Part shown: positions 1-10,808 of the stretch, piece after piece | Numbering within the stretch: position 1 is the first letter of the stretch | Layout: the number at the start of each line of letters is the position of its first letter | Virus genome (UHGV): UHGV-0129264 | DNA length: 10,808 nt | DNA from: a virus | Direction: 5' to 3' (one strand) | Position numbers and translations under genes: made by a program | Notes under the pieces: generated by a model | What the model was told of the DNA's origin: nothing | The model's database searches: none | What the model saw: only the letters and a program-made list of their open reading frames with translations

Positions 1-38
1 AGCACCTCAAAAACACCATCATACACTAAATCAGTAAG

Positions 39-230
39 TTGGCAGCATCACCCAAGGCCGATGTTGTGGAACCTGGTTCGAAATATGCAAGTGCGCGCTA
101 CTCCAGGGGGAATGGGGCATTACCAAAAGACTGCCGAATAATCTTCTTCCATGGCAAACCGCGACCGCGTGAAGTGTCAGAGGATTGGCTTCCTCTCATT
201 AGCGCGTTTTTTGAGCAAGAATCAGGATAA
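39..230 (+). CDS. Hypothetical 63-aa ORF with TTG start; may instead be a frameshifted 3' remnant of a gene entering from the left edge
   Basis: ORF track; in-frame stop at 27-29 bounds it upstream; no internal ATG; weak RBS. A different frame is open from the window edge to a TAA at 139-141. Confidence 0.25.
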   Translation: MAASPKADVVEPGSKYASARYSRGNGALPKDCRIIFFHGKPRPREVSEDWLPLISAFFEQESG

Positions 231-231
231 T

Positions 232-248
232 ATTGCTCTAATAATTCA
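232..248 (+). promoter_or_regulatory. C1 repressor operator-like site ATTGCTCTAATAATTCA
   Basis: 14/17 match to the P1 C1 operator consensus ATTGCTCTAATAAATTT as I recall it; lies directly after the TAA at 228-230 and overlaps a candidate -35. Confidence 0.6.
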
Positions 249-273
249 ATATTTTTAAAACGTGATGTACACT
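245..273 (+). promoter_or_regulatory. Candidate sigma70 promoter (-35 TTCAAT 245-250, 17-bp spacer, -10 TACACT 268-273) flanked by two operator-like sites
   Basis: Hexamers and spacing read from sequence; operator-like sites overlap the -35 and the predicted start region. Confidence 0.35.
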
Positions 274-280
274 CATCGCG

Positions 281-297
281 TTTTTTATTAGAGCAAT
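281..297 (-). promoter_or_regulatory. Second C1 operator-like site in inverted orientation (minus strand reads ATTGCTCTAATAAAAAA)
   Basis: 14/17 to consensus; forms a 13-bp perfect inverted repeat with 232-244, centres about 49 bp apart. Confidence 0.55.
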
Positions 298-311
298 CCA
301 TAAGGTGCACT

Positions 312-530
312 ATGTGGCCATTCCGACGGAAATATCACTACTGGCTGATCACCTTTGTTACGCCGACCGGCGGTATCAGGCATGTCATCACCAGGTATCG
401 CAACAAGAGACTCACCTTAGCCAGAATTTTACAGGCTGCCATAGGTGAGGGACTGGATACAAATTGCGTAGTCCTTCCACCTTCATACTTAGGAAAAATG
501 ACCGAAGCACAAGCTAATACGGAACTTTGA
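312..530 (+). CDS. Hypothetical 72-aa protein, first gene of a C1-operator-controlled operon
   Basis: ATG at 312 preceded by AAGGTG (302-307); TGA at 528-530 followed one base later by the next ATG (532), suggesting translational coupling. Confidence 0.45.
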   Translation: MWPFRRKYHYWLITFVTPTGGIRHVITRYRNKRLTLARILQAAIGEGLDTNCVVLPPSYLGKMTEAQANTEL

Positions 531-531
531 A

Positions 532-1794
532 ATGAGCACTTCAGCACAAAACCAATCAATCGAAAATGTATCTATCCCTGATGTCCTGAATGCCGGTATC
601 CCGGCCATTATCCAGAACATCCGGGCCGCGCAACGCCGCGTTAGTTGTGATGACCTCACAGCACGTTTTTTTGATAATGCGGTTCAGTCAGCGGAGATGC
701 TTCACGCACAGCTTATTGATGTTTATAACGCAGAAGCTGATAGCCATAACTCCCAGGTAGATGCAGCTGAAAATATGCAGTTGGATCTCGGTCTGAAGGG
801 TAAAGAAATTGAAGAGCTTCAGCTGCAAATTGAACATTTGAAACGCCAGCAACAGGACGCGATCGACGATGCGACGCATGACGCCAACCAGCGTGCTGAT
901 AATGCCGAACGTATAAGCATTGAGCTGGAAACAAAACTCAATGAAATGACCGCGATGGTTGAACTGCGGAACTCACAGATTTCAACGCTAAAATCTCAAT
1001 ATAAAGAGATCTGGAAACTTGATCCTTTTAACCTTGAGAAACGCTATAACAAAGCTAAAAGCGAGCGACAGGAACTGCGTAAGCAGGTCGCCGACCTTAA
1101 CCAACAGCTCAAAAAAACTATTAAAGATGCAAGCGAGGCGCGCGTGGCATTTGCTAATAAAAAAGCAGAGGTTACCGCGCTGGTTAATGAGAATGCCAAA
1201 TTTGCGACGCTCAAGAAGGAAATGTATGGCATTACTGAGCGCCGTTTCCCTGCAAGCAAACTTCATCCGACGTTAGGGCAAATCTCCTTCTTCCCGCGCC
1301 TCCTGGCTTATGGGATCTCATCGCCTAAAGAGTTCAATAACGAGCGTCCTTATATCGTTTCTAAGCTGGACTTTGCTTATCAGTTCTGCTGCGACATGGG
1401 CTATGCCATTGATATCCGAATCAACGAATGGTTGATGCCAAACTTCCAGCCGTTGGCAATTTTCCGCGAGTTTCAGCCGGAAGGTTGGGTAGAGTTCTTC
1501 CATGAATTGATCTGTAAAGAGATGGAAAGCCGCCGCCCGGAACTGGTCCGTCGTGTCGAGTGGGCGCAAGAGGTTATGTTAGCAGATGCAGAGCTGCCGT
1601 TCGAACCGGAATTCATTGATGATCTGGCAACTAAAGGGCTGCATACCCTGTTTGATGTGGTTACCCGCCGTCATGAGCAGTTGGTTGTCGAATTGGGTTT
1701 AGAGGAAACTGCGGCAAGAAGACTTCTCGATGTTTGCTATGCACGTAGCGATGCATGGGAAAAAGAGAACGGCGGCACTATTTACGTTCGCTGA
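532..1794 (+). CDS. Hypothetical 420-aa protein: N-terminal ~240 aa coiled-coil-like (heptad-rich, K/E/Q-rich), C-terminal globular domain of unknown function
   Basis: Long ORF with a clean frame; followed by a strong intrinsic terminator. No recognisable catalytic motif (no P-loop, no KxDG). Confidence 0.8.
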   Translation: MSTSAQNQSIENVSIPDVLNAGIPAIIQNIRAAQRRVSCDDLTARFFDNAVQSAEMLHAQLIDVYNAEADSHNSQVDAAENMQLDLGLKGKEIEELQLQIEHLKRQQQDAIDDATHDANQRADNAERISIELETKLNEMTAMVELRNSQISTLKSQYKEIWKLDPFNLEKRYNKAKSERQELRKQVADLNQQLKKTIKDASEARVAFANKKAEVTALVNENAKFATLKKEMYGITERRFPASKLHPTLGQISFFPRLLAYGISSPKEFNNERPYIVSKLDFAYQFCCDMGYAIDIRINEWLMPNFQPLAIFREFQPEGWVEFFHELICKEMESRRPELVRRVEWAQEVMLADAELPFEPEFIDDLATKGLHTLFDVVTRRHEQLVVELGLEETAARRLLDVCYARSDAWEKENGGTIYVR

Positions 1795-1815
1795 TAGTTA
1801 CAGTGTCACTTTTAA

Positions 1816-1847
1816 TGCTGGTGGAGTGCTCCCACCAGCATTTTTTT
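1816..1847 (+). terminator. Rho-independent terminator (9-bp stem TGCTGGTGG/CCACCAGCA, 7-nt loop, T7 tail)
   Basis: Perfect GC-rich hairpin at 1816-1840 followed by TTTTTTT at 1841-1847, 22 bp after the stop at 1794. The next gene follows, so termination is probably partial. Confidence 0.7.
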
Positions 1848-1866
1848 CGTCCAATGAGGAGGGCAT

Positions 1867-2373
1867 TTGAGTATTTTCAATAAACACGCACACCAGGAAC
1901 GTCCGTACATCGTCATAGTAGATATTGATGGGACGATATCAGAGGCAACGGAAGACAGGCTGCATTTACTTCCACCACCTGGCAAAGGTGCATTAACAGA
2001 GCACTGGAACGAGTTTAACCTTGCCTGTGACACTGATGCTCCCATCACTCCAGTTATTGATATGGTGCGCCAGTTGTCCGGCATTTACACCCTCTGGTTT
2101 GTAACCGGGCGCTGTGAGATAGCCAGGGATAAAACACGAGCCTGGTTGCGTAAGCACGTAACAAATGGGGCTGAGCCTTTGCTATCTATGCGTCCTGCCA
2201 CCGATGACAGAAATGACGGTCCAGCAAAGATTGATCTCCTTAAGAAAATTGGTCTAAGTAAAATCGCGTTCGCGCTGGAAGATAAGATTGAAGTGGCGCG
2301 TGTTTTCAGGAGGCACGGCGTGCTTACGTTAATGGTCAGAGAGTATGAAAACGCGCTTCTACATCAACAATAA
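1867..2373 (+). CDS. HAD-superfamily phosphatase-like protein (168 aa) with N-terminal DxDGT motif (IVIVDIDGTI); resembles small phage polynucleotide 3'-phosphatase / acid-phosphatase-like HAD proteins
   Basis: TTG start at 1867 preceded by GAGGAGGG (1856-1863); DxDG[TS] is the HAD motif I nucleophile signature. I recall a P1 gene named pap in this neighbourhood, but the symbol is not verified. Confidence 0.7.
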   Translation: MSIFNKHAHQERPYIVIVDIDGTISEATEDRLHLLPPPGKGALTEHWNEFNLACDTDAPITPVIDMVRQLSGIYTLWFVTGRCEIARDKTRAWLRKHVTNGAEPLLSMRPATDDRNDGPAKIDLLKKIGLSKIAFALEDKIEVARVFRRHGVLTLMVREYENALLHQQ

Positions 2374-2389
2374 TTGCTCTAATAAATAT
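2373..2389 (+). promoter_or_regulatory. C1 operator-like site ATTGCTCTAATAAATAT (16/17 to consensus), overlapping the stop codon of the HAD gene
   Basis: Near-perfect match; followed by TTGATT (2389-2394) and an AT-rich stretch resembling the spacer at 245-260, suggesting a duplicated operator-promoter cassette. Confidence 0.65.
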
Positions 2390-2470
2390 TGATTTTAAAA
2401 CAGAGAAAGTGAAAATAAAAACATGCCGCAAGGCGCGGCATGTATCCAATCAATCACAGGAGCTGAAAAT

Positions 2471-2557
2471 ATGAACACGGCATTCAGAATCATTATGGCC
2501 GCGATCTATTTCTGGCTGTTCTCTATCACTTTTGGCGGCATCGTCGCACATGGGTAA
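2471..2557 (+). CDS. 28-aa hydrophobic peptide (MNTAFRIIMAAIYFWLFSITFGGIVAHG), leader or small membrane peptide
   Basis: ATG at 2471 with AGGAG (2458-2462) 8 nt upstream; its TAA (2555-2557) sits inside the RBS of the next gene. Below the ORF-track size cutoff; found by manual translation. Confidence 0.4.
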   Translation: MNTAFRIIMAAIYFWLFSITFGGIVAHG

Positions 2558-2566
2558 GGGGGATGC

Positions 2567-3745
2567 ATGAAAGGCGAAGTGAAAGAGCGCGGCATGATTT
2601 TTAACGATGAGATGGTCCGGGCAATTCTTGGCGGGAATAAAACACAGACTCGCAGGATTGTTGAAGAAAAATTCTATGGATGGGCAGTGGCCGCAGAGTT
2701 GCTTGCCAAGCATTGTCCATATGGTCAACCGGGCGATCGTATTTGGGTTCGCGAAACCTACCGGGTACATGGCAAAGCGACGGACGTCGCAACGCTGGTT
2801 TATCGCGCAAGCGTGCGTAACTCCTGGACAGAACAAACGCACCGGGTTCCGGTCGAGGTTTGTAATAAACCAGTATCAGAAAAGTGGACGCCATCAATTC
2901 ACATGCCGCGCTGGGCATCGCGCATTCTTCTGGAAATTACCAACGTGCGCGTTGAGCGGTTGAACGATATCAGCGAATGCGATGCAAGGGCTGAGGGCGC
3001 ACCAACAGAATCGACCCTCATTGGCGATAAGCATTACCCAAGTTTCCGTAGCCTATGGAAATCAATTTATGGCGAAGATAGTTGGAACGCTAATCCTTGG
3101 GTGTGGGTAATACAGGCTGATGTCGCGCAGGCAATTGAAAAACTCAAACGGAAATTAGTGGAATGCAATCGCTATAACTACTGCGCAGATGCAGTTAAGG
3201 GCGTTGAGTATGCCTGCCACGCTGCCATGCTTCAGGGTAGCCAACCTGTAAGCCAAAGTAAGACATACAGGTTGGATTTTGGGCAATGGCTGGAACAGCA
3301 ACGCGGGAAAATCGATGTGGACTGTGGTTGTGTGTCCACTGAAACATTCATGCACTGGCTGCGGGTAGCTTACGAGGCTGGCAACTATCCGGATATTCCG
3401 GATAGTTCGGTGCCAGCGCCAGGAAAGGGCGTCACCGGTGAACGTATCCGCATTAAGCCGCATGTTTATCGCGAACTGGTTAACCGTCTCCACGATACAG
3501 CGATCAAGTGTGCTGGCACCCAGCAATTACGAGAAAGAATTAGCCGTGTTTTGGGCGACGTTATTACGCCATATCATCATAAACAAGCCGAGAAAAGCGG
3601 TCTGGAAAGGTGTCATCTTGAGGCAGCATTAAAGATTAAGCCGGGGCATACGCTTGGCATTATTGATGCACTGTTGGTTCATAAGATGGCCAGGGCTTTA
3701 TTGTCGTTGGTGGACGCTGGTGATACAAGCGAGGGTGAAGTATGA
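2567..3745 (+). CDS. 392-aa protein whose N-terminal ~190 aa resembles the ASCH/PUA-like domain common in prophage proteins; C-terminal half unknown
   Basis: ATG at 2567 after AAGGGGGA; N-terminal signature MIFNDEMVRAILGGNKTQTRR...GDRIWVRETY recalled as typical of ASCH-domain proteins (memory, not searched). Confidence 0.8.
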   Translation: MKGEVKERGMIFNDEMVRAILGGNKTQTRRIVEEKFYGWAVAAELLAKHCPYGQPGDRIWVRETYRVHGKATDVATLVYRASVRNSWTEQTHRVPVEVCNKPVSEKWTPSIHMPRWASRILLEITNVRVERLNDISECDARAEGAPTESTLIGDKHYPSFRSLWKSIYGEDSWNANPWVWVIQADVAQAIEKLKRKLVECNRYNYCADAVKGVEYACHAAMLQGSQPVSQSKTYRLDFGQWLEQQRGKIDVDCGCVSTETFMHWLRVAYEAGNYPDIPDSSVPAPGKGVTGERIRIKPHVYRELVNRLHDTAIKCAGTQQLRERISRVLGDVITPYHHKQAEKSGLERCHLEAALKIKPGHTLGIIDALLVHKMARALLSLVDAGDTSEGEV

Positions 3746-3843
3746 GAGTTGCAGATCACATCAAACACCTTGAAAGAATTATCGAAAACGGTGAACTCTT
3801 AAGAGATCAGATGAGACGCACGGCAGAGCCAGGGAGGCGATAA
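3742..3843 (+). CDS. 33-aa ORF overlapping the upstream stop (ATGA); possibly the N-terminal part of a frameshifted gene continuing in the 3873-4103 frame
   Basis: ATG 3742 overlaps TGA 3743-3745; the downstream frame is already open from 3795, so the two frames overlap by ~50 nt. Confidence 0.3.
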   Translation: MRVADHIKHLERIIENGELLRDQMRRTAEPGRR

Positions 3844-3872
3844 TCCGCAGTCAGGCTGGTAAATTAAAGCAA

Positions 3873-4103
3873 TTGTCAGAGATTAACACGCTATACAAGA
3901 ACAGACGTAACCGGGCGGTGATGCGGCTTCAGAAAGCACGTAATGAAATTAAATTGGTGGAGGCAAAACTGAAAAAACAGATCCAGCGTTACGATCAGCA
4001 AGATGCTTTTTATGCCGCCATCAAGGCGGCTGCTAATGAAATAGGCATCTGGAAGTTGCTGGTGGAGAAAGCAAAGACGAAGTTAAATGCCAACGAAAGC
4101 TGA
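3873..4103 (+). CDS. 76-aa K/E-rich helical small protein, TTG start (alternative ATG at 3921)
   Basis: ORF track; weak RBS; hairpin ATGTGC-N6-GCACAT at 4109-4126 just after the stop. Confidence 0.4.
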   Translation: MSEINTLYKNRRNRAVMRLQKARNEIKLVEAKLKKQIQRYDQQDAFYAAIKAAANEIGIWKLLVEKAKTKLNANES

Positions 4104-4159
4104 ACTACATGTGCCCACCAGCACATACAGAAAATGATTGTTTCCACATCAAAGAGATT

Positions 4160-4182
4160 TTAATGTTTCACTGAAACATTAA
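4160..4182 (-). terminator. Perfect 23-bp palindrome TTAATGTTTCA-C-TGAAACATTAA, likely terminator for the minus-strand small gene (or a protein-binding site)
   Basis: Overlaps the stop codon (4179-4181) of the 45-aa ORF; on the minus strand the hairpin is followed by TTAAAATCTCTTT. No U-tract on the plus strand. Confidence 0.45.
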
Positions 4183-4316
4183 GTAAGCCAGTGCATAATT
4201 CCATTTTTTACTGACCTTAAAAGCAAAATCAAAACGATGATGAGGATAATAGCCAGAATCTGGCTAATAATAGGCGCATCTAAAAATGCACTCAGGAACT
4301 GAAAAAAAGCGTTCAT
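4179..4316 (-). CDS. 45-aa hydrophobic single-helix peptide (MNAFFQFLSAFLDAPIISQILAIILIIVLILLLRSVKNGIMHWLT), small membrane protein
   Basis: Manual minus-strand translation; ATG at 4316-4314 preceded by AAGGAA (complement of 4324-4329) at 7-8 nt; stop embedded in palindromic terminator; not in the ORF track (<60 aa). Confidence 0.55.
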   Translation of the reverse strand: MNAFFQFLSAFLDAPIISQILAIILIIVLILLLRSVKNGIMHWLT

Positions 4317-5178
4317 TCAGGTGGTTCCTTGTCAAATGTAAAGGTGCACTTGCTCACGTTGACGTAGAAACCCAACCCCTATATAGTTGGATTCGGTGAA
4401 TGAAAGTCGTTAACGTGAGCTTACGGCACATGTTTTCGGAAAAACATCAGGGAACGGCTAATTCCTTGATGCGGGTGGGGTCTGTAATGCAGACCCTATC
4501 TATTAACGTCATGATTGCATCTCAAATTTTCTCCTTATCTTCAATTAATCTACATTCATTTCATCTGTTAGCCACCACAATATGTAGAAAATGGCCCTCT
4601 TGCAAGTGCATAACTTTGTGGATAACTCAGGAAGGAAAAAGTGGCTTTCGCGCACCTTCGGTCAGACAAGGTGTCCGGGAAAGTCAACGCAAAGAAAAAA
4701 ATTGTTAAAAATAACGTTTGTTGGAATTGTATATTTTTATCCCCTTCAATGGTTAGCATTCTATTAACATCTTTTTTTAGAGACAGAAAAACATATCGTA
4801 ACAACATATATACAGTATTAAGAGGCGAGTATTATCCTGCGGTGGGAATTCTGGGCGCTGTTAGATTCGACTTTCTCAGCGGGATTACATCGTCAACTTG
4901 CGACGTTGCCGTATGACTTTCGTGTAATAGGTGACAATGATGCGGCTAGTGAGTTACTTGTGAAGTTTTTCGGAAAAGGTTTTGTGGCCTCGGATCTTGA
5001 TGAGCTACAGCAACATGAAGTGTCTAATTTGATTTTTAGCCATAGCCAATAAGCCTCCCTCCTCCATCAAGGCCACAATTTGTGACCTTAAACAATTTGT
5101 TTTCTGCTTTTTCTTATTTGAGGAAATAACGTTGTTGACAGCTAATAGGCTCGTTGTTGTTATACATACCTGTATAGA

Positions 5179-5535
5179 TTATGACCGTAAATTATTAGCG
5201 GATTTTAAGCCATATTCACCGTTGTAGAAATTACTCATGTTCCATTCATTAGGAAGTTCTTTTCTGTCCAATGTATAGTGGCGCACGATATAACGATCTT
5301 CATCTTCTTCGATGGACAGGCGGACATAGCCAATGTGAATCACCGATACGGGCGGTGTTCGTATTGCATAGATGTCGCGGAGATATACCGGCAGCTCGAC
5401 AAATGCATCAGGTGCATCTGTGATGCTCGTTTTTTCACAGTATTCATATAACGCATCGTTGATATCGTTAAGAGATTCATGATCGTATATTTCCAGGTAA
5501 TTACCGCGATCGCGATGGTACTCGATTTTAGCCAT
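5179..5535 (-). CDS. Hypothetical 118-aa acidic protein, second gene of a minus-strand pair
   Basis: ATG at 5535-5533 abuts the stop of the upstream gene (minus strand reads TGAATG); AGGGGA 6 nt upstream, inside the upstream gene's 3' end. Confidence 0.7.
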   Translation of the reverse strand: MAKIEYHRDRGNYLEIYDHESLNDINDALYEYCEKTSITDAPDAFVELPVYLRDIYAIRTPPVSVIHIGYVRLSIEEDEDRYIVRHYTLDRKELPNEWNMSNFYNGEYGLKSANNLRS

Positions 5536-5943
5536 TCAAAATCCCCTGTTATCGTTTTGCATTTCTCTAATCCGGTTCAGAACTACTTCGTGCTGGACTT
5601 GGATAGCGGCTTTTTCGTTTTCAAGCCGGGCAATAGACATCTCTAATTCTTTGCTGTACCAGGCGAGCTGGGCCAGGTTCATCCGGTTGTGGTCGAGAGT
5701 TGGAGACACTTCGACGCGATCCCTTTCTTTCTGCTTTAATGAGAAGAGATTCATCTCATCCCTTGAGGAAAATTCAGCAACAATTTCTTGTTGATGATCC
5801 GGTCGCTGCGGCATCCTCGCCAGTATAAATGGCGGTTCTTTTGAAAACATGAATGTCGGTTCAGACCGTGTTTTTACCCAGCTTGCCTGCTGTCTTTCGG
5901 CAAGTTCACAGGCTTCATCATAGTTATCTGCCAAACAAAGCAC
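5536..5943 (-). CDS. Hypothetical 135-aa protein with C-terminal coiled-coil-like segment, first gene of the minus-strand pair; start uncertain
   Basis: GTG start at 5943 without a clear SD; internal ATGs at codons 32 and 44 also lack a well-spaced SD. Confidence 0.6.
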   Translation of the reverse strand: MLCLADNYDEACELAERQQASWVKTRSEPTFMFSKEPPFILARMPQRPDHQQEIVAEFSSRDEMNLFSLKQKERDRVEVSPTLDHNRMNLAQLAWYSKELEMSIARLENEKAAIQVQHEVVLNRIREMQNDNRGF

Positions 5944-6256
5944 GGATGGACGGTCTCACGCCCCACCATTCAGACAATAAACTACAATTTTCCCGTCAGG
6001 TTGTGTAATCCCATATGGATGGTCCCACTAGGCGTCCAGCTGAGCTTTAGAGCGTTTCTCGTTAGGAGTGCAGTCAAAATTTTTGGGCAATACAGGATCG
6101 AGAGGAATGCGATTAGGCATAGCTAATTCCTTATTAACTGATTGGCAACGAGGTTACGCTGATCCCGCGGTGATGAATAGTAGCAAAGCGCACAAAAATC
6201 ATCAGCGGTGGTTGATGTACATAACGCGTTTGCACCAAAGGTGCTTCTTTAATGTA

Positions 6257-6276
6257 TACTGTATAGATAAACAGTA
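6257..6276 (+). promoter_or_regulatory. LexA (SOS) box TACTGTATAGATAAACAGTA overlapping a -10 (TATACT 6255-6260) upstream of the UmuD'-like gene
   Basis: Perfect CTGT-N8-ACAG with AT-rich spacer; the only such site I found in the window; candidate -35 TTGCAC at 6230-6235. Confidence 0.85.
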
Positions 6277-6294
6277 TTTTTGAGGTAAAACGCT

Positions 6295-6684
6295 ATGGGT
6301 TTCCCTTCTCCTGCGGCGGATTATGTTGAAAGCCGAATTTCTCTTGATCAGCAGATAATTAGACATCCATCAGCAACCTACTTCATGCGGGCAGCTGATA
6401 GCCATCACCGTGAGGGAATATTGCAGGGTGCTTTGCTGGTGGTTGATTCTTCGCTTACTCCAGTTGATGGTTCGCTGCTTGTGTGCGCTATGGAGGGTGA
6501 ATATCGCATAAAGAGATACCGAAAGTATCCGCGCCAGCACCTGGAGGATTTAAGCACCGGGAAGAAAGAGGCGTTACCAGTGGATGACGATGGATGCACG
6601 GGGAGTAATGCTGTGTTTGGTGTGATCACTCATGTCATTAATGATGCCCGAAGTGGGGAATTTGATGATTGTCCGGTGATTTAA
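6295..6684 (+). CDS. humD: HumD, UmuD'-like S24 peptidase-fold protein lacking the N-terminal autocleavage segment (begins at the GFPSPAADYVE motif)
   Basis: Strong similarity to E. coli UmuD from the post-cleavage residue onward; Ser and Lys aligned with UmuD catalytic positions; GAGG RBS; LexA box upstream. Confidence 0.9.
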   Translation: MGFPSPAADYVESRISLDQQIIRHPSATYFMRAADSHHREGILQGALLVVDSSLTPVDGSLLVCAMEGEYRIKRYRKYPRQHLEDLSTGKKEALPVDDDGCTGSNAVFGVITHVINDARSGEFDDCPVI

Positions 6685-6726
6685 GCTGCAAAGTGCTGGT
6701 GCTTTATGCCTGTGAAGTTTATAATT

Positions 6727-6747
6727 GTGTACACATAACGAGTACAC
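6727..6747 (+). promoter_or_regulatory. Phd/Doc operator: perfect palindrome GTGTACAC (6727-6734) plus imperfect GAGTACAC (6740-6747), with -10 TATAAT at 6720-6725
   Basis: Two adjacent 8-bp palindromic sites immediately upstream of phd, matching the known autoregulated operator layout. Confidence 0.75.
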
Positions 6748-6756
6748 GAGGTGTTT

Positions 6757-6978
6757 ATGCAATCCATTAACTTCCGTACCGCGCGCGGCAACCTTTCTGA
6801 AGTGCTCAACAATGTTGAAGCCGGGGAAGAGGTTGAAATCACCCGCAGAGGCCGTGAGCCAGCAGTAATTGTCAGCAAGGCTACTTTCGAAGCCTACAAA
6901 AAAGCGGCGCTGGATGCTGAATTTGCATCCCTGTTTGACACCCTGGACTCCACCAACAAGGAACTGGTTAACCGATAA
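6757..6978 (+). CDS. phd: Phd antitoxin (prevent-host-death), 73 aa
   Basis: Sequence [41 protein letters not shown]... matches P1 Phd as I recall it; ATG at 6757 (track start 6751 is an upstream GTG); stop overlaps the doc start (TAATG). Confidence 0.95.
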
Positions 6979-7358
6979 TGAGGCATATATCACCGGAAGA
7001 ACTTATTGCGCTTCATGATGCGAATATAAACCGCTACGGCGGCCTGCCGGGAATGTCAGATCCGGGTAGGGCAGAGGCCATTATCGGGAGAGTTCAGGCC
7101 AGAGTCGCCTACGAAGAGATCACCGACCTTTTCGAAGTCTCCGCCACCTACCTGGTGGCTACAGCGAGAGGGCATATATTCAATGATGCCAATAAGCGTA
7201 CCGCGCTAAACAGTGCGCTGTTATTTCTACGCCGTAACGGGGTGCAGGTATTTGATTCACCTGAACTGGCAGACCTTACCGTAGGGGCTGCGACCGGAGA
7301 GATATCTGTATCTTCTGTCGCCGACACGTTACGTAGATTGTATGGTTCCGCGGAGTAG
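6978..7358 (+). CDS. doc: Doc toxin (death-on-curing, Fic-fold kinase), 126 aa
   Basis: [17 protein letters not shown]...[11 protein letters not shown]... matches P1 Doc as I recall it; translationally coupled to phd. Confidence 0.95.
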
Positions 7359-7362
7359 ATTA

Positions 7363-7542
7363 ATGGCACGTAAATACAACAAATTGTCCCGTGAAGCGTT
7401 AAAGATGCTTCTTGATGGCGTGAGTCGCCGCGAGGTAAAGCAATACCTGGTTGGTAAGCAAATTGGTGCTAGGACCGCTATTGCTGTGTTATGCCGTCAG
7501 GAAATGGTTGTGCTTAAACAGAGAATGCCGGGCAGCAGATAA
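7363..7542 (+). CDS. Small 59-aa basic protein with probable helix-turn-helix (post-doc small gene, possibly pdcA)
   Basis: ATG at 7363 with GGAG (7352-7355) 7 nt upstream, 5 nt after the doc stop; the track's 7342 start lies inside doc and lacks an SD. Confidence 0.5.
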   Translation: MARKYNKLSREALKMLLDGVSRREVKQYLVGKQIGARTAIAVLCRQEMVVLKQRMPGSR

Positions 7543-7569
7543 AGCCCAATCAGTGATGAAAGGTGTGAT

Positions 7570-8613
7570 GTGAAAGCCGTAATTACTCCCTTTGTACAAA
7601 AAGAGCTTGGCGTCGCCACATTCAAAGTGGATCAGGAAGTCAGAAAGCTGGTGGAGGCTGGCCGTAAATTTATTATGGAGCCGGTGCCGCGTGAGTTAAT
7701 CGAGCACATGGACGACGGCCTCGTTGTTTCCGAGCAAACTATGGCAACAAATGAGGCGTTGCAGCCGTTTTTTAACAGCGATGAACTGTTTCGCCGTATT
7801 GGTGGAATTGACGCGCTGGTGGCGTGGTTGCGCAGGAAAGAGGGGCAATGCCAGGCCGCAGATCGTAGCTGGTGTGACAACCATATTGTCCACGCAGAAC
7901 GAGACAATAGCGCGGTGTTGTTGTGCTGGCATCACGATAACCATTACCGGATGCGTGGTTTTAATGAGCTGAAAGAAACGCTGCATAATAATCGCGTTAA
8001 CTGGATACTGGATGTCGCCCGTCAGGAAATGGGGCTTTCAGATGGCCATGATCTAAGTATTCAGGAACTGTGCTGGTGGGCTTTCATGCGCAACATGATG
8101 CACCTGATGCCGGAAGAAGTTTGCCGTATATCAATAAATAAGATGAAAGCCGCAACGCAGGATAGCGGACCTCTGAAAGAGGCGGATATTCGCCCGTATG
8201 ACGATCGCGCTACAGCATATGTTCAGATGATGGAAGAACGCGCCGCGCCGATGCGTGCAAAAGTATGCCCTGTGGATGTTGACTCCGACCCTGGCATGGC
8301 GCATTTCAAAATACCAAAACTGCAATCGCTAAAATTACCTGAGTACATGGACTTTGTTGCTTCCCGTCCATGCTGTGGGTGTGGAGCGGCGGGAGCTGGC
8401 GCTCACATTACGCCTTATATCGTTCGTCATAGTCGATTATGCGCGCATGACATTTACGCAATTCCTCTGTGCCAGTCATGCCAGCGTGATATTGAGCGTG
8501 ACCGCGATAATTGGGAGAAGACGCACGGTAGGCTGGCGATGCATCAACGATTGTTCTTTGATTACGCGCTTGGAGTCGGCGCTATCACAAGTCACTCGTC
8601 GAGCGTTATATAA
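7570..8613 (+). CDS. pdcB: PdcB-like 347-aa protein (post-doc), Cys/His-rich with a possible HNH-like motif ([24 protein letters not shown]) and a C-terminal Cys cluster
   Basis: GTG start at 7570 with AAGGTG SD; position after phd-doc as in P1; motif reading is by eye only. Confidence 0.75.
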
Positions 8614-8614
8614 A

Positions 8615-8656
8615 ATTGCTCTAATGTATTGCTATTTCTTTAATCGAGGGTATTAT
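8615..8656 (+). promoter_or_regulatory. C1 operator-like site ATTGCTCTAATGTATTG (8615-8631) overlapping -35 TTGCTA (8629-8634), 16-bp spacer, -10 TATTAT (8651-8656): C1-repressed promoter for lpa
   Basis: 14/17 to operator consensus; promoter hexamers and spacing read from sequence; consistent with known C1 control of the late-promoter activator gene. Confidence 0.6.
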
Positions 8657-8701
8657 ATTCCACGTTGATTAGTTGACATGGGCTAATCAGTAGGTGACAG
8701 G

Positions 8702-9154
8702 ATGTTACTTAACTGGCAGGGACGCCACTTCATGGAAATAAATCACTCACGAATAACATCGTACGAGATTGCGGATTACATGATCCGCACTAAATCTCTT
8801 CTATCAGCGAAAGAACTCGCAGCAATTCTTGAAAAGGAATACCCGCATCTGGATGTCGATAAGCGCGATGTTTATCTGCGCTTAAAGGCTATCGCTGTGT
8901 CTAAGTATTCGTCTGTTTTGATTGATGACAGTACACGCCCACGTAGATTTCAGATCCACTCTCTGAATCCTGAATTCTTTCGCCGTAGCCGCGCTCCGCG
9001 CCGGTTTGATGAAAAACTCCAGAACGAACTCTATATGACGCAGGACGAAAAGGAACGCCGGGAGCACCAGCCTTGGGTAATGGCGCGTCAACTTTTCAAT
9101 AAGGTGGCCCGTCAGCACCGTCATTACGGTAATGCCACATCCGCACGTATCTGA
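8702..9154 (+). CDS. lpa: Lpa, late promoter activator (gene 10 product)
   Basis: Position between pdcB and pacA with a C1-controlled promoter upstream; AGGTGA SD before ATG 8702; identity rests on synteny (sequence not recalled). Confidence 0.7.
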   Translation: MLLNWQGRHFMEINHSRITSYEIADYMIRTKSLLSAKELAAILEKEYPHLDVDKRDVYLRLKAIAVSKYSSVLIDDSTRPRRFQIHSLNPEFFRRSRAPRRFDEKLQNELYMTQDEKERREHQPWVMARQLFNKVARQHRHYGNATSARI

Positions 9155-9239
9155 TTGATTGCTTGCTCGTTCCGGGCCTTTTGACATGTGACTTTCGTTA
9201 CCCTCGCGTCAAAAAGAGTTTTTACGAAAGGAAGCATAA

Positions 9240-10025
9240 GTGACCTGGGACGATCACAAGAAGAATTTTGCTCGCCTGGCGCGAGATGGTGGTTACACCA
9301 TCGCACAGTATGCCGCCGAGTTTAATCTTAACCCTAATACCGCACGTCGTTATCTCCGTGCCTTCAAAGAAGACACCAGGACTGCGGACAGCCGCAAGCC
9401 AAATAAGCCAGTCAGGAAGCCACTAAAAAGCATGATCATTGATCACTCTAATGATCAACATGCAGGTGATCATATTGCGGCTGAAATAGCGGAAAAACAG
9501 AGAGTTAATGCCGTTATCAGTGCCGCAGTCGAGAATGCGAAGCGCCAAAATAAGCGCATAAATGATCGTTCAGATGATCATGACGTGATCACCCGCGCCC
9601 ACCGGACCTTACGTGATCGCCTGGAACGCGACACCCTGGATGATGATGGTGAACGCTTTGAATTCGAAGCTGGCGATTACCTGATAGATAACGTTGAAGC
9701 GCGGAAGGCCGCGCGCGCTATGTTGCGTCGGTCCGGGGCCGATGTTCTGGAAACCACTCTTCTTGAAAAGTCTCTTTCTCATCTCCTTATGCTGGAGAAC
9801 GCCAGGGATACGTGTATTCGCCTGGTGCAGGAAATGCGCGATCAGCAAAAAGACGATGATGAAGGTACTCCGCCTGAATACCGTATCGCGAGCATGCTAA
9901 ACAGCTGTTCCGCGCAGATAAGCAGCCTGATCAACACCATTTACAGCATCCGGAATAACTATCGAAAAGAAAGCCGGGAGGCGGAAAAGGGGTCCGCTTG
10001 GAAAACGGAAAATATCCTACGCTAA
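9240..10025 (+). pseudogene. pacA: pacA (pacase/terminase small subunit) truncated by transposon insertion: about 249 native codons then 12 codons read from the transposon IR before a stop
   Basis: GTG start 9240 with AGGAAG SD; N-terminus [10 protein letters not shown] matches P1 PacA as I recall; the reading frame runs into the 38-bp IR at 9989 and ends at TAA 10023-10025; native PacA is about 400 aa. Confidence 0.85.
9433..9591 (+). repeat. P1 pac site: four TGATCA hexamers (9433-9438, 9440-9445, 9452-9457, 9467-9472) and three TGATCR hexamers (9563-9568, 9575-9580, 9586-9591) flanking the cleavage region
   Basis: The 4+3 arrangement of Dam-site-containing hexamers inside the 5' part of pacA matches the described pac site architecture. 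Confidence 0.9.
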
Positions 10026-10026
10026 G
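9989..10026. repeat. 38-bp terminal inverted repeat of a Tn3-family transposon (GGGGTCCGCTTGGAAAACGGAAAATATCCTACGCTAAG), Tn21/Tn501-subgroup-like
   Basis: GGGG terminus, internal GAAAACGGAAAAT and terminal ACGCTAAG match Tn21-type IRs from memory; the tnpA stop lies inside the IR, as is typical. Confidence 0.85.
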
Positions 10027-10808
10027 CCTGTTTTTTGTACAGGCTGCTGTCTACTGAGCGTAACGAACGGTATTTCCCCTGTCCCAGCTTGAGGTTTGTT
10101 CGCCAGACGTAATCTCCGCTCAGGTTGATGTGTTCCCATCCCAGAGGGGACAGATGAGAAATCAGCTGGTCATTGATTAGGATCCCTTTTCGCTTCAGAG
10201 AATCTATGGCTCTTTCTATATATACCGTATTCCAGAGTGAGATCGCCGCAGTCAGCAAGGTGAGCCCACTTGCCCGATAGCTCTGGTATTCCAGTCCCCG
10301 ATCTCTGATTTCACCCAGCCGGTGCATAAAGACTGCGCGCGCAAGGGCATTCCGCGCCTCACCTTTATTCAGCCCTGCCTGTACGCGTCGACGCAGGGAA
10401 GGATCCCGGAACCAGTCCAGCATAAACAATGACCTTTCGATGCGACCAATTTCCCTTAGCGCTTTTGCCAGACCATTTTGTTTCGGATAGCTGGCCAGCT
10501 TTTTCATCATCAGTGATGCTGTTACCGTTCCCTGTTTTATAGAGTTCGCCAGACGTAGCACCTCACTCCAGTGGGTTTCAATGTCCTTTAGATTCAGGCT
10601 GGTTGTGGAAATAATTGACTGAAGCCCCGGATACAACTCGGATTTTCCATGAATAAACAATCTCTTGTCATGAAGATCCCGGATCCTTGGCGCAAAAGCG
10701 AATCCGAGCAGATGCATCAACGCGAAAACATGATCAGTGAAACCTGCGGTGTCGGTGTAATGCTCTGTAATCTCCAGCTCGCTTTCGTGATACAGCAAGC
10801 CGTCAAGT
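10022..10808 (-). CDS. tnpA: Tn3-family transposase TnpA, C-terminal ~260 aa (partial; N-terminus beyond window end)
   Basis: C-terminal region ([21 protein letters not shown]...[13 protein letters not shown]) is typical of Tn3-family DDE transposases; ORF is open to the window edge. Confidence 0.9.

Follow-up and report, generated by a model that had tools for sequence, protein, structure and literature searches.

The pmgR-pmgS unit and the neighboring pap gene of a P1/P7-like phage-plasmid: C1 operators, a coiled-coil protein and a stand-alone HAD phosphatase

The window considered here, i.e., the whole analysed stretch of 10,808 nucleotides from virus genome UHGV-0129264, contains pmgR, pmgS, and pap of a plasmid related to phages P1 and P7, an annotated region that is under the control of the C1 repressor and already known. 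P1, P7, SJ46, RCS47, and JL22 match the region at 97-98% nucleotide identity. In the P1 record, the operators OpmgRa and OpmgRb (formerly Op86a and Op86b) flank a predicted promoter, PpmgR, which is followed by pmgR, pmgS, pap, and the operator OpmgT. Operators, spacing, genes, terminator, and the following operator, Op88, are all alike in the window and in P1 (GenBank AF234172, positions 82152-84293). P7 has the identical layout, annotated as the 'sht operon' plus pap, and the layout is invariant across ~80 P1/P7-like loci. Relative to P1 and P7, only point differences are found, such as an A-to-G change in a hairpin that creates a G-U pair. A sequence-only reading of this DNA had listed two operator-like sites and genes for proteins of 72, 420, and 168 aa, and all its features were found where it had placed them. 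As the GenBank records of P1 and P7 have listed them for two decades, their existence is nothing new.

The window element differs from the P1 reference on the upstream side, where pmgQ is interrupted by IS1. Bases 1-52 match IS1 ends and homology to P1 begins at base 53; what is left of pmgQ (hdmD in P7) is a 3' remnant at 53-230 on the plus strand, truncated at base 52/53 by the IS1 end and matching profile positions 171-229 of the 230 in PHROG 1962. The pmgQ gene is the final gene of the upstream C1-controlled unit. Downstream of ~2620, the DNA in the window is P7-like and not P1-like.

When the window was scanned with the 17-bp asymmetric consensus ATTGCTCTAATAAATTT, allowing at most three mismatches, matches were found at 232-248 (+), 281-297 (-), 2373-2389 (+), and 8615-8631 (+). 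Only 0.07 matches would be expected, and none of 200 shuffled sequences gave four. The first, Op86a or OpmgRa (ATTGCTCTAATAATTCA, 14/17 to consensus), and the second, Op86b or OpmgRb (ATTGCTCTAATAAAAAA on the minus strand, 14/17), form an inverted pair that aligns with OpmgRa/b of P1 and with Op(sht[a]/[b]) of P7; the two inverted operator-like sites reported earlier are thus the annotated C1 operators of these phages. The core of Op86a shows no variation in ~80 P1/P7-like loci and is kept in divergent lineages despite diverging flanks, and the core of Op86b, TTATTAGAGCAA, is kept in every lineage compared. On the basis of homology and conservation, the sites are C1 operators, to which C1 presumably binds. 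The third match, Op88 or OpmgT (16/17), overlaps the end of the pap stop codon by a single base and opens the next C1-controlled unit. Although each Op86 site deviates from the consensus at three positions, it is extremely improbable that these are chance AT-rich matches without a regulatory role, given their excess over expectation, their orthology to annotated P1 and P7 operators, the persistence of their cores even where lineage flanks are unalignable, and the presence, without exception in the same ~80 loci, of an operator where the following unit begins. The c1 gene itself is absent from the window. A literature search on 'Op86' and 'Op88' found no relevant paper.

The P1 annotation places the predicted sigma-70 promoter PpmgR at the window equivalent of 233-261 (+), with TTGCTC (233-238) as the -35 and TAAAAC (256-261) as the -10 hexamer; this -10 is not conserved among divergent relatives. 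An alternative candidate lies at 246-273 (+) and consists of TCAATA (246-251) at the 3' edge of Op86a, a 16-bp spacer, and TACACT (268-273) within the loop of a hairpin, where all lineages have a hexamer of the form TAnnnT (TACACT, TATTAT, or TATCAT). The proposal of a promoter between the operators is in agreement with the P1 record and with a consensus scan that called a homologous promoter in two divergent relatives, L002 and L004 (9/12 matches), but in the window, where the hexamers are weak and this promoter stays below threshold, the scan called no sigma-70 promoter between the operators. The hairpin is conserved and terminator-like (257-286, +), with a stem of 257-267 paired to 274-284 around the loop at 268-273 and running into six T residues at 281-286. 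Its RNA has an MFE of -13 kcal/mol (z -4.5), both sides have changed in 4 of the 11 pairs, and 95.8% of cells are paired vs. 40-71% when the partners are slid. In a lysogen, C1 sitting on both inverted operators would block access to the intervening promoter, and the hairpin with its T-run most likely stops transcripts arriving from the upstream pmgN-pmgQ unit. A paper reporting RNA-seq of P1vir and DksA does not mention these genes.

The first gene, pmgR (312-530, +; shtA in P7), encodes 72 aa and its product matches PHROG 3177 (1.7e-46). It is a known head-completion gene: when it is deleted, tails are formed together with incomplete heads, a defect relieved by complementation in trans (PMC9024508). 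PmgR, made after induction or infection, is thus needed for completed, tail-joined heads. The second gene, pmgS (532-1794, +; shtB in P7), encodes 420 aa and starts 1 nt past the pmgR stop codon; the two genes are translationally coupled. The pair is retained in all P1-like lineages examined, D6 included, and both genes belong to the 21 that 77 P1-like plasmids carry in full-length form.

Behind pmgS follows an intrinsic terminator (1814-1849, +; stem-loop 1814-1842) with an 11-bp stem containing six GC pairs, a 7-nt loop, and seven T residues (MFE -18.1, z -3.8). It is present in P1, and L004 has a hairpin and T-run of another sequence at the same position; no hairpin with T-run was found after pmgS in L002, L006, and L009. 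The third gene, pap (1867-2373, +), encodes 168 aa from a TTG start, preceded by the Shine-Dalgarno sequence GAGGAGGG at 1856-1863. Among the relatives compared, pap is missing from L006, L041, and D6, and in L002 and L009 it is displaced by extra ORFs ahead of it. Because a strong intrinsic terminator parts pmgS from pap, the single three-gene operon that had been proposed is not established: the coupled, always paired pmgR and pmgS agree with it, but pap lies behind the terminator in a slot that varies in relatives, and would be reached solely by read-through. With a probability of about 80%, pmgR and pmgS form an Op86-controlled transcription unit in a P1/P7-like phage-plasmid, and pap fills the slot that follows the pmgS terminator and precedes Op88, the next operator.

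PmgS matches the PHROG 1660 profile over residues 1-420 (7.2e-193), and PmgS-like proteins are represented by 82 cluster representatives among 1.84 billion proteins. As had been read from the sequence, the protein is largely coiled coil: a conserved N-terminal helix is followed by a coiled coil of ~190 aa, a central alpha/beta domain, and a C-terminal (HhH)2-like domain. Structure prediction, which had been suggested for this protein, was performed with AF2 and gives a coiled coil and a putative (HhH)2-type C-terminal domain. The model used was built from 24 sequences (pLDDT 83.5); an earlier run with eight close homologs was poor (pLDDT 65.5). The C-terminal domain is predicted to adopt a five-helix (HhH)2 fold, in a model whose alignment included HhH-bearing homologs. 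Distant homologs exceed Pfam thresholds for HHH_5 (29.8 vs. 27, in P0062) and RNA_pol_A_CTD (25.4 vs. 23.8, in P0082), and PmgS of the window has no HhH match of its own in Pfam. Similar (HhH)2 domains are found at the N terminus of RAD51, RadA, and RAD51C, in AR1/AR2 of NusA, and in the RNA polymerase alpha-CTD. PmgS differs from these proteins in the absence of an ATPase core and in the connection of the domain to a long coiled coil and an alpha/beta domain. Furthermore, P1-type PmgS has a degenerate second hairpin as compared with the RAD51, NusA, and alpha-CTD domains; in the window, it reads LGLE vs. GIG in homologs. Foldseek searches with PmgS against PDB and BFVD gave no significant E-value (best 0.08) and no structural relative of the central alpha/beta domain. 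Matches of PmgS in a PDB sequence search were rejected as coiled-coil noise, and those to NCBIfam SMC and PADLOC LmuB as coiled-coil artefacts far under their cutoffs.

A homolog search with the alignment of distant PmgS proteins returned P1-type sequences almost exclusively, a scan of genome contigs gave three loci only, and P0062 had no relatives among the viral contigs searched. The argument from genomic context is confined to six independent non-P1 phages. Relatives of PmgS in other temperate phages are located in RecE/RecT/Gam recombination modules: the pmgS homolog lies directly after RecE-RecT in L090, after exoVIII-RecT-Int in phiARM81mr, and after RecT-Gam in phage 15G, and in two Vibrio phages it lies directly ahead of a DNA methyltransferase gene. 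The small ORF upstream of the homolog in phiARM81mr does not resemble PmgR (E 4.9).

In-frame deletions of pmgS and of pap are among the 24 of 29 P1 knockouts without a plaquing defect or a change in anti-restriction (PMC9024508), and both genes are non-essential by CRISPRi. PmgS is a non-essential and apparently non-virion coiled-coil protein, co-translated with PmgR and with a predicted C-terminal fold of the DNA-binding (HhH)2 type. The chances are about even that it acts on phage DNA, in recombination, in replication or end metabolism, or in maturation before packaging, and is not a sheath or head component. It is unlikely, in comparison, that both genes, pmgR and pmgS, serve virion morphogenesis and that PmgS is a non-essential coiled-coil chaperone or scaffold working with PmgR. 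Scaffolds and chaperones typically have a long coiled coil, and the coupling and conserved pairing of pmgS with the essential pmgR in all P1-like lineages speak for such a role. So do the historical annotations, i.e., 'sheath structure or assembly' for shtA and 'sheath contraction' for shtB in P7 and 'prohead scaffolding protein' in D6; indeed, a morphogenetic role fits this tight, ancient coupling and the 'sheath contraction' label equally well. However, these labels conflict with each other (sheath in P7, unspecified in P1, and scaffold in D6), plaquing is normal in the pmgS deletion, and the virion proteome paper does not name PmgS in its main text (PMC9024508). Moreover, the unit is apparently under an early, C1-controlled promoter, the homologs outside P1 are found in recombination or early regions, without PmgR and away from structural genes, and an (HhH)2-type fold is predicted for the C terminus. 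For the head or sheath morphogenesis implied by the name of PHROG 1660, no experimental basis was found.

The presence of the DxDGT motif in the 168-aa Pap protein and its resemblance to the 3'-phosphatase domains of end-healing enzymes had both been noted from the sequence, and both hold: Pap scores 44.7 bits against the Pfam family PF25109 (HAD_PNKP), which has a cutoff of 27.6, and its profile matches T4 Pnkp (1ltq, 5uj0) and Pnkp1 (4xrp) in the PDB. Motif I (D19-I-D21-G22-T23), which supplies the nucleophile and the general acid, is invariant in nine family members and aligns with D165-V-D167-G-T of the T4 enzyme. T80/R82, D117/K121, and E138-D139, also invariant in the family, align with S211/R213, D254/K258, and D277-D278; in motif IV, Glu replaces Asp as the first of the two acidic residues. 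The T4 residues essential for 3'-phosphatase activity all have conserved equivalents in Pap. Because the phosphatase alignment covers Pap from end to end, there is no kinase domain. Thus, Pap is a stand-alone HAD phosphatase of the T4 Pnkp type, judged by its fold and active site.

The C-terminal HAD domain of T4 Pnkp/PseT shares PF25109, the DxDGT nucleophile motif, the S/T-G-R motif, the D254 and K258 equivalents, and the acidic pair with Pap, which lacks the N-terminal P-loop 5'-kinase domain and an evident RNA ligase partner, has E-D instead of D-D in motif IV, and carries a longer insert after DxDGT. In the PDB, the Pap profile has its best sequence match in Pnkp1 of Capnocytophaga gingivalis (4xrp; E 5e-6, motifs II-IV), a two-domain protein of 312 aa that, going by its entry name, is part of a bacterial RNA repair complex, whereas Pap is the phosphatase domain alone. 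Also related are stand-alone Pnkp-type phosphatases of lytic phages in PHROG 415, which are ~180-190 aa long (damhaus and PP99 records) and 35-40% identical to the whole of Pap. Homologs of this PHROG occur in 1160 phage records, including Drexlerviridae, Webervirus, Kagunavirus, and KP34-like Autographiviridae, and are usually mislabelled 'polynucleotide kinase.' These phages are virulent, and some of the genes are located in DNA-metabolism modules with exonuclease, endonuclease VII, dNMP kinase, and DNA ligase genes; in PP99, the homolog lies between those for a DNA repair exonuclease, dNMP kinase, and DNA ligase. In contrast, pap belongs to a phage-plasmid that is temperate and is preceded by a terminator. 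Pfam scans found no family in the two ORFs that follow pap (2423-2557 and 2567-3745), no 5'-kinase in the neighboring ORFs scanned, and no RNA ligase among the window ORFs scanned.

Most likely, Pap takes the 3'-phosphate off DNA ends, RNA ends, or 3'-nucleotides; its function is accessory, and it has no kinase partner. It is unlikely to be a nucleotide-pool enzyme, i.e., a 3'-nucleotidase or another small-molecule HAD phosphatase, and not a polynucleotide-end phosphatase. HAD phosphatases are frequently promiscuous, and the T4 enzyme also hydrolyses 3'-mononucleotides. The original label of Pap, 'acid phosphatase,' its marginal match to class B acid phosphatases (PF03767, E 0.093), and the dNMP kinase gene adjoining the PP99 homolog point in the same direction. 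However, the specific family is HAD_PNKP, well over the cutoff, and all equivalents of the essential T4 residues are conserved, including R82 (T4 R213) and D117 (T4 D254).

A role in counter-defence, as proposed earlier, is so far unsupported. According to this proposal, the genes form a C1-derepressed operon for counter-defence or RNA end healing, in which Pap, partnered by the 420-aa protein, heals the 3'-phosphate or 2',3'-cyclic-phosphate ends that defence nucleases generate by cleaving tRNA or RNA; this is improbable. It does agree with the phosphatase family, which Pap shares with the end-healing domains of T4 Pnkp and Pnkp1, and with the apparently early, C1-controlled expression, and the published deletions were assayed for plaquing and anti-restriction only and not against RNA-cleaving defences (PMC9024508). 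However, the first gene serves head completion, and anti-restriction is unaltered in the pmgS and pap deletions (PMC9024508). In addition, the terminator separates pmgRS from pap, which is dispensable or absent in relatives, PADLOC gives coiled-coil noise only, and neither a 5'-kinase domain in Pap nor a kinase or ligase partner just downstream is evident. The lack of a kinase partner counts against classical RNA end healing, which would need one, and searching the literature turned up no case of a stand-alone Pnkp-type phosphatase that acts in counter-defence. Dispensability without a phenotype, which had been named as an argument against the proposal, applies to pmgS and pap, though only under laboratory conditions and for the tested restriction systems (PMC9024508).

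A more speculative option, with little probability, is that PmgR, PmgS, and Pap form a DNA-end or DNA-maturation module rather than a set of structural genes. PmgS would then be an (HhH)2 coiled-coil protein binding replicating or recombining P1 DNA, as its RecET- and Gam-linked relatives suggest. The unjoined heads and tails of the pmgR mutant, a phenotype resembling that of a knockout of the terminase gene pacA, would reflect a failure in DNA packaging, and Pap would remove the 3'-phosphates that host or defence nucleases leave on ends, to permit extension, ligation, or packaging of the DNA.

These results have consequences for annotation. Hundreds of phage proteins annotated as 'polynucleotide kinase,' Pap among them, are phosphatase-only proteins. 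Likewise, the label 'PmgS-like head morphogenesis' of PHROG 1660, which has been copied into RefSeq phage annotations, appears to lack an experimental basis and conflicts with the predicted (HhH)2 fold of PmgS and the recombination-module setting of its relatives. P1-like plasmids spread CTX-M and mcr resistance genes, and few genes other than pmgR and pmgS are found at full length in every one of the 77 surveyed; learning the function of pmgS would thus fill a real but modest gap in P1 biology.

The C1 operator consensus, allowing up to three mismatches, matches the window at 232-248 (plus strand), 281-297 (minus strand), 2373-2389 (plus strand) and 8615-8631 (plus strand). Only 0.07 matches were expected, and four matches did not arise in any of 200 shuffles. 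Thus, the operators proposed in the sequence-only reading are correct and far above chance, and the finding is real, yet already annotated in the records of P1 and P7. In the P1 record (AF234172), OpmgRa (formerly Op86a) carries the note "controls expression of pmgR and pmgS" and is followed by the predicted promoter PpmgR, OpmgRb (Op86b), pmgR, pmgS, pap, which is labelled "putative P1 acid phosphatase", and OpmgT (Op88). The P7 record has an identical layout with the names Op(sht[a]), Op(sht[b]) and "sht operon".

The spacing of these elements is fixed across ~80 P1/P7-like loci from IMG/VR and GTDB. Op86a, Op86b and the pmgR start lie 300, 251 and 220 nt, respectively, upstream of the pmgS start, pap starts 73 nt past the pmgS stop, and Op88 is located directly 3' of pap. 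The operator cores are invariant within this clade, and the bases immediately 3' of Op86b vary freely. Both cores are also kept in four divergent P1-like lineages with 51-70% identical PmgS and unalignable flanks. The fourth operator-like site, at 8615-8631 (ATTGCTCTAATGTATTG, 3 mismatches), is flanked by a DUF968 gene (7570-8613) and by lpa (8702-9154, PF25716) and is presumably a C1 operator controlling the late-promoter activator. In P1, the rightward pmgL-pmgV block (P1 78485-84310) consists of four short units, split by Op82, Op83, Op86a/b and Op88; its genes are mostly non-essential, and a late promoter, LPpmgL, is annotated solely at its start.

Between Op86a and Op86b lies a hairpin (257-284; MFE -13, z -4.5) of 11 pairs with a loop at 268-273, which runs into a stretch of six T residues (281-286) and is absent from the annotation of the P1 record. 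It was found in five of five lineages. Across these about five independent lineages, 4 of the 11 pairs are changed on both sides, and 95.8% of the hairpin cells are paired, as compared with 40-71% when the partners are slid. Of the changes on one side only, nine give G-U wobbles in the plus-strand RNA, which points to a function of the hairpin in rightward transcripts. The loop hexamer, TAnnnT, is -10-like in all lineages, and in two of them (L002 and L004) a promoter scan called a sigma-70 promoter with this hexamer as the -10 and a -35 located at the edge of operator a. The lineages do not share the -10 of the P1 annotation (TAAAAC, 256-261). As judged from their positions, both candidate promoters would be covered by the operator pair. 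Since the pmgR mRNA would begin inside or after the hairpin with either promoter, the hairpin probably terminates or attenuates transcription of the upstream pmgN-pmgQ unit (under Op83 control in P1) and overlaps the promoter of the next unit.

The ORFs of 72, 420 and 168 aa, i.e., pmgR (312-530), pmgS (532-1794) and pap (1867-2373), had been proposed to form one operon. For the first two genes this stands: a single base separates the pmgR stop from the pmgS start, the pair is kept in all P1-like lineages examined, including the distant phage-plasmid D6, and both genes are among the 21 that are full-length in all 77 P1-like plasmids surveyed (PMC9603915). The inclusion of pap, however, is an overstatement, as this gene lies behind a terminator in a variable slot. 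The terminator between pmgS and pap (1814-1849) is a strong intrinsic one, with an 11-bp stem including 6 GC pairs, a 7-nt loop and a run of seven T residues (MFE -18.1 kcal/mol, z -3.8), and in lineage L004 this position is occupied by a hairpin plus T-run that differs in sequence. The Shine-Dalgarno sequence of pap begins 7 nt past the T-run, without space for a promoter. Therefore, pap needs read-through or a promoter inside pmgS, and the promoter scan detected none within that gene. The slot between pmgS and the following C1 operator varies among relatives. In L006 nothing occupies it, with the operator ~65 nt downstream of pmgS. L041 and D6 likewise lack pap, and in L002 and L009 additional ORFs stand ahead of it. 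In one preprint, an hfq mutant showed similar behavior of the pmgS and pap transcripts, with pmgR grouping with pmgQ and pmgT, which is weak evidence for read-through into pap. Just downstream of Op88, a terminator-like hairpin (10-bp stem, 6 GC pairs, T-run) is present on the minus strand at 2421-2443; no leftward gene is evident near it.

The assignment of the 168-aa protein as a phosphatase is borne out, as Pap belongs to the Pfam family HAD_PNKP (PF25109; 44.7 bits vs. a cutoff of 27.6). A nine-member Pap profile matched Pnkp1 (4xrp, 5e-6), the isolated phosphatase domain of the T4 enzyme (5uj0, 1e-5) and full-length T4 Pnkp (1ltq, 7.5e-5). Residues D19, D21, T80 and R82 of Pap align with D165, D167, S211 and R213 of T4, and D117, K121 and E138-D139 with D254, K258 and D277-D278, the essential phosphatase residues of the T4 enzyme; all of the Pap residues are invariant in the family. 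Pap has the fold and active site of these phosphatases, and we infer that it removes 3'-phosphates from nucleic-acid ends or nucleotides. Pap contains no kinase domain, and no kinase or ligase family was found among the neighboring ORFs scanned. A total of 1160 phage records contain stand-alone homologs with 35-40% identity. In Drexlerviridae they are found among hypothetical genes, and the homolog of the KP34-like phage PP99 is placed between genes for a DNA repair exonuclease, a dNMP kinase and a DNA ligase.

PHROGs 415 and 505, to which Pap corresponds, are labelled 'polynucleotide kinase'. Phosphatase-only proteins look to be behind hundreds of phage annotations as 'polynucleotide kinase' or '3'-phosphatase, 5'-polynucleotide kinase', and the CDSs in two such records inspected, damhaus and PP99, are ~180-190 aa. 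Such kinase labels on phosphatase-only proteins are a systematic over-annotation.

P1 encodes a second, unrelated phosphatase ~2.3 kb from Pap, i.e., Ppp, a lambda-phosphatase-like metallophosphoesterase (P1 80760-81452; 1288-1980 in locus L001). In P1, its gene belongs to the neighboring C1-controlled unit and is located upstream of Op86, at a distance of two genes. It is missing from the window because of an IS1 insertion: an IS1 end (1-52) abuts P1-like sequence at base 53 and interrupts pmgQ (hdmD), so that ppp and the remainder of the upstream C1 unit are not adjacent here. The IS1/pmgQ junction is 100% identical in many plasmids of Shigella, Salmonella and E. coli. Bases 53-2700 show 97-98% identity to P1, P7, SJ46, RCS47 and JL22, and window positions 1-9989 are 100% identical to P1-like phage-plasmids from Shigella, Salmonella and E. 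coli. Homology to P7 ends at ~9989, inside pacA (ORF 9240-10025), and the truncated gene is followed by a Tn3-family transposase fragment on the minus strand (10022-10798; PF01526, 2.5e-90). With pacA, which encodes the terminase, apparently interrupted, the element may be unable to package.

A role of these genes in counter-defense, as had been proposed, found no positive evidence; the known role of PmgR, the missing kinase and deletions without a phenotype in plaquing or anti-restriction speak against it. A pmgR deletion is complemented 180-fold in trans, and virions contained no detectable PmgR (PMC9024508). Neither Pfam nor NCBIfam has a family that matches this protein. The pap deletion in P1 showed no plaque or anti-restriction phenotype, and pmgS is among the 24 of 29 knockouts without such a defect (PMC9024508). 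Knock-down of pap and pmgS by CRISPRi gave efficiencies of plating of 0.77 and 1.2, respectively.

Close relatives of PmgS are confined to P1-like elements (28 clusters). When 1.84 billion representatives were searched exhaustively with a profile, 82 PmgS-family proteins were obtained, ~40 of which are full-length (350-470 aa) with 17-28% identity. Several PmgS variants in the databases (among P0021-P0024 and P0025-P0028) are ~230-250 aa long and frameshifted past roughly residue 170-200, which suggests that pmgS is pseudogenized in some P1-like plasmids, even though it has been described as 'extremely conserved'. A structure prediction, as the sequence-only reading had advised, was obtained with AF2 from a 24-sequence alignment (pLDDT 83.5). 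The model contains helices at 41-159 and 166-232 with a conserved break that includes a Pro between them, followed by an alpha/beta domain at ~239-350 and a five-helix C-terminal domain. In distant members, the C-terminus contains a canonical helix-hairpin-helix, "KGIGxKTAxxI", with matches to the Pfam families HHH_5 (29.8 vs. a cutoff of 27) and RNA_pol_A_CTD (25.4 vs. 23.8).

PmgS homologs are also present in non-P1 phages. A 48.6-kb IMG/VR phage encodes, in this order, a RecE-like exonuclease, RecT and a PmgS homolog, with a CI-like repressor and an anti-repressor nearby. In Aeromonas phage phiARM81mr, CI and several ORFs are followed by exoVIII, RecT, an integrase, a 58-aa ORF, the PmgS homolog, a hypothetical ORF and a Dam-type methyltransferase. 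The order in phage 15G is RecT, a Mu-Gam-like protein and the PmgS homolog, two Vibrio phages have a DNA methyltransferase directly 3' of the homolog, and in Aeromonas ST4 an endonuclease precedes it. None of these phages has a PmgR-like neighbor of the PmgS homolog. Possibly, PmgS is a non-essential morphogenetic helper of PmgR. This alternative is kept alive by the ancient coupling of pmgR and pmgS and by the older, mutually contradictory labels of PmgS: 'sheath contraction' (P7), 'prohead scaffolding' (D6) and 'head morphogenesis' (PHROGs). That PmgS acts on DNA has, in our estimate, a probability of about 0.5. New in this analysis are the (HhH)2 fold of the PmgS family and the setting of its members in recombination modules, which make the 'head morphogenesis' label doubtful and provide a testable DNA-binding hypothesis for PmgS.

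Follow-up and report, generated by a model that had tools for sequence, protein, structure and literature searches.

A probable Op88 (OpmgT)-controlled early unit of a P1-family phage-plasmid, decayed by a gene-fusing deletion and a broken pmgV

Organization of the locus

We analysed positions 2373-4103 of a 10,808-nt stretch of viral DNA (UHGV-0129264), the whole of which is referred to here as the window. The segment, together with a related operator cassette further upstream, contains the following features.

232-297: upstream cassette, Op86a (232-248, plus strand) and Op86b (281-297, minus strand) flanking PpmgR; controls pmgR-pmgS-pap
2373-2389, plus strand: C1 operator Op88 (OpmgT), ATTGCTCTAATAAATAT; syntenic with and near-identical to the P1 protein_bind feature 'OpmgT; former Op88'
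2374-2401, plus strand: predicted sigma-70 promoter P2pmgT, carried over from the P1 annotation by alignment
2389-2416, plus strand: alternative promoter P1pmgT, mapped from the P1 annotation by alignment; a prediction only
2412-2443, minus strand: hairpin (stem 2421-2443) followed by minus-strand TTTTTATTTT (2420-2411), from the terminator scan and fold
2458-2462, plus strand: Shine-Dalgarno AGGAG of the small ORF, read from the sequence and invariant in nearly all copies
2471-2557, plus strand: 28-codon ORF MNTAFRIIMAAIYFWLFSITFGGIVAHG from the ORF list, candidate single-pass small membrane peptide
2567-3112, plus strand: N-terminal module (aa 1-182) of the 392-aa ORF; corresponds to P7 Upf86.8 aa 1-182 and has a relative in the N-terminal part of P1 PmgT
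3107-3112, plus strand: deletion junction with GTAATA microhomology, where the BLAST pieces abut with a 9-nt overlap and share the 6-nt string
3113-3745, plus strand: last 210 aa of the 392-aa ORF, corresponding to P7 Upf89.5 aa 223-432 (99.4% identical to P7)
3742-4103, plus strand: pmgV (P7 upf90.8) pseudogene, from alignment with P1 and P7

Synteny and sequence identity connect the segment both to annotated P1 (Op88/OpmgT, P1pmgT/P2pmgT, pmgT, pmgU and pmgV) and to annotated P7 (Op(hea) and upf86.8 to upf90.8). Very probably, it is the early unit that Op88 (OpmgT) controls in a P1-family (Punavirus) phage-plasmid, here in a decayed form with a fusion by deletion and a broken pmgV. The Op88/pmgT early operon as such has been described before, and the reference genomes of P1 and P7 carry its annotation. 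In the element at hand the unit sits at the left edge of the hypervariable accessory region, between pap and the variable region; in P1-like phage-plasmids the pmgT-humD block has been designated 'variable region 8' (PMC9603915).

The C1 operator and its promoters

Measured against the 17-bp asymmetric C1 consensus ATTGCTCTAATAAATTT, the operator ATTGCTCTAATAAATAT matches at 16 of 17 positions. C1-type sites with three or fewer mismatches occur four times in the window (at 232, 281 on the minus strand, 2373 and 8615), compared with 0.07 expected by chance. Alignment to the P1 and P7 records places Op88 at an orthologous position, with its first bases overlapping the pap stop codon, a pmgT-type gene downstream and the -35 hexamer inside the operator, and C1 binding and repression at Op88 are stated for P1 in the GenBank annotation (NC_005856). 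An earlier note on this DNA had proposed an operator-led module here, and the site indeed corresponds to the annotated Op88/OpmgT of P1 with its predicted promoters P1pmgT and P2pmgT.

P2pmgT combines a -35 element TTGCTC (2374-2379, inside the operator) with a -10 element TAAAAC (2396-2401). Its spacer is 16 nt in the window and 17 nt in every other copy, because the window reads TTTT instead of TTTTT at 2393-2396. This haplotype is unique to the window among ~90 aligned copies and absent even from the otherwise near-identical plasmid L120, and as a singleton it is possibly a read error. The alternative promoter P1pmgT would use TTGATT (2389-2394) and GAAAAT (2411-2416), and a transcript started there would begin in the 5' arm of the hairpin.

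The similarity of this region to the upstream cassette, which the earlier note had taken for a duplication, is real: the window's Op86a (232-261) and Op88 cassettes are 79% identical over 28 nt and share the operator-promoter design of Op86a/PpmgR. The upstream cassette itself (232-297) contains a 13-nt perfect inverted repeat. The two cassettes of P1 match in register at 26 of 30 positions, including 13 of the 17 after the operator core (p~0.001 with local composition), and the similarity stops just past the -10 element TAAAAC. Judged from these alignments, both cassettes follow a single operator/promoter design, which the P1 annotation already records.

A conserved leader with a hairpin

The Op88 leader is 93-99.5% conserved in 868 plasmids and ~19 phages, and its homology typically ends 4 nt past the stop codon of the small ORF. 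Within it, the hairpin at 2421-2443 has a GC-rich stem of 9-10 bp. The earlier note had recorded a hairpin at 2422-2442; it is present and conserved, but in the terminator scan only its minus strand has the form of an intrinsic terminator, while on the plus strand it is a 5'-leader stem-loop that lacks a U-tail. We collected 113 hairpin copies through an anchor outside the hairpin, inside the small ORF. Their core stem was invariant, with variation confined to the terminal pairs and to the loop (AAGGC, AAGAC or AAGGGGC), and no compensatory change was seen among them. An Rfam scan of 2200-4400 returned no family, GcvB (E=0.19) being sub-threshold and driven by the terminator; the fold of the whole leader was not unusual (z = -1.39). 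Likewise, alifold analysis of the leader and ORF in 41 haplotypes gave no real covariation, the sole 'compensatory' pair consisting of two linked changes within one lineage.

The hairpin most likely acts on the other strand, as a canonical intrinsic terminator for leftward transcripts. Such transcripts could come from the convergent hsdMSR operon that replaces the cargo in ~30% of relatives; hsdR converges on the terminator in L007, L008 and altogether 28 of 95 copies. Termination at this position would keep antisense read-through out of both the Op88 promoter and the conserved operon pmgR-pmgS-pap.

The 28-codon ORF

The small ORF starts with ATG at 2471, 8 nt after its AGGAG, and would encode a hydrophobic 28-aa peptide with one predicted membrane span; databases annotate a longer, 44-aa reading from an ATG at 2423. 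Its TAA (2555-2557) abuts GGGGG (2558-2562), so that the stop overlaps the Shine-Dalgarno region of the 392-aa ORF (TAAGGGGG), whose ATG (2567) follows about 9-10 nt past the stop. This part of the earlier note's description, a 28-aa ORF ending in the ribosome-binding site of the 392-aa gene, therefore holds. Translational coupling of the two ORFs is possible, because the stop of the first lies so close to the start of the second.

Of 97 copies, 95 keep the ORF intact, among them all 28 hsdR-type elements, which carry convergent hsdR instead of a downstream gene. A pmgT-type gene follows in exactly the arrangement of the window in 66 of 95 copies. The ORF is confined to P1-group phages, with no relatives found outside; it is annotated as 'membrane protein' in SJ46 and on at least 1000 contigs, and lacks annotation in the P1 and P7 reference records. 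Searched against Pfam, NCBIfam, PHROGs and PADLOC, the peptide did not resemble any known type I toxin, and PDB searches by sequence and by profile gave no informative match.

Coding-type selection on the ORF is weak. Its alleles differ by 8 synonymous and 11 non-synonymous changes, and the variable sites distribute over codon positions as 5/6/6, with no third-position excess, compared with 17/11/45 in pap. The dN/dS ratio of ~0.4 is borderline (p~0.04 before any transition-bias correction). Diversity is lower than in pap (pi of 0.018 against 0.048), equally so at each codon position, a pattern suggestive of constraint on the nucleotide sequence or of a different genealogy. The non-synonymous changes either avoid the hydrophobic core or leave it hydrophobic (A10T, S18F, T20I), and they cluster in the C-terminal tail (G22D, G23S/D, G28R).

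Taken together, we consider that the ORF probably encodes a small single-pass membrane peptide. That it is not translated into a functional peptide, the ORF being incidental to a segment conserved as RNA or DNA (as a 5' leader, as a target of leftward transcripts, or as a mere recombination boundary), is a real possibility, though short of probable. The even codon-position spread, the borderline dN/dS and the uniformly low diversity would fit such a non-coding segment, as would the facts that an open frame of 28 codons is not rare by chance and that the ORF has neither relatives beyond the P1 group nor an entry in the P1 and P7 records. Against this stand the strong AGGAG at ideal spacing from an ATG start, the near-universal integrity of the frame even where hsdR replaces the downstream gene, substitutions that spare the hydrophobic core or keep it hydrophobic, and the lack of covariation-supported RNA structure over the ORF. 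The earlier note had instead called the ORF a leader peptide. A classical role of this kind, through attenuation or obligatory translational coupling of the downstream gene, would agree with the overlap of stop and Shine-Dalgarno region and with the recurrent pmgT-type gene behind it; it appears unlikely, however, given that the gap to the next start is only 9 nt and holds no plus-strand terminator, attenuator or alternative hairpins, that the peptide has no run of a regulatory amino acid, and that the ORF is kept intact in 28 elements lacking a same-strand gene downstream.

The neighbourhood of ORF and terminator also evokes a type I toxin-antitoxin-like or antisense-regulated pair. Sok covers the ribosome-binding site in hok/mok, and a short leftward RNA running from within the ORF (from a -10-like CATAAT, 2497 to 2492) to the terminator at 2443-2412 would similarly cover that of the small ORF. 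The peptide is short and hydrophobic, a canonical minus-strand terminator lies immediately upstream of its Shine-Dalgarno sequence, position-independent conservation would fit a dual coding and antisense constraint, and the ORF stays in place as a unit of its own where other cargo has taken over downstream. We nevertheless regard this arrangement as very improbable: no minus-strand promoter with at least 9/12 consensus matches lies within 2444-2600, CATAAT has no usable -35 or TG extension, and neither Rfam nor the protein databases link the locus to a type I system. A C1-repressed promoter with an exposed, strong Shine-Dalgarno sequence is unlike typical type I toxin mRNAs, and the terminator is explained more simply as a stop for convergent cargo transcripts. 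A broader proposal combines operator/promoter, opposite-strand terminator and ORF into a self-standing module at the entrance to the hypervariable cargo region of all P1-group phage-plasmids, irrespective of the cargo carried, encoding an induction-specific membrane peptide. This is decidedly unlikely; if true, the peptide could act, for example, in lysis timing or exclusion or in a toxin-like manner, possibly under an antisense RNA that uses the terminator.

The 392-aa ORF as a deletion-made chimera

The 392-aa ORF consists of P7 Upf86.8 aa 1-182 joined in frame to Upf89.5 aa 223-432, with DNA identity to P7 of 99.2-99.4% on both sides of the junction. Relative to P7, about 2.77 kb is missing: upf86.8 has lost its end, upf89.5 its first 222 codons, and the four genes in between are gone altogether. 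The ORF very probably arose in a P7-type operon when 2.77 kb was deleted between GTAATA microhomologies. Stand-alone proteins of ~190-230 aa are the norm in the N-module family (upf86.8/pmgT type). The full-length protein had no informative match in Pfam, NCBIfam, PADLOC or PDB by sequence or profile, and its full-length AF2 model, built on a mosaic alignment, reached a pLDDT of 45.

The C-terminal 210 aa comprise an Ea22-like central segment and a PmgU-like module (aa 270-391), with matches in PHROGs to phrog_14306, phrog_924 and phrog_21459 and none in Pfam, NCBIfam, PDB or PADLOC. The C-terminal ~200 aa, which the earlier note had described as uncharacterised, is the C-terminal part of a different gene, P7 upf89.5, fused to the N-module by the deletion.

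The N-module belongs to a very large, remotely ASCH-like family of >43,000 sequence clusters that lacks its own Pfam model and has strongly conserved motifs (KTQTRR, PGDRLWVRE, PSIHMPRWASR, NPWVWV). Weak matches to Pfam ASCH (PF04266) were obtained for 28 of 61 family members (best E 2.4e-4), whereas the window protein itself showed none at E<=0.1. The ASCH-like character that the earlier note had assigned to this protein consequently finds remote support through the family, for the N-terminal half, but is undetectable by Pfam in the window protein. An RNA-binding role, which the note had implied, does not follow from an ASCH fold alone; by analogy, this part may plausibly bind nucleic acid or a modified nucleotide.

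A single-nucleotide deletion in pmgV

The start of pmgV overlaps the stop of the 392-aa ORF (ATGA). The gene is split into ORFs of 33 aa (3742-3843) and 76 aa (3873-4103), in place of the intact gene of 120 aa in P1 and P7, and measures 362 nt compared with 363 nt for P1 pmgV and P7 upf90.8. The difference is a 1-nt deletion (AA to A) at about 3826-3828, where the window reads GCAG-AGCC and P1 and P7 read GCAGAAGCC. With one A restored, the protein is 97% identical to P1 PmgV. The window's pmgV falls in a PHROGs family of unknown function (phrog_4403), and PmgV had no informative match in Pfam, NCBIfam, PADLOC or PDB. The same deletion is present in plasmids L005 and L120, and the 76-aa product is called on 270 contigs; a read error was rejected as its source, the deletion being common to independent assemblies and to those contigs.

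The earlier note had suggested that the two ORFs might be one gene requiring a -1 shift. They are halves of one gene and a -1 shift restores the PmgV frame arithmetically, but we see no programmed shift. The chance that the segment functions through programmed -1 ribosomal frameshifting is vanishingly small, even though the split allele is common. An uninterrupted 363-nt ORF is found in P1, P7 and 12-14 of 15 other loci, the split occurring only in the window's lineage, so that the homologues point to a lesion rather than a conserved two-frame arrangement. The 49-nt interval in which a shift could occur (3795-3843) contains neither a slippery heptamer of the form X XXY YYZ nor a homopolymer run of four or more. 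The abundance of the allele follows that of one plasmid lineage, which shows ~100% identity over 10 kb and bears other inactivating lesions, and pmgV is given as non-essential in P1 in a passage of PMC10695390. Because a slippery site is absent, the split pmgV is, on this comparative reading, a pseudogene produced by an inherited 1-nt deletion and not a case of programmed frameshifting.

Discussion

We infer from P1 that, in the lysogen, the C1 repressor would occupy the 17-bp operator containing the -35 hexamer and so block sigma-70 transcription, and that upon induction the Op88 unit would be transcribed rightward. The transcript would carry, in order, the conserved leader with its stable stem-loop, the 28-codon ORF, the 392-aa chimeric ORF and the broken pmgV. 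A literature search for P1 transcript maps or Ribo-seq found none that were relevant.

Elsewhere in the same element, a neighbouring gene has two nonsense codons, IS1 is inserted in pmgQ, and a Tn3-family insertion lies in pacA. Given these nonsense codons and insertions, the most fitting reading of the lesions, the fusion and the broken pmgV included, is that dispensable accessory genes have decayed in a plasmid lineage that is itself successful. P1 pmgT, pmgU and pmgV are described as non-essential in a passage of PMC10695390 that cites the knockouts of PMC9024508.

The discovery value of the locus is small, as its operator, promoters and genes are annotated in P1 and P7, the genes are experimentally dispensable and the region is already known as a hypervariable site for cargo. 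The analysis does offer an explanation for the origin of a widespread E. coli/Salmonella/Shigella plasmid lineage, in which a microhomology deletion would have created the chimeric ORF, accompanied by the pmgV frameshift. It also allows PmgT/Upf86.8 to be assigned, remotely, to the very large ASCH-like family, and shows that the P1 reference annotation omits two elements of the Op88 leader, a conserved small ORF and a terminator on the minus strand.

Comparison with known systems

The closest counterpart, the same locus by synteny, is the Op88/PpmgT-pmgT-pmgU-pmgV operon of P1 (NC_005856, 84293-85916). The operator is identical at 16 of 17 positions, the leader at 94-98% and pmgV at 96-99%, and the design with a C1 operator over the -35 is shared. 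The window differs in its T-run, one base shorter (16-nt spacer), in an N-module of the P7/RCS47 rather than the P1 variant, and in its pmgV, which is intact in P1. In P1, an independent out-of-frame deletion left 'pmgT' (309 aa, with a frameshifted tail) and 'pmgU' (111 aa), in contrast to the in-frame 392-aa fusion of the window. On this comparison, the 'pmgT' and 'pmgU' of the P1 reference appear to be what a deletion left behind, and functional inferences from those genes should be tempered accordingly. Compared with the 'hea' operon of P7 (NC_050152; Op(hea), upf86.8, upf87.4, upf87.6, upf88.3, upf89.0, upf89.5, upf90.8), 2.77 kb is absent from the window, and upf90.8, the counterpart of pmgV, is one nucleotide short there.

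Beyond the P1 group, many lambdoid and Stx phages have ea22-like genes that share a ~130-nt segment (3106-3237) at 90-98%. As in the mosaic lambdoid Ead/Ea22-like early proteins (PF13935), a conserved C-terminal module is joined to varied N-terminal domains in different proteins, although the window protein does not match PF13935 and only 1 of 51 relatives does. Among ASCH superfamily proteins, reference points are the E. coli N4-acetylcytidine amidohydrolase YqfB (PDB 9kyf) and an ASCH protein of L. crispatus (3s9x). The N-module is roughly double a minimal ASCH domain in size, contains long insertions and conserved motifs of its own, and falls short of a Pfam-threshold match. Finally, the leader resembles hok/sok-type (type I) loci and small phage membrane peptides in its short hydrophobic ORF and opposite-strand terminator upstream of the ribosome-binding site, and differs from hok/sok-type loci in having no antisense promoter match, no toxin similarity and a C1-repressed sense promoter.

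Gene map and state of the element

Alignment to the annotated P1 record identified the 10.8-kb window as part of a phage-plasmid of the P1 family (Punavirus), and 2373-4103 holds a regulatory and gene module that is already known and annotated, present here as a decayed variant. All features listed in the earlier note were found in the window. The same alignment placed humD, phd, doc, pdcB, lpa and pacA later in the window, and the following features:

232-248, plus strand: Op86a, upstream of pmgR
281-297, minus strand: Op86b, upstream of pmgR
312-530: pmgR
532-1794: pmgS
1867-2373: pap
2373-2389: Op88, the C1 operator named OpmgT in the P1 record
8615-8631: Op94, upstream of lpa

Positions 1-9989 are approximately 100% identical to many E. 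coli, Salmonella and Shigella plasmids. Compared with one plasmid of this widespread lineage (L120), the window has only four substitutions (755, 2681, 3634 and 7801) and one missing T; two of the four lie inside the 392-aa ORF, where they alter the protein (R39W and N356K relative to the lineage). In P1, pmgT, pmgU and pmgV are non-essential by CRISPRi (PMC10695390) and, as cited in that study, by single-gene knockouts (PMC9024508), and the block from pmgT to humD counts among the eight hypervariable regions described for P1-like phage-plasmids (PMC9603915).

Several lesions were evident outside the module. Positions 1-52 are IS1 terminal sequence, the same as the IS1A end lying beside a remnant of the 28-codon ORF (2471-2557) in an IncF plasmid (L004), and in L120 this sequence adjoins an annotated IS1A transposase. 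Because a 63-aa ORF (39-230) occupies the place of the pmgQ 3' end by synteny with the P1 record, pmgQ was apparently truncated by IS1. At the other end (9989-10808), pacA is interrupted and cut to 261 aa by a Tn3-family insertion. Its terminal inverted repeat spans 38 bp (GGGGTCCGCTTGGAAAACGGAAAATATCCTACGCTAAG), and its minus strand carries the 3' part of a Tn3-type transposase (PF01526, E 2.5e-90); in near-identical plasmids, intact pacA sequence runs on at this position. The homologue of P7 upf94.2 (5536-6120, minus strand), otherwise 99% identical to P7, carries two G-to-A nonsense changes (TGG to TAG near 6029 and TGG to TGA near 5956) and is another pseudogene in the same element. PmgS gave weak PADLOC matches to LmuB (E 7e-5), most likely reflecting a coiled-coil or SMC-like resemblance rather than membership of a defence system.

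The operator-promoter cassettes

The C1 operator at 2373-2389 matches 16 of 17 consensus positions, and the window holds four C1-type operator sites against 0.07 expected by chance. The likeness of the cassettes at 232 and 2373, described as duplicates in the earlier note, extends past the core of the operator. Compared in register, the P1 cassettes match at 26 of 30 positions, including 13 of the 17 that follow the core (p about 0.001); directly after the -10 element TAAAAC the similarity ends. The P1 annotation gives both PpmgR and P2pmgT a -35 element TTGCTC within the operator, a 17-nt spacer and the -10 element TAAAAC; since both are thus annotated as one design, "duplicated cassette" is a fair name for a known operator-promoter arrangement. 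Across 70 haplotypes, 9/17 operator positions and 18/31 promoter-spacer positions vary, mostly as singletons, and the window alone among about 90 aligned copies has TTTT in place of TTTTT in the spacer.

A conserved leader with a hairpin and a small ORF

The leader (2362-2561) runs from the operator to the fourth base after the small-ORF stop, and its identity is 93-99.5% across 868 plasmids of PLSDB and about 19 phages of the P1 group. What follows it varies: a same-strand pmgT-type gene in 66 of 95 copies and the convergent type I restriction gene hsdR in 28, with an IS1-truncated small-ORF remnant beside hsdR in IncF plasmids. In one IMG/VR contig (L057) the small ORF stops at TAG and PmgU-like module sequence follows directly, a further deletion endpoint at the small-ORF boundary.

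The hairpin reported in the earlier note is present, with a stem at 2421-2443 of 9-10 GC-rich pairs. A terminator scan called it as an intrinsic terminator on the minus strand only, where TTTTTATTTT comes next; on the plus strand it has no U-tail. Among 113 copies collected with an anchor outside the hairpin, the core stem is invariant, changes are confined to the terminal pairs, three loop variants occur and no compensatory changes were seen. Rfam contained no matching family. In about 30% of relatives hsdMSR runs into the hairpin, so from sequence it is most simply read as a boundary terminator for leftward cargo transcripts, which would halt them short of the Op88 promoter and of the conserved operon pmgR-pmgS-pap.

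An AGGAG lies 8 nt ahead of the ATG start of the 28-codon ORF, and 95 of 97 copies keep the frame intact. The intact copies include all 28 hsdR-type elements, which argues against its proposed role as a leader peptide for pmgT, whether as a mere coupling device or as an attenuator. That it encodes a small membrane protein is plausible but unproven. The AGGAG, the ATG start, the intactness across copies and a preserved hydrophobic core, with non-synonymous changes concentrated in the C-terminal tail, speak for a real peptide. It is already present in databases: a 44-aa reading bears the label "membrane protein" in the SJ46 phage record and was counted on at least 1000 contigs. The P1 and P7 reference records leave it unannotated. 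It is restricted to the P1 group. The spread of variable sites by codon position (5/6/6, versus 17/11/45 in pap) and the allele counts (8 synonymous and 11 non-synonymous; dN/dS about 0.4, borderline) count against a real peptide or are neutral on it. Diversity (pi) is 0.018 in the small ORF, versus 0.048 in pap and 0.062 in the promoter spacer; across 70 haplotypes this is about 2.6-fold less than in adjoining pap (2072-2372), without codon-position periodicity, and is unexplained. The small ORF, possibly with the opposite-strand terminator, may have a function of its own, but we consider it improbable that this would be something new; examples would be a membrane peptide specific to induction or a toxin-like pair under antisense control.

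Elsewhere, a very hydrophobic 45-aa ORF (MNAFFQFLSAFLDAPIISQILAIILIIVLILLLRSVKNGIMHWLT; 4179-4316, minus strand), convergent to pmgV, is possibly another small membrane protein; it had no Pfam match, and a weak terminator-like site lies by it at 4291-4274.

Loss of pmgV

The two small ORFs at 3742-4103 had been suggested to form one gene needing a -1 shift. They are indeed one gene, pmgV (P7 upf90.8), but the evidence points away from programmed frameshifting. In P1 and P7 pmgV is a single ORF of 363 nt (120 aa), and it is intact in 14 of 15 other fetched loci; the split arose through loss of one A, a deletion also found in independently assembled plasmids; and the 49-nt stretch to which a shift would be confined contains neither a slippery heptamer nor a homopolymer run. 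For the exact 76-aa fragment there are 270 contigs, a number similar to that for the 392-aa fusion (313 contigs). We thus regard pmgV in the window as an inherited pseudogene, which fits the upf94.2 nonsense codons, IS1 in pmgQ and the Tn3-family transposon in pacA.

A 392-aa fusion created by deletion

The 392-aa protein had no match in Pfam, NCBIfam, PADLOC or PDB sequence searches, and PHROGs divided it into modules. DNA comparison showed its ORF region to be P7 locus 476-1230 joined straight to P7 locus 4001-5025, with the junction falling on the 6-nt microhomology GTAATA (window 3107-3112). The encoded protein consists of Upf86.8 residues 1-182 followed in frame by Upf89.5 residues 223-432, with four intervening genes lost; the C-terminal ~200 aa, called uncharacterised in the earlier note, thus come from Upf89.5. 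The fusion is the derived state, as relatives of the N-terminal module (residues 1-182; 2567-3112) are normally stand-alone proteins of about 190-230 aa.

This N-terminal family is very large (43,227 cluster representatives) with strongly conserved motifs. Weak Pfam ASCH matches in 28 of 61 diverse members, and one homologue called an ASCH domain-containing protein by NCBI, support the suggested ASCH likeness as a remote relationship, but not as membership of the Pfam family; such likeness does not in itself imply RNA binding.

A ~130-nt segment at 3106-3237, encoding VIQADVAQAIEKLK...CHAAMLQG, recurs at 90-98% identity in many lambdoid and Stx-converting phages, within genes that are ea22-like or hypothetical, and looks like a recombination linker joining variable N-terminal to conserved C-terminal modules.

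In P1 itself, PmgT ends in ~70 aa read out of frame from upf89.5-like sequence, and PmgU keeps the C-terminal end of this upf89.5-like gene in frame. P1 pmgT (309 aa) and the overlapping pmgU (111 aa), at 4269-5338 of NC_005856, look like what a separate deletion, out of frame in this case, left of the same type of operon.

Follow-up and report, generated by a model that had tools for sequence, protein, structure and literature searches.

The typical type I toxin-antitoxin layout is a very hydrophobic peptide of fewer than 50 amino acids, encoded on a plasmid behind a long leader that has an internal antisense promoter. In the hok/sok-type systems (hok/sok of R1, srnB and flmA of F, pndA of R483), which are carried by low-copy plasmids and prophages, the hydrophobic peptide has some 50 residues, the leader is long and folded, and a stronger internal promoter yields a short structured RNA directed at the leader, not at the coding sequence. 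Pairing of an antitoxin RNA far upstream of the start codon is also found with tisB/istR-1 and zorO/orzO, whose toxins are small helical membrane peptides; their RNA is divergently encoded, has short complementarity and blocks a standby site on a processed mRNA. The toxin and antitoxin RNAs of par (fst/RNA II) on Enterococcus pAD1 come from convergent promoters, with overlap at the 3′ ends and at direct repeats. From another side of bacterial physiology, DnaA either activates or represses nrdAB, depending on how much DnaA there is and on which nucleotide it binds (PMC8203912).

Do P1-like phage-plasmids carry a further module of type I kind, and one with a promoter taken from nrdA? By analogy with the systems above, we put at about 0.5 the probability that a cassette of ~500 bp, at about 4160 to 4660 of the window (i.e., of the whole 10,808-nucleotide stretch of DNA analysed), works as a type I toxin-antitoxin-like module whose promoter, with DnaA boxes, was captured from nrdA. 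The cassette is present in P1/P7-like phage-plasmids and carries the ORF of a 45-residue peptide. The features on which the argument turns are the following.

4179 to 4316, minus strand: gene for a hydrophobic peptide of 45 amino acids, with ATG start and TAA stop (4179 to 4181); protein MNAFFQFLSAFLDAPIISQILAIILIIVLILLLRSVKNGIMHWLT
4325 to 4330, minus strand: Shine-Dalgarno sequence AAGGAA, 8 nt before the ATG; its AGGA core is in all alleles
4160 to 4182: perfect palindrome TTAATGTTTCA-C-TGAAACATTAA (11+1+11, arms 100% complementary), which includes the stop codon
4286 to 4399, plus strand: ORF upfM/upf91.3 of the P1 and P7 reference annotations
4577 to 4625, minus strand: nrdA-like promoter directed toward the peptide ORF, with −35 TTGCAA at 4600 to 4605 and −10 TATTGT at 4577 to 4582
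4617 to 4625 and 4605 to 4613, minus strand: DnaA boxes of that promoter, TTATCCACA and TTATGCACT respectively
4317 to 4570, minus strand: predicted leader of the peptide mRNA, ~254 nt, its 5′ end placed from the promoter
4352 to 4420, minus strand: leader hairpin, with outer stem 4408 to 4420/4352 to 4364 and inner stem 4385 to 4394/4368 to 4377
4359 to 4387, plus strand: antisense promoter TTGACG-17-TATAGT (TTGACG 4359 to 4364, TATAGT 4382 to 4387; 10 of 12 consensus positions)
4395 to 4505, plus strand: predicted antisense RNA of ~110 nt with three stem-loops, the second of them (SL2) at 4445 to 4471; its ends are predicted
4478 to 4496, plus strand: terminator-like hairpin of the antisense RNA, followed at 4497 to 4504 by the tail TATCTATT

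Judged by its sequence the window is a P7/P1-like phage-plasmid, as its region 3700 to 4900 is 99.6% identical to phage P7 and, over the shared part, 96% identical to phage P1. Sequence like that region occurs in 193 of 5426 complete E. coli genomes (~3.6%), almost only on plasmids, and an identical plasmid annotated by PGAP has the usual P1 gene order of pmgV-like, humD, phd, doc, pdcB, lpa and pacA. In the window two unrelated minus-strand genes at 5179 to 5943 replace hot and lxr. Short ORFs are frequent locally, with 31 of at least 30 amino acids within 2.6 kb. What flanks the cassette depends on the element: one neighbour may be pmgV, H-NS or a gene of type I restriction-modification, the opposite one hot, humD or unrelated genes, and a neighbour may also be lacking. 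From this variety of neighbours between elements, the cassette is judged to be self-contained and autonomous.

An earlier note on this DNA had proposed the minus-strand ORF as a compact gene with a well-spaced Shine-Dalgarno sequence and a product comprising a single transmembrane helix with a charged tail, and on all three points the analysis supports it. The frame has its ATG and TAA, and the AAGGAA is where it was said to be. The peptide consists of an N-terminal helix, an invariant A-P...S-Q motif, a membrane-spanning core at about residues 15 to 33 and a basic C-terminal tail; its maximum 19-residue hydropathy is 3.1. AlphaFold2 predicts helices at 2 to 12 and 15 to 44 with a break at Pro15 (mean pLDDT 82.5). 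As a hydrophobic, predicted membrane-targeted peptide of less than ~60 amino acids, it falls within the generic description of a type I toxin. Of 92 ATG-initiated ORFs of 30 to 70 amino acids in the window, it is the single one that combines a Shine-Dalgarno core with a 19-residue Kyte-Doolittle hydropathy of at least 2.5, and 200 shuffled windows contained no ORF with both.

Is the frame under selection as a protein? Alleles were gathered by tblastn, by word-indexed and HMMER protein searches and by DNA-pattern scans, which gave five diverged ones; each is carried by a P1-like element, of Escherichia, Salmonella or Shigella. The conservation in related P1-like elements on which the earlier note had made the gene depend is present: in all five alleles the ORF is open and its product hydrophobic, and no other ORF, on either strand, is open in all five. 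Despite ~25% nucleotide divergence, four of the alleles have exactly 45 codons and zero indels over 138 nt, and alignment gaps start directly after the stop codon; in allele 5 a 20-nt deletion swaps the last 12 residues and the first 33 codons are kept. The ATG, the AGGA core and the spacing between them are constant, and adjacent bases vary, the Shine-Dalgarno variants being AAGGAA, GAGGAT, AAGGAG and GAGGAC. Comparisons between distant alleles give dN/dS of 0.29 to 0.50. The variable sites in the first 33 codons are distributed 15/5/18 by codon position, and the codon-position bias across the whole ORF has p = 0.19. Hydrophobicity, the Ala-Pro and the Ser-Gln are kept despite fast sequence turnover, and such a pattern, in which the basic tail is kept too, is what small membrane peptides typically show.

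Could there be no peptide at all, the region being conserved as RNA or regulatory DNA and the open frame being incidental to its U-rich, AT-rich sequence? The 200 to 250 nt upstream of the ORF are indeed more conserved than the ORF itself, which is attributable to their holding the sense promoter, the structured leader and the convergent promoter with its antisense RNA. In addition, in 13% of trials with random mutations at the observed density the frame by itself stays open in alleles 3 and 4 jointly, amino-acid identity between alleles does not exceed the random-mutation expectation, the exact proteins are absent from a 15-billion-protein collection, and the deletion in allele 5 alters the C-terminal tail. 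Nevertheless, conservation of the start codon, Shine-Dalgarno core and spacing, and the restriction of gaps to the sequence beyond the stop in four alleles, argue for translation, as does the lack of any other such ORF in the window. So does retention of hydrophobicity, since a frame that stays open and also encodes a helix of the observed hydrophobicity arises in just 6.5% and 3.9% of random-mutation trials for alleles 3 and 4, the two most diverged of those with 45 codons (p ~0.04 to 0.07 per allele), and so do dN/dS values that are at or below 0.5 in every distant-allele comparison. The coding signal is moderate, not overwhelming. On balance an origin of the open frame by happenstance is improbable, and the 45-codon ORF is, with good confidence from these comparisons, a real gene.

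The gene had been thought to be unannotated. That holds for the P1 and P7 reference records, from which it is absent, but not in general, as three independent annotations call the CDS, each as a hypothetical protein: the identical ORF in Salmonella phage SJ46 (AMR60003.1) and in phage JL22 (gp107), and, by PGAP, the allele of P1-type plasmids (WP_000123562.1). PGAP skips the ORF on plasmids bearing the exact allele of the window. What the P1 and P7 records have in its place is upfM on the opposite strand, and if they are right it is the minus-strand ORF that is spurious. Besides that annotation, upfM has a match to a PHROG family of its own, phrog_31823. Only the alleles of P1 and P7, however, keep its frame open; it is broken in alleles 3 and 4 and reads differently in allele 5, and PGAP does not call it. 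Moreover it mostly overlies the invariant antisense promoter and the leader hairpin, and this accounts for its conservation between P1 and P7. From the alleles, upfM is probably not a gene, it is very improbable that the reference annotation has the strand right, and most likely the P1 and P7 annotations miss a genuine peptide gene.

Piya et al. (PMC10695390) list upfM as nonessential, citing a single-gene knockout study (PMC9024508), and list upfN as nonessential from their own CRISPRi knockdown together with that knockout study; each of the two overlaps part of the cassette. Such a listing is compatible with a toxin-antitoxin module because the deletions would remove the toxin start or promoter together with the antitoxin. 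It bears differently on another role that the earlier note had offered beside type I toxin and membrane effector, namely that of a holin or antiholin, i.e., a late-expressed protein for lysis timing. The size and the single hydrophobic helix would suit a holin. However, the upfM knockout, which overlaps the start of the ORF, is in that listing nonessential for plaque formation (PMC10695390; PMC9024508), the minus strand upstream lacks the −22 box followed by a −10 of a P1 late promoter, no annotated neighbour (pmgV; hot, humD, phd, doc or the unrelated genes) is described as a lysis gene, and no holin family was matched. A holin-type function is scarcely credible on these grounds, and of the roles offered it is the type I toxin that fits the surroundings best.

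At the stop codon, the 23-bp palindrome that the earlier note had seen there is real and perfect, but its interpretation as a terminator did not survive. It is AT-rich with one or two G-C pairs, has no T-run, and was not picked up by a terminator scan; it has a 1-nt deletion in a P1-type plasmid and is degenerate in alleles 3 to 5. Being unscored by the scan and not conserved among alleles, it is ruled out as a canonical terminator and is possibly a 3′ stem-loop of the mRNA.

From where would that mRNA be transcribed? The minus strand from ~4660 to 4587 is identical at 73 of 75 positions to the stretch that immediately precedes nrdA in E. coli K-12, with the same orientation relative to the gene, and this stretch matches every E. 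coli chromosome in the collection. Identity covers both DnaA boxes and the −35 and ends approximately at the −10, which at equal spacing is TATTGT in the window and TATCTT in nrdA. As in promoters of nrdAB type, two tandem boxes abut a TTGCAA −35 and the whole is directed toward the downstream gene; boxes, −35 and a TAnnGT −10 are kept in all alleles. By hand count the promoter has 8 of 12 consensus matches, and it was not listed by the promoter scan. M95666, a GenBank record of 1993 that covers phd and doc, labels its minus strand with an ‘nrdA-like promoter’ and with a dnaA box, at what corresponds to 4586 to 4641 of the window. On this identity the promoter is a copy of that of the host nrdA, with predicted DnaA boxes, and from its position the predicted start is at ~4570, ~250 nt upstream of the ORF. 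The conserved TTGAGA-17-TAGATA (4520 to 4525 and 4497 to 4502) would be a second promoter on the minus strand; its −10 is poor, and it is kept only as an alternative start site. The nrdA-like promoter facing the ORF was absent from the earlier note.

The leader so defined contains a predicted hairpin for which, in eight distinct sequences, 97% of the alignment cells are paired and two pairs are changed on both sides. The statistics are thin, with five alleles and 19 of 500 shuffles doing as well. Which strand is the folded one? Three G-U pairs that are in every sequence can form only on minus-strand RNA, and three one-sided changes give G-U pairs, again in the minus-strand RNA only. Two further ideas about the leader were discarded. 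A mok-like coupling ORF was one, with both candidates, of 25 and of 21 codons, being lost in allele 4. The other was an RNA switch in which bound antisense RNA releases the hairpin's 3′ arm, so that this arm masks the ribosome-binding site. It found no support in constrained folding, which was run on six sequences from the five alleles and gave no consistent change in accessibility of the Shine-Dalgarno sequence or AUG with the antisense bound.

Within the leader, and convergent with the sense promoter, there is a plus-strand promoter. The element that the earlier note had pointed to there is real, its reading as TTGACG-N15-TATATA being better replaced by TTGACG-17-TATAGT. It is the predicted PupfN of the P1 record and, spacing included, is invariant in all five alleles. 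The RNA predicted to start from it has a minimum free energy of −43.2 kcal/mol compared with −27.2 for shuffles (z = −4.9), and in each of the five alleles G-U pairs give the plus strand a fold 7.8 to 15.3 kcal/mol more stable than that of its complement. Pairs were counted after realignment of the 3′ two-thirds, as MAFFT on the whole RNA had put one SL2 arm of allele 5 in the wrong place. SL2 and the last hairpin are 95.8% paired, with three pairs changed on both sides, a result that 2 of 500 shuffles equal, the covariation counts being small because there are five alleles only, all of one plasmid lineage. The loop of SL2 varies (CGGCTAA, CTGTGAA, CGGCCAA, CGTGA) on a stem that is kept, as would be expected if the loop served for recognition between antisense partners. 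Behind the GC-rich last hairpin comes a weak, interrupted T tail, which in allele 4 is TATCTTTT; the hairpin failed a simple terminator scan and, from its sequence, is plausible as a terminator, though a weak one. Transcription may continue past it, in P1 towards hot.

Antisense RNA from this promoter had been suggested in the earlier note, and such an RNA is predicted; its complementarity is to the leader, not to the coding sequence, and ends 78 nt upstream of the start codon. The P1upfM and P2upfM promoters are unlikely to supply RNA antisense to the coding sequence, their −10 CATAAT being in codons that differ in alleles 3 to 5. In this window there is no conserved plus-strand gene downstream of the antisense promoter, and the P1-type alleles lack the upf91.4 start codon, ATG; the RNA is for these reasons probably non-coding.

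How might the parts work together? What we infer, namely two transcripts with the ends given above, translation, toxicity, repression by the antisense RNA, control by DnaA and a role in plasmid addiction or phage exclusion, would be as follows. The nrdA-type promoter with its two DnaA boxes would transcribe the minus strand from ~4570, giving an mRNA with a structured leader of ~254 nt and then the 45-codon ORF. The stronger convergent promoter inside the leader would give the ~110-nt structured RNA ending at the hairpin at 4478 to 4496. Being fully complementary to the middle of the leader, that RNA could repress the peptide via duplex formation, with RNase III cleavage or decay, and/or via collision of transcription, these modes of repression being default assumptions. 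On loss of the antisense RNA, e.g., with loss of the plasmid, or on its being outrun, peptide would be made. It would insert as a single-pass peptide in the inner membrane with its basic tail cytoplasmic, might oligomerise via the conserved Ser-Gln face, and in damaging the membrane would stop growth.

The main rival to this accepts the gene and dispenses with the toxicity. The product would be a small membrane protein of the prophage that might modulate a host membrane protein or exclude phages, with DnaA-dependent timing like that of nrdAB; all that the convergent promoter would do is adjust its level or serve genes on the plus strand, hot being an example. All of the coding evidence applies to it equally, the nrdA-type promoter is in keeping with it, the gene sits in P1 among the replication and repair genes hot and humD, no toxin family was matched and the folding model gives no clear off-switch. 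Against a non-toxic protein, the antisense promoter and structured RNA are invariant even where there is no hot or other downstream plus-strand gene, the arrangement is the established layout for type I toxins, and fast amino-acid turnover with kept hydrophobicity fits a peptide that damages membranes better than one with a specific partner. A harmless membrane protein is in our view possible and somewhat unlikely.

If the cassette is a toxin-antitoxin module, it would be a second addiction or defence module beside phd-doc. One may go further and suppose an unrecognised type I toxin-antitoxin family in P1-family phage-plasmids, with the captured nrdA promoter tying the toxin to DnaA and the state of replication. 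This is tentative and, taken as a whole, rather doubtful. Were it true, control of the toxin would not be by antisense decay alone, a membrane toxin would be linked to replication stress or plasmid copy-number control in a classic model phage, and the toxin family would have distant members in the 33-residue AFLxAPxxSQ peptides that IncFII plasmids encode. P1 is heavily used and well annotated, and for twenty years the cassette has stood in it as three ORFs of ‘unknown protein function’, apparently on the wrong strand; recognising the peptide gene and its antisense partner would correct the annotations of both P1 and P7 and account for the orphan promoter of the 1993 GenBank record. It would also provide a testable case of a mobile element that borrows a DnaA-regulated host promoter for a potentially lethal gene. 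P1-like plasmids spread resistance genes (PMC9603915) and are in ~3.6% of complete E. coli genomes, which gives practical importance to the modules that maintain them.

Is the peptide a member of a family already described? The homology search that the earlier note had recommended placed it in none. There was no Pfam, NCBIfam or PADLOC match, known type I toxin families included. The Hok/Gef model PF01848 was unmatched at E up to 10 in the Pfam and NCBIfam searches, and hmmscan against these reported none of Ldr, Fst, TisB, Ibs, ShoB, ZorO and DinQ. The only PHROG match was to phrog_1184, of unknown function (E = 0.058). Profile search with HMMER of 1.84 billion representative proteins, and word-indexed searches of 5.8 billion, gave only variants of the ORF itself; scans of one genome per species by DNA pattern and by peptide pattern gave no copy, Rfam gave just a chance match to BsrG (E = 0.96), and nothing relevant came from the literature searched for the peptide sequence, the names of the genes or a type I system in P1.

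The cassette's promoter has its nearest relative in the E. coli ypaB-nrdA intergenic region, to which the likeness extends beyond the 73 of 75 bases, the two DnaA boxes, the −35 and the orientation: the divergent ORF at 4591 to 4767 of the window is 74% identical to YpaB. In place of the nrdA leader and nrdA the plasmid has its own leader and the 45-codon ORF, and the leader so replaced includes what we take to be the NrdR-box region. As for the toxin systems, par resembles the cassette in its convergent promoters, and the Fst peptide has, as does the 45-residue peptide, a conserved proline early in its helix, a similarity that carries no claim of homology. It differs in that the overlap of its RNAs is not in a 5′ leader, in its Gram-positive host group, and in that the present peptide matches neither Fst nor Ldr. 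With tisB/istR-1 and zorO/orzO the cassette would share pairing far upstream of the start and a small helical membrane peptide. However, its predicted RNA is a full cis-antisense of ~110 nt for which folding gave no switch, and its promoter has DnaA boxes and no LexA box. The hok/sok-type systems are like it in the kind of replicon, in the size and hydrophobicity of the peptide, in the long folded leader, and in the stronger internal promoter for a short structured RNA against that leader, here predicted. They differ in matching Hok/Gef, which this peptide does not, and in the mok-like frame, of which the cassette has no conserved counterpart, its 25-codon leader ORF being the one lost in allele 4. 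The module would then be a new family that works like a type I system and is outside hok, ldr, fst and the others, and a further difference from the hok/sok-type is a promoter copied from a housekeeping gene of the host.

The segment upstream of the 45-codon membrane-peptide gene has a chromosomal counterpart. In E. coli K-12 the small protein YpaB is encoded by a gene divergent from nrdA, and its match to the product of an ORF with names in both the P7 and the P1 annotation is 74% identity over 46 residues.

Window 4591-4767, plus strand: ORF named upf91.6 in P7 and upfO in P1.

Given this identity, the entire ypaB-nrdA promoter segment is a capture by the element, with the predicted mRNA leader and the 45-codon ORF standing in place of nrdA. 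Within that ORF there is a second near-perfect palindrome, for which modelling of the mRNA predicts a hairpin in both the P1 and the P7 alleles.

Window 4247-4269, within the 45-codon ORF: TAATAGCCAGA-T-TCTGGCTAATA, arms 91% complementary.

What of the neighbouring genes? The homologue of pmgV, 120 aa in P1, is broken into two ORFs in an apparent frameshift, and PGAP calls only the longer part.

Window 3742-3843, plus strand: 33-aa part of the pmgV homologue.
Window 3873-4103, plus strand: 76-aa part, annotated by PGAP.

P1 hot and lxr are missing from window 4900-5950 and two minus-strand genes are there instead. Still present at 4952-4959 is a stretch that matches the hot late promoter in its -22 box, AGTTACTT.

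Window 5179-5535, minus strand: gene of unknown function in place of P1 hot/lxr.
Window 5536-5943, minus strand: gene of unknown function, likewise in their place.

Allele 5 of the peptide, flanked by hot on one side and by an H-NS gene on the other, has a C-terminal tail altered by a 20-nt deletion, and its 25-codon leader ORF has lost its stop, so that gene callers have joined leader and peptide in one database entry.

Allele 5 locus (L069) 3001-3321, plus strand: fused leader and peptide, the 106-aa 'protein' P0007.

Four other entries (P0001, P0002, P0005 and P0006), from one or two contigs each, have the peptide in frameshifted or truncated form; natural inactivation could account for this, or errors made in sequencing the T/A runs.

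Does the peptide have kin elsewhere? A 33-codon ORF with an AAGGAA ribosome-binding site occurs in Klebsiella, Enterobacter and Citrobacter on plasmids of the IncFII type, and 125 contigs were found to have it; a simple scan found no antisense promoter at it. In one case, a plasmid of Enterobacter asburiae, the ORF has a toxin gene annotated by PGAP, dqlB, at a distance of about 1 kb.

IncFII loci L006 and L007, 2492-2593, plus strand: 33-codon ORF MVLLLDAFLSAPLLSQCAATVFLLLLIWLKKME, unannotated.
IncFII locus L007, 1488-1583, plus strand: dqlB, DinQ-like type I toxin gene.

The IncFII 33-codon ORF has the motif AFLxAPxxSQ in common with the P1-family peptide, and an hhalign probability of 96.9% against the alignment of the P1-family alleles; it may be a distant relative.

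Follow-up and report, generated by a model that had tools for sequence, protein, structure and literature searches.

Composition of the Stretch

The window, a stretch of 10,808 nucleotides, is 99.5-99.6% identical in BLAST comparisons to P7, SJ46, and P1-like plasmids, and its match to P1 itself stops at about 4655-4724. Judged by this identity, the source element is a P7/SJ46-type phage-plasmid of the P1 family, as the P1-like origin proposed in an earlier note on this DNA had anticipated. The intergenic stretch at 4400-5178 was described there as AT-rich, and this holds to a moderate degree: its GC content is 39.5%, as compared with 47.5% and 48.4% in the flanks, and the sub-segment with the lowest GC content (4716-4835) reaches 28%. 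The interval from pmgT to humD is one of eight hypervariable low-GC regions (PMC9603915).

Pairwise BLAST against E. coli, Cyrano, pECOH89, PhiR41_1, and pMHMC-002 set the boundaries of five segments. Segment A (4317-4586) is a non-coding block of the P1 family with a predicted promoter, PupfN, and a folded plus-strand region. Segment B (4587-4715) is DNA from upstream of nrdA in the E. coli chromosome, with two DnaA boxes and a predicted minus-strand promoter. Segment C (4716-4835) is a relic of the region upstream of humD, of the type found in SSU5-like phage-plasmids; segment D (4841-5052) is what remains, the last 66 codons, of a Toprim ("primase") gene for a 174-aa protein; and segment E (5053-5133) contains the hairpin of that gene and a single orphan copy of a palindrome that recurs across SSU5-like genomes. 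The earlier note had grouped the elements of this stretch as one structured locus; they fall instead into these five unrelated segments, and the one-locus reading is wrong because the elements it lists come from at least four unrelated sources. We consider it quite probable that the intergenic DNA at 4400-5178, located in the hypervariable pmgT-humD region, is a mosaic and not a single functional element.

The P1-Family Block and a Small Membrane-Peptide ORF

In segment A, the P1 annotation and a consensus scan place PupfN on the plus strand, with a -35 hexamer TTGACG at 4359-4364 and a -10 hexamer TATAGT at 4382-4387; this predicted promoter matches the consensus at 10 of 12 positions and is kept in all lineages compared. 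It is flanked on both sides by a 13-bp inverted repeat (GCTCACGTTGACG at 4352-4364 and CGTTAACGTGAGC at 4408-4420) with arms that are 92% complementary. A role of this repeat as a dispersed operator is ruled out by its single occurrence in the SJ46 genome. Between the P7-type and pCT29 lineages, block 4353-4440 shows 96.6% identity; the values for segment A across lineages are 96.6% and 88%, as against 75% in the adjoining ORF. It is plausible that 4353-4440 is a regulatory or binding region; the high conservation of segment A could also stem from recent recombination instead of selection. Pattern scans of IMG/VR for the diversity of segment A gave 54 loci with 2-3 haplotypes among them, distant BLAST against plasmids returned matches only in identity bands of >=99%, 95-99% (about 97%), and 80-90% (about 89.6%), and a GTDB scan brought up a 22-mer shared by chance with a Chloroflexia MAG and an Acinetobacter contig of 221 bp that is identical to the window.

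The plus-strand region at 4394-4512 is a candidate leader or small RNA by its folding energy relative to shuffled sequences (minimum free energy -43.6 kcal/mol, z = -5.07, with 0 of 200 shuffles as stable; z = -2.1 on the minus strand). It includes the hairpins HP2 (4445-4471) and HP3 (4473-4501), the latter containing the hairpin GGGTCTG-TAATG-CAGACCC at 4478-4496 that had been recognized previously. In a comparison of 2-3 haplotypes, the consensus fold keeps 39 pairs with 4 broken cells and a covariation term of about 0, and the changes include one compensatory U-A to C-G replacement and two of G-U to A-U. We estimate that a 7-bp hairpin, or an 8-bp palindrome with one mismatch, occurs by chance about 0.3 times per 779 nt; the hairpin at 4478-4496 is by itself near chance level and owes its support to the comparison with relatives, with its one compensatory pair. 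It was not called as an intrinsic terminator by the scan, and the tail that follows HP3 is UAUCUAUUAA. Rfam 15 gave no match at gathering thresholds over the whole window, the best sub-threshold match being BsrG (15 bits, where 55 are required); likewise, Rfam searches at gathering and E-value thresholds and tRNA/tmRNA scans of the window found no known RNA gene, and a literature search for P1 transcriptome or small-RNA work turned up nothing relevant. Support for the suggested non-coding RNA locus is weak and confined to 4394-4512, where the z-score and the one compensatory pair stand beside the missing Rfam match and a poor terminator tail.

Outside the stretch 4400-5178, on the minus strand at 4179-4316, lies a conserved small ORF for a hydrophobic peptide of 45 aa (MNAFFQFLSAFLDAPIISQILAIILIIVLILLLRSVKNGIMHWLT), the best 19-residue stretch of which has a Kyte-Doolittle mean of 3.1. 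P1 and pCT29 share its length of 45 codons, with 75% DNA identity and conservative substitutions, and both have a Shine-Dalgarno sequence (AAGGA / GAGGA). The ORF is annotated in SJ46 only (J46_0085); word-indexed and exhaustive HMMER searches found relatives of the peptide in P1-like elements only, and it matched no Pfam or NCBIfam family. Leftward transcription from the nrdA-like promoter of segment B is probably directed at this ORF. Segment A and the ORF are the one place with a resemblance, and it is a resemblance only, to type I loci (hok/sok, ldr/rdl, tisB/istR): similar to these, they combine a gene for a small hydrophobic peptide with a long structured leader and with a predicted convergent promoter that could yield an RNA antisense to the leader. 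Unlike type I loci, they show no sequence or profile similarity to known families, the 45-aa peptide is longer than most enterobacterial type I toxins, and both toxicity and RNA are putative.

Chromosomal DNA From Upstream of nrdA

Segment B is 94.6% identical to E. coli K-12 over about 130 bp and overlaps the annotated ypaB ORF. Its homologue is found at the nrdA locus in 5426/5426 complete E. coli genomes; in E. coli, nrdA lies to its left, on the minus strand. The consensus DnaA box TGTGGATAA reported at 4617-4625 (TTATCCACA as read in the leftward promoter) is indeed there; with about 0.006 occurrences expected by chance, it is above chance level, and it sits in DNA homologous to the nrdA promoter. 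A second DnaA box, AGTGCATAA at 4605-4613 (TTATGCACT as read leftward), had been missed. The predicted nrdA-like promoter (4577-4625, minus strand) consists of a -35 hexamer TTGCAA (4600-4605), a 17-nt spacer, and a -10 hexamer TATTGT (4577-4582), preceded by two TTATNCACA-like DnaA boxes, TTATCCACA-aag-TTATGCACT, that are next to the -35, share the last base of the pair with it, and are identical to those of E. coli nrdA. At 8 of 12 consensus positions, TTGCAA-N17-TATTGT falls under the promoter-scan threshold of 9. The window, P1, pCT29, Cyrano, pECOH89, and E. coli nrdA all share one layout of box, box, -35, N17, and -10, and a 25-bp block, TGCAAGTGCATAACTnTGTGGATAA, is invariant except at the position n in two unrelated phage-plasmid families and E. 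coli.

An "nrdA-like promoter" and a DnaA box are already annotated here, on the complementary strand, in the P1 record M95666 (476-531 and 507-514; 86399-86454 in NC_005856). This is the same locus, with both DnaA boxes and the same orientation, and the P1 feature corresponds exactly to window 4586-4641. The P7-type element differs in the extent of its E. coli identity, 129 bp as compared with the 56 bp noted for P1, and in what follows segment B, an SSU5-type humD relic in place of the LPhot-hot arrangement of P1, where the promoter lies upstream of hot.

In the E. coli nrdAB promoter, the DnaA boxes overlap the -35, NrdR box 0 is located at the -10 (for the sequence of the -10 region and box 0, see PMC12176259), and the true NrdR site is formed by boxes 1 and 2 downstream. 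Segment B shares with it box 1, box 2, the -35 TTGCAA, the 17-nt spacing, and about 110 bp of upstream DNA. However, the homology does not reach the transcription start but breaks off about 14 bp upstream of it; in place of TATCTT, the -10 reads TATTGT; the nrdA leader is absent; and so are the functional NrdR boxes 1 and 2 (two of 16 bp, 15-16 bp apart), since the E. coli homology ends before them. Only a box-0-like sequence, CTACATATTGTGGTGG, is present, overlapping the -10. Therefore, any regulation would act via DnaA and upstream factors rather than NrdR. Segment B would be a working DnaA-responsive promoter that reads leftward, and for 4587-4715, as nrdA promoter DNA with two DnaA boxes, the earlier proposal of a regulatory or binding region was well founded.

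Remnants of humD and of a Toprim Gene

Window 4601-4835 is 82% identical to the DNA immediately upstream of humD in Cyrano and pECOH89. As in the LexA-controlled promoters of humD, a umuD'-like gene, in P1-like and SSU5-like phage-plasmids, segment C has Cyrano-type upstream DNA, the right half of a LexA box (about 4806-4818, with ACAG at about 4812-4815), the Shine-Dalgarno sequence AAGAGG (4820-4825), and the position of the former humD start (4834-4836), all on the plus strand. In contrast to them, an 11-nt gap relative to Cyrano and pECOH89 removes TACTGTATGTG, including the left CTGT half-site, leaving only the ACAG half of the operator CTGT-N8-ACAG. The homology ends at the AT of the humD ATG, which here reads ATC, and the humD coding sequence is replaced by the Toprim fragment, bar at most seven bases (CCTGCGG, 4836-4842). 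The functional humD gene is located 1.4 kb rightward, at 6256-6684, with an intact LexA box at about 6258-6277. Two relatives have a 17-nt deletion at 4749-4765 in segment C, and other length classes are also found among relatives.

Segment D (plus strand) encodes the last 66 codons and the stop of a 174-aa gene of a "DNA primase" PHROG. It matches the profiles of PHROG 17952 (E 6.5e-39) and PHROG 849 (E 1.4e-6) and is 88% identical in amino-acid sequence to residues 109-174 of the PhiR41_1 protein (BLASTP, E 4e-40). At the DNA level, segments D and E together (4841-5105/5133) are 89-90% identical to PhiR41_1 and pMHMC-002, where the homologous DNA is the end of the 174-aa Toprim gene just upstream of humD, and where the gene product is annotated as a "toprim domain-containing protein" (XSB42472 in PhiR41_1, WP_024199972 in pMHMC-002). 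The last 66 codons, stop, CT tract, hairpin, and downstream motif are collinear with these SSU5-like loci. Unlike in the latter, the first 108 codons are absent, as is a canonical start codon (there is no ATG, GTG, or TTG between the upstream stop at 4819-4821 and 4906); there are two 1-nt indels at the 5' edge and a mismatch in the hairpin stem; and in P7 an IS903 element lies within the segment, with a 9-bp duplication of 4916-4924. With motifs assigned by eye from the 174-aa homologue, segment D keeps GDNDAA and lacks the ITESIF glutamate region, so the glutamate and DxD motifs of a Toprim/primase core do not occur together in one polypeptide. A PDB sequence search with the 174-aa protein gave no match. 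The fragment is in frame with the former humD start and follows an undamaged Shine-Dalgarno sequence. From ATT or ATC, which seldom serve as start codons, a 73-aa product may be weakly translated; a 68-aa ORF of such kind, annotated by others, appears in PHROG 17952.

In segment E, the CT-rich tract at 5056-5067 is, as described before, present, and it is part of the 3' flank of the Toprim gene. The imperfect palindrome GGCCACAA-T-TTGTGACC at 5071-5087 was likewise correctly located and is contained in a plus-strand hairpin, AAGGCCAC-AATTT-GTGACCTT, at 5069-5089, with one C-A mismatch; the second ACAATTTGT exists as well, at 5092-5100 rather than 5093-5101. Four aligned SSU5-like copies have a conserved stem (GGCCAC/GTGGCC), variable loops, and then a conserved 45-nt motif, and it is this conserved stem with variable loops that supports the palindrome, which by itself is near chance level. 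The hairpin was not called by the terminator scan and is followed by UUAAACAAUUUGUUUUCU, with no clean U-tract. Adjacent to it, at 5090-5102, is the SSU5-type, operator-like palindrome AAACAATTTGTTT, which is not expected by chance in the window. Cyrano has 9 perfect sites in 100 kb, located 12-36 nt upstream of start codons, and SJ46 has a single one, that of segment E. The motif is ruled out as a P1 late (Lpa) promoter box, as the -22 boxes of LPhot and LPpac are AAGTTACTT and ATGTGACTT. A plus-strand TGaGGAAAT at 5119-5127 resembles an extended -10.

The SSU5-like homology stops at 5133, just before the plus-strand TTGACA at 5135-5140. This hexamer is in the sequence, as had been noted together with the suggestion that it could drive an antisense RNA. 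It is probably no promoter: there is no -10 hexamer at 16-18 nt, and the consensus scan lists no promoter there. The reported repeat of a 12-mer is only partly borne out, since GTTTTCGGAAAA occurs once only, at 4432, while the 11-mer TTTTCGGAAAA is found at 4433-4443 and 4967-4977. For exact repeats of this kind, we estimate an expectation of about 0.07-0.2 in 779 nt; relatives do not conserve the two copies together, and the second is inside the coding sequence of the Toprim remnant. At chance level and without co-conservation, the repeat is ruled out as functional.

Alternative Readings

The stretch has no convincing ORF, as had been stated from the outset: upf91.4, upf91.6, and upf91.7 of the P7 record (AF503408) are without family support and are most likely not genes. 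It is extremely unlikely that the stretch encodes small proteins, namely these three in P7 and upfN and upfO in P1, with upf91.6/upfO as a YpaB homologue. ORFs of 102, 58, and 91 codons are present and annotated in AF503408, and the ORF at 4591-4767 starts at the E. coli ypaB start and is nearly identical over its first 33 residues, but the ORFs cross junctions between segments of differing origin and have no significant Pfam or PHROG support; Pfam and NCBIfam scans of annotated and candidate ORFs found no credible families, and RefSeq plasmid records, the gene table of which is incomplete, have no gene under this block. The upfN/upf91.4 frame has a 1-nt indel and an 18-nt insertion in pCT29, and the ypaB/upfO frame has an early stop in pCT29 and lacks an ATG and contains stop codons in Cyrano and pECOH89, where the DnaA-box DNA is invariant although the frame is broken. 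The near-invariance of the 25-bp block across both phage-plasmid families and E. coli could instead point to a role in which the boxes act as DNA and not within a promoter, by titrating DnaA or as a site for replication of the plasmid prophage or for its control, and P1 plasmid replication is DnaA-dependent. We regard such a role as very unlikely. There are two boxes only, distant from repA/oriR on the SJ46 map; the surrounding DNA is homologous to a known DnaA-regulated promoter; and a promoter fits because the -35 and -10, at 17-nt spacing, have been retained alongside the boxes in six lineages despite a diverged spacer.

We also consider a non-coding RNA locus improbable. In this reading, PupfN (4359-4387) would produce a plus-strand RNA of about 110 nt (about 4394-4505) with its 3' end at HP3, and this RNA would act in cis, as an antisense regulator, on the leftward message for the 45-aa peptide, which would begin at the nrdA-like promoter (about 4570); the layout would be akin to that of a type I toxin-antitoxin module or of a convergent-promoter switch. 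The conservation and quality of PupfN, the stronger fold on the plus strand, and substitutions that lie for the most part in loops, plus one compensatory pair and two changes of G-U to A-U, all favor it, as do the better conservation of segment A than of the adjoining ORF, the constant length and Shine-Dalgarno sequence of that small hydrophobic ORF, and the fact that scan and reading by eye found no other minus-strand promoter candidate between it and the nrdA-like promoter. However, HP3 is followed by a poor terminator tail that escaped the scan, over 2-3 haplotypes the covariation term comes to about 0, and no Rfam, Pfam, or NCBIfam match links the locus to known type I systems. Knock-downs of upfN and upfO were neutral, and the long-range pairing of the minus-strand minimum free energy structure, read by eye, is not kept in pCT29. 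Lehnherr et al. are said to have found in 1993 no residual addiction in P1 without phd-doc, which would also count against a further module of this type. An extended form, in which 4353-4540, the 45-aa ORF, and the captured nrdA promoter make up one regulatory module conserved in P1-like phage-plasmids, seems to us a long shot. It is similarly unlikely that, in such a module, the DnaA-box promoter borrowed from the host ties expression of the membrane peptide to the replication-initiation state of the host, or that a structured antisense or leader RNA made from PupfN gates its expression. If true, host regulatory DNA would here have been built into a type I toxin-antitoxin-like or convergent-transcription switch.

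Probable Origin of the Mosaic

In the mosaic reading, segment A is a conserved non-coding block specific to the P1 family, with the predicted PupfN on the plus strand followed by a folded leader, and may be regulatory, supplying the small ORF with convergent promoters and with a leader or antisense RNA. Segment B is a piece of about 130 bp captured from the chromosome of the host: it holds the regulatory half of the nrdA promoter of E. coli, complete with its -35 and the two DnaA boxes, to which a phage -10 has been joined, and it points leftward, toward block A and the membrane-peptide ORF. These functional statements on segments A and B, promoters and RNAs included, are predictions from sequence. 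In segment C, a second humD allele, of SSU5-like type, has left behind its 5' control region as an orphan, with the LexA box half deleted and the ATG lost; this region abuts the last 66 codons of the Toprim/primase-like gene in segment D, followed in segment E by that gene's own 3' hairpin and one orphan SSU5-type operator-like palindrome. The "decayed genes" among the earlier suggestions are indeed found at 4716-5133, as the humD 5' relic and the Toprim 3' fragment with its hairpin.

What the alignments show is the extent and limits of each homology, the lesions (a missing start codon, half a LexA box, the stem mismatch), and the dispensability of segments C, D, and E, which are absent from P1 and, in the case of D, carry IS903 in P7. 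P1 and pCT29 have hot in place of these three segments, and in Cyrano and pECOH89 the homologue of B and C is directly upstream of humD. Segments C, D, and E are probably inert debris of illegitimate or homology-assisted recombination between P1-like and SSU5-like phage-plasmids, in which the shared segment B and the humD region could have served as anchors and which would have replaced hot, the gene held by P1 at this position.

For the most part, the stretch is unremarkable debris of evolution in a region known to vary. It matters mainly for annotation, as its "structured elements" are leftovers of genes and control regions that can be identified. It also records that the P1-like and SSU5-like phage-plasmids, two unrelated families, have exchanged DNA in a known recombination hot spot. 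Both families have kept the geometry of a host DnaA-box promoter intact, and P1-like elements keep a small membrane-peptide ORF and, next to it, a folded non-coding block that is the better conserved of the two; should the borrowed promoter be active, a prophage function would be linked to the replication cycle of the host. The lead of note is segment A with the conserved 45-aa ORF (4179-4316, minus strand). Two further features, a possible junction microhomology (CCTGCGG, 4836-4842) and a possible second relic of a LexA half-site at about 5164-5177, are no more than suggestive (27/2000 shuffles).

Composition of the AT-Rich Region

The AT-rich, ORF-poor region at 4400-5178 is built mostly of known kinds of sequence: gene remnants, mosaic junctions and a known captured promoter. 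About two thirds of it is wreckage, comprising a dead control region of humD (a umuD'-like, LexA-controlled gene), the tail of a Toprim gene, the hairpin of that gene, and an operator-like palindrome of foreign origin; a further sixth is a DnaA-box promoter derived from the host and already annotated in P1. The low GC content described in the earlier note was confirmed (39.5%; flanks, 47.5% and 48.4%), and the minimum is 28%, at 4716-4835. Most of the features listed there are likewise real, but they do not form one unit. No Rfam family, tRNA or tmRNA was found in the window.

Because window 4000-5600 is matched over its full length by the Salmonella phage SJ46, Enterobacteria phage P7 and several 'P1' isolates (99.5-99.6% identity; megablast against phage records), while reference P1 (NC_005856) matches the left 41% only, we assign the window to the P7/SJ46-type members of the P1 family. 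The match to P7 is split by an IS903, inserted at a 9-bp duplication of window 4916-4924 (pairwise BLAST). To the left of the region, a pmgV homologue ends at 4103 and is followed by a 45-codon ORF on the minus strand (4179-4316). To the right lie the convergent pair upf93.6 (5179-5535, minus) and an lxr homologue (5536-6120, minus), then humD (6295-6684), with a LexA box before it and phd-doc after it. Relative to P7, the lxr/upf94.2 homologue carries two nonsense codons, both G-to-A changes: codon 31 (TGG to TAG), common to the IMG/VR loci L021, L053 and L057, and codon 55 (TGG to TGA), found in this window only. On account of these two codons, the gene is a pseudogene here.

Segment B and the nrdA Promoter

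Window 4560-4700 has a single match on the chromosome of every complete E. coli genome (5426 of 5426), at approximately 94-96% identity and under the small ORF ypaB (distant BLAST). In K-12, the site of segment B (4587-4715) lies 124-253 bp upstream of the start codon of nrdA, which runs leftward on the opposite strand. Segment B is host DNA. It holds both nrdA DnaA boxes, including the one that the earlier note placed correctly at 4617-4625, as well as the -35 element; its minus strand reads TTATCCACA-aag-TTATGCACT/TTGCAA, then 17 nt, then TATTGT. The layout is the same in E. coli nrdA, except that the -10 there is TATCTT (-10 region and NrdR box 0 sequence from PMC12176259); the functional NrdR boxes 1 and 2 of E. 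coli and the nrdA leader are absent from the window.

The block TGCAAGTGCATAACTnTGTGGATAA and the -35/N17/-10 geometry are retained in P1, the P7-type elements, the P1-like pCT29, the SSU5-like phage-plasmids Cyrano and pECOH89, and E. coli, the spacer having diverged in places. The overlapping frame (ypaB, upfO in P1, upf91.6 in P7) is interrupted in Cyrano and pECOH89 and ends prematurely in pCT29. What is conserved is a DNA signal, not a protein, and we infer that segment B is a working, DnaA-responsive, NrdR-independent promoter firing leftwards. This part of the region is already known: on the complementary strand, GenBank M95666 and the P1 RefSeq record annotate an 'nrdA-like promoter' along with DnaA box(es), to which the conservation of the block and geometry and the loss of the frame are additions.

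Cyrano has its own nrdA and nrdB genes (L068, 17948-21512), and its E. coli nrdA promoter fragment lies 19 kb from them, upstream of humD. Approximately 90 nt downstream of its nrdA-like DnaA-box promoter (L005, 3500-4010, minus) is a strong bidirectional terminator, and beyond it a 27-aa amphipathic ORF (MVNLLFKIVPPMFAIIKAIIEYVNQRP) that has a separate Shine-Dalgarno sequence and terminator; a 16-mer, TAAGTATCTGGCGACT, is repeated twice in this stretch. The region is a candidate for a small RNA and a type-I-toxin-like peptide.

Remnants in Segments C, D and E

Window 4601-4835 shares 82% identity with the sequence immediately 5' of the humD-like S24 peptidase gene of Cyrano and pECOH89. The aligned Cyrano sequence, CAACATATACTGTATGTGTATACAGTATTAAGAGGCGAGTATTATGGGC, comprises a LexA box, a Shine-Dalgarno sequence and an ATG; its counterpart in the window reads CAACATA, a gap of 11 missing nt, and TATACAGTATTAAGAGGCGAGTATTATCCTGCGG. 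The SOS box has lost its left half (CTGT), the Shine-Dalgarno AAGAGG (4820-4825) is retained, and the former start position (4834-4836) is now ATC. Homology to the Toprim gene starts five bases past this position and is in frame with it, with rare initiators only (ATT at 4831, ATC at 4834). The functional humD of the element, at 6256-6684, has an intact LexA box and an upstream region of the type found in the SSU5-like PhiR41_1. Segment C (4716-4835) is an orphaned humD control region.

Downstream, a plus-strand frame is open at 4822-5052 but has no ATG, GTG or TTG upstream of 4906. Its translation matches PHROG 17952 (E 6.5e-39) and PHROG 849 (E 1.4e-6), both labelled 'DNA primase'. At the DNA level, segments D and E are 89-90% identical to PhiR41_1 and pMHMC-002, in which the homologous sequence is the 3' end of a 174-aa gene named 'toprim domain-containing protein' by NCBI. 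The window translation is 88% identical to residues 109-174 of this protein (E 4e-40), which when complete matches PHROG 849 with an E value of 9.5e-54. By eye, the GDNDAA (DxD) motif is retained, and the N-terminal 108 residues, with the ITESIF glutamate region among them, are missing. Window 4841-5133 is a gene fragment.

Collinearity with the SSU5-like homologues extends through the stop codon, the CT-rich tract (5056-5067), the imperfect palindrome (5071-5087) and the T-rich sequence downstream; both the tract and the palindrome lie where the earlier note had put them. The SSU5-like copies of the palindrome form an uninterrupted hairpin, GGCCAC-loop-GTGGCC, and carry four different loops, as a structural stem should; the stem of the window copy has a C-A mismatch owing to a G-to-A change. 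The second ACAATTTGT exists, starting at 5092 rather than 5093, and is the centre of a perfect 13-bp palindrome, AAACAATTTGTTT (5090-5102). This palindrome, AAACAAnTTGTTT, has nine perfect sites in the first 100 kb of Cyrano (OV696614, L067/L068); with flanking TCT and up to two mismatches there are 18 matches, versus about 0.05 expected by our estimate. The sites typically fall directly past a -10-like hexamer, 12-36 nt ahead of a start codon, and in Cyrano include those before parA, a helicase and nrdB. In 100 kb of SJ46 it occurs at this single place. Our reading is that of an SSU5-type operator-like site brought along as a passenger; in Cyrano it looks like the operator of an uncharacterised SSU5-like phage-plasmid regulon. 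The P1 late-promoter box was considered and set aside, as the palindrome differs from the -22 boxes of P1 late promoters.

Two further proposals fared less well. The 12-mer thought to be repeated occurs once; the real repeat is an 11-mer, TTTTCGGAAAA (4433-4443 and 4967-4977), which we attribute to chance, since its frequency is near chance level for 779 nt, one copy is altered in the pCT29 homologue and one in that of PhiR41_1, and the second copy sits within the coding sequence of the gene remnant. The TTGACA at 5135-5140 is present, but as a promoter it lacks a -10 partner and falls just past the end of the homology.

Proposed Recombination History

Eight hypervariable regions of low GC content are listed for P1-like phage-plasmids, and the one from pmgT to humD is among them (PMC9603915). 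Among 54 IMG/VR P1-like loci (L011-L064), the distance from segment A to humD falls into at least six length classes, confirming a recombination hot spot; they include hot directly followed by humD without lxr, hot-lxr-humD (P1), the P7 type of the window, and the P7 type with a 17-nt or approximately 620-nt deletion. In pCT29 and P1, LPhot-hot occupies the place of segments C, D and E. The simplest history would be recombination of a P1-like element with SSU5-like phage-plasmids, with the common segment B as the left anchor and the humD region as the right one, and a later illegitimate join between the beginning of one humD allele and the middle part of the Toprim gene. A GCGG-type microhomology may lie at this join, which is only suggestive. 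The best view of segments C, D and E is that they are dispensable debris, given IS903 inside segment D of P7 and a 17-nt deletion in segment C of two relatives.

Adjoining the upf93.6 stop codon, ATACCTGTATAGAT (5164-5177) is similar to the left half of the LexA-box region of humD (ATA-CTGTATAGAT, 6256-6269), a local alignment reached by 27 of 2000 shuffles. This is only suggestive of a possible second LexA half-site relic, and the likeness may be a footprint of insertion of the upf93.6-lxr module.

Segment A and the 45-aa ORF

The sole lead of some promise combines segment A (4317-4586), the 45-aa ORF and the borrowed promoter. When the P7/P1 lineage is compared with that of pCT29, the ORF shows 75% identity, 4353-4440 shows 96.6% and 4441-4540 shows 88%. 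The best-conserved part of the segment contains a 13-bp inverted repeat (4352-4364/4408-4420) bracketing PupfN, a plus-strand promoter predicted in the P1 annotation (TTGACG-17-TATAGT, 4359-4387; sigma-70 match 10/12). The plus-strand RNA at 4394-4512 folds at -43.6 kcal/mol (z = -5.07); for the wider region, the minus strand has z = -2.1. A consensus fold of five distinct haplotypes retains 39 pairs, with two G-U to A-U changes, four broken cells, substitutions mostly in loops, and one compensatory U-A to C-G change, in the hairpin noted earlier and indeed present at 4478-4496; IMG/VR and PLSDB hold two or three haplotypes only, which limits this covariation evidence. The sequence after the hairpin is a poor terminator, and the upfN/upf91.4 frame is disrupted by indels in pCT29. 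Segment A is probably a conserved non-coding regulatory or leader block, and our best guess is that convergent promoters control the 45-aa ORF, a small membrane-peptide gene.

The hydrophobic 45-aa ORF has a clear transmembrane stretch and relatives in P1-like elements only; it is annotated in SJ46 (hypothetical protein) and left unannotated in the P1 and P7 records. By comparative criteria we consider it real, because P1 and the 75%-identical pCT29 lineage keep its length and Shine-Dalgarno sequence and differ by conservative substitutions.

Between the convergent pmgV homologue and this ORF is a perfect 23-bp palindrome, TTAATGTTTCA-C-TGAAACATTAA (4160-4182), which overlaps the stop codon of the ORF and is only partly conserved in pCT29. 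At 4518-4537 (minus), a strong Shine-Dalgarno sequence and ATG (TAAGGAGAAAATTTGAGATG; anti-SD-like UCUCCUUAUC on the plus strand) are near-invariant across lineages; the ATG opens a 3-codon ORF (M-Q-S-stop) in P1/P7 and a start-stop (ATG TAA) in pCT29. In the leader of the predicted leftward transcript, this might serve as a ribosome standby or start-stop element. A 221-bp contig of Acinetobacter idrijaensis (JQCU01000035; L066) is 100% identical to window 4432-4652 and most probably reflects contamination by P1-like DNA of E. coli.

Follow-up and report, generated by a model that had tools for sequence, protein, structure and literature searches.

How does a phage-plasmid come to carry its pac packaging site within a pacA gene whose reading frame closes after 261 codons, and what would this mean for its capacity to package DNA? 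The question is posed by the right-hand part of virus genome UHGV-0129264, the whole 10,808-nucleotide stretch of which is referred to here as the window. The window is a stretch of a P1/P7-like phage-plasmid of Enterobacteriaceae. It opens on the left with the final 53 bp of an IS1; next come a pmgS-like head gene, a gene resembling polynucleotide kinase and several small genes, and then humD, phd, doc, pdcB, lpa and an open reading frame at 9240–10025. The pmgS-like gene, humD, phd, doc, pdcB, lpa and pacA follow one another in P1 order, as is typical of P1-like (Punavirus-type) phage-plasmids. The phd–doc addiction module (6751–7358, plus strand) consists of two open reading frames, 6751–6978 and 6978–7358, with Pfam matches to PhdYeFM_antitox and Fic/Doc on identical contigs, and is annotated as Phd/YefM antitoxin and death-on-curing toxin in the E. 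coli plasmid p20170403CC-1. Directly 5′ of pacA lies lpa (8702–9154, plus strand), the late-promoter activator gene, a 150-codon frame that matches the PHROG Lpa-like transcriptional activator (E = 7.6e-85) and is named lpa in the P1 and P7 matches. Scans of the window for tRNA genes and Rfam families found none.

The lpa–pacA stretch is 99.1–99.4% identical to the P1 and P7 records and, pac included, 100% identical to uninterrupted relatives. Positions 9240–9989 (plus strand) correspond to codons 1–250 of the 397 codons of pacA, which encodes subunit A of the terminase (pacase). They differ from nucleotides 1–750 of P1 pacA at six positions, with 246 of 249 residues identical, and are indistinguishable (100%) from the intact pacA of p20170403CC-1. 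At 9989 the frame enters a 38-bp sequence, GGGGTCCGCTTGGAAAACGGAAAATATCCTACGCTAAG (9989–10026, plus strand), which matches the window once where no match is expected by chance, and which is the terminal inverted repeat at the tnpA end of a transposon. The resulting fusion frame (9240–10025, plus strand) begins with GTG and encodes 261 residues, PacA(1–250) plus 11 residues contributed by the repeat, before a TAA stop at 10023–10025; codon 250 (AAG) is completed by the first G of the repeat, by coincidence. The initial annotation had recognized that the pacA frame is truncated on entering a 38-bp repeat, and homology to P1 and P7 does end at 9989; its count of 12 repeat-encoded codons needs a small correction, to 11 sense codons plus the stop. 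In alignment with the intact relative, the P1 sequence reads ...GGCGGAAAAG followed by CACGC, and the window reads ...GGCGGAAAA followed by GGGGTCCGC. The insertion point lies between nucleotides 749 and 750 of pacA, ~400 bp downstream of pac.

In P1, pac is a site of ~160 bp inside pacA, where four plus three TGATCA/G hexamers flank an IHF site and the cuts (PMC10028697). We located its counterpart at 9433–9591 by a hexamer scan combined with transfer of P1 coordinates. P1 features were taken from the GenBank annotation of NC_005856 (L014) and carried across an ungapped 99% alignment, in which the window position equals the L014 position plus 8510. The four TGATCA hexamers of HEX4 start at 9433, 9440, 9452 and 9467, and the three TGATCA/G hexamers of HEX3 at 9563, 9575 and 9586; between them, the transferred IHF site (9495–9507) and cleavage points (~9515–9524) together span 9495–9524. 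Three positions within pac differ from P1 (9473, 9500 and 9516). LPpac, the Lpa-dependent late promoter of the pacAB operon, maps by the same transfer to 9186–9204 on the plus strand (L014 676–694). As originally proposed, the pac site of the window is intact, with all of its mapped elements upstream of the insertion.

Megablast of positions 9100–10808 against phages, PLSDB plasmids and complete E. coli genomes returned hundreds of P1-like matches at 95–100% identity, all of which end at query position 890, that is, at window position 9989. This break is common to P1, P7 and ~580 P1-like plasmids, without exception among the records, and no phage, PLSDB plasmid or complete E. coli genome record bridges the 9989 junction. 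Judged by the length of the open reading frame alone, PacA could be a protein of some 250–260 residues in this lineage, with nothing truncated. However, full-length PacA in the lineage has 397 residues, both in the 100%-identical relative and in most members listed for the 90% cluster of PacA; residues 1–250 match positions 1–262 of the 417-position PHROG terminase profile phrog_1711, where the profile match ends; and on longer contigs residues 249–397 follow directly after the transposon. A naturally short PacA is therefore scarcely credible, and the truncation relative to P1 stands. The gene is otherwise highly conserved in form, being contiguous in 569 of the 578 PLSDB plasmids that carry it and listed with the core genes that keep an invariant length across 77 P1-like phage-plasmids (PMC9603915). 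Some 100%-identical plasmids with a 'hypothetical protein' annotation at this position were suspected of carrying a truncated pacA as well, and were ruled out because the gene there is 1,194 nucleotides long. No relative of PacA was found in the PDB, and residue 250 is thus without an assignable domain boundary.

An exact-protein look-up placed the 261-residue fusion protein on at least 27 contigs (35 index blocks) from ENA/Logan metagenome assemblies, with no NCBI accession in the look-up record. Many of these contigs come from PRJNA217052, cited in papers as a Fiji community gut/oral metagenome cohort. Two contigs, L004 (27.4 kb) and L008, match the entire 10,808-base window at 100% identity, and eight further contigs are 100% identical to it across their overlaps, giving ten contigs from independent metagenome assemblies. 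Recovery from many samples indicates persistence of the element, not its route of spread. The junction was recovered by this protein look-up only: IMG/VR viral contigs, GTDB species-representative genomes and JGI metagenome contigs all lacked the left junction when scanned for the exact pattern, and the latter two collections likewise lacked the right junction as predicted.

The longer contigs contain the whole insertion, a transposon of 7,059 bp. In L004, it comprises the tnpA-side repeat (10053–10090), tnpA (10086–13070, minus strand, 994 aa), tnpR (13231–13809, plus strand, 192 aa), genes for a MarA-family activator (13940–14320, minus strand, 126 aa), a DUF1993 protein (14481–14981, minus strand), a nitroreductase-family protein (15155–15832, minus strand) and a LysR regulator (16141–17010, plus strand), and, on the cargo side, a second repeat (17074–17111) that is complementary to the first at 36 of 38 positions, with two mismatches. 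The repeats, of ~38 bp and beginning GGGG, are of Tn3-family type. The five bases GAAAA that precede the left repeat (9984–9988 in the window) recur after the right-hand repeat in L004 (17112–17116), L005, L006 and L009, which share the right junction, and are followed there by GCACGCTTTG..., the continuation of pacA. Downstream, PacA residues 249–397, PacB (494 aa) and C1 (283 aa) are all encoded by open frames. The extension thus yielded what had been predicted to lie to the right of the window, namely a partner repeat, found 7 kb away, a 5-bp target-site duplication flanking both ends, and the missing 3′ portion of pacA, after which come pacB and c1. The corresponding empty site is provided by p20170403CC-1 (NZ_AP025206), which matches L004 165–10053 at 99.95% and L004 17112–20089 at 100%; GAAAA is single in this plasmid, and the two alignments overlap by exactly GAAAAG, the 5-bp duplication plus one coincidental G.

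Because the window ends in a repeated mobile element and its parent contig begins in IS1, both typical places for assemblies to break, we considered the possibility that the junction is an artefact, a metagenome chimera of a P1-like contig and an unrelated transposon joined at the repeat. Against this, the identical left junction occurs in at least ten contigs from different assemblers and samples (with k119, k127, NODE and Logan names), four contigs also cross the right junction with an exact 5-bp duplication and seamless continuation of pacA, and the flanks fit the empty site base for base. Since four assemblies show the perfect duplication, a chimera is ruled out for practical purposes. The structure itself is directly observed, through the pair of repeats, the duplicated GAAAA, the uninterrupted site in the relative, and the presence elsewhere of identical transposon copies with other duplications. 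We consider it very likely that pacA of a P1/P7-like phage-plasmid received, by simple insertion, a 7,059-bp transposon of the Tn3 family (class II) that belongs to the Tn2501/Tn2502/Tn2503 lineage, and that the resulting element is most probably unable to cut pac or fill heads unaided and persists as a plasmid.

The window itself reaches into the transposon as far as the 3′ end of tnpA (10022–10808, minus strand), which converges on pacA from the right as initially described. Its C-terminal 261 codons are followed by a TAG stop at 10022–10024, inside the repeat, and the gene runs off the window; the translated codons (10022–10807) are 100% identical to the C-terminus of the complete 994-residue TnpA in the longer contigs. 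The latter scores 1186.5 bits against the Tn3 family transposase model NF033527 (cut-off 500), and also matches PF01526 (DDE_Tnp_Tn3) and PF13700 (DUF4158). TnpR is a serine resolvase by its PF00239 and PF02796 matches, and is divergent from tnpA across a 160-bp gap. Tn3-family TnpA binds the 38-bp repeats, and replicative transposition gives a cointegrate and a 5-bp duplication, with the cointegrate resolved by TnpR at res. Insertion into pacA would have followed this course: TnpA bound to the 38-bp repeats would have brought the transposon from a donor replicon by replicative transposition, generating a cointegrate and the 5-bp duplication, and TnpR would then have resolved the cointegrate at a putative res site in the gap that separates the two divergent genes.

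Placement of the transposon within the family follows from its ends and its transposition genes. The repeat GGGGTCCGCTTGGAAAACGGAAAATATCCTACGCTAAG recurs unchanged at either end of an 8.2-kb transposon on an Enterobacter kobei plasmid, at one transposon end in R702 and, over 38 of 38 positions, at either end of Tn2503 in Yersinia pestis Java 9 pCD. Over 994 residues, TnpA shares 95% identity with its counterpart in Tn2503, compared with 56% for the Tn21-type (TnAs3 family) TnpA of R702, and the tnpA–tnpR module is ~91.5% identical in nucleotides to that of Tn2503; these values place the element in the Tn2501/Tn2502/Tn2503 lineage. Tn2503, an arsenic-resistance class II transposon, has the same layout (PMC3316555): a repeat, tnpA reading inward to a stop that falls within it, the region expected to hold res, tnpR in the opposite direction, cargo and the other repeat. 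Both transposons make 5-bp duplications. However, Tn2503 measures 6,769 bp rather than 7,059 bp, the cargo-side repeat deviates at 2 of 38 positions in the present element, and the arsHRBC genes that define Tn2502 and Tn2503 are replaced here by genes for the MarA-family activator, DUF1993 protein, nitroreductase and LysR regulator; it is therefore a different transposon of the Tn2503 lineage and not Tn2503 itself.

The description 'Tn21-like' in the initial annotation holds loosely for the repeat. Repeats of both types start with GGGG and finish with ACGCTAAG, the present one shares 30 of 38 positions with the Tn21-type repeat of R702 in a base-by-base comparison, and in both the tnpA stop falls within the repeat. 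Beyond this the likeness fails: the TnpA proteins are only 56% identical, the recombinase and TnpA genes of the Tn21-type element of R702 are co-directional as in the Tn21 subgroup, whereas tnpR and tnpA are divergent here, and the mer operon and integron are absent. By sequence comparison, the element is thus classed as a cargo variant of the Tn2501/2502/2503 lineage, with 'Tn21-like' fitting the repeat only. A literature search found no specific published name for a Tn3-family variant carrying marA.

The full element with its cargo is in no phage, PLSDB plasmid or complete E. coli genome record, and E. coli, Klebsiella quasipneumoniae and Enterobacter quasihormaechei are the species to which draft genomes with the exact TnpA and cargo proteins have been assigned. 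Copies of the 7,059-bp element, 99.97–100% identical, occupy at least four other sites, where they are flanked by the duplications GAGAT, TTAAT, AAGAA and TGGCA; some of these contigs bear IncFII replication genes, and some are as long as 580 kb. The copies at other sites are direct evidence of recent mobility of the transposon as a unit.

The consequences of the insertion for packaging can be gauged from P1, where pacA and pacB are both essential, the initial annotation having assumed that pac cleavage needs both: CRISPRi of either gene reduces the efficiency of plating to below 1.2e-7, and amber mutants have also been cited (PMC10695390). A functional P1 pacase requires a 397-residue PacA co-expressed with PacB from LPpac; in the present element, PacA is split at residue 250 and pacB is displaced 7 kb from LPpac. 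PacA(1–250) with its 11 additional residues remains behind LPpac, and the 3′ part (residues 249–397) is promoter-distal. Since P1 cannot grow without either gene, the element is most likely unable to cut pac or fill heads unaided. The plasmid maintenance functions are kept, with phd–doc and c1 both intact, and C1 repression together with phd–doc would allow persistence as a low-copy plasmid. It is reasonable, by analogy with P1, to regard the element as probably packaging-defective and maintained as a plasmid.

A real insertion could nevertheless leave the element packaging-proficient on its own, if PacA(1–250) and a C-terminal fragment were to reassemble into an active pacase with PacB. The two fragments overlap by two residues (EK) and together cover all 397; the 3′ part of pacA forms a 158-codon open reading frame from an in-frame ATG at L004 17085, inside the cargo-side repeat, and might be expressed from this ATG, by read-through from lysR or from a transcript of the transposon end. 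In a simple scan, no terminator-like site was found on the plus strand between lysR, which reads outward to the 3′ part of pacA, and pacB. The P1 annotation also includes a predicted internal promoter, PpacB, from which pacB may be expressed, and some split-PacA activity is conceivable. The occurrence of the element in many gut metagenomes at 100% identity would also suit an active pacase. However, the only Shine–Dalgarno-like bases (AGG) abut the ATG with zero spacing, a simple scan of L004 16000–17700 found no promoter-like site, and the near-absence of interrupted pacA among complete P1-like plasmids suggests that interruption is not neutral for phage function. The idea that the ATG evolved here to restart PacA was rejected, given that the two-base difference of the cargo-side repeat is present in every transposon copy elsewhere; it belongs to the transposon end itself, whatever the insertion site, and thus was not selected here. 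We therefore regard an autonomous split pacase as improbable, and retain the reading of an element that is packaging-defective when alone.

Such a defect need not confine the element to its host: with an undamaged pac in cis, it could still be packaged by a P1-like helper residing in the same cell. In one alternative, the element would be defective alone and spread as a helper-dependent passenger, its pac cut and its DNA packaged by PacAB of a co-resident or superinfecting P1-like phage. Its pac site is identical to that of intact relatives, phagemids carrying P1 pac are packaged in trans (PMC10028697), and the same element was obtained from several assemblies, including many samples of the Fiji cohort. 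On the other hand, a closely related helper would face C1 immunity and incompatibility, which limit coexistence, and clonal spread of a single host strain accounts for the same data. Spread as a passenger is accordingly a possibility to be taken seriously, although not the one we favour. More speculatively, the element could be a naturally occurring helper-dependent P1 derivative, or late-expressed PacA(1–250), with the N-terminal DNA-binding part retained, could serve as a decoy that binds pac and interferes with superinfecting P1-like phages; we hold these ideas to be rather unlikely. If true, helper-dependence or decoy activity would make the insertion adaptive rather than merely tolerated, and either would help to explain an identical element in many human gut metagenomes.

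Taking the packaging-defective plasmid as the preferred reading, the element can be compared with other P1-type backbones that have acquired transposon or IS accessory genes and kept plasmid maintenance, among them P7 with Tn2, RCS47, SJ46, pTZ20_1P with Tn1722, and JL22. The insertions described there fall in variable regions or intergenically, with a full-length pacA (PMC9603915), whereas here the insertion is inside the essential pacA. The phenotype to be expected resembles that of engineered P1 pac and pacA mutants and of pacA and pacB amber mutants, in which packaging is blocked or reduced and the prophage plasmid is maintained (PMC10028697, PMC10695390). Unlike these laboratory mutants, the present element arose by natural insertion, retains pac while losing the integrity of PacA, and comes from human gut metagenomes. 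It offers a base-level example of a phage-plasmid that would have lost the phage life style in a single step while keeping its plasmid functions, and a natural case of the passage from phage-plasmid to plasmid that has been discussed for P1-like elements, brought about by a transposon that is currently active. The kind of event is well known, and the current understanding of phage-plasmid and transposon types is unchanged; the instance itself was not found described in the collections and papers searched.

The transposon had been expected to carry cargo outside the window, for example resistance genes. Cargo is indeed present, consisting of the MarA-family activator, DUF1993, nitroreductase and LysR regulator genes, but no classical antibiotic-resistance gene is among it. 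In enterobacteria, AcrAB efflux is under the global activator MarA. The transposon brings a MarA-family regulator and a nitroreductase to a P1-type replicon in human gut samples; resistance surveillance usually targets classical resistance genes only, and such cargo is relevant there. The 126-residue protein, which NCBI records call MarA, scores 251.9 bits against one NCBIfam MarA model (cut-off 202) and 248 bits against another, just under its cut-off of 250. No marR adjoins its gene, which comes after those for the nitroreductase and DUF1993 protein in the same orientation and is divergent from lysR.

At the junction of pacA with the tnpA-side 38-bp repeat, both converging reading frames terminate within the repeat itself. 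The stop codon of the pacA fusion ORF (TAA, positions 10023–10025 of the window, plus strand) and that of tnpA (TAG, 10022–10024, minus strand) overlap in the repeat motif CGCTAAG, together spanning 10022–10025. In all copies examined, 2 of the 38 positions in the cargo-side repeat, located at 17074–17111 of L004 (an identical metagenome contig that spans the whole transposon), do not match the tnpA-side repeat. An ATG arises from one of these two differences and, at the pacA insertion, lies in frame with the 3′ part of pacA, giving a 158-aa ORF (L004 17085–17561).

In one copy of the transposon, on contig L022 (~5981–12997), each repeat is missing its outermost 21 bp, and IS110-family transposase genes adjoin the element at either end; likewise, several plasmid matches to the related transposon in PLSDB (H58–H62) start at repeat position 22. 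Elements of the IS4321/IS5075 type are known for insertion into Tn21-type repeats, and the trimmed repeats of the L022 copy and the PLSDB matches are reminiscent of such events. The 38-bp repeats are perfect in a related transposon of 8,226 bp on Enterobacter kobei plasmid p12379_2 (L003 9001–17226). Its first 3.75 kb are ~94% identical in the tnpA–tnpR module, and it carries a different redox cargo, comprising an SDR, an aldo/keto reductase, an NADH:flavin oxidoreductase and an AraC regulator. Because it is flanked by TTCTT on one side and TATCA on the other, the E. kobei element is without a target duplication.

The cargo of the pacA-inserted transposon, which lies outside the window, includes a gene for a MarA-family activator of 126 aa (L004 13940–14320, minus strand). 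The protein scores 251.9 bits against NF008564 (cut-off 202) and bears the name MarA in NCBI records; marR is not adjacent. Genes for a nitroreductase and a DUF1993 protein lie upstream of it, a LysR gene is divergent from it, and these four genes carry consecutive accessions in several Enterobacterales genomes.

Within the window, the pac region differs from that of P1 at three positions (9473, 9500 and 9516), one of which falls within the annotated IHF site while another adjoins the annotated cut positions. These differences are lineage variation rather than decay, because the lpa–pacA stretch, including pac, is 100% identical in relatives with uninterrupted pacA.

Further left, no gene is called on the identical contigs across a stretch of ~1 kb (~4200–5178), nor does the relative's PLSDB table list one; tRNA and Rfam scans found no tRNA or Rfam family there. 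The left edge itself (1–53) consists of the last 53 bp of an IS1 (L004 1–117), within which the start of the parent contig also falls. Since the related E. coli plasmid p20170403CC-1, in which pacA is intact, has an IS1A at the equivalent place, adjoining an IS5 and a RepB-family replication gene, this IS1 is an older feature common to both and a likely cause of the assembly break.
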